A DNA stretch of 64,000 nucleotides from a virus, in the IMG/VR virus record IMGVR_UViG_3300021963_000021, positions 299,944 through 363,943 of that record. The stretch is one strand, 5' to 3'. Within the stretch, counting starts at the first letter, position 1. Every line of letters starts with the position of its first letter. The translations under genes and the position numbers were made by a program. This document shows, piece after piece, positions 1 through 64,000 of this stretch. The notes under the pieces were generated by a model that was given only the letters and a program-made list of their open reading frames with translations, searched no databases and was not told where the DNA came from.

Positions 1-212
1 GCGTGTCCAACATCAGTTTCATCGCTCTCTCGAGCTACTGCCTTATCGTTGATTATTACAGTAGTCGATCCGTGTAGTATACAAGAACCAGAAGCTGTGA
101 TAGATCCAGCAGTGGCCACGTAAGCATCATTTATGATCACGTTATCAGAACCACTTAATATGGTAGCATCTGCTGAATCAAAATTAACACGAGCAATAGC
201 TTTATCAGTCAT
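1..212 (-). CDS. N-terminal part of PAAR-repeat-like protein (gene runs off window start)
   Basis: ATG at ~210-212 on minus strand. The frame is open to position 1: MTDKAIARVNFDSADATILSGSDNVIINDAYVATAGSITASGSCILHGSTTVIINDKAVARESD... Two repeats resemble PAAR motifs (xLxGSxxVxINxxxxAR) of phage baseplate spike-tip proteins. Confidence 0.35.
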   Translation of the reverse strand, partial: MTDKAIARVNFDSADATILSGSDNVIINDAYVATAGSITASGSCILHGSTTVIINDKAVARESDETDVGH

Positions 213-214
213 TA

Positions 215-871
215 TTAGCCACCAGTTTTTGCTTTAACTTCAGTTTCAGTCTTAAGAGCATTAGCATTTGATTTTTGGTTCGTTGTGTTAATGCCAATTG
301 CCTCTAATCCGCTTTCGAATTTCTTTTTAATCCAACCTGTTCCTGCTTTTAGTCCAGCTGTTACACCTGTGACATTACCAAGATAAGAAGCAGTACCTGC
401 TATAGCACTAGTCACTGCTCCACCTGCTGCCGCCGCTGCCGCCACATTAGTCGCACCGGTCACTGACTTATTAATCTGAGTTTGAAGATTAGGAGCTGGT
501 ACTGTAACTTCTGGCAAGTTATTTCTCTTAAGTGCTGCCTGTGTAGCAGCTTTGTCAAATTCGTCTTTGTCTATCTGTTGTGCTACTGCGATCTGCTGAG
601 TGGCTAACATCTGTGCTAGTATAGCATTTGTTATTTGAAGACTAGCATCCAAATCAGCTATAGCAGATTGAATAGAAGTTAGACTTTCGGTTCCGGTATT
701 TTGTTGGTTGTTTACACCAACTAATGCGGTTGCTATAGCATTTAACGATGCGGCTGTAGATCCAGGAATGCCTTTTCCTAACGCTCCCATTGACTCTCTA
801 ATTGCCAACGGAGCATCATCGGCAATTACAAAGGTACCTGGACCTCCTGTAAAATTTGCTGTAGTTGTCAT
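215..871 (-). CDS. hypothetical Ala/Thr/Gln-rich protein (likely virion-associated)
   Basis: ORF-track ORF of 218 aa in the late minus-strand block. Low-complexity A/T/Q-rich with no catalytic motif. Confidence 0.3.
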   Translation of the reverse strand: MTTTANFTGGPGTFVIADDAPLAIRESMGALGKGIPGSTAASLNAIATALVGVNNQQNTGTESLTSIQSAIADLDASLQITNAILAQMLATQQIAVAQQIDKDEFDKAATQAALKRNNLPEVTVPAPNLQTQINKSVTGATNVAAAAAAGGAVTSAIAGTASYLGNVTGVTAGLKAGTGWIKKKFESGLEAIGINTTNQKSNANALKTETEVKAKTGG

Positions 872-881
872 TTATGGTCTC

Positions 882-1178
882 CTATAGTGCCAACTTAATG
901 CCTGTAGTATTTTGTATGTACGCATCGGCAAATGATTTGTCTGTGGCTTCCATGATCACTAACACTGATCTTGATATCTTTACTGTCTTATCGGGATTAA
1001 CTGTGAAAAGGTAGGGCATCAATCCAGGACCCTGTTGGCCCATGGCCACTACCATTGGTTTGGACATCTTTATATGACAGTCTGCTGATTCGTCTTCCAA
1101 TTTACCAATAATTTCTTCACCTGAGGTCAATTTTATAGTAACGACTTCGCCTACTGCTACACCCTTATCAATTAACAT
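882..1178 (-). CDS. hypothetical protein (98 aa)
   Basis: ORF-track ORF ending in TAG. Tightly packed between the glutaredoxin gene and the 218-aa ORF. Confidence 0.3.
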   Translation of the reverse strand: MLIDKGVAVGEVVTIKLTSGEEIIGKLEDESADCHIKMSKPMVVAMGQQGPGLMPYLFTVNPDKTVKISRSVLVIMEATDKSFADAYIQNTTGIKLAL

Positions 1179-1179
1179 A

Positions 1180-1422
1180 TTATCCCTTTAATGTTTCAAA
1201 AAAATCTTCTGGTTTACCTGCTAAACCCTGATACCCGCCTGGTAGTAGTACACCGTCTTTGAAAACTTGCGGTACTGAACGCAGTCCTTGATCAACAAGG
1301 AATTCACGAGCATCGGGTTCGTCTTCGATATTTACTGTTTTAAATCCTACGCCCTTTGATTCTAGGAGAGCCTTAGCTCTATCGCAAAATGGGCAGTTAT
1401 TCTTTGAATAAATTGTAATCAT
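1180..1422 (-). CDS. glutaredoxin (NrdH/NrdC-like redoxin)
   Basis: 80 aa with CPFC active-site motif near the N-terminus (MITIYSKNNCPFCDRAK). Lies immediately downstream of nrdB, with the typical GG pair (LLPGGYQGL) towards the C-terminus. Confidence 0.75.
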   Translation of the reverse strand: MITIYSKNNCPFCDRAKALLESKGVGFKTVNIEDEPDAREFLVDQGLRSVPQVFKDGVLLPGGYQGLAGKPEDFFETLKG

Positions 1423-1431
1423 ATTTGTCTC

Positions 1432-2532
1432 TTATAATGCTGGTAATTCGTCATAGTCAATGGTATCGCTCATGACACCTATAACATAATTAGTCGACTC
1501 GTTCTCTTGGAGCGCAGTTTGTTTCTTATGGGTATCACTGTGTTTATTGAACCAAGGTATTGGTGTTGTTTTTGGAGCAGGCTGTTGATACTTGATGCCA
1601 ATATCTTTTAGGGCGGCCGCAGCAGTATAGTCTACGAAGTCTTTTAGAATGTTAGCATTAAGTCCAATAACAGGACCTTTCTTGAACAAGTAGTCTGCCC
1701 ATTCTTTTTCTTCACGGATAACATCTTCATAGAGAGCATAAACTTCAGCTTCACATTCTTCTTTGGCTTTGACAAATCTAGGATCTTCTTTGACTACCTG
1801 ATTGATCAAATAAGCAGTCCAACCTTTGTGTAGCAGTTCGTCTTGTAGGATCAAGCTGATGATGTTGCCATTACCAATAAAGATCTTGTTCTCTACCATT
1901 GCCAAACTTGTGGCAAACGACACCATAAAGCGGAACGCTTCTAGAGCATAGCTGGCATGTAGTGCTAGCCAAATTGCTTTGATGTGTGTTGCTTCATTGA
2001 TTTTTTCGCCTGTTTCTTTACGGCAGTTAATCAAATGTAAATCATCGTAATAACGGCCGACACTTGATGCCATGTCTACAATTTCTTTAGTGTCGTGGAT
2101 TGTGTTAAACACTTCCTTAGGCACGTTGTATATGTTACGGATGATATGGCTGTATGAACGACTGTGGATGTTAGTCTCAAAGAAACCCCAGTTATACATC
2201 AGTGCTTCTACTTCCGGTAAACTACATACAGGAGTAAACACCTGAGTTGGTCCACGACCCTGGATACTGTCCAAGGCTGTCTGTCTTAATAGGTTACTGG
2301 TAAAGATATGTTTAACAGCATCGCTAGAATCTTTAAAGTCGCTGGCATCTTTGGACAAACTGATCTCTTCAGGTACCCAAAAGAACCCACGTGCGGTTGT
2401 TTCAAAATTCTGTACCTTAGGATACTTGACTTCTTCAAATCGTTGAATAGTCACTGGACCCTCTGGATCCAAGAACATCTTACGACTTAGGTAGTCTGTT
2501 TTAGTGGTTAGATTGTATTGTGCTGTACTCAT
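1432..2532 (-). CDS. nrdB: ribonucleotide reductase class Ia small subunit
   Basis: 366 aa. Conserved R2 features: FFWVPEEISLSKD, iron-ligand E/H helices (..ALEAFRFMVSFA.., ..LQDELLHKGW..) and the C-terminal acidic tail. Confidence 0.9.
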   Translation of the reverse strand: MSTAQYNLTTKTDYLSRKMFLDPEGPVTIQRFEEVKYPKVQNFETTARGFFWVPEEISLSKDASDFKDSSDAVKHIFTSNLLRQTALDSIQGRGPTQVFTPVCSLPEVEALMYNWGFFETNIHSRSYSHIIRNIYNVPKEVFNTIHDTKEIVDMASSVGRYYDDLHLINCRKETGEKINEATHIKAIWLALHASYALEAFRFMVSFATSLAMVENKIFIGNGNIISLILQDELLHKGWTAYLINQVVKEDPRFVKAKEECEAEVYALYEDVIREEKEWADYLFKKGPVIGLNANILKDFVDYTAAAALKDIGIKYQQPAPKTTPIPWFNKHSDTHKKQTALQENESTNYVIGVMSDTIDYDELPAL

Positions 2533-2795
2533 TGTTTATCCTGTTTTGTTAATTCAGTAGTATTCCAAATATTTCTATTATGAACAACCTTGTCTTTTAG
2601 TATTCTTATAACTTTCTCTTTCTCAGTTTCGGTCCATATAAAATGTAAACTATTTAACGGCGGTCTACCTGTTGTTTCATCGTACAAAGACTTATGTTGG
2701 TAGTATGATTTTAACCACACCCATTGTCCACTAGTGACTTTGACAGGCTTCCATGCAAATAGTTTACTTTCCATAATTTCCAGAAGCCAGAACAA
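2529..2795 (-). CDS. hypothetical protein
   Basis: 88-aa ORF overlapping nrdB and aldolase-like ORF ends (operonic). Confidence 0.3.
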   Translation of the reverse strand: MFWLLEIMESKLFAWKPVKVTSGQWVWLKSYYQHKSLYDETTGRPPLNSLHFIWTETEKEKVIRILKDKVVHNRNIWNTTELTKQDKQ

Positions 2796-3426
2796 TCTTA
2801 CAAATGTGTTCTAATCTTTCAATATGTTCGTACGCTCGCCACGGAGTCGTATCGATAGCAACTACACCGTGTCCTTTAATGCCTACAATATCGTAGGCAA
2901 CATTACCGTCTCTATCTAGTTGAAGATTCGTGTGGCACTGATCCGCAAGCTCTTGACTAATAGGCGGAACATCTCCGACATTGGGTGCTACTCGAGTATA
3001 ACGGTTAAGCTCCGGAAAAGCATCACTGATAGTACTAAGGTCGATACCGGCATGCATAGCCGCAATACTGTAAGTAGGATGTACATGTACAACTACTCTT
3101 ACCTCGTCCTTATGCTGACCCATTTCTTTTTGTAGACCAAAATGTAATGGTATCTCTCCGCTAGGTACTAGATTTTTACTGATGTCAGTATAGGGTACAT
3201 CTTCCCAAGAGTAGTTGAATGCCGCTGTTCCATATCCACTATGGATGCTTCTGTGTATAGCTATCTTCTTAAATTGGTCAGGTTGTAGTGTTTGCTTACG
3301 CACACCGCTTGGAGTAATGTAGAAGTGATCACGATCATGATGACGGATGCTGACGTTGCCATCACGACTGGTAATCCAATTACGCTTATAAGCGTCTACC
3401 ATAATATCACATATCGTTTCTAACAT
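2764..3426 (-). CDS. class II aldolase/adducin-family protein (fuculose-phosphate aldolase / ribulose-5-P epimerase-like)
   Basis: 220 aa. Contains GNVSIR (substrate phosphate-binding motif) and VHVHPTYSIAAMHAG (metal-binding His pair), both typical of the class II aldolase/adducin fold. Confidence 0.55.
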   Translation of the reverse strand: MLETICDIMVDAYKRNWITSRDGNVSIRHHDRDHFYITPSGVRKQTLQPDQFKKIAIHRSIHSGYGTAAFNYSWEDVPYTDISKNLVPSGEIPLHFGLQKEMGQHKDEVRVVVHVHPTYSIAAMHAGIDLSTISDAFPELNRYTRVAPNVGDVPPISQELADQCHTNLQLDRDGNVAYDIVGIKGHGVVAIDTTPWRAYEHIERLEHICKIVLASGNYGK

Positions 3427-3958
3427 TTACATAATCCCAGTTTATTATTTTCCATTGATTTTCTAAATACTTTTTCTTGTCGTGTTGATAATCCAACGCC
3501 CAAGCATGTTCCCACCAATCAACTAATACTACTATATCTTTTTTTATTTCGTGATTCTTTATAGTTTTAATTTCGCCAGACTTAGAAAGATATACCCACC
3601 CACTACCTTGTATGCTCATGGCCACTTTGGTAAATTCTTCTTTAAACTTATCAAAGGATTTAAATTTTTCTTCAATAAGTTCTAGGGTCTTGCCGGATGG
3701 CTTATTGCTAGATTTTGGTGCTTGATATTGTTGGAACAGTATGTTATGTAAGAACACGCCAGCTTCATTGAAGTCAGGGTCACCTTCGCCTTTGTTGTAT
3801 CTGTCAGCATAGGTATGAGCTAGTTTACCATAGTGATAATCGATAGTATCCTCTGATATCGACGGATCTAGATCATCCTTGTCGTATGGCAATGCTTTGA
3901 TTTCTAATTTCTCAGCTTTGCCCTCTAACAGAAAATTTCGTATAAAGTTATAGGTCAT
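3407..3958 (-). CDS. Fe/Mn-family superoxide dismutase-like protein
   Basis: 183 aa. C-terminal DWWEHAWALDYQ matches the D-x-W-E-H-A-Y-Y metal-ligand signature. N-terminal LPYDKDDLDP..HYGKLAHTY matches the N-terminal helical His region. Shorter and more divergent than cellular SodA/B. Confidence 0.6.
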   Translation of the reverse strand: MTYNFIRNFLLEGKAEKLEIKALPYDKDDLDPSISEDTIDYHYGKLAHTYADRYNKGEGDPDFNEAGVFLHNILFQQYQAPKSSNKPSGKTLELIEEKFKSFDKFKEEFTKVAMSIQGSGWVYLSKSGEIKTIKNHEIKKDIVVLVDWWEHAWALDYQHDKKKYLENQWKIINWDYVNVRNDM

Positions 3959-6291
3959 AACTTACACGCCTCGCAATCATCTTCTAGTTCTTCGTTATGA
4001 TACCCGTTGACTTCTTTTTCTACATAAGCAGGTTCAGCATCCTGTGCCTTAGATCCATGCTTGTTGATCAAGCTGTAATAGAATGTCTTCAATCCCCACA
4101 TCTGTGCTTGCATTAAATTCTTAGCAATCAATGTGGTAGGAACTTTTCTGTCAGCGAACCAAGCAGGATTGTAGAATGTGTTTGTAGAAATACTTTGGTC
4201 AACATATGCTGCCAATACTGCGGCAGTTTTTAGATATCCAACGCAGTCTTTCTGTTCCCACATTAATTGATACTTGTTCTTTAACTTGTGATAGTCTGGT
4301 ACTACCTGTGTAAATGATCCTGCCTTTGATTCCTTAGTAGAAATCAAACTCATCGGAAGTTCAATACCATTGGTAGAATTAATAACCACACTACTGCTTT
4401 CCACAGGAGCAATAGCCATAAGTGTCGCATTTCTAACACCATACTGTTTCATGTCCTTTCTTAGAGGTTCCCAATCTAGTTCAGGTTTGAAGTTAGTAAG
4501 CTCATTAACGCCTTTGGCACGTAGTTCCCAAGGAAACTTGCCTTGACCGTATCGTGTCTTATCGCTGTCTTTACATGGGCCACGTTCTTTGGCCAATTCA
4601 ACTGTAGCTTCAGTGAGATAGAACGCTTGGTGTTCCATCCAAGATTTAACATCTTGTAGAGCATCCTTGTCACCGTAACGTAGTCCACGTTTGGCATGCC
4701 AGTAGGCTAAGTTTGTAACACCAATGCCCAGTGGTTGTATCTCATCGTTAGACAGTTTGCTCTGTATCGACAGGAAGTCTTGATAGTCTAGAATATTACA
4801 TAGACTACGCTGTAATATGCGACATGCTCTACGCATGTCTTCTGGGTTACGGAACGCACCCCAGTTAATGGATCCCAGTGTACATAACGCTATGCGCCCC
4901 TCCGCGTCGTCTAATCTCTTAAATGGACGGGTTGGTAATAAGATCTCACAGCACAAGTTACTTTGATAGATGGTATGATACTCAGGATCGAAAGGACCTT
5001 GATTCATGACATTATCAATAAACACCAAATAGATGCGACCTGTGTCTGTACGTTCCTTCAAGATGCCGCTTTTGAATACTTCTTCAGCTGACATTGTTTT
5101 CTTGCGTAGGTCTTTACGCTTTTCATACTCTGTGTATAGTTTTTCAAAACGTTCTGTATTTTGATAAAACGCTTCATATAGTTCTGGTACTTCGTTAGGG
5201 TCGAAGAATGTTATGTTTTCTTTATTCCTGAATCGTCTCCAGAAAAATGCTGACAAAACAACTCCGTAATCCATATGTCGTACCCGTGTTTCGTCTGTGC
5301 CTTGATTATTCTTAAGAACAATAAGATCATCAAACTGATAATGCCAAATGGGATAAAACACAGTAGCACTAGCATTACGGATTCCTCCCTGTGAGCACGA
5401 ACGCAGATCACCAAACCATTTTTTAAGGAACGGAATCATGCCAGTGTGCATAATTTCACCACCTCTGATGGGGCTACCCAATGGACGTAGTCTGCCAATC
5501 TCCAAACCAATGCCAGCACGTTTGCTGGCATACTTGGCCATCATTTCGCCACTAGCAAAAATGGAGTCAAGATCATCATCACTACGAATGAGTACACAGC
5601 TACTGAACTGCTTAGTGGGAGTCCCAAGGCCAGCAAGAACAGGAGTAGCGAGAGTAAATAGACCGTCTGAAGCCGCATTGTAGTATTCCTTGATAAATTT
5701 CATTCGAGCACTGTTAGGCTCTTCTTTGTGAAACACTGTAGCCGCAGCTACCATATAACGAACCTGTGGTGTTTCGTAAATTTCTTTAGTAGCACGATTG
5801 CGTACTAGATATTTTTCTATTAGTTGTTCAATGCTGGCATAACCGTACTGCTCATCTTTTTCGTGATCGAGCATGGCATCCATTTTATCCCAATCGTCTT
5901 CGCTGTACCAAACAAGAAGTTCAGGAGTATAAAGACCTACTTCAATATTCTTTTTAATGATGTCGTAGAGGCGCGGAGGGGTATAGGTTCCATATACATC
6001 TTTTCTCAGCATACTAAGACGTTGCTTACCTGCTACATATTGGTAATTGGTATGTCCTACACCCGGATTAGATTCTACATCAATTAGGTCTACTATGGCT
6101 CTTAATGTTAGAGAATCAATTGCTTGTGTTGTGATGCCATCATAAAAATGCGGACTTGCTTTGATTTCTATCATTGACTGACTGACGTCAGCTATACCTT
6201 TACATACTTTTGCTACCTGCGCTTGCCACTTTTCGATCATTAGTGGTTCTTTTGTTCCATCTCTTTTAATTACTGTGATAATGTCGTTCAT
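3955..6291 (-). CDS. nrdA: ribonucleotide reductase class Ia large subunit
   Basis: 778 aa. Catalytic NLCCEI motif (QSNLCCEILLP), ATP-cone-like N-terminus and C-terminal CxxC (CEACKL) redox pair. Confidence 0.9.
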   Translation of the reverse strand: MNDIITVIKRDGTKEPLMIEKWQAQVAKVCKGIADVSQSMIEIKASPHFYDGITTQAIDSLTLRAIVDLIDVESNPGVGHTNYQYVAGKQRLSMLRKDVYGTYTPPRLYDIIKKNIEVGLYTPELLVWYSEDDWDKMDAMLDHEKDEQYGYASIEQLIEKYLVRNRATKEIYETPQVRYMVAAATVFHKEEPNSARMKFIKEYYNAASDGLFTLATPVLAGLGTPTKQFSSCVLIRSDDDLDSIFASGEMMAKYASKRAGIGLEIGRLRPLGSPIRGGEIMHTGMIPFLKKWFGDLRSCSQGGIRNASATVFYPIWHYQFDDLIVLKNNQGTDETRVRHMDYGVVLSAFFWRRFRNKENITFFDPNEVPELYEAFYQNTERFEKLYTEYEKRKDLRKKTMSAEEVFKSGILKERTDTGRIYLVFIDNVMNQGPFDPEYHTIYQSNLCCEILLPTRPFKRLDDAEGRIALCTLGSINWGAFRNPEDMRRACRILQRSLCNILDYQDFLSIQSKLSNDEIQPLGIGVTNLAYWHAKRGLRYGDKDALQDVKSWMEHQAFYLTEATVELAKERGPCKDSDKTRYGQGKFPWELRAKGVNELTNFKPELDWEPLRKDMKQYGVRNATLMAIAPVESSSVVINSTNGIELPMSLISTKESKAGSFTQVVPDYHKLKNKYQLMWEQKDCVGYLKTAAVLAAYVDQSISTNTFYNPAWFADRKVPTTLIAKNLMQAQMWGLKTFYYSLINKHGSKAQDAEPAYVEKEVNGYHNEELEDDCEACKL

Positions 6292-6343
6292 TCTCGCCTC
6301 AATACGTACAAATTTTTTTATAGTGAGAGTATTTATGGTACTC

Positions 6344-6748
6344 TTAGATTGACCAAATCTTAATTGAATTAGACGGCAGTTTGTCTATAGTAGACACTTC
6401 TCTGTAATCTAAATTCAAGACCGCTTGGTTATCCACTACAAGATTATATCGCCTCTCGCTGGGCGACATAGACATATGTATCTCGTATTTGGACTCCTTA
6501 AAGCGACTAGTTAATTGTAAAGTGTAGCACATTCCTAATGCGATAGCAAGATCGCAAAAGCGGTTATCCATGATTAATCGCCATGGATCAGGCCAATCTT
6601 TAGGATTGTAAGGGTCTAGATATTTGCTAACAAATGGAGCCTGCGCCCAAAAGACTGCTACATCATTCAAAGGATCGGGAGAAGTTTCTAGAGTGTCTCT
6701 AAACTCTTTCCAGGCTTTTAGTTTTTCTGTATAATGGAGATCAAACAC
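6344..6748 (-). CDS. hypothetical protein
   Basis: 134-aa ORF between the depolymerase-like fibre gene and nrdA. No motif recognised. Confidence 0.3.
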   Translation of the reverse strand: MFDLHYTEKLKAWKEFRDTLETSPDPLNDVAVFWAQAPFVSKYLDPYNPKDWPDPWRLIMDNRFCDLAIALGMCYTLQLTSRFKESKYEIHMSMSPSERRYNLVVDNQAVLNLDYREVSTIDKLPSNSIKIWSI

Positions 6749-8333
6749 CGTAGTTAACGAAATAGGTTATCTTATGTGAGCCAGCTAACACAGGGTTTTT
6801 ATATTTTAGAATCATAGATTCAGAACCTGCGGTTGAGTCACTTCGGTCTACTAACGTTACTGAAAATTCCAATGCTTCAAAATCCGACGATGGTGCCACC
6901 GATGGTGGAAACGCAGCATCATCTTGTGAAACAGAGTAACTGTCGGTTAGTATAGGATCCATAAGATTATCACCTACCGTTATAGTCAGTGTGCCATATC
7001 TTGAATTACCTGTACTGAACGTCACAATATAATTTAGTATTGTCTTACGGTTCAGTGTGGAGAACATGGCTAGTGGAGTTGGGGTTATCTGTTGATACAG
7101 TGTCTGTGTGATTTCGTCATTGATATAGACATTGCCTGCGTTGAGTACTTCAGGATATGCTACTCGCTCATCGCCAATGATGACATCGGAGTAAGCATTT
7201 TGTTGTCTGTTAAATGAACAGTTTTCTACTATGTTGTTACCAGGTTGTTCAAATACCACAACACTCTGTTCTGGATTAGAAGCAAGGTTGGCGTTATTTC
7301 CGCAGTCAATGAACCTACTGGTTAAAATTTTAGTACCTGTGCCGTAGTCGGCGGTAAAAGCTCTGCCAGCTATTTCTTGGAATTCACAACCGTCAAATGT
7401 CCATTGGTTAACTTGATCAACTACACCGTTGATCTCAACGCCGCCAGTTAACACATGGAAGTGACAGGTATTGAAAGCTACTTTAGATTCATATGCGTCG
7501 ACTTGTGTAAAGTTAACTGCTCGATATGCTTTTTCAAAAGTACAGTTATCAAACTCTAAGTGATCAACTGTTGTGCCGATCTTTTCTGAATTCTCAAAAT
7601 ATACCAGTGCGTTTCCGCTGAGTGTTTGAGCTGCTGTGCCAAGGTTAGATATAGGGCCCTGGAAGGACACATATTCAAACTCACTGTTTTTGATACCAGA
7701 TAGATCTATATGACCTGTGGTAAATCTAAAACTTAAATTTCTAACTAGGATATTTGTCGGACGGTCAGAGCTTTCAAATGCTGCTTTCAGCGTACCGTCT
7801 GTGGATTGTAGTTCTACTGTTGAGCTGTTTACTAACAGTACAGATCCAAACTGTGATTCACCGTCTAGGATAGCGTATGATGGTATTCTTAGAGTTCCGG
7901 CGATTCTATAATGTCCAGTCGGTATGAACAACTGCTTGCGGAATTCTGTGCTGGTGTTTCTATATAACTGATCTAAGGCTGTTTGAAATGATTCAGTGTC
8001 GTCAGTGCTGCCGTCGCCTGTGGCGCCAAAATCTTTGACGTTAACACGATCGTCTAACTTTTGTTGTAGTGTTCTAAAAACAGAACCCGTGATGCTAGGC
8101 TCACTTCGACCCCAACGATAACTTTCGATAAGTTCTAGTAGGTTATCGTGTTCTGTTAGTACTTTGGTATTTCCAACATACGGAGACCCGTCTGCGACGG
8201 CTCCATTACCAATGTAAAGTTCTTGAGAATCTAAAGCCCAGGCAAGTTCGCCGCTGGATAGTTGCGGGATTCCTGATTCACCATTTTTTCGTCCTCTGCG
8301 GACTTGTATTTTCGATATCTGTACGACAGCCAT
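6741..8333 (-). CDS. tail fibre/tailspike protein with pectate-lyase-fold (depolymerase-like) domain
   Basis: 530 aa. N-terminus IQVRRGRKNGESGIPQLSSGELAWALDSQELYIGNG is the conserved phage tail-fibre N-terminal motif. VNVKDFGATGDGSTDDTESFQTAL is the pectate_lyase_3 / right-handed beta-helix signature. ATAAATACTCT late-box-like motif ~10 nt upstream. Confidence 0.55.
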   Translation of the reverse strand: MAVVQISKIQVRRGRKNGESGIPQLSSGELAWALDSQELYIGNGAVADGSPYVGNTKVLTEHDNLLELIESYRWGRSEPSITGSVFRTLQQKLDDRVNVKDFGATGDGSTDDTESFQTALDQLYRNTSTEFRKQLFIPTGHYRIAGTLRIPSYAILDGESQFGSVLLVNSSTVELQSTDGTLKAAFESSDRPTNILVRNLSFRFTTGHIDLSGIKNSEFEYVSFQGPISNLGTAAQTLSGNALVYFENSEKIGTTVDHLEFDNCTFEKAYRAVNFTQVDAYESKVAFNTCHFHVLTGGVEINGVVDQVNQWTFDGCEFQEIAGRAFTADYGTGTKILTSRFIDCGNNANLASNPEQSVVVFEQPGNNIVENCSFNRQQNAYSDVIIGDERVAYPEVLNAGNVYINDEITQTLYQQITPTPLAMFSTLNRKTILNYIVTFSTGNSRYGTLTITVGDNLMDPILTDSYSVSQDDAAFPPSVAPSSDFEALEFSVTLVDRSDSTAGSESMILKYKNPVLAGSHKITYFVNYGV

Positions 8334-8357
8334 AGATGTTTACCCTTGTTAGAGTAT

Positions 8358-9059
8358 TTATCTGGCAGCGTTATAGTATTCCTCTACCTTATTGAGCCAC
8401 AGATCTTGATATTTGTTAAAGTCCTGCGGCAGTAGATCAAATTGCTGATACTCAAAAGCACGACTACACATAAAAACGTGCCCTTCACGAATGTCAGTTC
8501 CGTAGACTTCATTATGTGCTAAGATATATGCTATAAGTTGTAATTTGTAATCTTCAACCCATTCTTCTTTTTTGGGTTTGTTAGTCTGCTTGTAGTCACA
8601 GACGCTGGGATTGTCTTTGTAGACAGCTACTAGATCAGTGGTTCCTGAATACAGACCTGGGAAGTAAAGACTCTGTTCCATGGCCCAAACTTCATTAACG
8701 TGTGCTAGGCCATTTTTAATAATCTCGTCTGCCATTTTGTTAGCCTGGACGTGAACAGGATTGTTGCCAGGCTGTCGCTGTATGCCTGCGATAAATCTTT
8801 CTAGATTGGCGTGCATAGCAGTTCCAACGCCCGCAGCCTCAGTGGTTATCTGTTGTGCTTTTTGTTCACCAATACGTTTCTTCCATTCGTTTAAATGTGT
8901 CATGTCCTTGGTTGCTGAAAGGATCGTTGTGACACTAGGAAGACTTTCTCCGTCCGGAGTAAGATATACACGTTTACGTGTTACAGGGTCATTGACCTGC
9001 TTACACTCTTTGTACTGTATTTTTTGGACGTACGGTGGTGGTTGGATTTCTATTAGCAT
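8358..9059 (-). CDS. PD-(D/E)xK nuclease (RecB/YqaJ-like exonuclease family)
   Basis: 233 aa. TDLVAV...CDYKQT...YKLQLIAYIL gives D...DYK...QxxxY, the RecB-family motif II/III plus the Q-h-x-x-Y motif. No Cas4-type Cys cluster. Confidence 0.4.
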   Translation of the reverse strand: MLIEIQPPPYVQKIQYKECKQVNDPVTRKRVYLTPDGESLPSVTTILSATKDMTHLNEWKKRIGEQKAQQITTEAAGVGTAMHANLERFIAGIQRQPGNNPVHVQANKMADEIIKNGLAHVNEVWAMEQSLYFPGLYSGTTDLVAVYKDNPSVCDYKQTNKPKKEEWVEDYKLQLIAYILAHNEVYGTDIREGHVFMCSRAFEYQQFDLLPQDFNKYQDLWLNKVEEYYNAAR

Positions 9060-9093
9060 ATTAGATACATTATAAATTAAAGTTATTAAGTTG

Positions 9094-9438
9094 TCAAGCA
9101 GTCATTTGCTTATAGGCATTTGCCGCAGCAGTCTGATTGACATTGTCTTTAGATTTATCTATATCTGAACCTGGCTCTTCTCGATCCCGGCTTGTACCAG
9201 GTACTTTGAGTTCTATGCCACGTGGAGTGAAATTTCTAACCATGTTTTGGATCATAGGTGAAGCATCATAAATGCCCTTGAAAGTTTCCTGATCCAATTT
9301 GATACCCTGGCGGGCTAACACTTGATTGAGGTATTCCCAATTGATGTTTGCTGGCTGTCCGCGACTACCTGATCGTCCTATAATATTCTTTAGGACAAGA
9401 GCGACCTGCGAACCATCATCGAATTCATATAATCTCAT
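9094..9438 (-). CDS. hypothetical protein
   Basis: 114-aa ORF in the late block. Confidence 0.3.
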   Translation of the reverse strand: MRLYEFDDGSQVALVLKNIIGRSGSRGQPANINWEYLNQVLARQGIKLDQETFKGIYDASPMIQNMVRNFTPRGIELKVPGTSRDREEPGSDIDKSKDNVNQTAAANAYKQMTA

Positions 9439-9917
9439 TTTAATCCAGCATTTTGTTTTAATCCTGCTAGGGCTTTTTCAAGTTCTGCTACTTGCCCTGC
9501 TAGATTACTTTGATAGTCTTGGTGTGCTTGTGCTACCTGTGCTACCTGTTGTACTGCCTGTTGATTTGGTTGTTGTGCCTGTGCTGTGCTACTGCCGCCT
9601 GTGCTACCACCACTGCTTGGTGATGTTAGTTTGTCTACGGCTTTGGTAGCCAGATTTGATACTACATCTTTGCCTATGTTTTTTGCTCCCTGTACTGCTG
9701 CCTGACCAACTGATCGAGCACCAGACGCTGCTGCGCGGCCAGCAGCAGAAGCTGCTGAACTCACACCTCTACCTACAGCAGATGCTGCAGTACCAAGGCC
9801 TCTAAGAGCAGTTCCACCTACTGCTACTGCGCCTCTACCGATAGCGCCGAGCACAGCTGGCAATATTTCATCTAACTTCTCTTGTTCCTTGTTAGAAACA
9901 ATTTCGTCTAATCTCAT
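9435..9917 (-). CDS. hypothetical Gly/Ala-rich protein
   Basis: 160 aa. GxAxxGxG-type low-complexity repeats followed by a coiled-coil C-terminus. May be a scaffold or internal virion protein. Confidence 0.3.
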   Translation of the reverse strand: MRLDEIVSNKEQEKLDEILPAVLGAIGRGAVAVGGTALRGLGTAASAVGRGVSSAASAAGRAAASGARSVGQAAVQGAKNIGKDVVSNLATKAVDKLTSPSSGGSTGGSSTAQAQQPNQQAVQQVAQVAQAHQDYQSNLAGQVAELEKALAGLKQNAGLK

Positions 9918-10744
9918 CCTGCTAATACTTTTAGTAAGTTGCCTGAACGATCAATGCTTTCTCTTTTTGCGCGGCCTGCTTCTTCTGGTCCGCCTGCTGC
10001 TGGTTCTGCTGCGGCAAATGCGTCTTCACCTTCGTCGCCCATAGCAGCATCTGGATTCATAGCATCTGGTTCTGCTGGAGCACCTAGATCATCTGGAGCA
10101 CCCATGTCAGCTGCTGGATCTGGTGTTTCTGCTCCAAGCATTTCTTCCGGCTGTTCTTCGCCAGTTAGACCACGCACACCAGATGATAGTGTTTCACGTG
10201 TTTGCTTGAGTGTTTCTAATGCTGCTTGAATAGCTGGAGCCACTGCGCTTAAGAATGCCTTAGCTTGTTGTTGTCCCATTTCGTCACGGATGGTATCACC
10301 TAGTTCTAATAGCTGATCATTTTCCATGCCGGCTAGTTCTTCAATCCAGCGACCTACTCTATCTACCATCGTTTTGGCAGTTACCACTGCGCTGGCTTTA
10401 TCAGTGGCGCTTTCTTGAACTCTAGTTGTCATATCTTCTTCCTTTGTTGTTTCGTCGGTTTCCTGGATTTCTTCGCCACCCACAATGTTCTCACCGCGCT
10501 CAGAAATCTCTGCGTTGATCGCATCTAGCATCCATTGTGCTTTAGTGTAAGCATCATTCTCTACAGTTTCGTTAAAGCTAGAACTTTGCTTGTACTGATG
10601 TACTTGTGTGCGAAGTCTGTTTCTAGCGTCTTGTAATTGCTCTAGAGTGTATGATTCTAAGTTGAGCTTCTGCCCAAACGTTTTTTCAATGGTTTCGTTG
10701 ATTTTGCGAGAATCAACTTTCTTAAAAATGTCTGTTGTTTTCAT
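9914..10744 (-). CDS. hypothetical acidic protein
   Basis: 276 aa, strongly acidic C-terminal half (PDAAMGDEGEDAF...). Overlaps neighbours by 4 nt. Confidence 0.3.
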   Translation of the reverse strand: MKTTDIFKKVDSRKINETIEKTFGQKLNLESYTLEQLQDARNRLRTQVHQYKQSSSFNETVENDAYTKAQWMLDAINAEISERGENIVGGEEIQETDETTKEEDMTTRVQESATDKASAVVTAKTMVDRVGRWIEELAGMENDQLLELGDTIRDEMGQQQAKAFLSAVAPAIQAALETLKQTRETLSSGVRGLTGEEQPEEMLGAETPDPAADMGAPDDLGAPAEPDAMNPDAAMGDEGEDAFAAAEPAAGGPEEAGRAKRESIDRSGNLLKVLAG

Positions 10745-10780
10745 GAGTCCTCATCCAGGAGTTATTGTTATATTTAGTAG

Positions 10781-11224
10781 TTATCTTGCCAAAAGCTCAG
10801 CCTGAGATTTCCAGTGGGCAGCAGTGTCTTTGGCATAGCACAGTCTAGCTAGATACAGATCGATGCGAAATTGATCTTGATCTACCCTAGCCTTATGATA
10901 CTTATCTTTGAATAATTGATAGTCATCAAGGGCTTGGCCAAATTTAGTATCTGCGTCTATTAGATTACGGATTTTTTCCTGATATTTCATAGGACTCAAT
11001 GCTATAAAGTTTGCTACTTTGATTGCTACTTTATTCAGAGAAATGTTTCTATAAAGTAATTCACCATTTTGGTATAGGTTTTTTATAGGACCTTGACTTT
11101 CGATCAAGACGCTGCCTACAAGGATACCTTGCTCTGTTTTTACAGGTACGAGGAATTCTTTTTTAGCTAGATCTTTGTGTACTTTGGAAATTACACGATC
11201 TAACTGTCTTTTAATTTCAGTCAT
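10781..11224 (-). CDS. hypothetical protein
   Basis: 147-aa ORF. Confidence 0.3.
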   Translation of the reverse strand: MTEIKRQLDRVISKVHKDLAKKEFLVPVKTEQGILVGSVLIESQGPIKNLYQNGELLYRNISLNKVAIKVANFIALSPMKYQEKIRNLIDADTKFGQALDDYQLFKDKYHKARVDQDQFRIDLYLARLCYAKDTAAHWKSQAELLAR

Positions 11225-11251
11225 AAAAAAAGGACCTATGGTCCTTTATTT
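11225..11251 (-). terminator. rho-independent terminator (minus strand)
   Basis: AAGGACC-ATA-GGTCCTT hairpin followed by a T-run on the minus strand, directly after the 11265..11600 ORF. Confidence 0.6.
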
Positions 11252-11264
11252 AAGTATGTATATT

Positions 11265-11600
11265 TTATAGACCAAAGAACTTGATAATCGTGTGTATGTT
11301 AAGCTGTCCTGTCATTCCTAGTCCTGCTAAAAATGCCATACCAATCATTCCATACATCATCATTTTGTCTTTGGATTTTTCTAATTCTTTGATTTTTCCA
11401 GCTAGCTCGTTGTGCTGGGCTGTGGATTCTACTCTCATATCACCGAGCGTCTTACTCAGTGTCTCGCCTGTGCGGTCCAAGCAGTCGTGCATCTCCTTCA
11501 CGTCTACTTTGATATCATCTAGTTTATTATCTAAATTAGCAACCTGTACTTCTACAACGCTAACTCGCTCTGCTACTGTAGGCATCTGGGCCATCTCCAA
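11265..11600 (-). CDS. hypothetical coiled-coil protein with C-terminal transmembrane helix
   Basis: 111 aa. Heptad-like N-terminus and hydrophobic C-terminus (MMMYGMIGMAFLAGLGMTG). Confidence 0.3.
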   Translation of the reverse strand: MEMAQMPTVAERVSVVEVQVANLDNKLDDIKVDVKEMHDCLDRTGETLSKTLGDMRVESTAQHNELAGKIKELEKSKDKMMMYGMIGMAFLAGLGMTGQLNIHTIIKFFGL

Positions 11601-11678
11601 TGTTATAAGTCAAGTGCTCGCTCCGAGCCATGTGCCTAATGTATGATTGAATGCCTAATAATGTTTGCCTATATGTTT

Positions 11679-11686
11679 TATTTATA
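11679..11686 (-). promoter_or_regulatory. T4-type late promoter box TATAAATA (minus strand)
   Basis: Plus strand reads tatttata, so the minus strand reads TATAAATA. Lies ~80 nt upstream of the 11600 start. Confidence 0.5.
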
Positions 11687-11689
11687 TCA

Positions 11690-12085
11690 CTAGTACAGTT
11701 TTTGGATTATGGTATTAAATTTGTCACCCTTGGTTTTGAATACAGGAACATCAAAATTGGTACTATTATTTAATCCATCTACTATTGGAACACCGTCTAG
11801 ATCGTCTAGTAATAGGCCAAAAGGCGATAGGTCGTTGGCATAAGATTCGGATCTTTCTACTTCAAACTCATAGGTCCAATACCTAGCTTTGCCTTTCCAC
11901 GGTTCGGGCAATCGTCCCTCGTCAGATATAGGATCTCGATCAGCTGCCACTATGCCACGTAGATTTATGGCCTGTAGTAGAGCGTTGAAGTTTGATTGTT
12001 GTGCGTGTTTAAGTTCACTAGGGTCACTCCTGTGCGGTCGTGTCCGTGTGATGTCTACTAGTGTTGTTATTCGGAACTTTTCCAT
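11690..12085 (-). CDS. hypothetical protein
   Basis: 131-aa ORF. Confidence 0.3.
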   Translation of the reverse strand: MEKFRITTLVDITRTRPHRSDPSELKHAQQSNFNALLQAINLRGIVAADRDPISDEGRLPEPWKGKARYWTYEFEVERSESYANDLSPFGLLLDDLDGVPIVDGLNNSTNFDVPVFKTKGDKFNTIIQKLY

Positions 12086-12108
12086 AATCTGCTGTTATTT
12101 AAGCAGAT

Positions 12109-12136
12109 AAAAAAAGGCCGGAATAAATCCGGCCCT
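12109..12136 (-). terminator. rho-independent terminator (minus strand)
   Basis: GGCCGGA-ATAAA-TCCGGCC hairpin followed by 7 T on the minus strand, after the 12159..12539 ORF. Confidence 0.6.
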
Positions 12137-12158
12137 TCCTTCCCATCCCTAGGAAATA

Positions 12159-12539
12159 TTAATAACCTGTGTTGAATGAAACTACTTCAGTGATTGTGTA
12201 GCCACTTGGTGCTGAACCTAGTGTACCAGTACCTTGTAGTGCTACATAGCAAGAAGCATCTGTAGAACCGTCCCAGCTGAAGCCGACAATAGTGAAAGCG
12301 TCTGGACCGTTTGTATCTGTACCGTTACCAGATCCACCTGCTGCTTCAAATGTCTTTAGAGCTGCTAGAAGTTGTGCTTCTGTTGCGTCGCCGGAATCTT
12401 TAACAAGAGTAGCGATGATTGTACGACCGCCAAGACCTTGTGTAAGACCGTTGTTTCTTAGGTTGCTATTGAATAGTGATTCGTAGTTAGCTGCTACGGT
12501 TGCTCCTGGTGAAGGAACGTTTGTATATGACCATGCCAT
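12159..12539 (-). CDS. hypothetical late protein (small, likely abundant virion protein)
   Basis: 126 aa. Exact TATAAATA late box ~45 nt upstream and an AAGGAG RBS. Confidence 0.35.
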   Translation of the reverse strand: MAWSYTNVPSPGATVAANYESLFNSNLRNNGLTQGLGGRTIIATLVKDSGDATEAQLLAALKTFEAAGGSGNGTDTNGPDAFTIVGFSWDGSTDASCYVALQGTGTLGSAPSGYTITEVVSFNTGY

Positions 12540-12585
12540 GATAAGTTCTCCTTAAGTTATAATCCCGCTCCGGGATTGGCATGTT

Positions 12586-12593
12586 TATTTATA
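12586..12593 (-). promoter_or_regulatory. T4-type late promoter box TATAAATA (minus strand)
   Basis: Plus strand reads tatttata. Followed by a 7-bp hairpin (aatcccg/cgggatt) in the leader and an AAGGAG RBS. Confidence 0.55.
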
Positions 12594-12632
12594 TGGTTTT
12601 TGGAAAATCAAGCGGAATGGGCTTAAAATCGC

Positions 12633-13751
12633 TCAATCTGTGCGGAAAGGTGTCCAGCGATCGCGTGGAACTAGTTTTACAGCATCTGCTGTTTTAATGT
12701 AGCCTTCACCGCCACGCTGTCCGTTTGTGTGTGCTACAACATCACCCTCTGATTGATCTAGTTCACGGATTACTTCGTTTTTAGCTTTCATAAGCTCACG
12801 AACCAGATATAGTAGGCTTTCTAATACATCACCCTGCTGACTGTTCAAATCAGCTACTTTCTTTTGTTTTGGAGCACTGACCTTGCTGGTAGATAACCAA
12901 GTAAAGAAATCTTTGCTGCTTAGACTATCTAAGGCTTTGGCTTTGCTGCGTTGATTTACATATGTATAGATTATGTTCTGTAGATCGCTTAGACCTGCCT
13001 GCGGTGTAAGGAATTGATCTATACGCTTAGAGTTTTTGTTTACTGCTGCTTCTATCTGTGCTAGATTATCAGCATTTACTTCTGGCTGATGTGTGACATA
13101 GTTTTGTCCAGTAACAAATACTGTGCCACTGTTAAACATTCCTGGATCTGTAACAGGCTCACCGGAGGTCAACGGGTCACCGAAGTTTTCTAATATAAAA
13201 TGAGCAGCCACAGCTACCTTGGCGTTAGACATCAGTTTACCTATGTCACTGCTAGGGTCAACGGTATAGGTAGTTTGATTGGGAGTAAACACCAATTTAC
13301 CGGCTTGCGGTTGTGCTGGTTTGCCAGGATGAAACAGTATGTCAGCATAGACATATCCACGGAAGTCCGCAGGGGTTGCTGCTTCAAACAAGGGCCATAG
13401 GCCTGCCATATCACTGGCAAATTTTTCTCGCCAGTCTTCACCCTTGCCGCGGCTTAGTATAAACTGTTTTAGTTCTTGCGGACTTGTGCTACGGCCTTCT
13501 TCTCTGCCCCAGTTGTTCTTACCAACTAAACGGAATTGTCCATCTGGCTCGCGTCCCCATAGCACTGTAGGAGCGCCGTCCCATTTTACTGAAATGTCCT
13601 TGGCATCTTGAGCTATGTTTTTTAAGATAGCAACAGCACGAGCACCACCGTTGGGCTCTGTGAACACAAGATCCTCTAGATGATTGAACTCACGTCCTAC
13701 TTTCTTAGGAGCAGGCGCTGCGGATTCTGTTAAAAATTCAAATGCTCTCAT
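12633..13751 (-). CDS. ATP-dependent nucleic-acid ligase-like protein (KxDG nucleotidyltransferase, possibly RNA ligase)
   Basis: 372 aa. Motif I-like ISVKWDGAP near the N-terminus and motif IV/V-like EGYIKTADAVKLV near the C-terminus. Size and late-region location recall T4 RNA ligase 1, but the family was not confirmed. Confidence 0.4.
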   Translation of the reverse strand: MRAFEFLTESAAPAPKKVGREFNHLEDLVFTEPNGGARAVAILKNIAQDAKDISVKWDGAPTVLWGREPDGQFRLVGKNNWGREEGRSTSPQELKQFILSRGKGEDWREKFASDMAGLWPLFEAATPADFRGYVYADILFHPGKPAQPQAGKLVFTPNQTTYTVDPSSDIGKLMSNAKVAVAAHFILENFGDPLTSGEPVTDPGMFNSGTVFVTGQNYVTHQPEVNADNLAQIEAAVNKNSKRIDQFLTPQAGLSDLQNIIYTYVNQRSKAKALDSLSSKDFFTWLSTSKVSAPKQKKVADLNSQQGDVLESLLYLVRELMKAKNEVIRELDQSEGDVVAHTNGQRGGEGYIKTADAVKLVPRDRWTPFRTD

Positions 13752-14533
13752 GATACTAGATTAATCAACTTTCTCATCCAACCTATACTACCAGTTTGAT
13801 AACTTTCAAAGGCTTCTTTTTGAGGCAATTCCATGCCCTGTTTACCTAGTGTTTCTCTAGCTGCTGATATTAGTTCTTCGTAGTTAGGTAATTTTTTAAT
13901 GTAGTTTAAAATACTTTCAACGGATGTTATATCTTTAGGTGTAGCTGTTTGACCAAGCAGATCTTTGGCCATCTTGTTAGGGTCTTTGGTAATTGTAGTG
14001 TCAGTTGCTGGATCTACAAGACCATTTTTGTAGCTGTATTTGAAGCCACGTGCTCTAGCTATACTGGCCAACAATATATGTCTATGTTCGCCTCGGTAGG
14101 GACTGTCTTCTAGCCCACCTCGAACACTGAACTGTTGCCACTGTGGATCCGGACTAAACATAAAATCTGTTTGTGCGTATCCATTAGAATCTTCACCGCG
14201 TATAGGAGTCATTAGGTGTACGCTGTCACCACTCATTTTTACTCTTGATTTATCAATGCCAGCTGACAGCAGAGCATTCATAAGAGTCTTTTTATCAATT
14301 TGTGTTTCATCTACGGACAAGTCTAGATCGCCACTGTCTGTTTTGCGTCCTGTAGTCCCTAGCCATTTAATAGGAACTCCTGCTTCATCTTTGTCAGTGG
14401 TAAAATCAAGACCTGTGAGTTTTTCAAGATAAGCGATAGTGGCTGGAATTTCATCACGCTTGATTCTGCGTGTTAAAGGCTGTTTGTCGGCACCTTTGAA
14501 TACATTGCCGCCTTCTAGTAACTTATTCTCCAT
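13748..14533 (-). CDS. Pol-beta-superfamily nucleotidyltransferase
   Basis: 261 aa. WLGTTGRKTDSGDLDLSVD matches the hG[GS]x9-13 DhD minimal NTase signature. Overlaps the ligase-like gene by 4 nt. Confidence 0.45.
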   Translation of the reverse strand: MENKLLEGGNVFKGADKQPLTRRIKRDEIPATIAYLEKLTGLDFTTDKDEAGVPIKWLGTTGRKTDSGDLDLSVDETQIDKKTLMNALLSAGIDKSRVKMSGDSVHLMTPIRGEDSNGYAQTDFMFSPDPQWQQFSVRGGLEDSPYRGEHRHILLASIARARGFKYSYKNGLVDPATDTTITKDPNKMAKDLLGQTATPKDITSVESILNYIKKLPNYEELISAARETLGKQGMELPQKEAFESYQTGSIGWMRKLINLVS

Positions 14534-14813
14534 CTTCTTGTGATTCCAATAATTTCTTGTTGGCCTTACGTGATTCTGCTACTTTGCGTATACCGCGAGT
14601 AAACTTCGCAGGATCTGAGCCTTTGATAGCATTTAGTAGCCTACGCATTAACTCGTCTGCTACTTCTGGCTCATAGTTCTTGTTTATAGACTCTATAAGG
14701 TTAATGGCAGAATTAATAATATTTGTGGCACGGCTTTCAATCAGAGCATCTGTGTTTCTAGTTGATGCTACTTGATTAAGCTCTTGTAATATCGATCTTG
14801 TTTTAACTTTCAT
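14523..14813 (-). CDS. hypothetical protein
   Basis: 96-aa ORF, first gene of the NTase-ligase trio. Confidence 0.3.
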   Translation of the reverse strand: MKVKTRSILQELNQVASTRNTDALIESRATNIINSAINLIESINKNYEPEVADELMRRLLNAIKGSDPAKFTRGIRKVAESRKANKKLLESQEDGE

Positions 14814-14895
14814 TTCAGCGTATCCTGATGTTATATTTACCCAAATTCTATTAAGCCAAATAGTTTCTTTTTTGTGCGGTGCGCAACGCTCTCAG

Positions 14896-14903
14896 TATAA
14901 ATA
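14896..14903 (+). promoter_or_regulatory. T4-type late promoter box TATAAATA(CTAAT) on plus strand
   Basis: cagTATAAATActaat matches the T4 late consensus TATAAATACTATT at 11/13. Drives the plus-strand small-ORF island at 14931..16023 inside the minus-strand late block. Confidence 0.5.
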
Positions 14904-14930
14904 CTAATACACAGAACAAGGACACACTTA

Positions 14931-15095
14931 GATGTTAACACAACTAAAGAAATTTATCAATAGCTGGTTTTCCCAGCGAAATTATAGCTCCGATATGGAA
15001 CGCTATATCGTATCAAAAAACCCACAAAACAACGCTCATGTAGAAGAATTAGAGCGAGAATTTAACCAAAGACTACTGGAAGGGAGATTCTTATG
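14931..15095 (+). CDS. hypothetical small protein (54 aa)
   Basis: ATG 27 nt after the late box (MLTQLKKFINSWFSQRNYSSDMERYIV...). Below the ORF-track cutoff. Confidence 0.3.
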
Positions 15096-15214
15096 AGATC
15101 CGTTTGGAACTATCTCATTGGCATGTCTGATAACCTCTACAGAGCACGATCAGCATCGATCGCAGCTAGAATGGGCAACTATCAGAAAGCTAAAGAAATA
15201 ATGATGAGCAAGTA

Positions 15215-15421
15215 ATGATCGAATTTAAAGAAATACCCTTTCATACGTGGGGGCCATGGCGTAATCAGTGGGGTTACATTACCACTGTGGCTCAGTTCGA
15301 TGAAGACGATATTATCTTAAAAAGCATTACACCCTACGACAGCAAGATCGTTCGCAGATTCACTGACTGGGAAGACTGCGAACGATTGATAGAATTAATA
15401 GAGCAGGATCGGAGATTTTAA
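15215..15421 (+). CDS. hypothetical protein
   Basis: 68-aa ORF in the plus-strand island. Confidence 0.3.
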   Translation: MIEFKEIPFHTWGPWRNQWGYITTVAQFDEDDIILKSITPYDSKIVRRFTDWEDCERLIELIEQDRRF

Positions 15422-15423
15422 CC

Positions 15424-15714
15424 ATGTTTAATCTTGCTTATTCGCCTACAGAGCTATATAATAATACATACACTAACACACAAGGAGAACTTATGTTTAC
15501 ACCGCATTTTTTCATCGACACCTTTCAGGGCACAAAGAAAATTGTCACTGATCAGATTTTCAAAGATCCTGCTCTAAACAAAGCAGCTCACGCATATATC
15601 GAAGCACAAACACAATTTGCCAAGATGGCCGTTAATAACACCATTGATATGGCTAAGTATTCAGTGGAAAGCATATCTAATGTATGGTTTCCTAAGAAGG
15701 AAGGTACCGCCTAA
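15424..15714 (+). CDS. hypothetical protein
   Basis: 96-aa ORF. Confidence 0.3.
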   Translation: MFNLAYSPTELYNNTYTNTQGELMFTPHFFIDTFQGTKKIVTDQIFKDPALNKAAHAYIEAQTQFAKMAVNNTIDMAKYSVESISNVWFPKKEGTA

Positions 15715-15750
15715 GGTACAAACAGACATACACACATAAAGGAGAATATT

Positions 15751-16023
15751 ATGTCATTCGAAACACCAAAAGTTCCAGAAGTAAAATTCAATAAAAATGG
15801 CTACGAAATTCGTACAGATATCCTACACTTGGCCAAGGATCTTGTTTCTCAAGATTTCCAAGTTAAGTTCCAAGGTTGGGAAATGACCGCTACTCGCGAT
15901 GAGAAGACCGGTCAAATCGTTAGCACCGTCGCTATGCCAGAATTTCCTGGACTCGATAAAGTATTAGAAACCGCCGAAAAGATGTACACATTTGTTAATC
16001 AAGGTGCTGGCGCGAAGAAATAA
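15751..16023 (+). CDS. hypothetical protein
   Basis: 90 aa with a good RBS (AAAGGAGAATATTATG). Confidence 0.4.
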   Translation: MSFETPKVPEVKFNKNGYEIRTDILHLAKDLVSQDFQVKFQGWEMTATRDEKTGQIVSTVAMPEFPGLDKVLETAEKMYTFVNQGAGAKK

Positions 16024-16064
16024 CTATTAGCCCGTAGGGCTTTATTATATTTTAGTAAGTAAAG

Positions 16065-16089
16065 AAAAGCACCCTTCGGGGTGCTTTTT
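16065..16089. terminator. bidirectional rho-independent terminator
   Basis: AAAAGCACCC-TTCG-GGGTGCTTTTT flanked by A-run and T-run, between convergent genes. A second weaker hairpin (agccc-gta-gggct) lies at 16030-16046. Confidence 0.65.
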
Positions 16090-16732
16090 ATTTGTCTAGA
16101 ATTTTTCTAACAGCCATTTGTCTACTGTCTGCTTTTACAAAAGATTTCAAATCCATCTTGGATGCTAGCCATGCTTTAATCATGCTGTATTCTAATATCA
16201 CATCTATGTTGTCTTTGTTTAACAGTGTCTTGTGTTCTTTGTCAAAGATCTTAGTGTCTATGCTGAGATTTTGAGCGTAACCTCCCCAATGAGGTTTCAG
16301 TCTTTCTAGATTGTCTTCAGTGATATATGATCTATCTACTACTAAAAATCTGTAATGTGTAATCTGTTGTGATTTCATTACCAATAGTCGATCTTTACCA
16401 GGATGTGCGTAGTAGTGGGTTTCGTTGTTTGGAATGGCTACAACAGGATCTCGCCAGCGTTGATTTTTATGCCAATATTGGTACAGTCTGATTATTTTTT
16501 CTAGTCTATAGAAAAAACGGAACTGCTGTTTGTTACGTCTGTTTAGAAAGTTTTCTTTTATGATATCACGGTGCTGATCAAAAGTATTAGCATCGTTGTG
16601 GCAGGTCCAATTGAAGATAACTGTGGCTAGGTCGGAGCCATAATCTTGTAGACAGTTATCATAGAAGTTAGATTCTATTAGAACATGAACCCAGCCCAGC
16701 GGCAGATTTTCATACCTAATATCATTAGGCAT
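16088..16732 (-). CDS. hypothetical protein
   Basis: 214-aa ORF. Confidence 0.3.
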   Translation of the reverse strand: MPNDIRYENLPLGWVHVLIESNFYDNCLQDYGSDLATVIFNWTCHNDANTFDQHRDIIKENFLNRRNKQQFRFFYRLEKIIRLYQYWHKNQRWRDPVVAIPNNETHYYAHPGKDRLLVMKSQQITHYRFLVVDRSYITEDNLERLKPHWGGYAQNLSIDTKIFDKEHKTLLNKDNIDVILEYSMIKAWLASKMDLKSFVKADSRQMAVRKILDK

Positions 16733-16735
16733 CTA

Positions 16736-17869
16736 TCAGTCTGCGGCTCTTTCTACTCGCAGATCCTCTGGGGTTATAGTTGGGTGTCGTTCTATGACTT
16801 TGCGAATAACATCTTCGGCACTATCGCCTTCTATGCTGATAGTTCTATTAGATGGAACGTGTGTCACGTTGAATGTGCCAGGTCCTTCTTCAGCTTCTGG
16901 TTCAGCTGCTTCTGGTTCTGAATTGTAAGACAACGGAAATTTGGATTTGAGTTCGTTGATTTCAGCATCAATGTCATAGCCTTTGCCGCGAGTGATTTCT
17001 TTGCTCAACTCAACGATTTCTCCAGACTTGGCTTTCATTGCTGCGCCAATCTTTTTCAATAGGCCGGGAAATAATTCAGCAAACTTTTGATCACCACGTG
17101 AGTAGCTGATAGATTGGTTACCGTTGTTCATTTGATTAGTAGGAGCATGTATCTGCCACTTACCGTTTACGTCATCTTGATTTTGTTTGTCAATAACACT
17201 GATGATAGGACCATCTGGGGCATAACGATTGAACCATTGCATGCCGCTACTGGAACCTGTACAGAAGCTGGCTTGGAAACCTTCTGAATTGTTAAATGTA
17301 TAACATGAACCGTAGTTGTAGGGAACTACTACTAGGAATTTTTCGTCGTCAATTAGAGTTGTTTCTTTCTTTTCACGCTTGTGTTTTTCAATAACTTCAG
17401 CGTCTTTGATTTTACGCAGCTCGTCTCGATACTCTCTAGTCTGTACAATGGCCTGAATCTGGCGTAGATTTTTATATCTATTAAAGTCTTGATGTGCGGG
17501 TTGAAGCTTGTTACGTATGCTTAGAGCCTTCCACGCACCTAGCGCATCTCCACCTTCTCCATTGATATCTTCGTAGTCTAAAACACCCTGTGTGTACAAA
17601 CGTGTTAGCCACTCATCGAATTTACCATCGGCAGAAATATCACCATAGTCTGTAGATCTCAATGATTGATCTAACAGTTTGCTCCAAAGAGCCATGACCT
17701 CTTCATCTGTTGGTTTAGTACCTAGTCTAGCAATTTCGTTCTTAGGAACAGTGGAATCGTGACGCATGGCAATGGCCACCAGTTTGATCGTTTTAGGATC
17801 TTTGATCTTAGCAGCCACATTAGCTTCTGAGATAACTTGTAATTCGTCGATAACGTCTAGTAGTTTCAT
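16736..17869 (-). CDS. hypothetical protein
   Basis: 377-aa ORF. Confidence 0.3.
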   Translation of the reverse strand: MKLLDVIDELQVISEANVAAKIKDPKTIKLVAIAMRHDSTVPKNEIARLGTKPTDEEVMALWSKLLDQSLRSTDYGDISADGKFDEWLTRLYTQGVLDYEDINGEGGDALGAWKALSIRNKLQPAHQDFNRYKNLRQIQAIVQTREYRDELRKIKDAEVIEKHKREKKETTLIDDEKFLVVVPYNYGSCYTFNNSEGFQASFCTGSSSGMQWFNRYAPDGPIISVIDKQNQDDVNGKWQIHAPTNQMNNGNQSISYSRGDQKFAELFPGLLKKIGAAMKAKSGEIVELSKEITRGKGYDIDAEINELKSKFPLSYNSEPEAAEPEAEEGPGTFNVTHVPSNRTISIEGDSAEDVIRKVIERHPTITPEDLRVERAAD

Positions 17870-18738
17870 CCTGATATCAATGTCCTTTTAAAGAATGCCA
17901 GTACAGTGCCTAGCTTTGATGTGTCGCCTTGGGCGATATCAGTTAATAGTAGTGTCATTCCTTCTGAACGTTCTGGGCTTTGTCGGCCATTATACGATCT
18001 TTGGAATGCTCCTGTTTGATCCGGATAGTAATGGCTAGCGGCCATCGCTACTGCTATCGATATTGCGTTTTCTAAATTGCTGCTAAGACTGCCAACGTCG
18101 CCGCCAGTTTCGATCACATCCATCATTTGTTGTAATTTTCTAACTTGATTTAATTTTTTTTCAGCTTTCTCGTAGGCATCGTTTTTGATCATATTAGTAA
18201 TCATGCCTTTGATATCTGCGATAGCTGCTTGAATGGCTTTGGCCCATAAAGGTTTAAATTTCATTAGCAGTTTGTCGTTAGACATAGACTTTTCAGCTGA
18301 TTTGTTAAGTTCAGCTCTGTCTTTTTGTTTTGTCCTAACAGCACCTGTTTCACGCCCAATATAGATGTGCGTGATCTTACCTATACTTCCTTTAAAGAAA
18401 TCTAATATATTGCCACCGCGATCGTTTCTAACAACCTGTGGATCGTCACCTGTGCTGGCCAGTGCTGTGTAACTGCCATTCTTCTGTTGTATAGCACCCG
18501 AGCCTTTTTGTCCTTTGACTAAGACCCAACCTCCACGACTCATGTCTTTCAACACACTCCAACTGATTTTTTCAGTTGGTTGATATTCTTGATTGTGTGA
18601 TAGGGCATATTCACTGTGAAGTTTTCTAATCACAGCGTCGCCACCTGGATACCCTTTGAACAGATCTATACTTGAGCTAGCTTCAAATACGATGCTTTCA
18701 CAAAGAGCAGCAAAATTTTTATAACCTTGTGTATTCAT
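17866..18738 (-). CDS. hypothetical protein
   Basis: 290-aa ORF. Confidence 0.3.
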   Translation of the reverse strand: MNTQGYKNFAALCESIVFEASSSIDLFKGYPGGDAVIRKLHSEYALSHNQEYQPTEKISWSVLKDMSRGGWVLVKGQKGSGAIQQKNGSYTALASTGDDPQVVRNDRGGNILDFFKGSIGKITHIYIGRETGAVRTKQKDRAELNKSAEKSMSNDKLLMKFKPLWAKAIQAAIADIKGMITNMIKNDAYEKAEKKLNQVRKLQQMMDVIETGGDVGSLSSNLENAISIAVAMAASHYYPDQTGAFQRSYNGRQSPERSEGMTLLLTDIAQGDTSKLGTVLAFFKRTLISG

Positions 18739-18749
18739 AGTAGTATTTA

Positions 18750-19730
18750 TTACCTTCCTAAACGAGGACGATCTTGAGCGATTTGTTGTTGGTTTCTTTG
18801 TTGTACGCTGTCTTGTTCTGGCCAGCTGTAAATGTAGTTGCCAAACTCATCACGCACTAACAACCAACGGATGCCGCCTGCGCTGTATTGCCTTATATCT
18901 GCTTGATAGCCCGGAATCGTTGTGTCAAAATCAATATTGCCGTCACCTAGATCATCGCCGTGATTGCGTACCCAGTTAGCCACTGCGTTTACTTCTTGTG
19001 TAGAGTTAGGCCCTTGTCCATTTAGATTACCAATCATCCAAATATCATTTGTTTCGGTGCGAGTAAAAGCACGGAATAAGTGTCTGCCTAGTGTACGGAT
19101 AGCACGATTCATATTCCCTGGCAAGTTTGCTACCTGATGGAAGTCGGGATTTTGTACACCAGCTCTGGTAAGATTAGCACCTGCTACTGCTGGTAGGTTT
19201 TCAGTGTCTACACGTACAGCAGGCACGTCTGCGTCTTCTGGTTCTGGGTATCCGGGATCATCTGGATCATTTTCTATGTCACGCATACGTCCTAGTAGAT
19301 CACGCATACGATCATTAGGGGCTATGTTGCCCGCAGCACGTTGAGTGTCACGCTGACTAGCACGTTGTTGTTGTGGAGCAGCTGGTTCTCCACGAGGTTC
19401 ATCTCTAGGTTCCGGTTCTGGAGTAGGTGCTGCTGGAAGATTAGCATCACTGGGTTGGCCAAAATAGTTGTCAAACGCTGACCAATCAGTTTTATCTTTA
19501 GTTTTGGTTTTCTTTTTATCTTCGTCTGCTTCGCGAACGTTTCGTGAACCAGTCTTGACGTCTTTGCCCTGCTCCTTGCGGAATTTGGCTACAAGACCGT
19601 TCTTACCATAATTGATCTCATAATCATCGTCACTGGGGTCCATGTTGGTCTTGACACCACTTGGACTTATATGTGTCTCTGTTTCTCTTAGATAATCTTT
19701 AAATGTTTTCATTCTGCGTTTTTCCCACAC
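18750..19730 (-). CDS. hypothetical protein
   Basis: 326 aa with a basic/Pro-rich middle segment. Confidence 0.3.
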   Translation of the reverse strand: MWEKRRMKTFKDYLRETETHISPSGVKTNMDPSDDDYEINYGKNGLVAKFRKEQGKDVKTGSRNVREADEDKKKTKTKDKTDWSAFDNYFGQPSDANLPAAPTPEPEPRDEPRGEPAAPQQQRASQRDTQRAAGNIAPNDRMRDLLGRMRDIENDPDDPGYPEPEDADVPAVRVDTENLPAVAGANLTRAGVQNPDFHQVANLPGNMNRAIRTLGRHLFRAFTRTETNDIWMIGNLNGQGPNSTQEVNAVANWVRNHGDDLGDGNIDFDTTIPGYQADIRQYSAGGIRWLLVRDEFGNYIYSWPEQDSVQQRNQQQIAQDRPRLGR

Positions 19731-20524
19731 TTGGCACGTTTAGCGTTAGTCAGTGCGCCAAAGTCCACGGGCCATTCCTGTCCTGGCTGTAATTCTTTTG
19801 CGTTAGCAGGAAACTTGTAGTATACTCCTGCCTGTTTCTGTATATCTGCGATAGGCATGCGGAACTTAGTTAGATCGTTGCCTAGGTTAACATATGGTTT
19901 GGTATGTGGAAACGCCCAACCTGCTACAGCACCTGTTTGTTGATCAATGACAATTTTATAGTAGCCATGTGGAACGATAACTCCGTTGCCGATTACACCA
20001 TCACCAGCTCCATACAATGCCCCCACGTAGATAGTAAACGGACGATTCTGCTGAACTACCCACCCACGTATCGAGGTTTCTAGTAGTTTCCATATGCCAC
20101 GATTTAATGACCCGTGTTGTGGGTACATATTTGTCATTAGGAAACTCTCATACTCCACAATCTGTGACCAACTTAGGTCACCATCGGGAGCGGCATGTCC
20201 TTTGTCGTAGCCTGTGCCTGCGTAGTCATTAGGAGTAGCACCTCCAGGAACTGACTGATCCGCAACGAATGCGTTCGTACGGGGAAAGCATCCTAAAGCA
20301 TTTTGTGGAAGTAATGTGTAAGCTACGTAAGCAGGAATCTTTACAGGAGCATCATATGCTACTAGATATGCTTCACGGCAAATTAAACCAGCCTGACGAG
20401 CAGTTTGAGCTAATCCGTATGGACTATGAACTTGGCAGGATTGTACTGGTAGTGGAGCCCGTTGTTCCCAAGCATAGACTTGCGTCGAACAGACTAGTGC
20501 CAATAATAGTAGCAGTTTTCTCAT
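19709..20524 (-). CDS. secreted DNA/RNA non-specific endonuclease (Serratia NucA-like family)
   Basis: 271 aa. N-terminal signal peptide MRKLLLLLALVCSTQVYAW. GYDKGHAAPDGD matches the DRGH catalytic motif of the Endonuclease_NS family. Confidence 0.6.
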   Translation of the reverse strand: MRKLLLLLALVCSTQVYAWEQRAPLPVQSCQVHSPYGLAQTARQAGLICREAYLVAYDAPVKIPAYVAYTLLPQNALGCFPRTNAFVADQSVPGGATPNDYAGTGYDKGHAAPDGDLSWSQIVEYESFLMTNMYPQHGSLNRGIWKLLETSIRGWVVQQNRPFTIYVGALYGAGDGVIGNGVIVPHGYYKIVIDQQTGAVAGWAFPHTKPYVNLGNDLTKFRMPIADIQKQAGVYYKFPANAKELQPGQEWPVDFGALTNAKRAKCGKNAE

Positions 20525-20555
20525 GTGAAAAGCCTTTGATATAATAATGTAATAT

Positions 20556-21179
20556 TTAGTTGGCTTTTTCTAAATGTTCTGCTTTATCCCATCCTAGTAT
20601 ATGCTTGGCTTTCCAGTGGTTTTGTTCAAATCCTTTAAGATCCTGCCAGCTATCTCTGCGATTCCATATATCTTTGGCCACAGTCAACCAATCAGTGTGA
20701 CGAACAATGTAGTCAAAATTTAGCATATAATTTTTAAAATACTCGTAGCTGCGACTGTCAAACTCTACGTGTATAACTTCGTAGACTGTGCCATCGCTGG
20801 CAATAGCATTTAGATCGAAATCAAATCCCCATTTGGTTTTTATGTCTAACAGCTGACGTGCTAGGGGATGTGTTTCTTGTAGATCAGTGAGCTGATCTCG
20901 GGCTTGTCCGCCGTATTCACAACGGCAAAGAAACATGCTGTGGTCTAAGAAAAGTCCTAGATCGTTGCGTTCTAATTCAAACCAGGGTTCTTGCCAACAG
21001 CAGTGATTTAGTATGGGATGATCAATAGGATGATTCATGGCAGCATAGTACTTGCGTTCTATACCGTTGAGTTCAAATCCGTCCTTGTCGAAGTATTTGA
21101 AATCAGCTGCGTCAATATCTGTGATCGCTTTAAAACATCGAGGGTCGGACATAAGTGTTACATTATGTCTGCGGAACAT
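20556..21179 (-). CDS. hypothetical protein
   Basis: 207-aa ORF. Confidence 0.3.
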   Translation of the reverse strand: MFRRHNVTLMSDPRCFKAITDIDAADFKYFDKDGFELNGIERKYYAAMNHPIDHPILNHCCWQEPWFELERNDLGLFLDHSMFLCRCEYGGQARDQLTDLQETHPLARQLLDIKTKWGFDFDLNAIASDGTVYEVIHVEFDSRSYEYFKNYMLNFDYIVRHTDWLTVAKDIWNRRDSWQDLKGFEQNHWKAKHILGWDKAEHLEKAN

Positions 21180-21348
21180 TAGCGGTATTTCTCTGCTTGT
21201 TCTCTACAATCAAAACACTGGCATTCTACGCAATCGCAGTCGTCTGTCATACAGCTATGCCCGCAGTGTTTGCCGCACCTACAGGTACAGCCTAGATTCT
21301 TATAAGGTTTATATGAATCGTTGTTATCATTCTGTTCTATCTTTGTCA
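21179..21348 (-). CDS. small cysteine-rich protein (~56 aa, 12 Cys)
   Basis: MTKIEQNDNNDSYKPYKNLGCTCRCGKHCGHSCMTDDCDCVECQCFDCREQAEKYR. Not in the ORF track (<60 aa). Its stop overlaps the downstream ATG (TAATG). Confidence 0.3.
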
Positions 21349-21749
21349 TCTATTGCTCCACCATGTACCCATGCTGTACAGCTACGTGTGCCAGCACATT
21401 TAAAATGTAAAAAATTACAGTATCCTAGATCTGATTTTTCAATAGTGGCCATAGCATCTACGTTTTTGTATTCGCCTTTGATACCTGCTTCGATACAGGC
21501 CCACATCTTGTCACTGACATCGAAAGCAGCGCAGTTGCTACACAGCATGGTCTTTGCTGTCTTTTCGTCTATCTTCCATTCTTTAGCGGCGTCTTTCCAA
21601 TAGCTGCCTGGCTCATCAGGATTGGCAGGTCCATAATGATATTCGTCTATAGCCTTTTGTCTATTCTTTAAGTTAACATCTATGTCGTGTGTGGCGATAG
21701 GACAGCCTTTGTTGGCTGCTTCTACTATGTTGATATACTTGCGATACAT
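21327..21749 (-). CDS. hypothetical Cys-containing protein
   Basis: 140-aa ORF. Confidence 0.3.
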   Translation of the reverse strand: MYRKYINIVEAANKGCPIATHDIDVNLKNRQKAIDEYHYGPANPDEPGSYWKDAAKEWKIDEKTAKTMLCSNCAAFDVSDKMWACIEAGIKGEYKNVDAMATIEKSDLGYCNFLHFKCAGTRSCTAWVHGGAIDDKDRTE

Positions 21750-23371
21750 TAATCCTCACTCCATGTCAACCCTGCGATACAAGGACTGATTGAGTTTGTG
21801 CTCTTTACAGCGATGCTCAACCAACTGCCGGGTGGTATAGTAATACGGTAAGCACTTAGATCAATGTTAATAGTTCCGTTGATACCACAGAAACCTGTGT
21901 AGATAGGTGTGTCTATAGAGTTGTTAAATGTACCCGTAACTGTGCTACGAATTTCATTACAGCGTGTGATGGCGTAGTACTCGTGCTGACCTGAAAAACT
22001 ACTAGGTTCAAAGTAAAGATACACTTCCACAGGGTCTGTGCTCTGTACTGATAAACTTAAACTTTTAACAATGGCTTCTTTGGCATTTAGAATATAGTTG
22101 CCGTTGTTAGCACCAGCATATCCGTTTGTGACCACAGAGTTTTTAATAGTCAACATATGATGTATGTTGTCTTTGTTCAAGCCTGTTTTGCTTGTTGAAT
22201 ATGAACGTGTAAGTTCGTTTAGGTGAATAGTACCTTCAACTGCGGCATAGATACTGGCACCATATACCGTTATATCTGTAGTGTTGGTTGTATTGACAGC
22301 ATTGTAGGTAATCTTAAAACTGGGATTGGCAGTATGCGGTGTTGTATGTTGATTTACATAGTGCTCGCGATGTACATAGACCAGTGTACCACTAGCTTGA
22401 TCTTCTATGGCAAAACTGACGACACCTGCTCCTAGCCAACGCATAGCAATCTGATAGACGTTTAGCTTGGTATGATCCAACAACATACCGCTAGGGTTAG
22501 CGTCAATTGTTCCACTACCATCTAGTTTATCTATGTTCCAATCTTCTTGATAGGTCCAGTTGTCTGTTTGTGCTACACCTGCCTGTACTACAGTAAATGT
22601 AGCAGTAGCATTGCCTGTGCTGGTAAAACTAAAAGTACCCGTCATTGGGCCTAATCTAGGTGCTAGCCATAACATAGCGCCGTCTGTTTGTTGTACTAAC
22701 CAACCACCATAGCCGCCCACACGATCCACAATGTCCGAGACTGTTTGTGCGGCTGTGCCTGCGGTCAGTGCTACTGTATAGGCAACACCGTTTAAGGTGA
22801 TAGTAGCAGTCTGTCCAGCGTTTGGTGCTGTTCCTATTACCAAGGTTAGGATAGTGGCCTTGCCACCTGATGAACGAACAATACCAAAGCGGTTGCCGTT
22901 CCAACCAAAGCCTACTTTGTTTTCTTGATTGGCCAATCCAGCAAACTGTGTACTACCTGCCACTCCTGTAGTAAAGCCTGCGGTCATACGACATACAATA
23001 CCTTGTCCTGGGCGATAACGAACGAAACGTTTACTACGCAGTAAACCATAGCCTCCTGCGTCAGTGCCGCTACGTACTCTAAACATACCGTCAACTGACC
23101 CAGCACTAGATCCTGTACCGTTAGTGTATGTTTGTATGACGTCTGATGTAGCACCATAGATACCGTCTAACTGTATAACTGCTGTGGGACTGATTGCCAG
23201 TGGTTCGCCAAATGCTGATACCTGCCCAGCAACACTTGGACCAGATAACTTAGCAGCCACACGTATCTGTGGTTTGCCTGCGAAATCATACTCCATAGCA
23301 TTGTGTAAATCAGCTAGGTTAGGTTCCCAGGGATGTTCGTAGTTAGTGCTGTTTGGTAATAAGATTGGCAT
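21749..23371 (-). CDS. hypothetical structural protein (possible fibre-associated/adhesin)
   Basis: 540 aa, beta-rich Thr/Gly/Ala-rich. Lies directly downstream of the tail-fibre gene. Confidence 0.35.
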   Translation of the reverse strand: MPILLPNSTNYEHPWEPNLADLHNAMEYDFAGKPQIRVAAKLSGPSVAGQVSAFGEPLAISPTAVIQLDGIYGATSDVIQTYTNGTGSSAGSVDGMFRVRSGTDAGGYGLLRSKRFVRYRPGQGIVCRMTAGFTTGVAGSTQFAGLANQENKVGFGWNGNRFGIVRSSGGKATILTLVIGTAPNAGQTATITLNGVAYTVALTAGTAAQTVSDIVDRVGGYGGWLVQQTDGAMLWLAPRLGPMTGTFSFTSTGNATATFTVVQAGVAQTDNWTYQEDWNIDKLDGSGTIDANPSGMLLDHTKLNVYQIAMRWLGAGVVSFAIEDQASGTLVYVHREHYVNQHTTPHTANPSFKITYNAVNTTNTTDITVYGASIYAAVEGTIHLNELTRSYSTSKTGLNKDNIHHMLTIKNSVVTNGYAGANNGNYILNAKEAIVKSLSLSVQSTDPVEVYLYFEPSSFSGQHEYYAITRCNEIRSTVTGTFNNSIDTPIYTGFCGINGTINIDLSAYRITIPPGSWLSIAVKSTNSISPCIAGLTWSED

Positions 23372-23374
23372 CTG

Positions 23375-23611
23375 TTACGCCCATGGTCGACCAACAAGTA
23401 GTCCACCAACGTTAGGATTGTCTACTACGTTGTTAGTGTCATTGTCACCTGTTTTGTAACGTGTTGGTAGCTGAGTAGCATCAGCAGATGTATCAGCATA
23501 ACGACCGGGCTCTACGACATTCTGTGCGGCCCTGTCATTGCCAGCTAAAGTCAGCTTGGCATCTTGTCTTTGTCTTTTGTAGGTTAGTGTTGAAATGCCG
23601 TTGTCTGCCAT
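23375..23611 (-). CDS. hypothetical protein
   Basis: 78-aa ORF. Confidence 0.3.
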   Translation of the reverse strand: MADNGISTLTYKRQRQDAKLTLAGNDRAAQNVVEPGRYADTSADATQLPTRYKTGDNDTNNVVDNPNVGGLLVGRPWA

Positions 23612-23614
23612 TTC

Positions 23615-23908
23615 TTACTCCTCTGGATATATCGGGAAGCTGTTTCCTCGCAGATCTCTAGGATGTTTTGGACCGTTAACTCCGCCGCCGGCGTCTGTGG
23701 TTACCGCATCAATTGGCAAGACTTTTGGATCAGGTGCTGTGGAATACGGTTTAGTAGACACTAGATCCACTATGTGTTTGAATCTGTTAACATCGCCGTC
23801 GGGCGCAGTTATAGTCACGTCTGCGTTGATACCTTTATCGGCAGGCTCGCTGGCTTCGATGCTGTCGATCAAGTCTAGTAGGTCACGTATTATTTCGGTT
23901 GCTCTCAT
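23615..23908 (-). CDS. hypothetical protein
   Basis: 97-aa ORF. Confidence 0.3.
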   Translation of the reverse strand: MRATEIIRDLLDLIDSIEASEPADKGINADVTITAPDGDVNRFKHIVDLVSTKPYSTAPDPKVLPIDAVTTDAGGGVNGPKHPRDLRGNSFPIYPEE

Positions 23909-23927
23909 AGTGATATTTACCGTTCAA

Positions 23928-26900
23928 TTAATCCCAAGCACCGCCACTTTGTTGCCAAGCACCGTCTGTAAAGATTATTGTACAGAACGCAAGGCTGTCA
24001 ACGAAACTTGCGTTGGCGCTGTTGAATATCCTAAATGGAAATAATAGCCCATCGGTTCCTGTATAACTGCCAATTCTAAAATTAGCCACACCAACAAACA
24101 CAGCATTGGGTGTTATTCCATTTTGCGGAACGAGATACATGATCTGTCCTTCAACGCCATCTGCTAGTGTATAATTACCATCTGTGAGTTTGTTGATAGA
24201 TTTAGTTAGATCTATGGCTGTGTATGCTTGTGTGACTGTAACTACACTGATGTTAGCATTATGAGATCCACTGCCGCCCATATCTGCTGAGTTCAATGTT
24301 CCAATGGTATCACCTACTACGCTGTTTCCGCTAGTACTGATTACTGTGTAAGCAGGCACACCTGATGTAACTATCACAGTAAACGACACTGGACCTAGAG
24401 TAAATGGACCATAGTTTCCATCTATCAGATCGGTCCAACCTCCAGAATCTTGTAATGTAGCGGCTGGTCCAGTATCGTTGCCTGTGCCAGTCTTAGATAC
24501 TGTGCTTTTGACTACAGCACCTGGTAATGTTGTAGTACCGCTTGGTTCAAAACTCCAAGTTTTGTTGTTGGCAACAATTTGAACTTGACCTGCTGAAATT
24601 GCTCCACCGCCAGAACGGATACGAACATCACCGCCAGTGTAGGCGCTACTATATCCGCCGTCAATATGTACGTGGCCGCCTTCGTTGTAACCATTACCGC
24701 CTGCGATGTTTACATAACCACCGTATCCTGATGATACTCCATCAGCATCGCCCGCATAGATCTTAATGTCTCCACCATTGCTATCAGCATCACCTGCCCA
24801 TAGATAAACATCACCACCTTCACCTGCGCCATTGCCGCGTTGTCCTTGGATGATTAAACGTTGTGCGTTTTGATCAGTACCAGGAGTTGGTCCAGTGATA
24901 ATTACTTGTTGACTTGCGTCACCGAACTGTAAGACTTGACCAGATTGACTGCCGCCATTGTGTAAGTTCACTGTCAGAGTTGGGAATGTTACAGAACCGT
25001 TTTGACCAAATACCCAATCATATGACGTAGTAGTATCAGAGTTGTATGTGCGTATTTTAATATACCCCTGATGATTGATATCTACAAATTGAGTATCATC
25101 ACCCAGGATCAAGTCGCCTGTGCTGTCAGTACCTTTACCTGCGGCAATGTGTATGTGCGGAGCATCCTGAGCCAGCGTTGGGTAAATGTCGATATACTGT
25201 CCGTAGTTTCTAAAACTTTGACTAATACTATTGGTATCAACGTGTGGTATTATGCTGATGCGACCATAGGAGAAGTTTTCTTCAGCGGCGCCGTTTCCTC
25301 TAATTTCGTTACCACTGAAACTGATAGTTCCAGTGGCCTCACCTGGTCTGTACAAGGTAGGTATTAGGAATTCAGAGTTGTCAACATCTGCGCCAAGAGC
25401 AGTGATACTAATAGCACCACTGATGTCACTGTCTGTTTTACCAGCATCATCTATAGTAAGATCGCTGGCTGAACTGTTTAACAGTCCTGAGAATGATGCT
25501 GGTGTATAGTCCCAGTCGCCTACAGTAAATGTAGTACCTTCGGTGTTAAACTGTGCTATCAAGGCATGTACCTGTTGTCCAGGATCACCAACTCCGCCGC
25601 CGATGGCCACGTAGCCATTCTTGACCGCGATGTTGCTGCCGCTGCCAGTGTTAGTATAGAAGCCACCGGCAAATGTCCAACTAGTAGTATTGTCTAATAG
25701 ACGTTGCCATGCTACCTGTCCATTTTCTAGATACTTGGCTACAACACAACTAAAGTCAGAGGTATCACCGTTGCCAGCGATGCCTGCTAGGTATAGATAA
25801 TCATCTGGTCCTATCGCTACACTGGTCGCCCAAGTATCACAGTTACCTACTACACGACGACTCCACTGTGCTGTACCCGAAGAATCAAACTTGACTAGAC
25901 TCATTGCGGTGTTAGTGCCGCCTTGACCGTTATCCTTTTGATATTGTCCAACTACATAGATATTACCTGCGCTGTCTATGTCAGCATCTGCTCCGTTACA
26001 GTTATATCCTGTGTCAAACAATACTGCCTTTTGCCAAGCGATAGCGCCGTTGGTGTCATACTTGACTACCAGCATACGGTCTTCTGTGTCACCAGATTCG
26101 CCTAGTTGATCCATGTAACCAATGACTACGACTTCACCGCTGGGTCCAACAGCCATACCATAGGCTTCTTCGTCGGACTGTCCATCTAAGACCCTAGCCC
26201 ATAGTATTGTTCCGTCTTCAAATAACAGTTTAATAACAGTTACTTGATCATCTGTGCCATTATAAGCATAACCAACTATAACCGCGTCTCCGTTACTGCT
26301 TATGTCAATGACACCGTTGGTGCTTGAGTATCCAAAGTCATAGACACTACTCCAATTGATAGTACCGTCAATCAGGCTTAATTGTGTTACGGTCGTTCTA
26401 TCATAGTCTCCTGATATCTTACCAGTGACATAGATCACACCGTTAGAAGAATCTACTGCTACACCCCAGCCATCTGTTGATCCAGCACCTTGATATCTGA
26501 CCTGCCATAACTTTGTGCCTGTGCTGGTAAACTTGGCCACAGAAGTATAGTTGTTGCCGCCCTGTGGATTGTAATGTACAAACAGGGCAATGATATTACC
26601 GTCACTGTCATATTCTATGCTGTTGGCGCTGCCTGGAACATCGTTATTTGTATCATTTGACTCAAATGTTGCTATCCAAACATTTTGATCTGAGGCAGTA
26701 CCGCCTGTTGGATCAGCGTAGGTCATTTCACCTGTTGTGGTATTGTAGTACACAGCCTTAGCGGTATTTTCTACGTCTTCACGAACTGGTTTAACAAACA
26801 AACCAGCACCAGTTGGATCTAAATTCTCACCTGTTGCGTTCAGTGTGATGCTGTTGTCTTCAGCAAAAGTGTATGCGGCTCTTGCGCCAATAGCGATAGC

Positions 26901-27686
26901 GTTCTCACCTTGAGGTGCTTCTGTTTCATTCCAACCTGCTTTAGCACCAATGTACACACCACCTGCTTTACTGTTGTAACCAACATCGTCGTTACCGATA
27001 GCAATAACACCCGCACGATGTGGGTCATGGATACCCTGTCCTAGACTAATGCCAGGCCCTAAATCTGTTGGACCAACATTAACACCTTGATATATTCTTA
27101 GCGTGATATCTTCATTGATGTTTAACTCATAGCGAGTGTCGCCTTCTGCTTCTGGGGTAAAATCAGTGTTGGCTTGTAATCCGTCAATACCATTAACTGA
27201 GAGTCCCACTAAGCCAGGTTCTATTTCTGTAACTGTACCGTTGATTAAAATTTCTGTGACATTTTCTACGCTAGGACCTTGACCGTTACCTACTGATATA
27301 GATCCGCCACCGATTTGACTAGTAGCATTTGAATCTTCTGGGTCTTCTGCTTCATTTTCTTCGCCTGGATTGATAACTTTGGTAGCAACAAACTTGCCGT
27401 TAACGTTGGTAAGTTTAATATTGTCAAGATAGATACTGCCGCCTGCGGTGTAAACGTGACGCCACTGTTTTGTTGGAGATCCTAAATCGTAAGTATTATC
27501 TGCGTCTGGAACAATGTTTGTCTTGGGATCGTAAATGCTGGGTAACAATGACCATATAGTTGAACCGTCACCAATTTTTAATATACCGTTAGTGGTATCG
27601 TAACCTGGTTCACCTTGCGCTAGTACTGGATCTTCTGACGCCCAGTTAGCTGCTGTGTCTCTTCTTAATTTAATCTGCGTTGCCAT
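23928..27686 (-). CDS. large tail fibre protein
   Basis: 1252 aa. N-terminus TQIKLRRDTAANWASEDPVLAQGEPGYDTTNGILKIGDG...YDLGSPTKQWRHVY is the phage tail-fibre N-terminal motif. The middle carries six or more repeats of ...DGTIxW..V.. type (beta-propeller-like). C-terminal Gly-rich repeats (GGDVYLWAGDADSNGGDIKIYAGDADG...). Confidence 0.7.
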   Translation of the reverse strand: MATQIKLRRDTAANWASEDPVLAQGEPGYDTTNGILKIGDGSTIWSLLPSIYDPKTNIVPDADNTYDLGSPTKQWRHVYTAGGSIYLDNIKLTNVNGKFVATKVINPGEENEAEDPEDSNATSQIGGGSISVGNGQGPSVENVTEILINGTVTEIEPGLVGLSVNGIDGLQANTDFTPEAEGDTRYELNINEDITLRIYQGVNVGPTDLGPGISLGQGIHDPHRAGVIAIGNDDVGYNSKAGGVYIGAKAGWNETEAPQGENAIAIGARAAYTFAEDNSITLNATGENLDPTGAGLFVKPVREDVENTAKAVYYNTTTGEMTYADPTGGTASDQNVWIATFESNDTNNDVPGSANSIEYDSDGNIIALFVHYNPQGGNNYTSVAKFTSTGTKLWQVRYQGAGSTDGWGVAVDSSNGVIYVTGKISGDYDRTTVTQLSLIDGTINWSSVYDFGYSSTNGVIDISSNGDAVIVGYAYNGTDDQVTVIKLLFEDGTILWARVLDGQSDEEAYGMAVGPSGEVVVIGYMDQLGESGDTEDRMLVVKYDTNGAIAWQKAVLFDTGYNCNGADADIDSAGNIYVVGQYQKDNGQGGTNTAMSLVKFDSSGTAQWSRRVVGNCDTWATSVAIGPDDYLYLAGIAGNGDTSDFSCVVAKYLENGQVAWQRLLDNTTSWTFAGGFYTNTGSGSNIAVKNGYVAIGGGVGDPGQQVHALIAQFNTEGTTFTVGDWDYTPASFSGLLNSSASDLTIDDAGKTDSDISGAISITALGADVDNSEFLIPTLYRPGEATGTISFSGNEIRGNGAAEENFSYGRISIIPHVDTNSISQSFRNYGQYIDIYPTLAQDAPHIHIAAGKGTDSTGDLILGDDTQFVDINHQGYIKIRTYNSDTTTSYDWVFGQNGSVTFPTLTVNLHNGGSQSGQVLQFGDASQQVIITGPTPGTDQNAQRLIIQGQRGNGAGEGGDVYLWAGDADSNGGDIKIYAGDADGVSSGYGGYVNIAGGNGYNEGGHVHIDGGYSSAYTGGDVRIRSGGGAISAGQVQIVANNKTWSFEPSGTTTLPGAVVKSTVSKTGTGNDTGPAATLQDSGGWTDLIDGNYGPFTLGPVSFTVIVTSGVPAYTVISTSGNSVVGDTIGTLNSADMGGSGSHNANISVVTVTQAYTAIDLTKSINKLTDGNYTLADGVEGQIMYLVPQNGITPNAVFVGVANFRIGSYTGTDGLLFPFRIFNSANASFVDSLAFCTIIFTDGAWQQSGGAWD

Positions 27687-27697
27687 TTTTATATTCC

Positions 27698-27988
27698 TTA
27701 ATATACCGTTGCTGCGTTACCGCCGTCGATAATTGCCATTAACTCGCCATCAACTACAAGGTTTGATTTAAGTCTTATTGATTGTTCTACAATAATTGAA
27801 CTGCTGTCAGTGGTGCTAATAGTACTGCCATTAAATTCAAATGCTCCTAGATTCAAGGCAGTGCCGTCATTAATTCCTAAAGCTACGTACAGTTCGGTAA
27901 AATTGTCATTGATCTTACTAAACGCTAGGCGTAAAGGATCACCTTTACCGCTGTTTGGTGTCGATACATTTATTATTTGTTTTGCCAT
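27698..27988 (-). CDS. hypothetical virion protein
   Basis: 96 aa. The N-terminus (IINVSTPNSGKGDPLRLAFSKINDNFTELY) resembles the fibre/baseplate N-terminal motif. Confidence 0.3.
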   Translation of the reverse strand: MAKQIINVSTPNSGKGDPLRLAFSKINDNFTELYVALGINDGTALNLGAFEFNGSTISTTDSSSIIVEQSIRLKSNLVVDGELMAIIDGGNAATVY

Positions 27989-28212
27989 TATATTCCACCT
28001 AACCTTCTAATTGTGTCAAGCTCGTCCTCTTGCCCCTGTCGTTTCATAAACTCTACGATCGTATCGTAGTCTTTCATTGTGGCCACTCGATTTTGGCTTA
28101 ATTTTGTAACGATTTCTGTGACGTCATGTAGATCCATGTCGTTCTTAATGTCCTCTCTGGCCAATTCCATCAAACGCAGGAATAGGGGAACATCAACTTT
28201 GATTATATCCAT
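27988..28212 (-). CDS. hypothetical protein
   Basis: 74-aa acidic ORF. Confidence 0.3.
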   Translation of the reverse strand: MDIIKVDVPLFLRLMELAREDIKNDMDLHDVTEIVTKLSQNRVATMKDYDTIVEFMKRQGQEDELDTIRRLGGI

Positions 28213-28257
28213 AGCGGCAGCACCTTAAATAGCTTATTAGATATTTATCGGACAAAC

Positions 28258-29436
28258 ATGATTAACAAAGAACCATTTCAGAGACTGATTGATCGGCTAA
28301 AAGCTGAAGGAAAATATAGGGTTTTTAACGACATCCTGCGAGAAGCCGGAGACTATCCTTACGCTATTTGGTACGGTCCCTACAACATTAAAAAGATCGT
28401 AAATTGGTGTAGCAACGACTATCTAGGCATGGGACAGCACAAAGTTGTTCTAGATGCCATGCACACTGCGTTAGATCAAACAGGAGCAGGATCGGGCGGC
28501 ACACGCAATATCGCAGGCACTAGCCACTATCACGTTGCTCTAGAGCACGAGCTTGCTACTTTACATAAAAAGAGCGGAGCACTGTTGTTCAGTTCTGCCT
28601 ACGTTGCCAACGAGTGGACATTGATCGCCTTGGCTAAAATCATTCCCGACATAGAGTTTGTTTCAGATTCTAAGAATCATGCTAGCCTCATAGAGGGTAT
28701 GCGCCATAGCCGGGCGCCTAAACACATCTTCCGACACAATGATCTAGCAGATCTCAAAGAGAAACTAGAAACCGTCAAGGGCAAGGCCTGTGTCGTACTA
28801 GAATCTGTTTACTCTATGGACGGGGATATATCTAAACTACCAGAGATCATCAAGCTGTGTAGATTATATGCCGCTATTATCTACGTAGATGAAGTACACG
28901 CTGTAGGACTCTACGGAGAGCAAGGAGGCGGCATCATAGAAAAGCTAGAACTTGAGAACGATGTCGACATCATCAACGGCACATTGGGCAAGGCCTACGG
29001 AGTACAGGGTGGCTACATCGCTGCTGACAAATTGATCATCGATGCTGTGCGCAGTATCGCCAGCGGATTTATCTTTACAACTTCTATGAGCCCGGTGACC
29101 TGTGCGGGTGCGCTGGCTGCTGTGAAATATCTAAAACAACACGAAGAACTGCGTGTCAAGCATCAAGAGCGAGCAGCTAAATTAAAGCAGTTATTCAAAG
29201 ACAATGGCATTCCTGTTATGGATTCTGAAACGCATATCGTGCCAGTTATGGTAGGCGATGCTTTCAAATGTAAGAAGATATCAGACGAGCTGTTGAACGA
29301 GCATAACATTTATGTACAGCCTATCAACTATCCCACAGTACCAGTGGGCACTGAACGATTAAGGTTCGCTCCTACACCTTATCACACAGATGCTATGATG
29401 GAAGATCTTGTAGCTAAACTAAAGACTCTGTTATAA
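28258..29436 (+). CDS. hemA: 5-aminolevulinate synthase (ALAS, alpha-oxoamine synthase family)
   Basis: 392 aa. YRVFNDILREAGDYP...VNWCSNDYLGMGQH are hallmark ALAS N-terminal motifs. GAGSGGTRNIAGT is present. The PLP-lysine motif is GTLGKAYGVQGGYIA. Confidence 0.8.
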   Translation: MINKEPFQRLIDRLKAEGKYRVFNDILREAGDYPYAIWYGPYNIKKIVNWCSNDYLGMGQHKVVLDAMHTALDQTGAGSGGTRNIAGTSHYHVALEHELATLHKKSGALLFSSAYVANEWTLIALAKIIPDIEFVSDSKNHASLIEGMRHSRAPKHIFRHNDLADLKEKLETVKGKACVVLESVYSMDGDISKLPEIIKLCRLYAAIIYVDEVHAVGLYGEQGGGIIEKLELENDVDIINGTLGKAYGVQGGYIAADKLIIDAVRSIASGFIFTTSMSPVTCAGALAAVKYLKQHEELRVKHQERAAKLKQLFKDNGIPVMDSETHIVPVMVGDAFKCKKISDELLNEHNIYVQPINYPTVPVGTERLRFAPTPYHTDAMMEDLVAKLKTLL

Positions 29437-30234
29437 TCCTGGAGCTCTGCTGTAGCAGATAGGATACCAAGACATGCGTTCTTGGAATATTTCTGCCGAG
29501 TCTATCAGTTCAAGGTCTTTAAAAACTTCTATAGATTTCTCGCAGAATTCTTCATCTAGGCTCACAGAAAGATTAGGTAACAGATGTGTCTTTAACCAAA
29601 GGTAGTGCTGCTCAGGACCTGGATGGTGATCCCAGATAGTCTTGCTTTGATCTCTGAGAATGCCTATCATTCCTAGCATAGGATTCAGTTGATATATCTT
29701 TAACTGTTTGCCTTTGTATCCTAGATCATCTGTAAACTTCTGTATAGGATACAGCCAGTCTTGAGTTATGCTGTCGTAGAATCGTAGGTCATCGAAGTGT
29801 TTGTATTCGTCTTTGATATCATAGTGACTGGTAACTATGAGCTTACAGCCTGTGTTCTTTAGCAGAGCCATAGCCATATTGATAAAGTTTAGGCTGTGTA
29901 AGCAATAGCTCTTTTCACGCCAACTTTCTGTTACAAACTTACTTTCCCAAGGATTGGTATGTATGTTGCCTGAACAACGCCAGCGTGTGTTAGGCATGAT
30001 ATCTTCTGCGTGTTGATCGTATCTGTGAAAGTTAGTCCACTGGACAATAACTGTGTCTGTTGAACTAATTTGCTTTGACAGCACACATTCTGAAATACGT
30101 TCAGCTATGGCTCGATTACCTGTGCCTCGTATAGCCCAATTTTCAAATTCGTTGTAGCTACGACCTATCATGTCAGCCCAAGTGGGCCAATTCCAATCAG
30201 TGTAGCTACAACCAAATGTAAAAAGTCTACTCAT
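29431..30234 (-). CDS. hypothetical protein, possible SGNH/GDSL-like hydrolase
   Basis: 267 aa. N-terminal [10 protein letters not shown] resembles GDS(L) block I with Cys in place of Asp. Weak assignment. Confidence 0.3.
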
Positions 30235-30878
30235 GGACGTTTGTCAATGACTTGATCTACTAGACCGTAATCTAATGCTTCCTGAGCACTCATGAAATAG
30301 TCACGTTCCATGTCTGCGGCAAACTGATCATAGGTCTTGCCCTTGCTGTTATGTTTGACATAGATGTTGGTAAGGTTCTCTTTCATCTTCTGAATCTCAC
30401 GAGCTTGAATCTGGATGTCAGTGGCCTGTCCACGAGCGCCGCCACTGGGCTGATGAATCATATGTCGAGCATTGGGCAGCATAAAACGTTTGCCTGCTGC
30501 CCCTGCCTGTGCTAGCAGACTGCCCATACTACAGGCCTGGCCCATTACAAACGTAGCCACGTCACATTTGATAAACTGCATTGTATCATAGATGCTCATG
30601 CCTGCGGTAACTACACCGCCCGGACTGTTGATAAACAGTGAAATATCTTTGTCTGGGTTTTCACTTTCAAGGAACAGTAGTTGTGCCACAACCAAATTGG
30701 CCATGTGGTCTTCAACTTCTCCGTTGAGCATAACGATTCTCTCTTTGAGCAAACGGCTATAGATATCATAAGCACGTTCGCCACGTGAGCTGGACTCAAC
30801 TACCATTGGTACTAACATTGTTTTATTCTCCTTGGATGATTTAACATTTATAATAGCAGACTTGTCTTTGTAGGTCAA
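30231..30878 (-). CDS. clpP: ATP-dependent Clp protease proteolytic subunit
   Basis: 215 aa. [10 protein letters not shown] (catalytic Ser), MIHQPSGG (His) and the typical ClpP core. TTG start per ORF track. TATAAAT-like box in the upstream divergent region. Confidence 0.85.
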
Positions 30879-30969
30879 GTGTTATTATCTATGTCAAAAA
30901 CACTTGCTCGAAGGTTAAAATGACTGTACACTTGTTTAGTTAAATACTCGTATTAAGAACGGTAAAATC

Positions 30970-31485
30970 ATGTCAGATACACTATTACTAAACGCAGACG
31001 CTCAACCAGTGAGCCTATTGCCATTGAGCACAATCAATTGGCAGGATGCCATACGTTATCTCGTTCTAGACAAGGCACGAGTATTAGAGTGGCACGAAGA
31101 TTGGGTCGTTAGATCTGCTCGCTGGGAAACTCGTGTGCCTGCTGTTCTGATGTTAAAAGAATACTACAAAAAGAAAGGCGTTAGCCGTTTGAGCAAACGC
31201 AATGTATTCTTGCGAGACAACTACAAATGCCAGTACTGCGGCACAGATGTCAACGAGGATTCAGCTACACTAGATCATGTGCTGCCAATTTCTCTTGGCG
31301 GTAAAAGCACATGGCTGAACTTGTCTACAGCCTGTAAACCCTGTAACTATCGCAAGGCCAATCATACCAAAATGAAACCTGTGCGTTTGCCTTACAAGCC
31401 AGATTATTTTGAATTGGCTGAAAAACGCAGATCTCGCGGGTTCCATATCGGGCATCCAAGCTGGAAAGATTATCTAGGTAGTTAA
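30970..31485 (+). CDS. HNH endonuclease
   Basis: 171 aa. CQYCG...DHVLPISLGGKSTWLNLSTACKPCNYRK is the HNH zinc-finger nuclease motif. Confidence 0.8.
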   Translation: MSDTLLLNADAQPVSLLPLSTINWQDAIRYLVLDKARVLEWHEDWVVRSARWETRVPAVLMLKEYYKKKGVSRLSKRNVFLRDNYKCQYCGTDVNEDSATLDHVLPISLGGKSTWLNLSTACKPCNYRKANHTKMKPVRLPYKPDYFELAEKRRSRGFHIGHPSWKDYLGS

Positions 31486-31494
31486 TCAAATCTC

Positions 31495-31523
31495 TTGACA
31501 TTAAATCTACTCATGCGTATAAT
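31495..31523 (+). promoter_or_regulatory. sigma70-consensus promoter (TTGACA-17-TATAAT)
   Basis: TTGACAttaaatctactcatgcgTATAAT. The ORF-track start at 31495 includes this promoter. The true ATG is at ~31531. Confidence 0.7.
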
Positions 31524-31530
31524 TAAACGC

Positions 31531-32214
31531 ATGAGTACACAATTCCATTCTGCTTTACAGAGCATACTTGCGATGCCCTATTTTAAAAATGAACACGCCC
31601 GTTCTGGCGGAGCGGTGTTTGGTCACGAAGAAGCTGTGGCTGAAAAGATCAAGGCCGCAGGCTTTACAGAAGTAGATAAGAAACAATATCCTAAACTCAC
31701 AAAAGGTCTTCTTAAAAAATGGGCCAACAGCGGAAATGATGTTGATCTTAGGAAAGCCACAGAGGGATTGCCCGAAGGAACTTATATCTTACAGCCAGCT
31801 GGCACACAGGGATTTCCAGATGTGCTGGTCAAAGATTGGGGAGATCGTTTTGTCTCAGTAGAATGTAAGAGCGGCATGAATGGGTTATGCCCTATGTGGA
31901 ACGATAATATTCCTAAACCTAATTCCGTATATGTATTGAGTTCTGGCATACGTAATGAAACAACAGTGTTTATGGGCAAGGATGTTATTAGTCCAGAAGA
32001 ACAACAGCTAATGGACGAACAAGAAGCCGCTATCGCTAAATTGGTAAAAGAATACAACGATAAATTAAAGGCCATAGACAAGTTTAATCGTGGATGGATA
32101 CAGAAGAGTCGTAAGCAACATTTTCAAGGTGGCGGCAATCTAAAGACTAATTACTTTACTCACAGTTCTAGAACAGAATGTGAAAAGAATGCGTTAGAAT
32201 TTGCCCAGCAATGA
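31531..32214 (+). CDS. PD-(D/E)xK nuclease, candidate restriction endonuclease
   Basis: ~228 aa. GFPDVLVKDWGDRFVSVECKSG gives the PD...(E)xK catalytic core. Stop overlaps the MTase ATG (ATGA), the classic R-M gene pairing. Confidence 0.4.
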   Translation: MSTQFHSALQSILAMPYFKNEHARSGGAVFGHEEAVAEKIKAAGFTEVDKKQYPKLTKGLLKKWANSGNDVDLRKATEGLPEGTYILQPAGTQGFPDVLVKDWGDRFVSVECKSGMNGLCPMWNDNIPKPNSVYVLSSGIRNETTVFMGKDVISPEEQQLMDEQEAAIAKLVKEYNDKLKAIDKFNRGWIQKSRKQHFQGGGNLKTNYFTHSSRTECEKNALEFAQQ

Positions 32215-33170
32215 CCAAACCCTTAAAGCCAGTTAACCTACATCTCAGCTCTGTGACTATCACAGATGTAGAGAATCACAAGAACGTCACAACCAAAGAG
32301 CTACAGCGAGACCTCAAGAACCTAAACAAGTTTGATGCTCTCAGCAATGCCAACAACTTTGCTGGCAATCCATTCTTGTATCATTTCCAATTTAAAAATC
32401 TGTTGAAGTGTCGCAGGCAAGATGGCAAAACTATCTACGACATCTATAATGATTCCGCAGAGTGGGACAAGCTGATAGAGCAGACAAAGCTGCGTAATAG
32501 AGGCGGACGAACTGCTGCTGGCAATGTCTTTGAGTGCTTTCGTATCAACCTAGGCTCTGTTGTGATGTTCAAAGCAACCACAGCCAAATACCTATACAAA
32601 AAGTATAAGGCCAAAGCTGTGTTAGATCCCACAGCAGGGTGGGGTGGTCGTATGCTAGGTGCTTGGTCGTTGGGCATAGATTACACAGGCATTGATACTA
32701 ACGTTGAAATGATTCCTGCCTATGATGCTATGATGGCATTCTTAGATGCTGAACTAGAATCAGTCAATGGCATAGACAGCAATCTGTTTAGAATGGACAG
32801 AGACTTTGATCTAAAGATGATTTGGCAAAGTTGCTTAGATGTAGACTTTAGCCAAATCAACTATGACTTTGTATTAACTAGCCCTCCTTACATCAACTTA
32901 GAACTCTACGAACACATGGAGCCTTGGGAAACGGACAAGGCATTCTACGAACTGTTCTTCATTCCGCTTTGGCAAAAGTGCGTAGACAACATCCAAAAAG
33001 GTGGGCATGTAGCATTTAACATCTCGCCCAAAATGTATGCGGACGCACTCAAATACGGACTCACACCCTGCGACGAAGAAGAAGACCTATTACAACAAAT
33101 GGGTCAAAAAGTAGATGCTCTTAAAAAGGGCAAAAAGAAACAGGATAAGATCTACGTTTGGCATTGTTGA
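32211..33170 (+). CDS. DNA methyltransferase (N6-adenine/N4-cytosine, gamma-class order)
   Basis: 319 aa. Motif I-like DPTAGWGGRMLGA precedes motif IV TSPPY (DPPY-type). Confidence 0.75.
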   Translation: MTKPLKPVNLHLSSVTITDVENHKNVTTKELQRDLKNLNKFDALSNANNFAGNPFLYHFQFKNLLKCRRQDGKTIYDIYNDSAEWDKLIEQTKLRNRGGRTAAGNVFECFRINLGSVVMFKATTAKYLYKKYKAKAVLDPTAGWGGRMLGAWSLGIDYTGIDTNVEMIPAYDAMMAFLDAELESVNGIDSNLFRMDRDFDLKMIWQSCLDVDFSQINYDFVLTSPPYINLELYEHMEPWETDKAFYELFFIPLWQKCVDNIQKGGHVAFNISPKMYADALKYGLTPCDEEEDLLQQMGQKVDALKKGKKKQDKIYVWHC

Positions 33171-33172
33171 TC

Positions 33173-33201
33173 TTGACTTATAACTAAACCTTTAGTAAAC
33201 T
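33173..33201 (+). promoter_or_regulatory. weak sigma70-like promoter (TTGACT-17-TAAACT)
   Basis: Same variant pair as the promoter at 53559. Confidence 0.3.
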
Positions 33202-33269
33202 GTAGTTACTTGTTAATCAAGTAATCACAGTCGTTTGTTAATCAAACGCATTAACTATAGGAAATTGTT

Positions 33270-34469
33270 ATGTATCATAAAAAGATAACCGATAAGTTCA
33301 GTACGGACTTGTTTGATGTTTTGGGTCCAAAAGAAAATCGTGTTCCTTGGAACTCACTTAGTCTCACAGAGCAAACAGCTCGAATCAATAGAATCCCCGA
33401 ATATGTTAATACTCGTTCGTTAGGTTCGCATCCAACGTTTGTAGACATGCTGATTTTCTGTTTTCAGAAATTAGTTAACATGGGAGATGAAAACCCGTTA
33501 AGGGGTATTGACCTACCTGAGTTTAGTTCACTCGGTGAAGCGGCAGAACAAATGAAAATGCCCGCTATGAACTACGATCCTACAAACTTACACGACATTG
33601 TAATTTTAGTTAAGAACGCTGCCAAGCAACGAGATATTTTCCTGCGTCACATCTTTGCTGATATTGTTTTCCGTTTCAATCCAGGACTTGTATTTCCAGG
33701 TATTGGCCGTATGAATTCAAAAGGTCAGTTATTTGTAAACGATGCTCAACATCGAACACTGGCATGTATGATTCTTGGCATTGAACAAGTGCCATTGAGC
33801 TTTATTCGTTCCGACGACGAGTATTGGGATGTTGCTCAATACGCTGCTATTAATATTCACAGTCTAAGTGCTAGCCCATTTGATCATTATCGTATTCGTG
33901 TACAACGAGCAAATGCCAGCGAAGAAGCAAATATGCCTGTAGAGAAAGAAGATATTATCTGTAGAGAAATGGATACACTGTTCAACGAACTTGAAGTTGT
34001 TGTAGTTGAAAAGAAAGACACAGTGGGCTCTAATTCTAAAGTGCTTACAGGCATTGGTAACATGGTCAAGTATCGTAAAGACTATTCTAAAGATGCCTTT
34101 GAGCGAGCAGTTACAATCAATGCTATTCTGTTTCCAACTTGTGTGTTTCAAACTGCTAATAGTTGGGGACTCATGGAGTTCTTAGAACATCAAGATAAGA
34201 AAGTAGACAAGAAAGAGTTTGATTACAAACTTCGTAATGCTTTACGCAAGGCTTGGCAAAAACCAAACCAAGGCAATCGTTTACACAAAGATATCAAAGA
34301 CTGTTACAAAGATCAAACAGACTCCGAAGCAAACAATAGTCGTGTCCCAGAGCCTGTGATCATCGCACACGGTATTTGGCAAGTGTGTAAAAAGTACGAG
34401 CCAGAAGGCAATTGGATTGAACCCCCGTGGCCTGCTAAAATGCAAAAGTTTACTATGGACTTGGTATGA
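33270..34469 (+). CDS. DGQHR/ParB-Srx-fold domain protein (DndB-like)
   Basis: 399 aa. LFVNDAQHRTLA resembles the DGQHR motif of DndB/DpdB-like ParB-fold proteins. Adjacent to the MTase. Confidence 0.4.
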   Translation: MYHKKITDKFSTDLFDVLGPKENRVPWNSLSLTEQTARINRIPEYVNTRSLGSHPTFVDMLIFCFQKLVNMGDENPLRGIDLPEFSSLGEAAEQMKMPAMNYDPTNLHDIVILVKNAAKQRDIFLRHIFADIVFRFNPGLVFPGIGRMNSKGQLFVNDAQHRTLACMILGIEQVPLSFIRSDDEYWDVAQYAAINIHSLSASPFDHYRIRVQRANASEEANMPVEKEDIICREMDTLFNELEVVVVEKKDTVGSNSKVLTGIGNMVKYRKDYSKDAFERAVTINAILFPTCVFQTANSWGLMEFLEHQDKKVDKKEFDYKLRNALRKAWQKPNQGNRLHKDIKDCYKDQTDSEANNSRVPEPVIIAHGIWQVCKKYEPEGNWIEPPWPAKMQKFTMDLV

Positions 34470-34942
34470 AGAACTGGACTATTGTAAACGAGTCTATCAA
34501 CGCTCGTGAACCATACACTAGTCCAGACGAGGGCACATACTATAATAGAGAACTGTTTAAACATTTTTGTAGGAACAGAGACTATAAGTATGTGGCTATA
34601 TTTGGTTACTATAAAATCAAATACAATTGGTCTGAAGAACAAGCTCAAAGCATGTATGACAAAAGTCCGGACGGATGGACGGATGGACTAGGTGTATATC
34701 GATTGTTTGACTGGGGCAAAGGCGAAAACAAACTTAAAATTGGTGATGATTGGGAATGGCACGAACCTCAGTTGGATCATATTATTCCTAGATCAAAAGG
34801 CGGGCAAGACACTCCTGAAAACTTTCAAGTGTTGCCTGCGATCATCAATAGGATTTTGAGTAACCTTACAGACGAGTCAGCACCCGCAGTGTTGCCTATT
34901 GTTTTAGCACAATTTTCAGCGGTTGACAATCTAGTAAAGTGA
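34466..34942 (+). CDS. HNH endonuclease
   Basis: 158 aa. EWHEPQLDHIIPRSKGGQDTPENFQVL is the HNH core. Confidence 0.7.
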   Translation: MKNWTIVNESINAREPYTSPDEGTYYNRELFKHFCRNRDYKYVAIFGYYKIKYNWSEEQAQSMYDKSPDGWTDGLGVYRLFDWGKGENKLKIGDDWEWHEPQLDHIIPRSKGGQDTPENFQVLPAIINRILSNLTDESAPAVLPIVLAQFSAVDNLVK

Positions 34943-34951
34943 GCATATAAT
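34923..34951 (+). promoter_or_regulatory. sigma70-consensus promoter inside the 3' end of the HNH gene
   Basis: TTGACAatctagtaaagtgagcaTATAAT. Shares the GAGCATATAAT extended -10 with other promoters in the window. Confidence 0.6.
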
Positions 34952-34982
34952 ATACAAATAATAATAACAACAGGAGAAGTAA

Positions 34983-35156
34983 ATGGATACTATTTTGGTG
35001 CTATGGGCGTTAGCTTGGGGCAACAATGCCTACAACGAACTAACACAACCTCCTCCTGTTGTTAAAGTTGAAAAGCTAGAAGTGGATCCAAAATTGTATT
35101 ATCCAGATCTAGCAGAAGACATGTGGGACCCAAATTGGATTAATAAGAAAGGTTAA
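34983..35156 (+). CDS. hypothetical small protein (57 aa)
   Basis: RBS AGGAGAAGTAAATG. MDTILVLWALAWGNNAYNELTQPPP... Confidence 0.35.
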   Translation: MDTILVLWALAWGNNAYNELTQPPPVVKVEKLEVDPKLYYPDLAEDMWDPNWINKKG

Positions 35157-35157
35157 G

Positions 35158-36474
35158 ATGCGTACACAGCCCGAAAAGATCATACAGCAACTAGAAGCAG
35201 ACAACAGCCGTTTGGCCAAGGAAGCTATTTTAGAACAGGCAATGACCGAAGGGTTAGACGAGTTCTTTGAAGGGCTTCGAATGTGCTACGACACACTCTA
35301 TACCTTTGGAGTCAAGCAGGTTCCTATCAGCAAAGCCGACGGCCAAGGTCTGCCTTGGGATGCTTTCAAACAACTAGCAGAAGCATTGTATAAAAGAGAC
35401 CTCACAGGTCACGATGCTCGTGATGCTATTCAGTTAGCTATGGATGTTGCTACCAAAGAGCAATGGAACGATTTCTATCGACGCATCCTTATCAAAGACA
35501 TGCGAGCAGGCTTTAGCGAAAAAACAATTAACACCGTAGTTAAGAAAACAGGCAAAACTCAATACAAGGTTCCAGTGTTTGAGTGTATGCTCGCACACGA
35601 CGGAGCCAATCATGAAAAGAAAATTACGGGTGTTAAACTGCTCGAACCAAAGTTGGACGGAGTACGTTGTATCACAGTCGTCGATTACGAAAATAGAACA
35701 GTCGTTCAATACACACGCAATGGCAAAGTATTGGAGAACTTCGGTCACATTACTAGTGGCCTTCTTGAGCATATTGATGCTCTTGGTAGATCTTATGTAT
35801 TGGATGGTGAAGTAGTTTCTAACAGCTTCCAAGATCTAATGAAGCAGGTACATCGTAAGAGTGATGTACAGGCACAAGACGCACGACTGATGCTGTTTGA
35901 TATCATTCCATTAGTAGAGTTCAAACAGGGTGTCAGTGTCATGGGCCAACGTCGTCGTAGCAACTTCCTTAGGACATTTAAGGCTGTGTTTGACGAGATT
36001 GGTTCTATCGATATCATTCCGCAGAAAGAAGTCAATCTAGACGAATTTGTGGGAGATCTCGAATACAAAGAATACAACAAAGAAATGGTTAACGCAGGCT
36101 TCGAAGGGATCATGATCAAAGATCCTGAAGCCAAGTACGTGGCCAAAAGAGATACTGCTTGGCTGAAGCAGAAACCATTTATTGAAGTCAGCCTTACTGT
36201 TAAAGACATCGAAGAAGGCACAGGTCGTAACGAAGGACGCCTTGGTGCTTTAATATGCGAAGGAGAAGACGATGGAAAGTTTATTATGGTTAATGTTGGT
36301 AGTGGCTTCAGTGATGCCGATCGTGATTCTTTATATTCTAGCAAGGATCTCGTACTAGGACAGGTAGTAGAAGTACGTGCTGATGCTATCACACAGAATC
36401 AAGACGGTACCTACAGCCTGCGTTTTCCGAGATTCTTGAAGTTCCGTGGATTTACCAAAGGAGAAAAGATTTGA
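35158..36474 (+). CDS. ATP-dependent DNA ligase
   Basis: 438 aa. Motif I KLDGVRCI, motif III/IV and OB-fold region (EGIMIKDP motif IV, motif V WLKQK). Confidence 0.85.
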   Translation: MRTQPEKIIQQLEADNSRLAKEAILEQAMTEGLDEFFEGLRMCYDTLYTFGVKQVPISKADGQGLPWDAFKQLAEALYKRDLTGHDARDAIQLAMDVATKEQWNDFYRRILIKDMRAGFSEKTINTVVKKTGKTQYKVPVFECMLAHDGANHEKKITGVKLLEPKLDGVRCITVVDYENRTVVQYTRNGKVLENFGHITSGLLEHIDALGRSYVLDGEVVSNSFQDLMKQVHRKSDVQAQDARLMLFDIIPLVEFKQGVSVMGQRRRSNFLRTFKAVFDEIGSIDIIPQKEVNLDEFVGDLEYKEYNKEMVNAGFEGIMIKDPEAKYVAKRDTAWLKQKPFIEVSLTVKDIEEGTGRNEGRLGALICEGEDDGKFIMVNVGSGFSDADRDSLYSSKDLVLGQVVEVRADAITQNQDGTYSLRFPRFLKFRGFTKGEKI

Positions 36475-36938
36475 AAGCACAGACACCTGCTGAAGGCATC
36501 CTAATACATAAAGATTATGGAGATGCCAAACAATACATTATCACGTGTGAATGTTGTGACGAAGGTCACAGCCATCATATTTGGGTAGAAGCCGAAGACG
36601 TTGGAGTTACTGTAACTACCTATGTAGATGTAAAGACCGACTATTGGTCAGAAAAAGTAGAACAGAGATATGATATCGACAATGAAATCTATCAGAACAT
36701 CCACTGGTATTTTGTTGGACTGTTTAATGATTGGCATCGTCGTTTTAAATTGATATGGCAGATACTGACTAAAGGTTATATCCAATATCAAGCTTCACTG
36801 ATCATGAGCCAACAGCAGGCTCTTAACTACGCCGAAACTCTTAAGAAAGCTGTAACTGATGTAGAAAAGTTTCGTGCCAGCAAAGATCCTAAAAACAAAG
36901 AAGCAGTCAAGGCCGCTCAGGAAGGAGATTGCGTATGA
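36471..36938 (+). CDS. hypothetical protein
   Basis: 155-aa ORF. CECCDEGHSHH near the N-terminus. Confidence 0.3.
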   Translation: MKAQTPAEGILIHKDYGDAKQYIITCECCDEGHSHHIWVEAEDVGVTVTTYVDVKTDYWSEKVEQRYDIDNEIYQNIHWYFVGLFNDWHRRFKLIWQILTKGYIQYQASLIMSQQQALNYAETLKKAVTDVEKFRASKDPKNKEAVKAAQEGDCV

Positions 36939-37153
36939 ATTCTGTAGAGATGGCAAACGATTTAATCAATCGTGCTAAAAATCTTAAATTGTTTGAAGTG
37001 GAACGAGACATCAGCGATAGTAGTATTTTGTTTGATGGCCCGGTTCCGTTTGATCTACGTGCTAATCAAACAACTGCTTGGTTCAAAGTCTATGCTGTTA
37101 CTTTGGAAGAAGCAGAAGCACAAGTCGATAACTGGTTAAGCTGGAGGATATGA
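36929..37153 (+). CDS. hypothetical protein
   Basis: 74-aa ORF. Confidence 0.3.
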   Translation: MRMNSVEMANDLINRAKNLKLFEVERDISDSSILFDGPVPFDLRANQTTAWFKVYAVTLEEAEAQVDNWLSWRI

Positions 37154-37674
37154 TGTCTAGAGTATATAGGATCAAACCTTTACACAAGAAGAGTATCTGT
37201 TGGCACATAGAACTGTTCCGCGAAAACTCAGATGGATCTATCAGTTGGGTCAATATTGATGACCACTATCGTTGGGGGCAGGGCTTTGTCGAAGAAGACA
37301 TGTCCTGTAATCTGCCCTACGAAGGAGACACACAGGCAACTGCTCGTACAGATGTAGGTTGGGGAGCAGAACTAGATGACCAACACGCCTGCTGGTTTGA
37401 ATACAGCGAAGACTTTACTGACGAACAAAAAGAAGAGTTTGAATCATCCTATCACGATGGTAGTGCGGCATGGGTGTTCGACGGAGAACATGATTGGCAA
37501 ATTGAAGATGATTATCTAATCATTGATAGTCCTTTCCAGATAGATCTCTGCGATGAAGATGGCACAGTCATTGAAGAAAACGTAAAACTACGGACTCGTC
37601 CTGAACCTAGAACTAGCTGGCCGTTTAGCCCAGAAAATCCTGGTCCTGACAGCGAAGGTGGGGAGACAGACTAA
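37150..37674 (+). CDS. hypothetical acidic protein
   Basis: 174-aa ORF. Confidence 0.3.
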   Translation: MMSRVYRIKPLHKKSICWHIELFRENSDGSISWVNIDDHYRWGQGFVEEDMSCNLPYEGDTQATARTDVGWGAELDDQHACWFEYSEDFTDEQKEEFESSYHDGSAAWVFDGEHDWQIEDDYLIIDSPFQIDLCDEDGTVIEENVKLRTRPEPRTSWPFSPENPGPDSEGGETD

Positions 37675-37862
37675 TGAGTGGACGAGGAATCATCTCACAA
37701 GAAGCAGAACAAGTCTGCGAACTCTGTGGCAAGATCGATGAGTGTAGACCTTACGGTGCTAATGATGAACAAATCTGTTTTGACTGTGCTACATCTACAC
37801 CAGAAGCAACTGCTATATCAGAAAAGAAAATGGCTGCTTATATCTTTGGAGAAACAGAATGA
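37674..37862 (+). CDS. small Cys4 zinc-ribbon protein
   Basis: 62 aa. CELCGKIDEC...CFDCAT. Confidence 0.35.
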   Translation: MSGRGIISQEAEQVCELCGKIDECRPYGANDEQICFDCATSTPEATAISEKKMAAYIFGETE

Positions 37863-38035
37863 TAAGACTTTGGTTGGTATTTGCTATCCTTGCTGTTCTT
37901 ATTCACTTTGGCATTTCAACGTGGAGAAAGATGGAAGGCAAAGAGCGTCTGTCATTGACAAAATCCATTGCCTATAGTATAATTGTTTCATTGCTAGCGT
38001 TGCTGGTAATGACCACCCTTGTTATTTTATTTTAA
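37859..38035 (+). CDS. hypothetical small membrane protein (58 aa)
   Basis: MIRLWLVFAILAVLIHFGISTW... with two predicted TM segments. ATGA overlap with the upstream ORF. Not in the ORF track. Confidence 0.3.
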   Translation: MIRLWLVFAILAVLIHFGISTWRKMEGKERLSLTKSIAYSIIVSLLALLVMTTLVILF

Positions 38036-38044
38036 GGAAACATA

Positions 38045-38854
38045 ATGAAGCGTATTTTCACCCTTTCTATTCTCGCCGCCGCTGTTTTGGCAACGGGTTG
38101 TACTCGTATCGAAACTGGTGAAGTTGGCCTCCGTGTTGGTTTTGACAAGCAGGTTAAGAACGAGGAATTGCTGCCTGGTTCGTTTAATCAAACAATCATC
38201 GGTGATGTTCTTACATTCCCTGTGAAAGAAGTTGCTGTCAAAGTCGATGACATTACTCCACAAGCCAGCGACAACTCGACAATGAAAGACTTTGATTTGA
38301 CTGTTATCTATAACATCAATCCAAGTCAAATCGCTGAGATTTATAATACAAAGAATAAGAGTTTCCACGCTAATCACAATGGTGACACTTATTTGATGTA
38401 CAACTACATTTTCAATGCCGCACGTAACGCAACCTATAAAGCTGCTCGTAAGTACGAAGCGTTGAATATGGGTGATAACCGTGCTACCATGGAAGCTGAT
38501 ATCAAAGATGGCGTTACCAAAACGCTAGCCGATGAAAAGCTAGACGGTACTATCACTGTTACGCAAGTATTAATTCGTAGCATTATTCCAGCAGACAGTG
38601 TTGTTGCCAGTGCTAACGAGTTAGTTCGTGCTAAGAACGAAACCAAGCAGAAAGAAGCAGAAGTTCGTACTGCTCAACTTGAAGCACAGCGTATCCAAGC
38701 ATTGGCACAAAACGCTGGTGCTATCCAATACATGGACGCACAGGCTCGCATGAAGCAGGCAGATGCTGCTCTTAAGGTTGCCGAAGCTATCGCTAATTTC
38801 AAAGGTCAAACTTTGGTAATCGGTGCTGGTGCTAACGTAAACGTTGGCAAGTAA
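38045..38854 (+). CDS. SPFH/band-7 (prohibitin/stomatin-like) domain lipoprotein
   Basis: 269 aa. Lipobox LATGC. ETGEVGLRVGFDKQ...LPGSFNQTIIGDVLTFPVKEVAVKVDDITPQASDNSTMKDFDLTVIYNINPSQIAEIY follows the SPFH N-terminal pattern. Coiled-coil C-terminus. Confidence 0.5.
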   Translation: MKRIFTLSILAAAVLATGCTRIETGEVGLRVGFDKQVKNEELLPGSFNQTIIGDVLTFPVKEVAVKVDDITPQASDNSTMKDFDLTVIYNINPSQIAEIYNTKNKSFHANHNGDTYLMYNYIFNAARNATYKAARKYEALNMGDNRATMEADIKDGVTKTLADEKLDGTITVTQVLIRSIIPADSVVASANELVRAKNETKQKEAEVRTAQLEAQRIQALAQNAGAIQYMDAQARMKQADAALKVAEAIANFKGQTLVIGAGANVNVGK

Positions 38855-38855
38855 T

Positions 38856-39305
38856 ATGAAGCTGTTCGGACGTAGTAGTGGATACTACCTATTCTGGACA
38901 GGCTTTGTATATTTCTGGGTGGGCATGTATCTTGCGTTCACGCAGGCTGCTCGCCCAGAAATTGCCACACTAGGATTTATACTGGCTCTTAGTGTACCGC
39001 TTTGGTGTCCGCCAGTTGCTCGTCATTTCAATATGGAGCCTTTGATGTTTGATTTTTTTAAGAAAAGAGATTATTCTAACGTAGTCAAGTTTCCAGAAGC
39101 TAAAGAAGTTCCCTACGTCGAACCTCCTAAGGAAAAAGAAAAACCTACCCATACGTACTATCGGTTAGGACTTACTGACAATAACCGTGTTAGCTTTACG
39201 ATGGGCTATAGTGAAATTACTATGAATGCCGCAGGTATTGACAGTATGATTAAACTGCTAGAAACCTATCGAGATATGTTAAACGAAGAGCATGATGGTG
39301 AGTAA
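38856..39305 (+). CDS. membrane protein (possible NfeD-like partner of SPFH protein)
   Basis: ~150 aa with two TM helices at the N-terminus. Start chosen at the ATG (MKLFGRSS...). Translationally coupled to the SPFH gene. Confidence 0.35.
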   Translation: MKLFGRSSGYYLFWTGFVYFWVGMYLAFTQAARPEIATLGFILALSVPLWCPPVARHFNMEPLMFDFFKKRDYSNVVKFPEAKEVPYVEPPKEKEKPTHTYYRLGLTDNNRVSFTMGYSEITMNAAGIDSMIKLLETYRDMLNEEHDGE

Positions 39306-39592
39306 TGCTACAACTAAGATTTGAACTAAAGAATCCTTGGTCTAAAGATCGTTTTAAGAATCTAGGCTGTGTCAGCGGACGCATTTCCAAGAATAAAGCG
39401 TGGGAATTAGAACACACATTCTATGATGGTCTCATAGCAGACTGTGAGTTTAAGTTCACGACCAAAGAAGATCATGCTGGTCTAAACATTATGATAGGTG
39501 TTCTAGGCTACGCTGTTCATTTCAGCATCTACGATACTAGACACTGGGACTACGAAAACAACTGTTGGCAAGTTTATGAAGATTTGCGCTAG
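39305..39592 (+). CDS. hypothetical protein
   Basis: 95 aa. Its TAG stop lies within the first 7 nt of the downstream tRNA. Confidence 0.3.
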   Translation: MLQLRFELKNPWSKDRFKNLGCVSGRISKNKAWELEHTFYDGLIADCEFKFTTKEDHAGLNIMIGVLGYAVHFSIYDTRHWDYENNCWQVYEDLR

Positions 39593-39660
39593 AAGCCTAA
39601 TGGTCAGGCACGGGTCTCTAAAGCCCAGGATAGCAGGTTCGATTCCTGTCTAGCGCACCA
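39586..39660 (+). tRNA. tRNA with anticodon CUA (amber-suppressor-like, class I, amino-acid identity unknown)
   Basis: 75 nt: GCGCTAG-AA-GCCT-AATGGTC-AGGC-A-CGGGT-CTCTAAA-GCCCA-GGATA-GCAGG-TTCGATT-CCTGT-CTAGCGC-A-CCA. Perfect 7-bp acceptor stem, 4-bp D stem, T-loop TTCGATT and encoded CCA. The anticodon stem has 3 G-C pairs, a U-G wobble and one C-A mismatch. The loop is C-U-CUA-A-A (U33, A37). Confidence 0.6.
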
Positions 39661-39666
39661 CAAATT

Positions 39667-39876
39667 ATGGAAGTGACACGCATATATGACGGAGCAGATT
39701 GTTACCCCTGGCGAGAAGTTCGTGCTTGGTGGCCAGTTAAAACAATCGGTGGCCGATACATTTGGGGCAGCAAAGTCTACAAGCGTAGATTCTGGGCAGT
39801 ATGGGGTACAGGGTTCCATATGGAGCCAGAAGTTGAGTACGCAGAACTATTTGAGATATTAAAATATGAAGATTGA
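39667..39876 (+). CDS. hypothetical protein
   Basis: 69-aa Trp-rich ORF. Confidence 0.3.
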   Translation: MEVTRIYDGADCYPWREVRAWWPVKTIGGRYIWGSKVYKRRFWAVWGTGFHMEPEVEYAELFEILKYED

Positions 39877-40324
39877 AACAGCCGAAATAACTCACATCTT
39901 TCCTACAGAAGTTTGGTTTGAAAAAGACTTCATGGGAACTGTTCATATTAAGATACAACACATGGCTCCTGGTACTGAGCCATTTACCTTTGTCACTATC
40001 AACTATGACTATGCCTATACCAGCAATAGTCACCAACGAGACTTTGCTAAAAAGATTGGCGAACTACTAGGACAGCCAGATATACAAGAGCGACCCTGGG
40101 TCATGCCCGATAGCTGGAAACAGGACCTGGAAGACCTACAGGATGTTGAATGCCATTGTTATAACTGTAACAAAGATGTAAAAACTAAATCTGGGTGGCC
40201 TTTGGTTATGACGCAGATGATCGTTTGTCCCGAGTGCGGCAATAAACGTTGTCCACACGCAACCGATCACAGTCTAGAATGTAGTAAATCAAACGATCCA
40301 GGACAGCCCGGAAGTAGATACTAA
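39866..40324 (+). CDS. hypothetical zinc-finger protein
   Basis: 152 aa. C-terminal CHCYNCN...CPECGNKRCPH. Confidence 0.3.
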   Translation: MKIETAEITHIFPTEVWFEKDFMGTVHIKIQHMAPGTEPFTFVTINYDYAYTSNSHQRDFAKKIGELLGQPDIQERPWVMPDSWKQDLEDLQDVECHCYNCNKDVKTKSGWPLVMTQMIVCPECGNKRCPHATDHSLECSKSNDPGQPGSRY

Positions 40325-40572
40325 TGAATGTTCTAAAGATGACTCCCGAAGAAGCACAAGCCTTTATTAGAAGAATAATGGGTCCACCTAAGCGTAGACT
40401 CGAAGGCTCAGAACATGACAAGGTATGGCTGCTGTTACAAATGACAGAACCTGTGCGTGAAACCAACAATCAACACAGCTGGTGTGCTGAATATAACATT
40501 GGAGGAATAATGTATGATGTACATTATTTCCCAAACCAAGATCCGTTCATTGAGGTGTATCTAAATGATTGA
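40324..40572 (+). CDS. hypothetical protein
   Basis: 82-aa ORF. Confidence 0.3.
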   Translation: MNVLKMTPEEAQAFIRRIMGPPKRRLEGSEHDKVWLLLQMTEPVRETNNQHSWCAEYNIGGIMYDVHYFPNQDPFIEVYLND

Positions 40573-40876
40573 TTATTTCGAAGCACTGAAAGAAATGCAT
40601 CAAGGCAAGGTTGTCAAATATGTTGGCACTGTAAATGGCAATGTGATGAGCGACCGTGGTGCCAGTTTCTGTATGTGCCGTGGTTGTATCTTTTTATTCG
40701 ACAACGGTGTAATCAAATGGAACAAGTTGGGATACATGGTTTACGATCCAGATTACAGATATGAACTAACCGGCGAAACTGTAGATCCAAGAGCGTGGAA
40801 ACCAGAAAAGAAAACGGACCGTAAAGAGATTAAATCAAAGTTAGGCTACAGTCGTATAGGAAGGAACAATGTATGA
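40565..40876 (+). CDS. hypothetical protein
   Basis: 103-aa ORF. Confidence 0.3.
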   Translation: MIDYFEALKEMHQGKVVKYVGTVNGNVMSDRGASFCMCRGCIFLFDNGVIKWNKLGYMVYDPDYRYELTGETVDPRAWKPEKKTDRKEIKSKLGYSRIGRNNV

Positions 40877-41172
40877 ACGAACGAATCAAAGAACTCTGGG
40901 TCAAGGCTGCTGACTCTACAGCCGCTTTTCCTAGTGGACAAAATAATTCTTGGGAAACTCAGGTAAATTTTATGGAAAAGTTCGCCGAGTTGATTGTTCA
41001 GGAATGTGTTTCTATTGTAGATGATGCCGAACGAGGCGGTAGCAATGAAATCTGGGACAATGCGGTGAAGTTTATTAAACGAGATTTACAAGAACATTTC
41101 GGACTTGGATTGGCAACTGAAGATAAAAAGACCCTAATCAAAGAATTACTAGGAGTGAAAAATGTTCAATGA
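40873..41172 (+). CDS. hypothetical protein
   Basis: 99-aa ORF. Confidence 0.3.
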   Translation: MNERIKELWVKAADSTAAFPSGQNNSWETQVNFMEKFAELIVQECVSIVDDAERGGSNEIWDNAVKFIKRDLQEHFGLGLATEDKKTLIKELLGVKNVQ

Positions 41173-41347
41173 ACACTTTAAAAATCAAATAGAGCAAGGT
41201 GCTAAAGAGATGTTTTTCTATGCACTTGAAAATGCAGATCAAACTCGAGTAGAAATCAAAAGCCATAAAGGCACTATTGATACGTTTCCCGATCTAGAAT
41301 ATATTCGCCATTTAAGTGATGGCGTGCCGTTATTCAAGAATAAATAA
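41162..41347 (+). CDS. hypothetical protein
   Basis: 61-aa ORF. Confidence 0.3.
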   Translation: MFNEHFKNQIEQGAKEMFFYALENADQTRVEIKSHKGTIDTFPDLEYIRHLSDGVPLFKNK

Positions 41348-41423
41348 ATTTGTAGCGGGTGCTACAAACCAACACTCTTTAAACACTAGGTACTTAGAGT
41401 GTGTACCGTAACAAGGAGAAAAC

Positions 41424-42146
41424 ATGATGTATGAATCAAAGCTCGCCGCGGCTATCAAAGTAAACGGCAAAGTCCTCCGTGAATTCAAGGACACAGTCTA
41501 TATTCCATTTGCCAGTGAATATAGCATTCTACTAAAAAATCTCAATACAACTAGAGCAGTGGTCAATGTGTTCATTGATGGCGAAGATATGGTGCCTGGT
41601 GGTATCGTTCTTAACGCTGGACAGGAAGTTGATCTAGAACGTTCTGTAAAAAACGGCAATCTCAACGAAGGCAACAAGTTTAAGTTCATCGAGCGTACAG
41701 GTGCTGTAGAACAGCATCGCGGAGTTAAACTAGAAGACGGTCTTGTTCGTGTAGAGTTCCAGTTTGAACAGCCGTATCGCCCAATCTGGAATACTTCTAA
41801 TATCTCAGGAGGTATCTATCCACAGGGCAGCATCTTAAGAAGCAGCGATGTTTCTTACAGCACCAACGCTTCACTGAACTCTGTGACGGCTTCTGCTACA
41901 TCTGCTACCTTCGATGCTGGCATCACTGTGCCAGGCTCAAAGAGCGAACAGAAGTTTTCTACTACCTATGTAGGCACATTAGAAAGTGTTAAACATAGCA
42001 TAGTATTCCGTCTACTAGGCGGAGAAGCTGTTAAAGAAGCTGTGACTGTTAAGCATAAACCAAAATGTGTTACCTGCGGCAAACAGAACAAAGCCACTGC
42101 CAAGTTCTGTACCGAATGTGGCACTGCTTTGGAAATATTCGCTTAA
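41424..42146 (+). CDS. hypothetical protein with C-terminal zinc ribbon
   Basis: 240 aa. C-terminal CVTCGKQNKATAKFCTECGTAL. Confidence 0.35.
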   Translation: MMYESKLAAAIKVNGKVLREFKDTVYIPFASEYSILLKNLNTTRAVVNVFIDGEDMVPGGIVLNAGQEVDLERSVKNGNLNEGNKFKFIERTGAVEQHRGVKLEDGLVRVEFQFEQPYRPIWNTSNISGGIYPQGSILRSSDVSYSTNASLNSVTASATSATFDAGITVPGSKSEQKFSTTYVGTLESVKHSIVFRLLGGEAVKEAVTVKHKPKCVTCGKQNKATAKFCTECGTALEIFA

Positions 42147-42164
42147 AAATCACGCAGCGGGTCT

Positions 42165-42193
42165 TGACAGGTCCGCTGCTTTCACTTATACTG
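42165..42193 (+). promoter_or_regulatory. sigma70-like promoter (TTGACA-17-TATACT) overlapping a hairpin
   Basis: cagcgg-gtcTTGACAggt-ccgctg forms an inverted repeat that probably acts as a terminator for the upstream gene. The -10 is TATACT. Confidence 0.5.
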
Positions 42194-42226
42194 TATAGAC
42201 ATAAACAACTTCATAGAAAGACACAC

Positions 42227-43294
42227 ATGACTTACTTTCTTAAAATGGGCACCACTTTCCGTGTCAGCACCAAAGAAGCTCTTGACCTACATGAGCAACT
42301 GCCTGCTGGCAACTACGTGGTTAAGAAAGACGAAATGACTGGACAACTGTTCTTGGAACAGATTGACAAGTTCGAGTTCAAAGGCAAGATCTACGGCGAT
42401 GCTAATCGTCGTGCTGAACGTATCCTTAACACATTTATGGATCGAGATAACAGCACTGGCGTTATGCTCAACGGTGAGAAAGGTTCAGGCAAGACTCTGT
42501 TGGCTAAGACGCTGAGTATCAAAGGCTACGACATGGGCATTCCTACTATTGTTATCAATGCTCCTTGGTGTGGTGACAAGTTCAATGCGTTCATTCAAAT
42601 GATTGAACAGCCTGTGATTATCATCTTTGACGAGTTTGAAAAGGTCTACGATGAGCAGGAACAGGAACAGATGCTGACATTGTTGGATGGTGTTTACCCT
42701 TCAAAGAAAATGTTTGTATTAACCTGTAACGACAAATGGCGTGTAAACAGCCATATGCGTAATCGTCCTGGTCGTATCTTTTACTCACTGGAGTACAAGG
42801 GTCTTGAAGAAGACTTTATTCGTGAGTACTGCGAAGACAATCTCAATGCTAAAGAGCACATCGAAAAGATCGTGGGCATCGCTGGCACGTTTGATCAGTT
42901 CAACTTCGACATGCTGAAAGCCATGGTCGAAGAAATGAATCGATACAACGAGACTCCGCAAGAAGTCATGATCATGATCAATGCTCGTCCTGAGTACAGC
43001 AACACCAGCCGTTACGCTGTCAAGTTGGTGCGCAATGGTGAAGAGCAGGACATCGAGTTCCGCGAGTGGGAAGGCAATCCTTTGACCAAACACATTTCTA
43101 TCGACTACAAGGTCGTGGAAAACAAAGGTACAGAGGAAGAAGAATGGGACTGGAACAATGTTCGATTCACTCCTGCGGATCTCAAGAAGATCGACGATGC
43201 TGGACAGAAGTTTGTGTTTGCCAACGCAGATGGGTCACAACTGGTGCTTCAGAAAGCCAAAGAGAAAGAATACCGTTACTGGGACGCTTTCTAA
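42227..43294 (+). CDS. AAA+ ATPase
   Basis: ~355 aa from the ATG at 42227; the ORF-track extension to 42065 covers the promoter. Walker A GEKGSGKT, Walker B IIIFDEFEK, sensor-1 VLTCN. Confidence 0.6.
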   Translation: MTYFLKMGTTFRVSTKEALDLHEQLPAGNYVVKKDEMTGQLFLEQIDKFEFKGKIYGDANRRAERILNTFMDRDNSTGVMLNGEKGSGKTLLAKTLSIKGYDMGIPTIVINAPWCGDKFNAFIQMIEQPVIIIFDEFEKVYDEQEQEQMLTLLDGVYPSKKMFVLTCNDKWRVNSHMRNRPGRIFYSLEYKGLEEDFIREYCEDNLNAKEHIEKIVGIAGTFDQFNFDMLKAMVEEMNRYNETPQEVMIMINARPEYSNTSRYAVKLVRNGEEQDIEFREWEGNPLTKHISIDYKVVENKGTEEEEWDWNNVRFTPADLKKIDDAGQKFVFANADGSQLVLQKAKEKEYRYWDAF

Positions 43295-43296
43295 TA

Positions 43297-43321
43297 AAAG
43301 CCCCGCAAGGGGCTTTTTTAT
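43297..43321 (+). terminator. rho-independent terminator
   Basis: AAAAGCCCC-GCAA-GGGGCTTTTTTA directly after the AAA+ gene stop. Confidence 0.7.
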
Positions 43322-43504
43322 TCTCTACCCCAATTGATGTTTAACCATGCTCTTTCGTGTATGTAATGTAATACAGTCAATACAATGTTGGCCATGATTG
43401 CTCCGCTCCATCCTGCCCATATCGCAGTAATCAGTGTTGCTATGATTCTCCAGCATATTGCTCTTGCTATAGTCCGTTTGTGTGTTTCCATTTATACTCC
43501 AATA

Positions 43505-43527
43505 AAAAAGCCCCTTCCGGGGCTTTG
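43505..43527 (-). terminator. rho-independent terminator (minus strand)
   Basis: AGCCCC-TTCC-GGGGCT flanked by A/T runs, directly after the TerC-family gene stop. Confidence 0.6.
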
Positions 43528-43528
43528 A

Positions 43529-44203
43529 TTAATTTTTCTTTCTTATCTCTGTTCGGTAATACTGTTTAGCAGTAAGAATAACAGCACCAACAAATGGTAA
43601 TATCTTTTCTACAAAATCATGTAGTGGGTCATTCCATTTGTCAATAAAAGGTTCGTGTACTATCATATTGCCTGCCACATAGTATAAAACAAAAGCACCA
43701 ATGTAAATTGTGCTAGGATATTTATCAAGTATGTTAGCGACTAACGTGCTACCAAACAAGATGATAGGTACACTAATTAGTAGTCCAGCGATGATTAAAA
43801 TCCAATTACCACTTGCGGCACCTGCGATTGCTAGTGCGTTATCTAAGCCCATGACAGCATCTGCCATTACGATTGTGCCCATTGCTCCCCAGAATGTTGT
43901 AGCAGCTCTGACATTACTATGATCGTTGTTGTTAGAAGTTAACTTCCAAGCGATGTAGATCAACGCAAGTCCGCCGACTAGTCTTAGCCCAGGAATCATT
44001 AGCAAATATGTAAGAGCCGCAACACAGGCAAAGCGAACACCTACAGCACCAAAGGTACCCCAAAGCATAGCTCGTTTACGTAGGGGTTCTGGTAGTTGTT
44101 TAGACGCCATTGCTATAACCAGTGCGTTTTCGCCTCCTAGTACAACGTCTATTAAGATGATGGCTATTAAAGCCCATAAGAATTGAAGTGAGAGAATTTC
44201 CAT
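43529..44203 (-). CDS. TerC-family integral membrane protein (YjbE/YkoY/Alx-like)
   Basis: 224 aa with ~7 TM helices. Duplicated motif GGENALVIA...(M)GLDNALAIAGA is characteristic of the TerC family. Confidence 0.7.
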   Translation of the reverse strand: MEILSLQFLWALIAIILIDVVLGGENALVIAMASKQLPEPLRKRAMLWGTFGAVGVRFACVAALTYLLMIPGLRLVGGLALIYIAWKLTSNNNDHSNVRAATTFWGAMGTIVMADAVMGLDNALAIAGAASGNWILIIAGLLISVPIILFGSTLVANILDKYPSTIYIGAFVLYYVAGNMIVHEPFIDKWNDPLHDFVEKILPFVGAVILTAKQYYRTEIRKKN

Positions 44204-44306
44204 AAGTTTCCTTTAAATTTATGGTCTCGTCTCTTTGTCTACACACCGGGCTTGCGCCGTGATGACGATGTATAAAACCTTTTCAGGTTGACTACTCCCC
44301 AGGAAA
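44204..44306 (-). promoter_or_regulatory. structured 5' leader of TerC-family gene; candidate yybP-ykoY (Mn2+) riboswitch-like element
   Basis: Minus-strand RNA: UUUCCU-GGGGAGUAG-UCAACCUGAAAAGGUU...CACGGCGCAAGCCCGGUG...GACAAAGAGACGAGACCAUAAAUUUAAAGGAAACUU-AUG. It has the GGGGAGUAG and GAGAC/ACCAUA blocks, a closing helix UUUCCU/AGGAAA, and GAAA- and GCAA-capped hairpins. Confidence 0.4.
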
Positions 44307-44316
44307 TATTTATAAT
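44288..44316 (+). promoter_or_regulatory. sigma70-like promoter (TTGACT-17-TATAAT)
   Basis: TTGACTactccccaggaaatattTATAAT. Divergent from the TerC late box. Confidence 0.55.
44307..44314 (-). promoter_or_regulatory. T4-type late promoter box TATAAATA (minus strand) upstream of TerC leader
   Basis: Plus strand reads tatttata. Overlaps the divergent plus-strand -10. Confidence 0.45.
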
Positions 44317-44385
44317 AAGTAACATAGACATTAACAAAAGGAGATTAACATGTCAAAATAGATTGAATATGCTTGTAAGGACATA

Positions 44386-44928
44386 GTGTTTCACTTTAAC
44401 AAGAAGCACTTAGAAGATCAGACCATTCCCATGTGGGTCTTAAAATTCCATGGCGAAACCCTGTATGTAAATCACGTTGATTGTACTGTTGCTTGGTCAA
44501 CAAAAGAAACGCCTGATAACACACATACCAAAGGCAGCATCAAAGTCAAAGACGTACTGCTACGTATCAATGATGCCAACGAAGCCCAAATATCTCAATT
44601 AACACTGGTAGACAAGTTTAGGTTACGAAACCAAAAGCTGGGTATCACACGAGTGATGTTTAGCCCTAATGTCGCATTCCATAAAGCTCTACAGAACAAC
44701 GAGTTCAAGCATGGTCCGTTGAAACACATCCGTGGTGCTTGTGCCAGTTCGTTCGTGATCACTGATCTCACTGTGAAATCAGAAGTCACTATGGCCCTGT
44801 TAAAGTACAGCAACCAATTTAGGATTGTACAGCCCAACGAAACTTATTATCAGCAGTATGACAATGTCAAGGGCGAGAACCTACATGTGGATTATGGACA
44901 TCCTAGCACACCTTTTGAGTACAGTTAA
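44386..44928 (+). CDS. hypothetical protein
   Basis: 180 aa from a GTG start. An upstream in-frame ATG at 44350, with a strong AAGGAG RBS, is separated from this ORF by a single TAG codon (M-S-K-TAG-I-E-Y...). Confidence 0.35.
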   Translation: MFHFNKKHLEDQTIPMWVLKFHGETLYVNHVDCTVAWSTKETPDNTHTKGSIKVKDVLLRINDANEAQISQLTLVDKFRLRNQKLGITRVMFSPNVAFHKALQNNEFKHGPLKHIRGACASSFVITDLTVKSEVTMALLKYSNQFRIVQPNETYYQQYDNVKGENLHVDYGHPSTPFEYS

Positions 44929-44957
44929 CTTGACAGTTTGATAATATGAGCATATAA
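44929..44957 (+). promoter_or_regulatory. sigma70-consensus promoter
   Basis: TTGACAgtttgataatatgagcaTATAAT. Confidence 0.65.
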
Positions 44958-44991
44958 TTAAACATCGTAACAAATCTTTGAAAGGTACATC

Positions 44992-45441
44992 ATGGCCAGA
45001 GGTCGAGCACAACTTCCTGAAAAGCTAGAACGCATTATGGTACAGGCCACTCTCACAGGCTTGACCACTGCTGACATGATCAAGATCGCTAATCGTATGC
45101 GAGCCCTAGACGAAGAACGTCGTCAACGTGCTGACATCGATGAAACTATTGCGGGCTACACCTGGACAGCGATCAAAAGTGGTTGGCGAATTGTTGGCAC
45201 TGAAGGCCATGTGTTCGACTGTATCCGTAGTGTCAAGCGTCGACGTGAGCAATGGCGTGGACTAGAAACAGTTTGGACTATCACTGTGACTAAACCAGGA
45301 ACTCGATACAAGACCCGCGAGATCAAGGATAGATCACTGCGCATTGGCCACGACTGGAAGAAGCATATGATGCCCGAAACCAGCAAAGATCTCTATGCGT
45401 TGATCAGATTCATCGGCGGCACTAACTGGAGTCAAGAATGA
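44992..45441 (+). CDS. hypothetical protein
   Basis: 149-aa ORF. Confidence 0.3.
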   Translation: MARGRAQLPEKLERIMVQATLTGLTTADMIKIANRMRALDEERRQRADIDETIAGYTWTAIKSGWRIVGTEGHVFDCIRSVKRRREQWRGLETVWTITVTKPGTRYKTREIKDRSLRIGHDWKKHMMPETSKDLYALIRFIGGTNWSQE

Positions 45442-45541
45442 ACGGCGATGGAGCATTTTTTGGCACAATCTTAGCTATGATGGCTCTGCTGTTTGGGCAC
45501 CCTGTTGCTGCGGTGTTTATTTTTCTAATCGGAGTGCTGGT

Positions 45542-45772
45542 ATGAACATCAAGATCGAAGGACTGACTAAAAAGCAGAAGGCTATCATGGAGATCCTTTG
45601 GAACTGTAACAGCATGGACCAAGCACAGTTGTTCATACGCAGTATGCCCACACATCGTGATCGCTGTGACGCACAGAGCCTTATGATGCTGGCTCTTTGG
45701 GAAACACTGGAGTCCAAAGGCGGCCTAGATGAGTGGGCTGAGTTTGCCAACGAATGGATAGCCACACTATGA
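45542..45772 (+). CDS. hypothetical protein
   Basis: 76-aa ORF. Confidence 0.3.
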   Translation: MNIKIEGLTKKQKAIMEILWNCNSMDQAQLFIRSMPTHRDRCDAQSLMMLALWETLESKGGLDEWAEFANEWIATL

Positions 45773-46116
45773 TCAATTGGGCACAGGGTGTGGAAGATCT
45801 CAAATATGTGGGAATGGTTATTCCGCCAGAATGCCAGCAGAGTCTAGAAAGCTATCTAGTACGAGGATGGGCACCTGGGGGTTTCTTGACCAGTTGCCTA
45901 GCTGGAGATATGTTTCGTGCTGTGCGTGTAGCAGACACAGGCAATCGTCGTATGCTGTGGGCTATCGTTACTTGGATCATGGACAATGCGCCTGAGCATA
46001 GTTGGGGAAGTTATGAACTTGTGGAAGATTGGCAGAACGATAAAGATGGCCGTCGTTCGAATTATGCCTTGGCCTGTGAAAAAACTCGTGTATGGGAGAT
46101 TCTTAAAGATGGATAA
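45754..46116 (+). CDS. hypothetical protein
   Basis: 120-aa ORF. Confidence 0.3.
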   Translation: MDSHTMINWAQGVEDLKYVGMVIPPECQQSLESYLVRGWAPGGFLTSCLAGDMFRAVRVADTGNRRMLWAIVTWIMDNAPEHSWGSYELVEDWQNDKDGRRSNYALACEKTRVWEILKDG

Positions 46117-46348
46117 AGCATTCTGTAAAGACCTATTGTATGCGGGCATAACTGAGCTGATGGAAAACCGCAGATACTACTATACCAGCACTGTGGGTGT
46201 CAACTACAGCCATTGGACCGAAGAAGGCAAACAAGCAGTCAATGAATTGTTGGAGTTGATGACGCCTAAGATACAACAAGCACAGCACAACGAACTAGAT
46301 CGTCGTGCCAAAGATATGGTTATGAAAGAACTTAAGAAATCCAGTTAG
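46109..46348 (+). CDS. hypothetical protein
   Basis: ~79 aa from the ATG (MDKAFCKDLL...). The ORF-track N-terminal extension overlaps the previous gene. Confidence 0.3.
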   Translation: MDKAFCKDLLYAGITELMENRRYYYTSTVGVNYSHWTEEGKQAVNELLELMTPKIQQAQHNELDRRAKDMVMKELKKSS

Positions 46349-46917
46349 AACCAGTTTGTCACAGCCTGTTTGGCTGATTCCTGTACAGCCCAATCCCACA
46401 TGTTTTCAGGGTCTGTTTCGTAGACAAAGTCTATGCTGGGCTGTGACAGTGTCAGCCAACTGTGACTGGGCTTCCAAGGACCTTCCCCTGATAGCTCGCC
46501 TGTGAGCTGCCCTGGTGCCCATCCAGCATGTCCAAAGTAGGCCTGCCAGTATTCGGGCTGTTCACCAGTCATCATGTATTCAAACATCTTGACATCTGAA
46601 GTCAAACCCAAACGTCCGTCAATGACCTGTGTTTTGTTGGTCTGCCAGTCTAGACTGTGTAGTAGGAACACCACGTGAGGCTGTACAGGTCCACCCCAAT
46701 AGAGCTGATGCTCTGCGATGTTGTCAGTCATGCCATCTACTAGACTGCCCACACAGTGTTCTGAGGGTCTGTTTAGCACTATGCCCATGCTGCCCTGATT
46801 GTCACTGTGATCTGTGAGCATGACCACAGTCTTGTGAAATCTAGTGTCTTTGTTAGTTGGGGGTGCGATCAAACAATCGCCAGGTTTGAGTTGTTGTGTT
46901 TTAATCATTAAGACCAA
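46345..46917 (-). CDS. YqgE/AlgH-family (UPF0301) protein
   Basis: 190 aa. DCLIAPPTNKDTRFHKTVVMLTDHSDNQGSMGIVLNRP matches the AlgH/YqgE N-terminal signature (..GAMGxIxNRP). Confidence 0.55.
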   Translation of the reverse strand: MVLMIKTQQLKPGDCLIAPPTNKDTRFHKTVVMLTDHSDNQGSMGIVLNRPSEHCVGSLVDGMTDNIAEHQLYWGGPVQPHVVFLLHSLDWQTNKTQVIDGRLGLTSDVKMFEYMMTGEQPEYWQAYFGHAGWAPGQLTGELSGEGPWKPSHSWLTLSQPSIDFVYETDPENMWDWAVQESAKQAVTNWF

Positions 46918-47150
46918 TCTGGTAGGGGACCACCATACTTTTTGCCCTTGATTCGCTTGCCGCGAACCTTGATGCGATCACTGCCGATCTTGTGACTCTT
47001 GCCACCCTCACGACTGCGATAGCCCTGACTCTTACAGCTAGCTAGGTTACTGGCACCCAGAGCTGAGTCAGGCTTGCCCGAAGTGCACAGAGCACGACTG
47101 GCCTTTTCTTCATCTACTGTGAGATCTTGTATGACTTCTGATATACGCAT
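46908..47150 (-). CDS. hypothetical basic protein
   Basis: 80 aa, Lys/Arg/Gly-rich. Confidence 0.3.
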   Translation of the reverse strand: MRISEVIQDLTVDEEKASRALCTSGKPDSALGASNLASCKSQGYRSREGGKSHKIGSDRIKVRGKRIKGKKYGGPLPDWS

Positions 47151-47161
47151 ACAGTTATTTA

Positions 47162-47386
47162 TTAGCCCACAGCAGTTGCGGCCACACTGACCGCAGCCAC
47201 GACCAATCGCATGGCTGTTTCGTTGCCAGCCAGTCGTTCAGCAGCCACAACATCACGCAGTTCTGTGAGTAGATATTCATACTCTGATCTGCTGATCTCT
47301 TTGGCTAGAAAAGTCTGTGTTATCTGATCTAACTGCTCAGCTATGTGTGCGTCAGCTTCTCTTAGTTCTTGGAATACATCTGTCAT
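47162..47386 (-). CDS. hypothetical protein
   Basis: 74-aa ORF. Confidence 0.3.
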   Translation of the reverse strand: MTDVFQELREADAHIAEQLDQITQTFLAKEISRSEYEYLLTELRDVVAAERLAGNETAMRLVVAAVSVAATAVG

Positions 47387-47387
47387 G

Positions 47388-47759
47388 TTATCGCCCCTCC
47401 CAGGCTGATCTAGCAGCAGCTAGTCTTGCTTCTGCGGTTTTTATGCCCAGCTTACAGAACGCTGGTTTAGTAGCAGGTTCACTCATCTTTTGCGCATGTT
47501 CGTAGAGGCCCCGCATGTTCTTGCTCTGTGGATCTCTACGGAACTCTGTGTAGTCAGCCAATCGTTGACTGTGATCAGCTACCCTGGCCCAGCCTGTGTC
47601 TTTACCGTCACAGTTGACACGACCCAGGGCTATGCGGGTGTCAACCCACAGTTCAACCATCACAGGGTCATGTGCTCGGGGCCATACTTCACGTACACGA
47701 TCTATGACAGCACAGCCCGAGACAGTGGCTGCTAACAACACTAGAGCTATGATTCTCAC
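47388..47759 (-). CDS. lipoprotein, candidate o-spanin
   Basis: 123 aa. Lipobox LLAATVSGC. Overlaps the upstream signal-anchored ORF by 4 nt. Confidence 0.35.
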   Translation of the reverse strand: MRIIALVLLAATVSGCAVIDRVREVWPRAHDPVMVELWVDTRIALGRVNCDGKDTGWARVADHSQRLADYTEFRRDPQSKNMRGLYEHAQKMSEPATKPAFCKLGIKTAEARLAAARSAWEGR

Positions 47760-48004
47760 TTCTTAGCTGCCTTGTCTGCAGGTTTCTTACATTTGGCTAG
47801 CGTGGGATCTGCTCGACACTCTGCTTGCCGTTTACTGAGACTGTTGTTTTTCCATTTAGGATCGTTCTTGGGTTTAGCAGCAGCTTTCTTGTTATCGTCG
47901 GCTTTCTTAGCAGCTTCTTTCTTTTGCTGAGGTGCTTTATCTAATGCGAAACTTGGTGTAACTACCGCAACTGCGACGAGGGCAGCTAGTATATATTTGA
48001 TCAT
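47756..48004 (-). CDS. signal-anchored Lys/Ala-rich periplasmic protein, candidate i-spanin
   Basis: 82 aa. N-terminal hydrophobic segment MIKYILAALVAVAVVTPSFAL followed by a charged AAKK-rich region. Confidence 0.3.
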   Translation of the reverse strand: MIKYILAALVAVAVVTPSFALDKAPQQKKEAAKKADDNKKAAAKPKNDPKWKNNSLSKRQAECRADPTLAKCKKPADKAAKK

Positions 48005-48043
48005 TGGTATATCTCCATAAACAGCAACAGTGCTGTTGAGTAT

Positions 48044-48394
48044 TTAACCTGATCCTGCCCACTTAAGGAGAAATAGGCATTGATCCTGATCCCAACGAAA
48101 AGCCACAGCCATTTCCCAACTAGCATTAGCATTAGCCCATGCCCAACGTGTCCAATGATCGCCTATATTACTATTAAGCCACGACTCCATATGACTAACA
48201 CTGCTGACCCAATCCAATTGATCCTGACCTAGATTGGGCCAAGGTAAACGTGCTATGTGTGCGAAGTCGTGCCATTCCGGCAGGTAGAATGATCTCATGA
48301 TAATATTTACTGTTTGGACGAGGATCAAGAGTCCATGGCTGCTCGAAGAGCAGCGCGAAGCGCAATTTTTAGCAAAAATTCTCAGCTTGACCAA
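48044..48394 (-). CDS. hypothetical Trp-rich protein
   Basis: 116-aa ORF. Confidence 0.3.
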   Translation of the reverse strand: MVKLRIFAKNCASRCSSSSHGLLILVQTVNIIMRSFYLPEWHDFAHIARLPWPNLGQDQLDWVSSVSHMESWLNSNIGDHWTRWAWANANASWEMAVAFRWDQDQCLFLLKWAGSG

Positions 48395-48416
48395 TACTGT
48401 ATTTCCAGTGTATAAT
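48387..48416 (+). promoter_or_regulatory. sigma70-like promoter (TTGACC-18-TATAAT), ATG 6 nt downstream
   Basis: TTGACCaatactgtatttccagtgTATAATaagctaATG. Suggests a leaderless transcript. Confidence 0.45.
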
Positions 48417-48422
48417 AAGCTA

Positions 48423-48743
48423 ATGAAAAGACCTCGCAGATGGCTGGAAGCACGTCAAACACTCACAGGTAAAACACACTGGCATTTGACTGATCACGCA
48501 CATAAGATGTTGACCTACTGGTGTTTGGGTTTAGCTGCTGTGTTCTTTACCATAAGTGTCACATGGGCTGTGGTCAGCTGTGCAGTATTCAAAGACTGCG
48601 GAGTGGGTCAAAGACAACCCGTTAAACCTGCTGCTGACACAGATCCTCACATTCGACAATGGCAGCGTCAGCAACAGCAGATCGAACAGTTCCGTGAGCA
48701 ACTGCGTAAGCAACAACAGCAACAACAACAAGAAAAGCAGTAA
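48423..48743 (+). CDS. hypothetical protein with Gln-rich C-terminus
   Basis: ~106 aa from the ATG (MKRPRRWLEARQ...). Ends QQQQQQQEKQ, encoded by a CAA/CAG repeat. Confidence 0.35.
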   Translation: MKRPRRWLEARQTLTGKTHWHLTDHAHKMLTYWCLGLAAVFFTISVTWAVVSCAVFKDCGVGQRQPVKPAADTDPHIRQWQRQQQQIEQFREQLRKQQQQQQQEKQ

Positions 48744-48788
48744 ATATCACAGACACTGGGAACAAGATCTCCGAGTGGGGAGCGAACA

Positions 48789-48989
48789 ATGACCTATAGA
48801 GATTACATACGCACAGAGCTGTTAGAACGAGCAGCTAAAAGATACCCTAATAACACACGACTACAGATGCTGTATCAAATTGGATTCTTACAAGCACAGC
48901 TGGCTGAGGCAATTAGAGCTGACAACTATAATTACTATAGATTTAAACAAGCATTGGCTCGATCTGAACACTGGGAGCGGGAACTATGA
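48789..48989 (+). CDS. hypothetical protein
   Basis: 66-aa ORF. Confidence 0.3.
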   Translation: MTYRDYIRTELLERAAKRYPNNTRLQMLYQIGFLQAQLAEAIRADNYNYYRFKQALARSEHWEREL

Positions 48990-49053
48990 ACACGTTATTA
49001 GCTATAGTGGAAGATGACTTATACTACGTGATACTGCTATTAACAGTCTCCGT

Positions 49054-49260
49054 GTGGAGTTTCTTCGCGGGCATGTCGTTAGGCTGGCTTTGGTGTATAT
49101 TACTATGACAGTGCTATGGCTATTAGTGGTATACACACTACAGGGTGAACCTAGAGTACTGGCAGCTTATACAGATCGCAGCTACTGCGAATCGCAGGCA
49201 CAACAATGGATTGATCAGGGCAGTCACGCAGAATGCCGCAGTAAACTCACTCAGAGCTAA
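49054..49260 (+). CDS. hypothetical membrane protein
   Basis: 68-aa ORF with one hydrophobic helix. An alternative 40-aa frame starts at 48978, so the call is uncertain. Confidence 0.25.
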   Translation: MEFLRGHVVRLALVYITMTVLWLLVVYTLQGEPRVLAAYTDRSYCESQAQQWIDQGSHAECRSKLTQS

Positions 49261-49261
49261 A

Positions 49262-49272
49262 GGCCCCGCTGC
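49262..49272 (+). repeat. GGCCCCGCTGC 11-mer copy 1
   Basis: Exact 11-mer immediately after the TAA stop of the previous gene. Confidence 0.6.
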
Positions 49273-49470
49273 AGCATATAGCCGGGGAGTCTAGGGTGGG
49301 AGATCATTTTGGACTGTTGAGAGAGTATTTTTACTAAGCCTCACATACCACACTCTTTTGAATCGTTTTACCACAGTGATCACTGCCCCGACCACAGTCT
49401 TTTGAACCATAAACCACCATTTACCACCGTAGGCCAGTAAATCTGATCCTTAAAACGGTTCTCTCACAGT

Positions 49471-49481
49471 GGCCCCGCTGC
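49471..49481 (+). repeat. GGCCCCGCTGC 11-mer copy 2
   Basis: Exact copy 8 nt upstream of the -35 at 49489. Confidence 0.6.
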
Positions 49482-49488
49482 GACTGAA

Positions 49489-49517
49489 TTGACATTTGTC
49501 TAGAATGATCGTATAAT
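49489..49517 (+). promoter_or_regulatory. sigma70-consensus promoter
   Basis: TTGACAtttgtctagaatgatcgTATAAT. Confidence 0.65.
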
Positions 49518-49548
49518 ATATGTACATTAACACTCAGTGAGACACACG

Positions 49549-49710
49549 ATGACGAGACTTATACTACTAGCACTCTTAGCTACACAGCTGGCAGCATGTA
49601 TGACACCTTTGACTGTGGCAAAGCAGCATCGTGCGCCATGGGACCCGGATCCCAGCGAAGGTGGTTCACTGTTGAATCAGCGTAGACCTACCTGTAACGG
49701 TCACTGCTGA
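49549..49710 (+). CDS. hypothetical small lipoprotein-like protein (53 aa)
   Basis: MTRLILLALLATQLAACMTPL... Not in the ORF track. Confidence 0.3.
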   Translation: MTRLILLALLATQLAACMTPLTVAKQHRAPWDPDPSEGGSLLNQRRPTCNGHC

Positions 49711-49729
49711 TCTCTGCATGCAGTAGAAA

Positions 49730-49740
49730 GGCCCCGCTGC
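49730..49740 (+). repeat. GGCCCCGCTGC 11-mer copy 3
   Basis: Exact copy 14 nt upstream of the 49754 ATG. Confidence 0.6.
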
Positions 49741-49753
49741 TAGGACGTAGACT

Positions 49754-50014
49754 ATGACATTACCCGACGAAAGATATCGTGCTGTATCGCAGACTCGCAG
49801 GTTTCTTCTGGATCTCTGTAACCCTGAACACACGCCCAGAGTGCCTAGGCTGGTAAGGGAAACTGCTCGCAGCATGTTGAGACACTATCCCTCTGACTGG
49901 GAACTAGATCAGCTAGCTGCTGCTGCGCCTGAGCTTTTACAGCAGCGTATGGAACCTTTGTATAGGATGATCAAGCAATATGAACTGGACTCTGACCACA
50001 CAGATCCCACATAA
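49754..50014 (+). CDS. hypothetical protein
   Basis: 86-aa ORF overlapping the TilS-like start. Confidence 0.3.
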   Translation: MTLPDERYRAVSQTRRFLLDLCNPEHTPRVPRLVRETARSMLRHYPSDWELDQLAAAAPELLQQRMEPLYRMIKQYELDSDHTDPT

Positions 50015-50612
50015 GTGCGTCGTAGCTGTGTCGGGCGGTGCGGACAGCATGGCTCTGTTACACTTTGCTGCGCAGGACTCACGTAGGGAAGTCACTGCTG
50101 CTGTATACGATCACGGCACGGGTGCTCACACTAGTGCGTTTCCACTAGTAGAGGCCCTGTGTGATCGACTAGGGATTGATGTTGTAACTGCCCGGCTAGC
50201 AGCTGAGAGATCACGTGGGCAATCTAGGGAAGATCACTGGCGCCAGCAACGTTACAGATGGTTGCGCACATTGGGTCAGCCGGTGTTAACTGCTCACAAT
50301 CTAGATGATGTCGCTGAGACCTGGCTGTGGAGCACGTTACATGGTCAGCCCACATTAATGCCAGCAGAGAACCAGGCGGTGCTGCGTCCACTGTTGGCGG
50401 TCCGGCATGCGGAGCTGGCTAAGTACTGTGAGCAGCATTCAATTGACTACTGGCTGGACCCTGCGAACACAGATCACGATCAGTTCGCGAGACCCCGTGT
50501 ACGATATGTGCTCAAGCCCGCAGCAGAGTACGTCCACCCAGGATTTTTCACTGTCTTGCGCAAAAAACTGTTGACACGTCGGCAGTTAGATCATATACTA
50601 GAACACTGTTAA
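49980..50612 (+). CDS. tilS: tRNA(Ile)-lysidine synthetase-like PP-loop ATPase (catalytic domain only)
   Basis: 210 aa. PP-loop VAVSGGADSMALLH, LTAHNLDDVAETWLW (TilS HhLDDqaET motif) and YWLDPANTDHDQFARPRVR (TilS DPSN..F.RNR motif). Lacks the long C-terminal domain of E. coli TilS. Confidence 0.65.
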   Translation: MNWTLTTQIPHKCVVAVSGGADSMALLHFAAQDSRREVTAAVYDHGTGAHTSAFPLVEALCDRLGIDVVTARLAAERSRGQSREDHWRQQRYRWLRTLGQPVLTAHNLDDVAETWLWSTLHGQPTLMPAENQAVLRPLLAVRHAELAKYCEQHSIDYWLDPANTDHDQFARPRVRYVLKPAAEYVHPGFFTVLRKKLLTRRQLDHILEHC

Positions 50613-50620
50613 GAGATAAC

Positions 50621-50697
50621 GCCCCTATAGCTCAATAGGTAAGAGCACCCGACTCATAATCGGTAGGTTCCTGGTTCAAATCCAGGTGGGGGCACCA
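50621..50697 (+). tRNA. tRNA-Ile2-like (anticodon CAU, lysidine-type)
   Basis: 77 nt with encoded CCA. The anticodon arm CCCGA-CUCAUAA-UCGGU and the overall sequence closely resemble E. coli ileX tRNA-Ile(LAU); they are unlike initiator or elongator Met tRNAs. Lies immediately downstream of the TilS-like gene. Confidence 0.7.
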
Positions 50698-50700
50698 AAT

Positions 50701-50784
50701 GCCCGCGTGGTGGAAGTGGTAGACACAAGAGACTTAAAATCTCTCGCTTATGGCGTGCCGGTTCGAGTCCGGCCGCGGGCACCA
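50701..50784 (+). tRNA. tRNA-Leu (anticodon UAA)
   Basis: 84 nt with long variable arm, anticodon loop CUUAAAA and encoded CCA. Near-identical architecture to bacterial tRNA-Leu(UAA). Confidence 0.85.
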
Positions 50785-50873
50785 TTGACGAGTTGGAGTG
50801 CCTAGGCATTGACCCTGGAGCCGTTAGGGTCTTTGTTTCTGTGCTATAATACGTTTTTTAACTAGGAGCGAGT

Positions 50874-51056
50874 ATGAAGATGGTTTTTGTAGTACAAGCA
50901 CAGGGATTCGGAGACGACGAAGCTGCCTTTGAGAACATTGCTGCTTTCACTCGTAGACCACTGGCCCAGCAGTATGTTGCTGATCTCCAGGAGCAGGATC
51001 TAGTGGACGACATGGAGCATGTGTACAGAGTAGAAGAAATAACCCTACAGGCCTAA
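50874..51056 (+). CDS. hypothetical early protein
   Basis: 60 aa, RBS AGGAGCGAGTATG. Confidence 0.35.
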   Translation: MKMVFVVQAQGFGDDEAAFENIAAFTRRPLAQQYVADLQEQDLVDDMEHVYRVEEITLQA

Positions 51057-51075
51057 GGGCTTGCGAAAATAGGGG

Positions 51076-51103
51076 TTGACAAACTCTACAGACGTGCTAT
51101 AAT
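51076..51103 (+). promoter_or_regulatory. sigma70-consensus early promoter
   Basis: TTGACAaactctacagacgtgcTATAAT, followed by a CA-rich leader and RBS AGGAGCGCACTATG. Confidence 0.7.
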
Positions 51104-51134
51104 ACACACTCAACAACACACACAGGAGCGCACT

Positions 51135-51488
51135 ATGCAAGAAGATCAGAAGCAGTATTTTGTCCGTCGTCTCAACGAGATCGCACGTGAAAAGATCAAC
51201 GCTAAGGCTGTAGCATTGTTTGGACCCGCAGGACGTCCAGAGCAACCCACTTGGGGCCAGGTCTTTGCTGCGATCAAAGCAGGCGAGATCACCCTGCGCG
51301 AAGACAAGGTGGACTACACCGGCGCTTACCTTAACCCCTCTGATGTCGTGTGGCCTGCTATGGAAGCAAAGAAAGCAGAGCTCGCAGACTATCGCAAGAC
51401 CGTAGAAGCAGAACGTCAGCGTGCAGAAGATTCTGTGATGTTGGACGCAGACGCACAACAAGCCCTGACTGCTTTCCAGGGTATTTAA
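51135..51488 (+). CDS. hypothetical early protein
   Basis: 117-aa ORF. Confidence 0.4.
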   Translation: MQEDQKQYFVRRLNEIAREKINAKAVALFGPAGRPEQPTWGQVFAAIKAGEITLREDKVDYTGAYLNPSDVVWPAMEAKKAELADYRKTVEAERQRAEDSVMLDADAQQALTAFQGI

Positions 51489-51495
51489 CGAGTGG

Positions 51496-51524
51496 TTGAC
51501 AGGGCCTTCGGGCCCTGTTATAAT
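51496..51524 (+). promoter_or_regulatory. sigma70-consensus early promoter
   Basis: TTGACAgggccttcgggccctgtTATAAT with a hairpin in the spacer. Confidence 0.7.
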
Positions 51525-51553
51525 ATGGCTATATTAACACTAAGGAGCGAGCT

Positions 51554-51985
51554 ATGGGTACACGTTGTTTGACTTTTGTCTACGAGGGCGCGACGCCTGT
51601 GGTCAATCTCTATCGTCAGTACGATGGTTACCCTGAGGGTCACGGTCGCGAGCTGGCTCTGCTGCTGACCCGCGGTGAATTGATCAATGGGCTCACAGGT
51701 GAAGATCGCCCCGCATTCAACGGCATGGGCTGCTTGGCTGCGCAGGTCGTAGCACACTTCAAACAGAGTGTGGGTGGCTTCTATATCTACTCTGTAGAGC
51801 AGACTGACTGCGGTCAGGACTACGAGTATCACGTCTATGAGCAGGAGCAGCAGCTGATGGTCCGTGTGGTGAACCGTGGCTGCAACATGTTTGGGCTCAC
51901 TATGAGCGATACCAACACGGTGATCTTTGAGGGCACAGCACAAGAGTTCTATAGTTACTGTGAACCCAAAAAACAATCTGCATAG
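51554..51985 (+). CDS. hypothetical early protein
   Basis: 143 aa, RBS TAAGGAGCGAGCTATG. Confidence 0.4.
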   Translation: MGTRCLTFVYEGATPVVNLYRQYDGYPEGHGRELALLLTRGELINGLTGEDRPAFNGMGCLAAQVVAHFKQSVGGFYIYSVEQTDCGQDYEYHVYEQEQQLMVRVVNRGCNMFGLTMSDTNTVIFEGTAQEFYSYCEPKKQSA

Positions 51986-51988
51986 GGG

Positions 51989-52017
51989 TTGACAAACGGT
52001 CAGCGACGTGCTATAAT
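51989..52017 (+). promoter_or_regulatory. sigma70-consensus early promoter
   Basis: TTGACAaacggtcagcgacgtgcTATAAT. Confidence 0.7.
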
Positions 52018-52047
52018 ACATTTTTTAACACACATAGGAGCGAACTT

Positions 52048-53118
52048 ATGCCAGCAATCATCGAACTTCGTAGCGGTACGTACCGTATCCGTGGGCAGGA
52101 AACGTCCATGGCGGGCTTCCGTTTCGAGCTCGTAGAAGGTTTCAAAGAGGGTGCCCAAGGGGGCTTTGTTACTGTTAACGGTGGTTCAGTACAGCCCGCA
52201 AACGCAGGTATCCCAGATCGAAGCATCCGTATCCGTTGCGCATCAGCTCAGGACTATGTTGTGGTCACGGGTACTGCTCCAGCAACTCCAGCAGGCGATA
52301 AGAGCCTAGAGCAGATCAAAGTCTCGGACGCTGTGGTAGCACATGAGACTGACGAAGAGATCATCGAACGACTGCGTGGCCGTTTCGAAGTACTCAAGGA
52401 CATGACCAAAGCTGTGAAAGAGGGTACAGTACGTGCCATGATCGTCACAGGCCCTCCAGGTGTGGGCAAATCCTTTGGCGTAGAAGAAGTACTCAGCAAG
52501 GATGATCTGTTCGATACCCTGGGCCAGCGCAAGCCCAAATACGAGATCGTCAAGGGCGCAATGTCAGCCGTGGGTTTGTACAGCAAGCTCTATCACTACA
52601 GCGAGAAAGGCAATGTTATCGTGTTCGATGACTGCGACTCTGTGCTGTTAGACGATCTGTCGCTGAACATCCTTAAGGCTGCTTTGGATAGCTCTAAGAA
52701 GCGTACCATCTCGTGGAACACGGACTCACGTGTACTGCGTTCAGAGGGTGTGCCGGACAAGTTCGAGTTCAAGGCGGGTGCCATCTTTATCACCAACATC
52801 AAGTTCGAGAATGTACGCTCTAAGAAGCTACAGGATCACTTGGCTGCTTTGGAATCACGTTGCCACTACATCGACCTCCAGATGGACACAGACCGTGAAA
52901 AGGTACTGCGCATCAAGCAGATCACCACAGACGGCATGTTGGACAGCTACGAGTTCGAAGACTGCGTCAAGGACGAGATCACAGACTACATCGTCGAGAA
53001 TCGTGCTAAGATGCGTGAGCTGAGCCTGCGTACTGTACTGAAAGTCGCTGACCTGCGCAAGAGCTTTCCTACAACTTGGAAGAGCATGGCTGAAGTAACT
53101 GTCATGAAGCGAGGTTAA
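52048..53118 (+). CDS. P-loop AAA-type ATPase
   Basis: 356 aa. Walker A GPPGVGKS, Walker B VIVFDDCDS, sensor-like IFITN. N-terminal ~110-aa domain unassigned. Confidence 0.5.
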   Translation: MPAIIELRSGTYRIRGQETSMAGFRFELVEGFKEGAQGGFVTVNGGSVQPANAGIPDRSIRIRCASAQDYVVVTGTAPATPAGDKSLEQIKVSDAVVAHETDEEIIERLRGRFEVLKDMTKAVKEGTVRAMIVTGPPGVGKSFGVEEVLSKDDLFDTLGQRKPKYEIVKGAMSAVGLYSKLYHYSEKGNVIVFDDCDSVLLDDLSLNILKAALDSSKKRTISWNTDSRVLRSEGVPDKFEFKAGAIFITNIKFENVRSKKLQDHLAALESRCHYIDLQMDTDREKVLRIKQITTDGMLDSYEFEDCVKDEITDYIVENRAKMRELSLRTVLKVADLRKSFPTTWKSMAEVTVMKRG

Positions 53119-53119
53119 T

Positions 53120-53362
53120 ATGATAGACGGACCCAGCAGGACATGTACGTGGATTGGGCCCGATCAGGACCCACTGATCCATCACCCGATCCACTACTGT
53201 GGGGCGCCCAGCGTCCAGGGCAAGAGCTACTGCCATGAGCACTACCAGCGAGTCTACATTGGCGGCACAGCTCTAACAGGCAAGAAGAAGCTGAAGAATC
53301 TTCTTAAAGAAATCGACAGGGCTCACGATCGTGACCCTGAACTGGAGATGGTAAATGAATAA
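53120..53362 (+). CDS. hypothetical Cys/His-rich protein
   Basis: 80 aa. C..W....HYCG...SYCHEHY looks like a metal-binding cluster. Confidence 0.3.
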   Translation: MIDGPSRTCTWIGPDQDPLIHHPIHYCGAPSVQGKSYCHEHYQRVYIGGTALTGKKKLKNLLKEIDRAHDRDPELEMVNE

Positions 53363-53552
53363 AGGTTTGGTTGCGTTGTTCTTGATCATAGCCCTGGTTG
53401 TGGCCGTGATCGTGGGTCCGATCTTAACGATTTGGGCATTGAACCAGCTGTTCCCTGTGTTGGCTATTCCCTACACGGTTTGGAACTGGTTGGCTGTTGT
53501 GATCATCGGTGCGTTCATCCGCGCTAAGGTCAGCATCAGCAAAAATGGTTAA
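53355..53552 (+). CDS. hypothetical small membrane protein
   Basis: 65 aa with two TM helices. Confidence 0.35.
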   Translation: MNKGLVALFLIIALVVAVIVGPILTIWALNQLFPVLAIPYTVWNWLAVVIIGAFIRAKVSISKNG

Positions 53553-53558
53553 CCTCAG

Positions 53559-53587
53559 GGTTGACTTTGTGATAGTAAGGTAGTAAA
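53559..53587 (+). promoter_or_regulatory. weaker sigma70-like promoter (TTGACT-17-TAAACT)
   Basis: Upstream of the 53643 ORF. Confidence 0.4.
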
Positions 53588-53642
53588 CTGTATAAACGCT
53601 GAAGACATTCAGCCATTTAACTTAAATGAAAGGTACACACAC

Positions 53643-53918
53643 ATGAAGTATTTGTTCTCGAAGGACTCTAAGACGTTCAAGATCCAGTCAGCTCTTAAGG
53701 CTGGTGAAACTCTAACCCAAGCACAGGCTACTAAGCGTTTCGGCGTTAAGAACCTGTCAGCAGAAGTAAGCCGCATTCGTCAGAACGGCTATGCTGTCTA
53801 CAGCAACACTCGTGTCGCTGGCAATGGTGTTAAGGTTACTGAGTACGCTATCGGTACACCGTCACGTGAAATCGTTGCTCTTGGCTATGCAGCTAAGGCA
53901 ATGGGCATGACTGTTTAA
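53643..53918 (+). CDS. small DNA-binding-like protein (possible HTH)
   Basis: 91 aa. LTQAQATKRFGVKNLSAEVSRIRQNGYAV resembles a helix-turn-helix. Followed by CGCTCCCGG and a terminator. Confidence 0.3.
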   Translation: MKYLFSKDSKTFKIQSALKAGETLTQAQATKRFGVKNLSAEVSRIRQNGYAVYSNTRVAGNGVKVTEYAIGTPSREIVALGYAAKAMGMTV

Positions 53919-53980
53919 TCACAGTCTGTACTAGTTCAAACAACTGATCCGATTCGCTCCCGGGGATGCTGTTTGGGGAA

Positions 53981-54005
53981 GGGCCTTTAGGGCCCTTTCT
54001 TTTTG
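53981..54005 (+). terminator. rho-independent terminator
   Basis: GGGCC-TTTA-GGGCCC followed by TTTCTTTTT. Confidence 0.55.
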
Positions 54006-54058
54006 GCCCTGGTGGCACTCCGCTCAGTCACTGTGGCAAAAATACAACAGATATTTTG

Positions 54059-54087
54059 GTTGACAGCCCTGAGTAAATACCGTATAA
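54059..54087 (+). promoter_or_regulatory. sigma70-consensus early promoter
   Basis: TTGACAgccctgagtaaataccgTATAAT. Confidence 0.7.
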
Positions 54088-54117
54088 TAGAGGCATAGTT
54101 AAACAAAGGAGCGAACT

Positions 54118-54750
54118 ATGTTTACAGCTGATCAAGTTTGGGGTCTTGCCATAGCAGCAGATCGTATCAATGGGGGATACCTCAAAGAGCCCGTCTATGA
54201 CTTTGAAGTGGATCAGCGTAATCCTGTCAAAGAAGCCAACAAGGCCATCGTCAAGCGTTGGCTGCGTGAACAGGACTTCTCAGCAGCAACAGCTGAAGAT
54301 ATCGACCGTGGCCGTGTAGTTCGACACTACTTCAACGGCTTCCTACTCAAAGAACTCTCTGGAAAGATCAACGACTTCGAGCGCCAGGCTTTGAAGATCG
54401 CACAGAAGGACGAGTTCACGGGCCGCGATATGCTGGACTTCTCCATCGTCAGCTGCTTGCCCTCAGTGATGCTGCGTGATCAGGCTCGCAACGAGATCGC
54501 ACGTGAGATCCGCGTCAGTGAACAGCTGGCCGCCAAGGAAGGGGACGCTGTAGTCATGGACATCGAAGTGATCAGCAGCCGCTTCAACCCTGAGTATAAC
54601 AAGCATCGAGTCACTGCTCGCGCAGGGGAAAGCTTCGTGGACTTCTGGATCGGCACAGAGCTCAAGGGCACACACCGCATCAAGGCCAAGGTCAAACGGC
54701 ACCGTGGCGATAATACAACACAGCTTAACTATGTGAAAATCATCGGTTGA
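54118..54750 (+). CDS. hypothetical early protein
   Basis: 210 aa, RBS AAAGGAGCGAACTATG. Confidence 0.4.
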   Translation: MFTADQVWGLAIAADRINGGYLKEPVYDFEVDQRNPVKEANKAIVKRWLREQDFSAATAEDIDRGRVVRHYFNGFLLKELSGKINDFERQALKIAQKDEFTGRDMLDFSIVSCLPSVMLRDQARNEIAREIRVSEQLAAKEGDAVVMDIEVISSRFNPEYNKHRVTARAGESFVDFWIGTELKGTHRIKAKVKRHRGDNTTQLNYVKIIG

Positions 54751-54775
54751 CAGACCGATTAACTGAGCATATAAT
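54747..54775 (+). promoter_or_regulatory. sigma70-consensus early promoter
   Basis: TTGACAgaccgattaactgagcaTATAAT. Confidence 0.7.
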
Positions 54776-54824
54776 AGAAGCATAGTTAGAAACAACTGGG
54801 CACAAATTTTACTAGGAGGTCTCA

Positions 54825-55913
54825 ATGGCAAAAAGCACAGAAGCAAGCAACATCCGCACCGTAGGTCCTAAGGGTGCTATCAAGGCAATTAGCAAGGCTA
54901 TTGCCAAGCGTCGTCCACTCTTCCTCTGGGGTCCCCCCGGCATTGGTAAGAGTGATATCGTCAAGCAGATTGGCGATACAGCAGGCCGCGAAGTCATTGA
55001 CATTCGCTTGCCACTTTGGGAGCCCACTGACATCAAGGGTATCCCTTATTACAACTCAGACAGCAAGAGCATGGTGTGGGCACCTCCTAGTGAATTGCCT
55101 ATGGACCCAGATAGCAACGCTATCATCTTCTTGGACGAGCTTAACTCTGCTCCTCCGGCTGTCCAGGCTGCGGCCTATCAGTTAGTTCTGAATCGCCGTG
55201 TTGGCACCTATGTGCTTCCCAAGGGTGTAGATATTGTAGCGGCAGGTAACCGTGACGGTGACCGTGGTGTTACCTATCGTATGCCTAAGCCACTGGCTAA
55301 CCGCTTCCTACACTTGGAAATGAAACCTGACTTCGATGACTTCCAAGAGTGGGCTGTTATGAACAAAGTCCACGCAGAGGTTGTGGGTTACCTGGGCTTT
55401 GCCAAGCAGGACTTGTTCGACTTCGATCCTAAGTCTAGCTCACACGCATTCGCAACTCCTCGCTCTTGGAGTTTCGTTAGCGATCTGTTGGCAGACGACG
55501 ATGTCGACACTGACACGCTGACTAACTTGGTCGCAGGTGCTGTAGGTGACGGCCTCGCACACAAGTTCATGGCTCACCGTAAGGTTGCGGGCAAGATGCC
55601 TAAGGCCGCAGACATTGTCGACGGCAAAGAGAAAGAGCTTAAGATCAAGGAAGTGTCTGCGATGTATTCCTTGACCGTTAGCCTGTGCTATGAGCTCAAG
55701 GATCGTGCGGACAAGAAGGTCAAGGGTTGGGACTCTATGGCAGACAACTTCTTCCGCTACATGATGGATAACTTCCCAACAGAGTTGGTAGTGATGGGTG
55801 CCAAGGTTGCCCTTACCAACTACAACTTGCCCTTGGACGCTTCGAAGATGAAAAACTTCGACGAGTTCCATCAGCGTTTTGGCAAGTATGTTTTGAAAGC
55901 CATGGAGAACTGA
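54825..55913 (+). CDS. MoxR-family AAA+ ATPase (CobS-like)
   Basis: 362 aa. Walker A LWGPPGIGKS, Walker B IIFLDELN, with the AAA_5 / MoxR-type arrangement. Phage homologues are often annotated cobS. Confidence 0.65.
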   Translation: MAKSTEASNIRTVGPKGAIKAISKAIAKRRPLFLWGPPGIGKSDIVKQIGDTAGREVIDIRLPLWEPTDIKGIPYYNSDSKSMVWAPPSELPMDPDSNAIIFLDELNSAPPAVQAAAYQLVLNRRVGTYVLPKGVDIVAAGNRDGDRGVTYRMPKPLANRFLHLEMKPDFDDFQEWAVMNKVHAEVVGYLGFAKQDLFDFDPKSSSHAFATPRSWSFVSDLLADDDVDTDTLTNLVAGAVGDGLAHKFMAHRKVAGKMPKAADIVDGKEKELKIKEVSAMYSLTVSLCYELKDRADKKVKGWDSMADNFFRYMMDNFPTELVVMGAKVALTNYNLPLDASKMKNFDEFHQRFGKYVLKAMEN

Positions 55914-55972
55914 GACCTCGCTATGGCGTTCAGGGTGGAGTGCCAGCCCAGGTGCTCCGCCCACCTATTCGG

Positions 55973-56001
55973 TTGACAAGCAGGGCAGATGATAGTATAA
56001 T
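55973..56001 (+). promoter_or_regulatory. sigma70-consensus early promoter
   Basis: TTGACAagcagggcagatgatagTATAAT. Confidence 0.7.
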
Positions 56002-56026
56002 ATATACATACTAAGGAGAGCGAACA

Positions 56027-57232
56027 ATGGATCCAATCGTAGAGAAACTAACAACTGCCCGTATCGGCCTTCTTCTCAAGCACCCTTTCTTTGGCAACAT
56101 GGCTACTCGTATGCGTCTTATCGACGCCAGCGACTGGTGCCCTACAGCGGCAACTAACGGCCGTGACTTTATGTATAACAAGGACTTCGTTACCAAGCTC
56201 AGCGAAAAGAAGCTGGAGTTCCTGTTCGCACATGAGATCTGCCATGGTATCTTTGATCACTTTGGTCGTGTTGGTAGCCGCGATCGGCAACTGTCTAACA
56301 TCGCACAAGACTACGCTGTGAACCAGATCCTTGTGGACGAGCGTATCGGCGACAAGATCACTGAAGTTAAGATCTGCTATGATCCAAAGTATCGTGGCAT
56401 GGCTTGGGAAGAGATCTACGATATCCTTTGGGAGAAGGCAGAGAAGATTCCTATGGATCAGCTCTTGGCTCAGTTGGGTGACCTGCTTGACGAGCATATC
56501 AAAGAGCAAGAGGGTGCGGGTGCCGGCGATGACAAGACCAAAGACGGCAAAGACAAGCCTACTATGAGCAAAGAAGAAGCTCAGAAGATCCGTGATGAGC
56601 TCAAAGAAGCCATGATCCAATCCGCACAGGCCGCAGGTGCTGGTAAGGTGCCCGCAGGTATCCAGCGTATGATCAAGGACTTGACTGAGCCTAAGATGAA
56701 CTGGCGTGAAGTGCTACAGATGAATATCCAAAGCATTATCCGCAACGACTACTCCTTCCAACGCCCTAACCGCAAGAGCCAGCACAGTGGTGCTATTCTT
56801 CCAGGTATGAAGAACGATCAGACTGTGGATGTGGCTATTGGCATTGATATGTCAGGCAGTATCGGGCAAGAGGATGCTACCGTCTTCTTGAGTGAGGTCA
56901 AGGGCATCATGGAGCAATACGAAGACTATGCTATCGATATCTGGTGCTTTGACACAGAGATCTACAACCACAAGCGTTTCACACACGACGACGGTGACGC
57001 TCTGTTGAGCTATGAGCCTCAGGGTGGTGGTGGCACAGACTTCGAAGTCAATTGGGAGTTCATGAAGGACATTGACTTGGTACCTAAGAAGTTCATTATG
57101 TTTACTGACGGTTACCCATGCGGTGGCTGGGGTGACGAGGACTACTGCGATACCCTGTTCATTGTCAAAGGCTCTAACAACGAAGCACCGTTTGGACAGA
57201 CTGTGATCTATGATGAAAAGGTTACTGCGTAA
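56027..57232 (+). CDS. VWA-domain protein with N-terminal HExxH metallopeptidase-like motif (CobT/DUF2201-like partner of MoxR ATPase)
   Basis: 401 aa. FAHEICHGIFDH contains HExxH. The C-terminal half has the MIDAS motif DMSGSIG of a von Willebrand A domain. Confidence 0.6.
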   Translation: MDPIVEKLTTARIGLLLKHPFFGNMATRMRLIDASDWCPTAATNGRDFMYNKDFVTKLSEKKLEFLFAHEICHGIFDHFGRVGSRDRQLSNIAQDYAVNQILVDERIGDKITEVKICYDPKYRGMAWEEIYDILWEKAEKIPMDQLLAQLGDLLDEHIKEQEGAGAGDDKTKDGKDKPTMSKEEAQKIRDELKEAMIQSAQAAGAGKVPAGIQRMIKDLTEPKMNWREVLQMNIQSIIRNDYSFQRPNRKSQHSGAILPGMKNDQTVDVAIGIDMSGSIGQEDATVFLSEVKGIMEQYEDYAIDIWCFDTEIYNHKRFTHDDGDALLSYEPQGGGGTDFEVNWEFMKDIDLVPKKFIMFTDGYPCGGWGDEDYCDTLFIVKGSNNEAPFGQTVIYDEKVTA

Positions 57233-57824
57233 GTTCTGGGGGCGGAGTGCCCCTAAGGTAGACCTAGACGCTTTCAGCTCGAGTCAAGTAGGCAGCAAAC
57301 TATGGCTGACCGAACGGCTCGAGTCTGTGCTTGCGGATCAGGTACAGGCTCCCGTGGCTGGCTACAAGATCTGGATCTACGGTGGTTGGTACGGCATCAC
57401 TAATCTGATCATGCGGGTACGCGGAGTTATCCCGGTCGAGTATGTGCGCTGCATTGACCGGGATCCCGCATGTGAACCTATCGCTGATAAGATCAACAAG
57501 TTCTGGGAATGGCAGGACTGGCAGTTCAAGAGCATAACAGGTGACGTCAACGAAGTCAACTACAGCCAAGACAACCCCCATATCGTAATCAACAGCAGCG
57601 TAGAACATATGGGGCCAGGGAAGTGGTTTGATATGATTCCAAAGGGAACTATCGTGGTCTTACAGGGCAGCGATTTACCCCACCCTGATCACGTGCGACG
57701 CATACATAGCGTCGATGAATTACGGAGTGCCTGCCCGATGTCCAGCGAGTTCTACTCTGGATCAATGACCTTTAACTACCCTGGGCTAGAGCTAAAAAGG
57801 TTCATGATCATAGGGATCAAGTAA
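57210..57824 (+). CDS. hypothetical protein
   Basis: 204 aa, overlapping the VWA gene end. Confidence 0.3.
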   Translation: MMKRLLRKFWGRSAPKVDLDAFSSSQVGSKLWLTERLESVLADQVQAPVAGYKIWIYGGWYGITNLIMRVRGVIPVEYVRCIDRDPACEPIADKINKFWEWQDWQFKSITGDVNEVNYSQDNPHIVINSSVEHMGPGKWFDMIPKGTIVVLQGSDLPHPDHVRRIHSVDELRSACPMSSEFYSGSMTFNYPGLELKRFMIIGIK

Positions 57825-57826
57825 AC

Positions 57827-57837
57827 GGCCCCGCTGC
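57827..57837 (+). repeat. GGCCCCGCTGC 11-mer copy 4
   Basis: Exact copy directly after the TAA stop, 22 nt upstream of the -35. Confidence 0.6.
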
Positions 57838-57858
57838 ATATGTGTGCGTACAACCCGG

Positions 57859-57887
57859 TTGACAACAACATAAACTGAGCATATAAT
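57859..57887 (+). promoter_or_regulatory. sigma70-consensus early promoter
   Basis: TTGACAacaacataaactgagcaTATAAT. The 15-mer AACTGAGCATATAAT is shared with the promoter at 54747. Confidence 0.7.
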
Positions 57888-57917
57888 ACATACATCATAA
57901 CAGCATAGGAGCGACAC

Positions 57918-58286
57918 ATGCGATACTACGATACACTGCTTGAGACCAAGCGCGGGCCCTACACTGTGATCGTGGACAAGACCTGGGAAGATCTACACCC
58001 TAGGGACTGCTTCGATGACACTGTCACAGACATCAACGAGATCTGTAAAGACATCGATCGTGGTCATCTTGAATGGTTTATGCTGCGCACTCGAGTGTTC
58101 TACGAAGGGGTAGAACTCAGCTGTGAATACCTCGGCGGCATGCTCTACGAAGATCCTTCGGAGTGCCTCACAGACGGATCAGCAGAAGATCAGATCTGGA
58201 TGGCCCTGGATTCAGCTAAGAAAACTGCGCTAGAATACAAACAAAAGTTCGCGGACCTTGATGTAAATATTGAGGAGACCGCATAA
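57918..58286 (+). CDS. hypothetical early protein
   Basis: 122-aa ORF. Confidence 0.4.
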   Translation: MRYYDTLLETKRGPYTVIVDKTWEDLHPRDCFDDTVTDINEICKDIDRGHLEWFMLRTRVFYEGVELSCEYLGGMLYEDPSECLTDGSAEDQIWMALDSAKKTALEYKQKFADLDVNIEETA

Positions 58287-58660
58287 TGGAAACACTAACA
58301 ATCATGGCCCTAGTGGCTATAGCATTCTATCTAGGCTGGAGAGCCAATGAATTCATGACTAAGATCATGATTAGATCTTTGATGGACGACATGGGCATCA
58401 CTCCAGATCAACGGCAGCAACTGATCGAACGCTGCGCTGAAGAGATCAAAGAGATGAACAGCGAGGAAGACGATCTAGCAGAGATCAGCATCAAACTCGA
58501 GCAGCATCAGGGCGTGATCTTCGCCTACAGCGAGGATGACGGCATGTTCATGGGTCAAGGCAAGGACCGCGAAGAACTGTTCAAGAATCTAGGAGATCGC
58601 TTCAAGAATCTACGCTGCGTGGTCAAGGCCGAGAATGGGGCGGAGCTAATCCGTGGTTGA
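58286..58660 (+). CDS. hypothetical early protein
   Basis: 124 aa with an N-terminal TM helix. Confidence 0.35.
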   Translation: METLTIMALVAIAFYLGWRANEFMTKIMIRSLMDDMGITPDQRQQLIERCAEEIKEMNSEEDDLAEISIKLEQHQGVIFAYSEDDGMFMGQGKDREELFKNLGDRFKNLRCVVKAENGAELIRG

Positions 58661-58685
58661 CAGATTGGAAAAATGGTTGTACAAT
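58657..58685 (+). promoter_or_regulatory. sigma70-like promoter (TTGACA-17-TACAAT), ATG 6 nt downstream
   Basis: Suggests a leaderless transcript for the 58692 ORF. Confidence 0.55.
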
Positions 58686-58691
58686 ACGATC

Positions 58692-58907
58692 ATGAATACA
58701 GACTTTTACCTAAAATGGACAGCTTGCGCAGCTACACTCGTAGGGGCGTTGTTTACTTCGCTGCGATGGGATCCGTTCAACATTTGGTTCCTCAACGTGG
58801 GTGCGCTGCTGTACTTGATCTGGTCGCTGAGGATCCGCGAATGGAATCTCGTGGCTATCAACGGAGGACTGTTAACCATATACTTCGTAGGGTTATTCCT
58901 TCGATAG
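58692..58907 (+). CDS. hypothetical small membrane protein, candidate leaderless
   Basis: ~71 aa (MNTDFYLKWTACAATLVGALF...) with two TM helices. Confidence 0.35.
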   Translation: MNTDFYLKWTACAATLVGALFTSLRWDPFNIWFLNVGALLYLIWSLRIREWNLVAINGGLLTIYFVGLFLR

Positions 58908-58908
58908 G

Positions 58909-58937
58909 TTGACAGATTGAGCAACTGGACGTATACT
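58909..58937 (+). promoter_or_regulatory. sigma70-like promoter (TTGACA-17-TATACT)
   Basis: Followed by a CA-rich leader and RBS AAGGAGAGCGCAATG. Confidence 0.6.
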
Positions 58938-58968
58938 ACACACACTAAACACACAGAAGGAGAGCGCA

Positions 58969-59094
58969 ATGGGTTATGTAATCGCATTTGTTTTCGGTAT
59001 CATCGTGGCAACTGTGGGATTCACAGGCATCGCTAAGATCGGCGATCAGGCCGTGGACAAAGTTCAAACCATCACCAAGGAAGCCGCAAAATGA
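58969..59094 (+). CDS. hypothetical small membrane protein (41 aa)
   Basis: MGYVIAFVFGIIVATVGFTGIAK... Not in the ORF track. Confidence 0.35.
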   Translation: MGYVIAFVFGIIVATVGFTGIAKIGDQAVDKVQTITKEAAK

Positions 59095-59243
59095 GCTATC
59101 CTGGTCAACTCTTCGAAGATCCCTTCTACGATGATGATGGTGTTCTCGTTGACGAGGACGCTGAGTTATCGCCCGAGGAACAGCTGGCCATCATTGAAGA
59201 TGTGCTTGCGGACTTTGATCCTTTCAGCACAGTCAACTCATGA
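59091..59243 (+). CDS. hypothetical small acidic protein (50 aa)
   Basis: MSYPGQLFEDPFYDDDGVLVDEDAEL... ATGA overlap with the upstream ORF. Confidence 0.3.
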   Translation: MSYPGQLFEDPFYDDDGVLVDEDAELSPEEQLAIIEDVLADFDPFSTVNS

Positions 59244-59473
59244 TCGCAGAGTGGGTCTTGATCCTAGAACTCATGAGTCCCGGTGGGGATTTCATGGGCA
59301 AGATCGCACTGCCCTTCCACGATCAGAAGTCATGTAAGTTCGTACTAGATCAGGTTAAAAAACCTGTGGATACAGAGTATCCATTAGCGCCAAAAGCACG
59401 TGGAATCGTCTGCGTAACTAGGGATCATTGGACGGGCAAGAAGCTGATGCCCGGAGTTCCCTTAGACTACTAA
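59240..59473 (+). CDS. hypothetical protein
   Basis: 77-aa ORF. Confidence 0.3.
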   Translation: MIAEWVLILELMSPGGDFMGKIALPFHDQKSCKFVLDQVKKPVDTEYPLAPKARGIVCVTRDHWTGKKLMPGVPLDY

Positions 59474-59503
59474 GTCACTGAATTCATTGACGAATCTTTC
59501 CGG

Positions 59504-59532
59504 TTGACAGGGTGGGCAACTGCTGCTATTAT
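59504..59532 (+). promoter_or_regulatory. sigma70-like promoter (TTGACA-16/17-TATTAT)
   Basis: Upstream of the 59561 ATG. Confidence 0.5.
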
Positions 59533-59560
59533 AGGCACAGTTAGCAAGAGGAGCACAGCA

Positions 59561-59698
59561 ATGCGCAAGTTCAAGTTCATTATGGATAACCAGGAAGTCT
59601 TCCACGTGGTCGCTCGTGACTTCCGGGCTGCATGCCTAGCTTGGGAACAGTTCGGCAAAGACCCTAGAGACATCTGGGCTATTGAACAAACTGGTTGA
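59561..59698 (+). CDS. hypothetical small protein (45 aa)
   Basis: MRKFKFIMDNQEVFHVVARDF... The ORF-track extension to 59504 overlaps the promoter. Confidence 0.3.
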   Translation: MRKFKFIMDNQEVFHVVARDFRAACLAWEQFGKDPRDIWAIEQTG

Positions 59699-59723
59699 CA
59701 GTTTGGCTAACTGGTGCTATAAT
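59695..59723 (+). promoter_or_regulatory. sigma70-consensus early promoter
   Basis: TTGACAgtttggctaactggtgcTATAAT. Confidence 0.7.
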
Positions 59724-59746
59724 ATACACATACTAAGGAGAGCGAC

Positions 59747-59965
59747 ATGGGTTATTTTAAAGATCTAGAAATCGAAGTAATGACCATGGCCCACGAGATG
59801 GGTGATGACTTTGGCGATGACGCTATGACTGTGATCACCATCGCTAGAATCCTTGAAATGTCACCAACGGATGTCCAGGATATCCTCGCCGCAGACTTCG
59901 ATGAAGATCCACGTGAGTTTGCCGAGAGAGCCGCAGACTTGGACGCGGAGTATTACGGTGCCTAA
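59747..59965 (+). CDS. hypothetical acidic protein
   Basis: 72 aa, RBS TAAGGAGAGCGACATG. Confidence 0.4.
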   Translation: MGYFKDLEIEVMTMAHEMGDDFGDDAMTVITIARILEMSPTDVQDILAADFDEDPREFAERAADLDAEYYGA

Positions 59966-60168
59966 GTTCAAATACATCCTAGTCAGGGCCGCTGTGATCG
60001 ACGAATACTACGAGGTCGAAGCGGATTCCGAAGAAGAAGCCCTGAGCATGGCCTACGATGGCAACTTGGGAGATCCTGTAAAGACCGAATTCATCGATTG
60101 GCGTGATGATGAGTATCAGATCGCTGACACAGAGGAGATCGAGCCCTTGTATCAAATGGTTAAAGACT

Positions 60169-60357
60169 ATGACACCACAAGAACTTGAATACATCCGTAA
60201 GGCCAACTTGGTCCTAGCTGACCCCGAGACTACACCCATGGCTGCTGCCAAGATCTGTAGAGTGATCAGTCAGATCTACAAGAAGCAGGCAGAGAACCTG
60301 GAGTTTGCTTTGGTTGACAAGGTGGAGAATCGGTTGTATAATACGATTACTGATTAA
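60169..60357 (+). CDS. hypothetical small protein
   Basis: ~62 aa from the ATG (MTPQELEYIRK...). Confidence 0.3.
   Translation: MTPQELEYIRKANLVLADPETTPMAAAKICRVISQIYKKQAENLEFALVDKVENRLYNTITD
60313..60341 (+). promoter_or_regulatory. sigma70-consensus early promoter
   Basis: TTGACAaggtggagaatcggttgTATAAT. Confidence 0.7.
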
Positions 60358-60372
60358 CAAAAGGAGCGACTT

Positions 60373-60993
60373 ATGCCAAATTGGTGCAACAACAACTTGA
60401 CCCTACATCACGAAGATCCAGCAATGATCCAGCGAGCCTATGATGCTCTGGAACGCGGAGAGTTCTTACAGGAATTCATTCCAGTGCCAGAATCACTCAA
60501 GATCGTCGCGGGGTCCGTTGGTGATCCTGATGAACAACGCAAGTTAGAGGAAGCAACTGCTCGCAATGTAGAAGTCTACGGTTATGGCAACTGGTATGAC
60601 TACTGCGTGGGCGAATGGGGCACCAAGTGGGATGTAGGCGAGCAGGGTGCCAGCGATATCCATCCAGATGGCCGGCTCTTACACACCTCGTTCGACTCAG
60701 CATGGTCGCCACCGATCGAAGCCTATGTGAAGTTGAAAGAGATGGGCTTTACCGTGGGTGCGTTCTACTACGAACCCGGCATGTGCTACGCAGGCCACTG
60801 GGACGATGGCGATGATTGCTACTTCGATCTCTCTGAGATGAAGAGCCATGAGGTAGCACAGACATTGCCCAGTGATCTAGATGAGGCTTTTGCCATCTCA
60901 GAATCTATGGCTGAGTATGAGGCTGAGAACGAAGAAGAGCTCACACAGTGGATCCGTGAGGGAGTGGAGGCCAAGAATGGCACGGACTCTTAA
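60373..60993 (+). CDS. hypothetical early protein
   Basis: 206 aa, RBS AAAGGAGCGACTTATG. Confidence 0.4.
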   Translation: MPNWCNNNLTLHHEDPAMIQRAYDALERGEFLQEFIPVPESLKIVAGSVGDPDEQRKLEEATARNVEVYGYGNWYDYCVGEWGTKWDVGEQGASDIHPDGRLLHTSFDSAWSPPIEAYVKLKEMGFTVGAFYYEPGMCYAGHWDDGDDCYFDLSEMKSHEVAQTLPSDLDEAFAISESMAEYEAENEEELTQWIREGVEAKNGTDS

Positions 60994-61180
60994 GTATCTA
61001 CTGACCATAAAGACTGGAACAGACGGCCCGGGTGATCTCGCCCAGGTCGAGAACTTGATAGCCTTGGCTTTCAAGGATCTGCTCTACGATGACGAATTCG
61101 TGGAAGCTCTTGGGGAGACCCAGAGCATCTCGAGTCAGGTAACACCCATTTTGGACAATCAACCGCCACAAAGTGGTTGA
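60977..61180 (+). CDS. hypothetical small protein
   Basis: ~67 aa (MARTLKYLLTIK...). Confidence 0.3.
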   Translation: MARTLKYLLTIKTGTDGPGDLAQVENLIALAFKDLLYDDEFVEALGETQSISSQVTPILDNQPPQSG

Positions 61181-61205
61181 CAATTGGCTAGGATGATGTT
61201 ATAGT
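61177..61205 (+). promoter_or_regulatory. sigma70-like promoter (TTGACA-17-TATAGT)
   Basis: Upstream of the 61266 ORF. Confidence 0.55.
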
Positions 61206-61265
61206 TAATATACTACCAATAGTGGTAGATGTACACAACACACACACTTTGAAAGGCAACTTAAA

Positions 61266-61568
61266 ATGGCAACTGAAAAAATGTTCTCCGTCGCTGGTGT
61301 TTCCACCCAAGCTGGGAAGACCAAGATCCGTTTCGCAAACGACACCATGCGCATCAAGATCCTGGCCAAGAATGGCCACACTGACATCGACCTCGTGGAG
61401 CTGCCCACAGCTATGACCAAGGGTGAGATCGCAGAGCATCTTAAGACCGTCGAATTCGGCAAGGGCAATCCAGCTGTAGAAGCTGCCATCGCTTACATTG
61501 CCAAGAAGAATCCCGTGGCAGTAGCCACGGTGAAGGCCACTGCTAAGACAGCGGCCGTTGCTGCCTAA
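61266..61568 (+). CDS. hypothetical small basic protein (possibly abundant early protein)
   Basis: 100 aa. Followed by the CGCTCCCGG motif and a strong terminator. Confidence 0.4.
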   Translation: MATEKMFSVAGVSTQAGKTKIRFANDTMRIKILAKNGHTDIDLVELPTAMTKGEIAEHLKTVEFGKGNPAVEAAIAYIAKKNPVAVATVKATAKTAAVAA

Positions 61569-61603
61569 ATATCCGACTCGCTCCCGGATAGCAGCAATCC
61601 TTT

Positions 61604-61637
61604 GCCCTGTTGTGTAAAAGCAACAGGGCTTTTTTTT
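61604..61637 (+). terminator. rho-independent terminator
   Basis: GCCCTGTTG-TGTAAAAG-CAACAGGGC followed by 9 T. Abuts the next -35. Confidence 0.7.
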
Positions 61638-61638
61638 G

Positions 61639-61667
61639 GTTGACAACTGACTGTTTTGGCCGTACAA
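61639..61667 (+). promoter_or_regulatory. sigma70-like promoter (TTGACA-17-TACAAT)
   Basis: Upstream of the 61696 ORF. Confidence 0.6.
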
Positions 61668-61695
61668 TAGAGTCATAGTTAGATAAGGAGCGAAA

Positions 61696-61956
61696 ATGAT
61701 CATAGAACAAACAGAACAACAGCGTGTAGTCCAAGCCCTCAAGGGATGGCAATTTGTCAGAGGTACACACGGCTGCTTGTATGATCGTGGTTCAGCAGAC
61801 AGCTACTACGGCCGACCACGTAATCCGCACTATGGCGGTGTGGGTGGTGACAGTGGTCCGCGTGTTGACCAAGGCTTGAGCATAGACGAAATTAAAGAAT
61901 ACTACGCCGGCTATGAATACAACGAACGCTTCGGTGACAAGAAGGACTATCGGTAA
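61696..61956 (+). CDS. hypothetical protein
   Basis: 86 aa, RBS TAAGGAGCGAAAATG. Confidence 0.4.
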   Translation: MIIEQTEQQRVVQALKGWQFVRGTHGCLYDRGSADSYYGRPRNPHYGGVGGDSGPRVDQGLSIDEIKEYYAGYEYNERFGDKKDYR

Positions 61957-62183
61957 TGGGCTGGGTAGTCTACGATGATCAGTACCGCTTGGTCAAGTAC
62001 CACAAACGGGCTTCCACGGCCCGGGCTGCTGTGACTCGATACCGGAACGAACTGGAGAAAGGATATCGAAGCTATCCTAGGATCCTGGGCTGCTGCTCAT
62101 ATCAAGACTTCGAAGGGATCCTGATGGGCTTACGCGGTGATCAGTTCAAGATGTGGCAGTTTTGTAACAGTCAAATTGGTTGA
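61956..62183 (+). CDS. hypothetical protein
   Basis: 75-aa ORF. Confidence 0.3.
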   Translation: MGWVVYDDQYRLVKYHKRASTARAAVTRYRNELEKGYRSYPRILGCCSYQDFEGILMGLRGDQFKMWQFCNSQIG

Positions 62184-62207
62184 CATTTTGGACAAAGCAC
62201 AGTATAA
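62179..62207 (+). promoter_or_regulatory. sigma70-consensus promoter, ATG 7 nt downstream
   Basis: TTGACAttttggacaaagcacagTATAATacacacATG. Confidence 0.65.
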
Positions 62208-62214
62208 TACACAC

Positions 62215-62292
62215 ATGAACAAAGCAAAACTTTACCTACTACTGGCCCTGATCTGCACACTACAAGTCCTGGCCATCTTCACACTAACCTAA
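62215..62292 (+). CDS. candidate leaderless mini-ORF (25 aa hydrophobic peptide)
   Basis: MNKAKLYLLLALICTLQVLAIFTLT. Speculative. Confidence 0.2.
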   Translation: MNKAKLYLLLALICTLQVLAIFTLT

Positions 62293-62302
62293 GGAGCTGA
62301 CA

Positions 62303-62476
62303 ATGACACTAGCAGAAGCCTGCGAAATCATCCGAATCAAAGCCTATGGCGCTGATCAACCCTTCCTGGAGCAGCTGATGGCCATCAAGGCCCGTCCAGA
62401 GGAATACAATCTTGAAACTCTCAAAGCCTACTACGTGGTCATGGATGCTGGCCAGAAGATGTTTGCGCCGGCATGA
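62303..62476 (+). CDS. hypothetical small protein (57 aa)
   Basis: RBS TAAGGAGCTGACAATG. Confidence 0.35.
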   Translation: MTLAEACEIIRIKAYGADQPFLEQLMAIKARPEEYNLETLKAYYVVMDAGQKMFAPA

Positions 62477-62616
62477 TGCCCTACACTGTTGTTTACCCAA
62501 ATGGCCGTCAACAGCAGTTCTACATCAGATCAGTGGCTGACATGTACGCAGCAGTCAATGGGGGACGTGTTGTAGGGCCGCCACAGTTGAAATTGGTTGA
62601 CAAACGGGCTGCTTGA
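62473..62616 (+). CDS. hypothetical small protein (47 aa)
   Basis: ATGA overlap with the upstream ORF (MMPYTVVYPNGRQQQFY...). Confidence 0.3.
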   Translation: MMPYTVVYPNGRQQQFYIRSVADMYAAVNGGRVVGPPQLKLVDKRAA

Positions 62617-62625
62617 TCATATAAT
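62597..62625 (+). promoter_or_regulatory. sigma70-consensus early promoter
   Basis: TTGACAaacgggctgcttgatcaTATAAT. Confidence 0.7.
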
Positions 62626-62652
62626 ACACACACTGAAACAAAGGAGCGAACC

Positions 62653-62862
62653 ATGAAGAACCCAATACAGAAAAACGGCTTTTTTGCCACTCCAGACTCA
62701 ATGCAGGCCCTGGAAGATCAGATCATGGCATTCACTGGTCAGGAACGTATGGTAGCAATGACCGCAGCACTGATGGCTCTGAATCTAGCCAGCAAAATGG
62801 TTGACGAAGCTATCCAAAACCAGTATAATACAAACACTGAAACACGCACACAAGGAGCCTAA
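62653..62862 (+). CDS. hypothetical protein
   Basis: 69 aa, RBS AAAGGAGCGAACCATG. Contains the next promoter in its 3' end. Confidence 0.4.
   Translation: MKNPIQKNGFFATPDSMQALEDQIMAFTGQERMVAMTAALMALNLASKMVDEAIQNQYNTNTETRTQGA
62801..62829 (+). promoter_or_regulatory. sigma70-like promoter (TTGACG-17-TATAAT) inside coding sequence
   Basis: Drives the 62864 ORF. Confidence 0.5.
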
Positions 62863-62863
62863 C

Positions 62864-63049
62864 ATGTCAGAACGTTCAGCAATGTTTCTCTTGGTCACGG
62901 GCATACTGGTAACAGCATTCGGCGTAGGCGGCATTGAGTCTAGCTTGGATGATCAAGGACTGTTAGCTGGGGTAGCTGTCAGTGCCGTGGGCCTATTGAT
63001 CATGTGGTCGGGCACACTGGGTCTGCGCAACGCAGATCTTTATCGTTAA
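62864..63049 (+). CDS. hypothetical small membrane protein
   Basis: 61 aa with two TM helices (MSERSAMFLLVTGILVTAFGVGG...). Confidence 0.35.
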   Translation: MSERSAMFLLVTGILVTAFGVGGIESSLDDQGLLAGVAVSAVGLLIMWSGTLGLRNADLYR

Positions 63050-63058
63050 GGAGCTGCT

Positions 63059-63346
63059 ATGAGACAACTGATCACAGCGATCATCCTCGCAACAGTAGCG
63101 GTAACAGCACAGGCGGCAGAACTTACCCCTACTCAGCAGCGTTGGTTGTATGTATATAACGAACAGATAGCCAAAGTTAAGTTTGCTATTCAAGTACAGA
63201 ACAATGATGCGATCTGTATGGGGATGAATGTAGCTAAAGAGGCGGCGCTGAACATAGGAGATAAATCCTTCTATGAGAGTCACATTAAGCTAATGAAGAA
63301 TCTACGTGATCGCGGGGCCCTATGCTACGGGTGGAGTTCGTTGTAA
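63059..63346 (+). CDS. hypothetical secreted protein
   Basis: 95 aa with a signal-peptide-like N-terminus (MRQLITAIILATVAVTAQA). Confidence 0.35.
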   Translation: MRQLITAIILATVAVTAQAAELTPTQQRWLYVYNEQIAKVKFAIQVQNNDAICMGMNVAKEAALNIGDKSFYESHIKLMKNLRDRGALCYGWSSL

Positions 63347-63364
63347 AAATACAACAACAAATTG

Positions 63365-63393
63365 GTTGACAGGGTGCCTGTTTGAGCTTATAA
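63365..63393 (+). promoter_or_regulatory. sigma70-consensus early promoter
   Basis: TTGACAgggtgcctgtttgagctTATAAT. Confidence 0.7.
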
Positions 63394-63424
63394 TATACGC
63401 ATACTAAGAAATTAGGAGCGAACT

Positions 63425-63739
63425 ATGAAGCTGGAGAACCGCAGGCACATCGTGTATGCTATCAACATAGCAGGTGCTCAGTACATAGGCTGTACCAATG
63501 TAGAGCCCCGTCTGGGAGTAGCTGGTAGCCTAGCACGACGCATAGCCAAGCACTGGTATAGACTCAAGGATGAGCGCAGAAGCAAGTGGGCACTGTATCA
63601 GGCATTGGCCACACTGCCCTGTAAGGAAGCAGTACCAGCAGAAGTCATAGTGGTAGCCGCTAGCAAAGCAGAGGGCCATGCTGAAGAGCAAAGGCTAATT
63701 AAGTTATTGGATCCCAAATTGAATTCAGACAAGGACTGA
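63425..63739 (+). CDS. GIY-YIG domain protein
   Basis: 104 aa. HIVYAINIAGAQYIGCT matches the GIY-x(8-11)-YIG motif. Confidence 0.45.
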   Translation: MKLENRRHIVYAINIAGAQYIGCTNVEPRLGVAGSLARRIAKHWYRLKDERRSKWALYQALATLPCKEAVPAEVIVVAASKAEGHAEEQRLIKLLDPKLNSDKD

Positions 63740-63741
63740 TA

Positions 63742-64000
63742 TGAATGACAAAGACTACACCGAGTACGACAATCAAGAAGAAGCAGAGATAGCACAGATA
63801 GCTAACTTGAATGCCAACACTGCTGCTATCAACGCAGCACGTAGACAGCTAGCCAAGCAGGCCGAGCAGCCCAGCGCAGAAGAGTGCGAGGACTGCGGCG
63901 AGGACATCCCCAAGGCACGTCGAGAGATGATCTTAGGCGTACAACGCTGCGTCTCATGCCAGGACATATGGGAACGACGCCGAAGGATGTACGGCACTGG
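63742..64000 (+). CDS. DksA/TraR-family C4 zinc-finger protein (partial, runs off window end)
   Basis: MNDKDYTEYD...CEDCGEDIPKARREMILGVQRCVSCQ matches the DksA/TraR CxxC-x17-CxxC finger. Confidence 0.5.

Follow-up and report, generated by a model that had tools for sequence, protein, structure and literature searches.

A phage locus that pairs a TilS catalytic-domain gene with a tRNA-Ile2-type gene, a candidate cassette for AUA and UUA decoding

Background

Without lysidine, a CAU tRNA of the AUA-reading type accepts methionine and does not decode AUA codons. The locus described here, in a 64,000-nucleotide stretch of a jumbo-phage genome record (IMG/VR IMGVR_UViG_3300021963_000021; hereafter the window), raises the question of whether a phage can carry both an AUA-reading tRNA and the enzyme that matures it. 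An earlier note, made from the letters alone, had proposed that a 210-residue PP-loop protein encoded in the window is a tRNA(Ile)-lysidine synthetase (TilS) lacking the C-terminal domain, that the CAU tRNA gene directly after it encodes tRNA-Ile2, and that with the tRNA-Leu(UAA) gene that follows they form a module for decoding the codons AUA and UUA.

In TilS, contacts with the anticodon stem or elbow and with the acceptor stem are made by the C-terminal domains CTD1 and CTD2 (PMC11947777). Current TilS biochemistry holds that at least one appended domain is always required to select tRNA-Ile2 and to reject tRNA-Met. The present analysis asked what the protein and the tRNA are, whether they occur together in other phages, and which explanation of the pairing is the most probable.

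Results

Organization of the locus

The features of the locus are collected in Table 1. The arrangement proposed in the earlier note, a PP-loop reading frame that stops 8 nt ahead of tRNA-CAU with tRNA-Leu(UAA) following after a further 3 nt, proved exact in its coordinates and spacings. The Rfam tRNA scores were 71.8 bits (E 9.9e-14) for tRNA-CAU and 55.9 bits (E 2.3e-9) for tRNA-Leu(UAA). The co-oriented frames orf57, orf86 and tilS all lie downstream of the full-consensus promoter-like site, and the second such site is located where tilS ends, inside the gene and some 20 nt ahead of the two tRNA genes.

Table 1. Features of the tilS-tRNA locus (positions in the window)
Feature	Position	Strand	Remarks
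Sigma-70-type promoter-like site, TTGACA-17-TATAAT, 12/12	49489..49517	+	Consensus match only
57-aa small ORF (orf57)	49537..49710	+	First gene of putative unit; lipoprotein-like N-terminus; no Pfam match
86-aa ORF (orf86)	49754..50014	+	35-nt overlap with tilS start; no Pfam match
tilS, 210 aa; minimal tRNA(Ile)-lysidine synthetase homologue (N-terminal domain only)	49980..50612	+	ATG start, TAA stop
Promoter-like site, TTGACA-17-TATACT, 11/12	50571..50599	+	Consensus match only
tRNA-Ile2 type, anticodon CAU, CCA encoded	50621..50697	+	ARAGORN, Rfam
tRNA-Leu(UAA) with a long variable arm; CCA encoded	50701..50784	+	ARAGORN, Rfam
Intrinsic-terminator-like hairpin, 8 bp (4 G-C), then TTTGTTTCTG	50811..50841	+	Closes putative unit

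When the surrounding proteins were compared with 80 related loci by tblastn, the 86-aa ORF had no homologue and is not a TilS C-terminal domain, the 57-aa ORF was not kept beside TilS, and no conserved protein neighbour of tilS emerged among the seven neighbouring ORFs. Similarly, a Pfam search of nine neighbouring ORFs found no trans-acting TilS C-terminal domain. A megablast search with positions 49000-52000 returned tRNA-level matches only (Serratia phage 4S tRNA and EBPR podovirus 3 tRNA-Leu), and none of the cultured phages is closely related to this one.

Identity of the 210-residue protein

All three signatures claimed for the protein, SGGxDS, HNLDDxAET and DPAN..F.R, were present. The PP-loop SGGADS occupied residues 18-23 (nt 50031-50048), HNLDDVAET residues 106-114 and DPANTDHDQFARPR residues 160-173, and the SGGxDS motif was invariant in alignments of 30 and 37 sequences of the short family to which the protein belongs. 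The protein matched Pfam PF01171 (1.5e-30) and, as expected of a TilS, exceeded the curated cut-off (93.6 bits) of the TilS-specific equivalog-domain model NCBIfam TIGR02432, lysidine_TilS_N, with 105 bits (4.4e-30) over model positions 2-187 of 189. All 37 aligned members of the short family matched TIGR02432 with E <= 1e-5. As sequence matches, those to PF01171 and TIGR02432 are far beyond chance.

The best sequence matches with solved structures were the TilS enzymes 3a2k, 1ni5 and 1wy5, in the N-domain only. The AF2 model of the protein had a pLDDT of 94.4, and the top six PDB matches in a fold search with this model were TilS chains (1ni5, 1wy5, 2e21, 2e89 and 3a2k; TMq 0.76-0.79). The catalytic residues were judged by conservation. 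The columns invariant in 69 bacterial TilS proteins were retained in the short family, namely SGGxDS, His45, Glu84, Arg88, Arg91, His106, Asp109-Asp110, Glu113, Arg136-Pro137, Asp160, Asn163, Arg171 and Arg175. The exception was the loop after Gly122, Gly-rich and conserved in bacterial TilS (Gly133 and Gly136 in E. coli), which is about 8 residues shorter in the short family. PHROGs v4 has no family for the protein, since the search gave only weak PAPS-reductase and QueC-like matches.

The locus might instead encode a generic PP-loop enzyme, either a TtcA/TtuA-type thiolase or a QueC-like protein, beside an elongator tRNA-Met. PF01171 takes in TtcA, TtuA and Ncs6 as well as TilS, the core fold of these sulfurtransferases is similar, TtuA was the second-best fold match after TilS (TMq ~0.7), and the tRNA is labelled 'Met' by ARAGORN. 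However, the models of the other PP-loop enzymes scored far lower against the protein (TtcA 1.6e-4, QueC 0.0057-0.019) than TIGR02432, which was above its cut-off, and the features and sampled E. coli matches of the tRNA, described below, were all of the Ile type. The reading is already contradicted in silico and is hardly credible. A sulfurtransferase identity was also rejected; TtuA and TtcA need Cys-ligated Fe-S or zinc sites, conserved Cys clusters of either kind are missing from the short family, in which Cys150 alone is nearly invariant, and the model scores were low. Sequence and modelled fold both support assignment of the protein to the TilS catalytic PP-loop domain, which would be expected to form lysidine.

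Absence of the C-terminal domains

The predicted lack of a C-terminal domain was borne out: the protein had no Pfam match beyond PF01171, no TilS C-terminal domain family was detected, and neither CTD1 nor CTD2 was found. The full-length equivalog model NF007942, whose cut-off is 606 bits, gave 50 bits and aligned with its N-terminal part only. The chain ends within or just after a linker-like helix, and the tRNA gene begins 8 nt past the stop codon. A lone TilS N-domain may bind tRNA weakly.

The loss of both domains also bears on the possibility that the chemistry or specificity of the enzyme is altered, so that another amine is placed at C34 or host tRNA-Met or tRNA-fMet is also modified, disturbing host translation. 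Several observations are in keeping with this idea: 1) CTD1 and CTD2 are absent, 2) a TilS from which CTD2 had been deleted lost acceptor-stem discrimination (PMC11947777), 3) the shortened loop, which is specific to the short family, is proximal to the active site and 4) 5-aminovaleramide can be used by TilS in vitro (PMC13602947). On the other hand, the conserved N-domain residues of bacterial TilS are all kept, the enzyme lacking CTD2 still rejected tRNA-Met, and the close linkage to an Ile2-type tRNA suggests the ordinary substrate. An altered activity is considered very unlikely. How a TilS without CTD2 discriminates between tRNAs was given as an open question in the study of the truncated enzyme (PMC11947777).

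Type of the CAU tRNA

The tRNA was typed by comparison with E. coli references and PGAP annotations and by simple published rules that separate initiator, Met and Ile2 CAU tRNAs (PMC1635315). ARAGORN and Rfam gave a canonical cloverleaf with the anticodon loop CUCAUAA. The molecule carries G1-C72, C4-G69, C5-G68, U12-A23, C29-G41 and A73; C4-G69 and C5-G68 are common features of tRNA-Ile(CAU) and act as determinants for E. coli TilS (PMC1635315). The initiator features were missing: in place of the C1xA72 mismatch, A11-U24 and the GGG/CCC anticodon stem, the tRNA has G1-C72, C11-G24 and an anticodon stem of CCCGA/UCGGU, in which the 27:43 pair is non-Watson-Crick. Identity was 79% to E. coli ileY, 70% to metT and 64% to metZ, and 40 of 40 E. 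coli matches, taken at even steps through 6,047 ranked E. coli records, were annotated as tRNA-Ile. These features, the similarity to ileY and the uniform annotation of the sampled matches agree with the tRNA-Ile2 identity originally proposed, and the assignment to the tRNA-Ile2 type, not to elongator or initiator Met, is supported at the level of sequence. The ARAGORN label for this tRNA is 'Met', as it is for every CAU anticodon.

Codon demand

AUA and UUA are heavily used in the window, where codons counted in greedy longest-ORF calls, a few of which are wrong, included 15.4 AUA per 1000 (24.8% of Ile codons) and 15.0 UUA per 1000. AUA made up 21.1 per 1000 codons in a minus-strand block that includes structural genes, compared with 8.0 per 1000 in the tilS-bearing block. 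The corresponding value for E. coli, given as a reference only, is 4.9 AUA per 1000 (PMC12514573).

The short TilS family and its tRNA partners

Short TilS proteins of about 200 residues were found at 557 IMG/VR loci at least, and nearly all of the best 150 clusters at 50% identity had about this length. Scores between short TilS sequences were roughly twice those to long TilS. A scan of genome contigs suggested that the ~200-residue TilS is a large family confined almost only to phage sequence.

Linkage was surveyed at 80 IMG/VR loci with flanks of 10 kb on each side. Any tRNA was present at 33 of the 80 loci, and 31 of these 33 had a tRNA-CAU, which was the tRNA nearest to tilS in 23 loci. 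Often tRNA-CAU was the sole tRNA and lay 0-36 nt from tilS; in five such loci (L092, L101, L125, L134 and L163) the distance was 21-36 nt. When the proteins were grouped at 70% TilS identity, a tRNA-CAU occurred within 10 kb in 15 of the 23 clusters and within 110 nt in 10. In L091, which has Ile2-like, Met-like and initiator-like CAU tRNAs, TilS adjoins the Ile2-like one only. CAU and Leu(UAA) tRNAs also occur as a pair in L006 and L008-L011, and phage MIJ3 has two such pairs. The pairing of TilS with tRNA-CAU is conserved across many phages. The enzyme is not always tRNA-linked, however, since two lineages comprising 43 of the 80 loci had no tRNA within 10 kb; one tRNA-less lineage sits by a T4-like DsbA and a family-B DNA polymerase.

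These lineages are an argument for the alternative that the short TilS acts mainly on host tRNA-Ile2, the phage tRNA being a frequent but secondary companion, so that AUA decoding is raised or maintained under host shut-off or where the host TilS is slow. In phages PA5oct and MIJ3, moreover, 7-10 kb separate tilS from the tRNA cluster, and the efficiency of bacterial TilS varies about 1000-fold and is low where AUA is rare (PMC11947777; kinetic table in PMC12514573). Against this, the gene adjoins tRNA-CAU in most lineages, sometimes as the sole tRNA in 20 kb, and with 10 kb read on each side the tRNA-less lineages may have tRNA-Ile2 elsewhere. A principal role on host tRNA is compatible with a phage cassette but is regarded as unlikely.

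The acceptor stems of the TilS-linked tRNAs were highly diverse. Phage tRNAs are able to evade defences that target tRNA, and both this diversity and the self-sufficiency of the locus, which has the enzyme, a substrate tRNA, CCA ends within the tRNA genes and promoter-like sites of its own, would fit a cassette that restores the decoding of AUA and UUA once host tRNAs have been removed by host anticodon nucleases or by depletion, the dedicated TilS maturing the replacement tRNA quickly. Such a counter-defence role is quite unlikely; no defence or nuclease context was found, and the high AUA and UUA use of the phage is a sufficient and simpler reason.

Discussion

A probable self-contained cassette for AUA and UUA decoding

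The gene order, the sequence and fold family of the protein, the tRNA type, the codon usage and the conserved linkage are the direct basis for reading the locus as a cassette. We consider it probable that the phage carries a self-contained unit for decoding AUA and UUA, in which the activity, its substrate, the transcription unit and the benefit to the phage are inferred. The tilS gene and the two tRNA genes would most likely form one transcription unit of the host RNA polymerase, with a start at the consensus promoter at 49489, a further promoter-like site in the 3' end of tilS and the terminator at 50811 as its end. If it works as bacterial TilS does, the 210-residue protein would use ATP to adenylate C34 of the neighbouring tRNA(CAU) at C2, and the epsilon-amine of lysine would then attack the adenylated C34 to give lysidine. 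The modification would convert the tRNA from an AUG-reading substrate of MetRS to an AUA-reading substrate of IleRS, while tRNA-Leu(UAA) would supply UUA decoding. Such a switch would account for the joint carriage of enzyme and tRNA genes by phages.

Comparison with known systems

The phage protein shares with bacterial type I TilS (E. coli TilS/MesJ, 1NI5; the G. kaustophilus TilS-tRNA complex, 3A2K) the catalytic N-terminal PP-loop domain, the conserved residues and the fold (TMq 0.76-0.78), and the expected substrate, C34 of tRNA-Ile2(CAU), is alike. It differs in its length, 210 residues compared with 432-464, in the absence of CTD1, CTD2 and about 8 residues of the Gly-rich loop, and in being encoded by a phage gene that adjoins the gene of its expected substrate.

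Type II TilS, represented by Aquifex aeolicus (1WY5/2E21) and the ~300-350-residue proteins of Chloroflexota and Actinomycetota, likewise has no CTD2, and consequently neither it nor the phage form could read the acceptor stem. The Chloroflexota and Actinomycetota proteins were the nearest cellular sequence matches, and in some bacteria with type II TilS a tRNA-CAU gene lies just upstream of tilS. However, type II TilS keeps CTD1, whereas in the phage form one basic helix (residues 189-209) follows the N-domain and closes the chain.

Phage-encoded TilS has precedents, as short genes of putative function were annotated earlier in the Wroclawvirus jumbo phages PA5oct and MIJ3. Their 203-residue 'TilS' is a member of the short family, with 33% identity to the window protein across 89% of its length, and both phages have CAU-Leu(UAA) tRNA pairs, although their tilS is distant from the tRNA cluster and that of the window is adjacent to tRNA-CAU. 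The published report of a putative phage TilS gene called all three CAU tRNAs Met and did not discuss missing domains or a tRNA-Ile2 partner (PMC6892783). The TilS of Ralstonia jumbo phage RsoM2USA (ORF84) is also phage-encoded but has the type II length of 349 residues, and is assigned to a different lineage because it was missing from the tblastn matches to the window protein; this phage (~344 kb) also has an amber-suppressor tRNA(CUA) (PMC8504454). Phages and prophages can supply tRNA-Ile2(CAU) by itself, as in L. curvatus prophages, which use AUA more than their host does (PMC10688831). Such prophages rely on the host tilS, whereas the window encodes the modification enzyme together with the tRNA. 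In the literature searched, no description of the N-domain-only architecture or the tRNA linkage of phage TilS was found.

We lean slightly toward the view that the short phage TilS constitutes a third architectural class, consisting of the N-domain only, that is active without a tRNA-body-binding domain and recognizes the anticodon arm alone, and that together with its own tRNA-Ile2 would form a portable, host-independent unit for AUA decoding.

Conclusions

A large phage-restricted family of catalytic-domain-only TilS that is genetically tied to its substrate tRNA offers ready-made minimal enzyme-tRNA pairs for the question of discrimination. If the short proteins are indeed a third class, they would be natural minimal lysidine synthetases, and would allow a direct test of how tRNA-Ile2 is chosen over tRNA-Met without an acceptor-stem readout, or of whether the phage enzyme acts on host tRNA-Met. 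The pairing also corrects the routine annotation of the CAU tRNAs beside short tilS genes, to which ARAGORN-style labelling and the MIJ3 record as deposited give the name 'tRNA-Met', and these TilS-linked tRNAs may serve as a compact orthogonal part for codon reassignment. The pairing of enzyme and tRNA would explain how an AUA-reading tRNA can be transferred between hosts whose own TilS may refuse it.

Organization of the tilS-tRNA cassette

The window has a G+C content of 44.3% and is about 90% coding. PHROG matches to tail-fibre or tail-spike and virion-structural proteins were found, and RNR subunits, DNA ligase and members of the phage ATPase and DUF2201 families are also encoded. A database entry identical to the 210-residue protein described below comes from a 363,943-bp contig; a jumbo phage is a reasonable reading of the source of the window. 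An earlier note had described a 210-residue ORF, tilS, closely followed by two tRNAs, and the re-derived coordinates matched this layout exactly, spacers included.

Features of the tilS-tRNA cassette and related elements (window positions)
Feature	Position	Strand	Remarks
tRNA, amber-suppressor type, anticodon CUA	39586-39660	+	Rfam tRNA 57.2 bits; ARAGORN label 'Pyl'
Sigma-70 consensus promoter-like site, perfect match	49489-49517	+	TTGACA, TATAAT, 12/12
First ORF of putative unit	49537-49710	+	lipoprotein-like N-terminal signal
tilS ORF	49980-50612	+	ATG start, TAA stop, 210 aa
Promoter-like site, 11/12 match	50571-50599	+	within tilS 3' end, directly before tRNAs
tRNA, anticodon CAU	50621-50697	+	8 nt past tilS stop; CCA encoded; Rfam tRNA model 71.8 bits
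tRNA-Leu(UAA)	50701-50784	+	3 nt past tRNA-CAU; CCA encoded; Rfam tRNA model 55.9 bits
Hairpin then T-run	50811-50841	+	downstream of tRNA-Leu
Perfect sigma-70 promoter	51076-51103		12/12
Perfect sigma-70 promoter	51496-51524		12/12

The promoter-like sites and the hairpin with its T-run suggest that two small co-oriented upstream ORFs (orf57 and orf86, 57 and 86 aa), tilS, tRNA-Ile2 and tRNA-Leu may form a single transcription unit. Three perfect sigma-70 promoters (TTGACA, 16-17 nt, TATAAT) lie in less than 2 kb, and 8 promoter-like sites were seen where 3.5 were expected. This suggests strong early transcription by the host RNA polymerase. The lipoprotein-like signal at the N-terminus of the orf57 product (MRHTMTRLILLALLATQLAAC) belongs to a protein without a family match.

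The tilS product is an N-domain-only lysidine synthetase homologue

All of the motifs named in the earlier note (SGGADS, HNLDDVAET and DPAN...F.R) were found in the tilS product, and its assignment to TilS was borne out by profile searches. PF01171 was the sole Pfam match (1.5e-30), the score against TIGR02432, the NCBIfam TilS-specific N-domain equivalog, was 105 bits (curated cut-off, 93.6 bits), and TtcA, QueC, LarE and the remaining NCBIfam models scored marginally. The closest solved structures by sequence were three TilS enzymes (3a2k, 1ni5 and 1wy5), with the alignment confined to their N-domains. An AlphaFold2 model built from an alignment of 37 family members was confident (pLDDT 94.4), and a PDB fold search with it returned TilS chains as the top six (TMq 0.76-0.79), followed by TtuA sulfurtransferases. 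A reading as an Fe-S sulfurtransferase is disfavoured because the alignments of the short family, the TilS relatives of about 200 residues found mostly in phages, contained no conserved cysteine cluster. That the protein has simply been misidentified is contradicted by these data and is scarcely credible.

When 92 short TilS sequences were aligned with 69 long ones (281-460 aa), E. coli TilS included, the short family retained essentially all columns that are invariant in the bacterial N-domain; the sole systematic difference was a glycine-rich loop after G122, shortened by about 8 residues. The C-terminal domain reported missing in the earlier note was indeed lacking: neither CTD1 nor CTD2 was detected by the Pfam and NCBIfam models or in the alignment, and the full-length model NF007942 matched the N-terminal part only (50 bits vs 606 required). 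With both domains absent and a tRNA gene coming next, the truncation is genuine. Residues 189-209, at the C-terminus, form a basic helix that, judged by its alignment position, would correspond to where the TilS inter-domain linker begins.

In a protein database search, the first bacterial TilS of 300-350 aa was preceded by about 57 proteins, each roughly 200-230 aa long. When 1.84 billion cluster representatives were searched exhaustively, the best 150 matches were almost all about 150-250 aa, mostly near 200, and the first proteins of TilS length (340-460 aa) appeared near E 1e-24. Scores between short members were about twice those between short and long TilS. IMG/VR contained at least 557 short-TilS loci, and among 185,579 bacterial and archaeal species, each represented by one genome, a close short homologue was found on only two contigs. 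These were a Pelagibacteraceae single-cell contig (L169; SAG AG-430-L09; 206 aa) and a Halobacteriovorax MAG contig (L170; 207 aa), both with a tRNA-CAU 310-525 nt downstream of tilS; they are probably phage DNA within single-cell or binned assemblies and may hint at hosts. The largest short-TilS lineage, a 34-member cluster represented by L158 (9980-13601), had no tRNA within 10 kb, and its tilS is followed directly by genes for a DsbA-like protein and a family-B DNA polymerase in a T4-like arrangement.

The adjacent tRNA-CAU is of the Ile2 type

The tRNA-CAU lacks initiator features (G1-C72, C11-G24, and an anticodon stem without GGG/CCC). It has C4-G69 and C5-G68, pairs common in tRNA-Ile(CAU) that serve as determinants for E. 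coli TilS (PMC1635315), as well as U12-A23, C29-G41, A37, A38 and A73. Its global identity to the E. coli references was 79% for ileY, 70% for metT and 64% for metZ. The 6,047 E. coli records that matched (5,426 complete genomes) were ranked and sampled at even intervals; all 40 rows so drawn were annotated tRNA-Ile and none tRNA-Met. Thus, neither initiator nor elongator-Met typing fitted, and the Ile2 identity first proposed from the sequence was upheld. The ARAGORN label 'Met', a default of the tool for any CAU anticodon, was set aside.

Linkage of short TilS to tRNA-CAU

Of 80 IMG/VR loci taken with flanks of 10 kb, 33 carried a tRNA of any kind, and 31 of these 33 had a tRNA-CAU, which was the nearest tRNA in 23 loci and lay on either side of tilS but always on the same strand. 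CAU accounted for 38 of the 146 tRNAs, or about 6% (derived) once the linked copy was removed. In five loci (L092, L101, L125, L134 and L163), read for the full 10 kb upstream of tilS and 3-10 kb downstream, tRNA-CAU was the only tRNA, 21-36 nt from tilS. When TilS was clustered at 70% identity, a tRNA-CAU was within 10 kb in 15 of 23 clusters and within 110 nt in 10. None of the proteins neighbouring tilS in the window was found in the 80 loci. Two phage lineages (43 loci), one of them next to the T4-like DsbA and DNA polymerase genes noted above, had no tRNA within 10 kb; that the short TilS acts mainly on host tRNA-Ile2 is nevertheless considered unlikely. As a cellular control, a tRNA-CAU was within 5 kb in 7 of 78 bacterial tilS loci, mainly of Chloroflexota and candidate phyla, the lineages closest to the phage short family among cellular organisms. 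In some Chloroflexota, Saccharibacteria and Calditrichota (L171, L179, L185, L217, L228 and L233) the tRNA-CAU precedes a full-length tilS by about 70-480 nt.

Locus L091 (=L006; 44% TilS identity) has the same order as the window, TilS, CAU, Leu(UAA), and provides an internal control: all three CAU classes are present, and the Ile2-like tRNA alone adjoins tilS. Both L091 and L093 (=L008) carry the three classes: the Ile2-like tRNA follows tilS at a distance of 21 or 676 nt, and upstream there are a Met-like tRNA (at 2.5-2.8 kb) and an initiator-like one (C1xA72, A11-U24; at 3.0-3.4 kb). In L006 (3798-3885) and L008 (4450-4537), and also in L009-L011, the CAU-Leu(UAA) pair is immediately followed by a tRNA-Ser whose anticodon, ACU (A34), is unusual.

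The linked tRNA-CAUs mostly have G3-C70 or A3-U70, discriminators of tRNA-Ile(CAU) according to Silva et al. (PMC1635315). All have the loop CUCAUAA and their acceptor stems are highly variable, as expected if acceptor-stem readout plays no part in recognition by the short TilS. A different amine or a looser choice of tRNA is, in our judgement, very improbable. In the set comprising L092-L163 and the window, many have G1.U72 or A1-U72. Of the 16 unique tRNA-CAUs no more than 110 nt from tilS, 10 have a non-Watson-Crick 27:43 pair (in the window, C27.U43); the corresponding pair of E. coli ileY is G27.U43, and Met-like and fMet-like tRNAs have C27-G43. This pair may be a recognition feature for the domain-less TilS. 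Together with the basic C-terminal helix it offers a lead, and only a lead, to how an N-domain alone might bind tRNA and reject tRNA-Met.

Codon usage

In 102 greedily chosen, and hence approximate, window ORFs, AUA made up 15.4 per 1000 codons and 24.8% of Ile codons, and UUA 15.0 per 1000 and 18.6% of Leu codons, in line with the proposed decoding of these codons. For scale, AUA is used at 4.9 per 1000 in E. coli and 0.6 in B. cenocepacia (PMC12514573). AUA use was 21.1 per 1000 in the mostly minus-strand structural-gene block (1-28200; GC3 0.37) vs 8.0 in the mostly plus-strand tilS block (28258-64000; GC3 0.47), a 2.6-fold difference. The tilS-tRNA unit sits in the low-AUA block, as do the sigma-70 consensus promoters. 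TAG is the stop of 10 of the 102 ORFs, and a suppressor tRNA similar to that in the window was reported in jumbo phage RsoM2USA (PMC8504454).

Discussion

The best-supported reading in silico is a cassette of minimal TilS, tRNA-Ile2 and tRNA-Leu(UAA), with lysidine activity predicted. The phage would co-express a minimal lysidine synthetase and its substrate tRNA; the enzyme would adenylate C34 and then add lysine, switching the tRNA from Met-accepting and AUG-reading to Ile-accepting and AUA-reading, and tRNA-Leu(UAA) would add UUA capacity. Both tRNAs would serve a demand for A/U-ending codons that peaks in the structural-gene block. A phage may carry its own TilS because the host enzyme co-evolves with the acceptor stems of host tRNA-Ile2 and can be very slow, and because a foreign tRNA-Ile2 left unmodified would be useless for AUA. 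Tried against the same codon demand, tRNA replacement as a counter-defence appears improbable, although the rival readings are not all mutually exclusive.

Prophage-borne tRNA-Ile2(CAU) reliant on host TilS has been described (PMC10688831), and RsoM2USA has a TilS of 349 aa (PMC8504454). A putative TilS in the cultured Pseudomonas jumbo phage MIJ3, the same as the PA5oct protein, was reported as new to phages (PMC6892783). This protein has 203 residues, shares 33% identity with the window protein and falls inside the short family when aligned; however, MIJ3 has two CAU-Leu(UAA) tRNA pairs, annotated Met, 9-10 kb upstream of its tilS, whereas the pair in the window directly follows tilS. Recent enzymology recognizes only type I (NTD+CTD1+CTD2), type II (NTD+CTD1) and fusions, and TilS without CTD2 kept weak activity, lost 3:70 discrimination and still rejected tRNA-Met (PMC11947777). 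In the open-access papers and preprints searched, neither an N-domain-only class nor phage TilS/tRNA-Ile2 linkage was found to be described; the short TilS had been annotated, without analysis, in a few cultured jumbo phages. In its architecture the short TilS represents a new form of a known enzyme, within the known phage strategy of tRNA supply.
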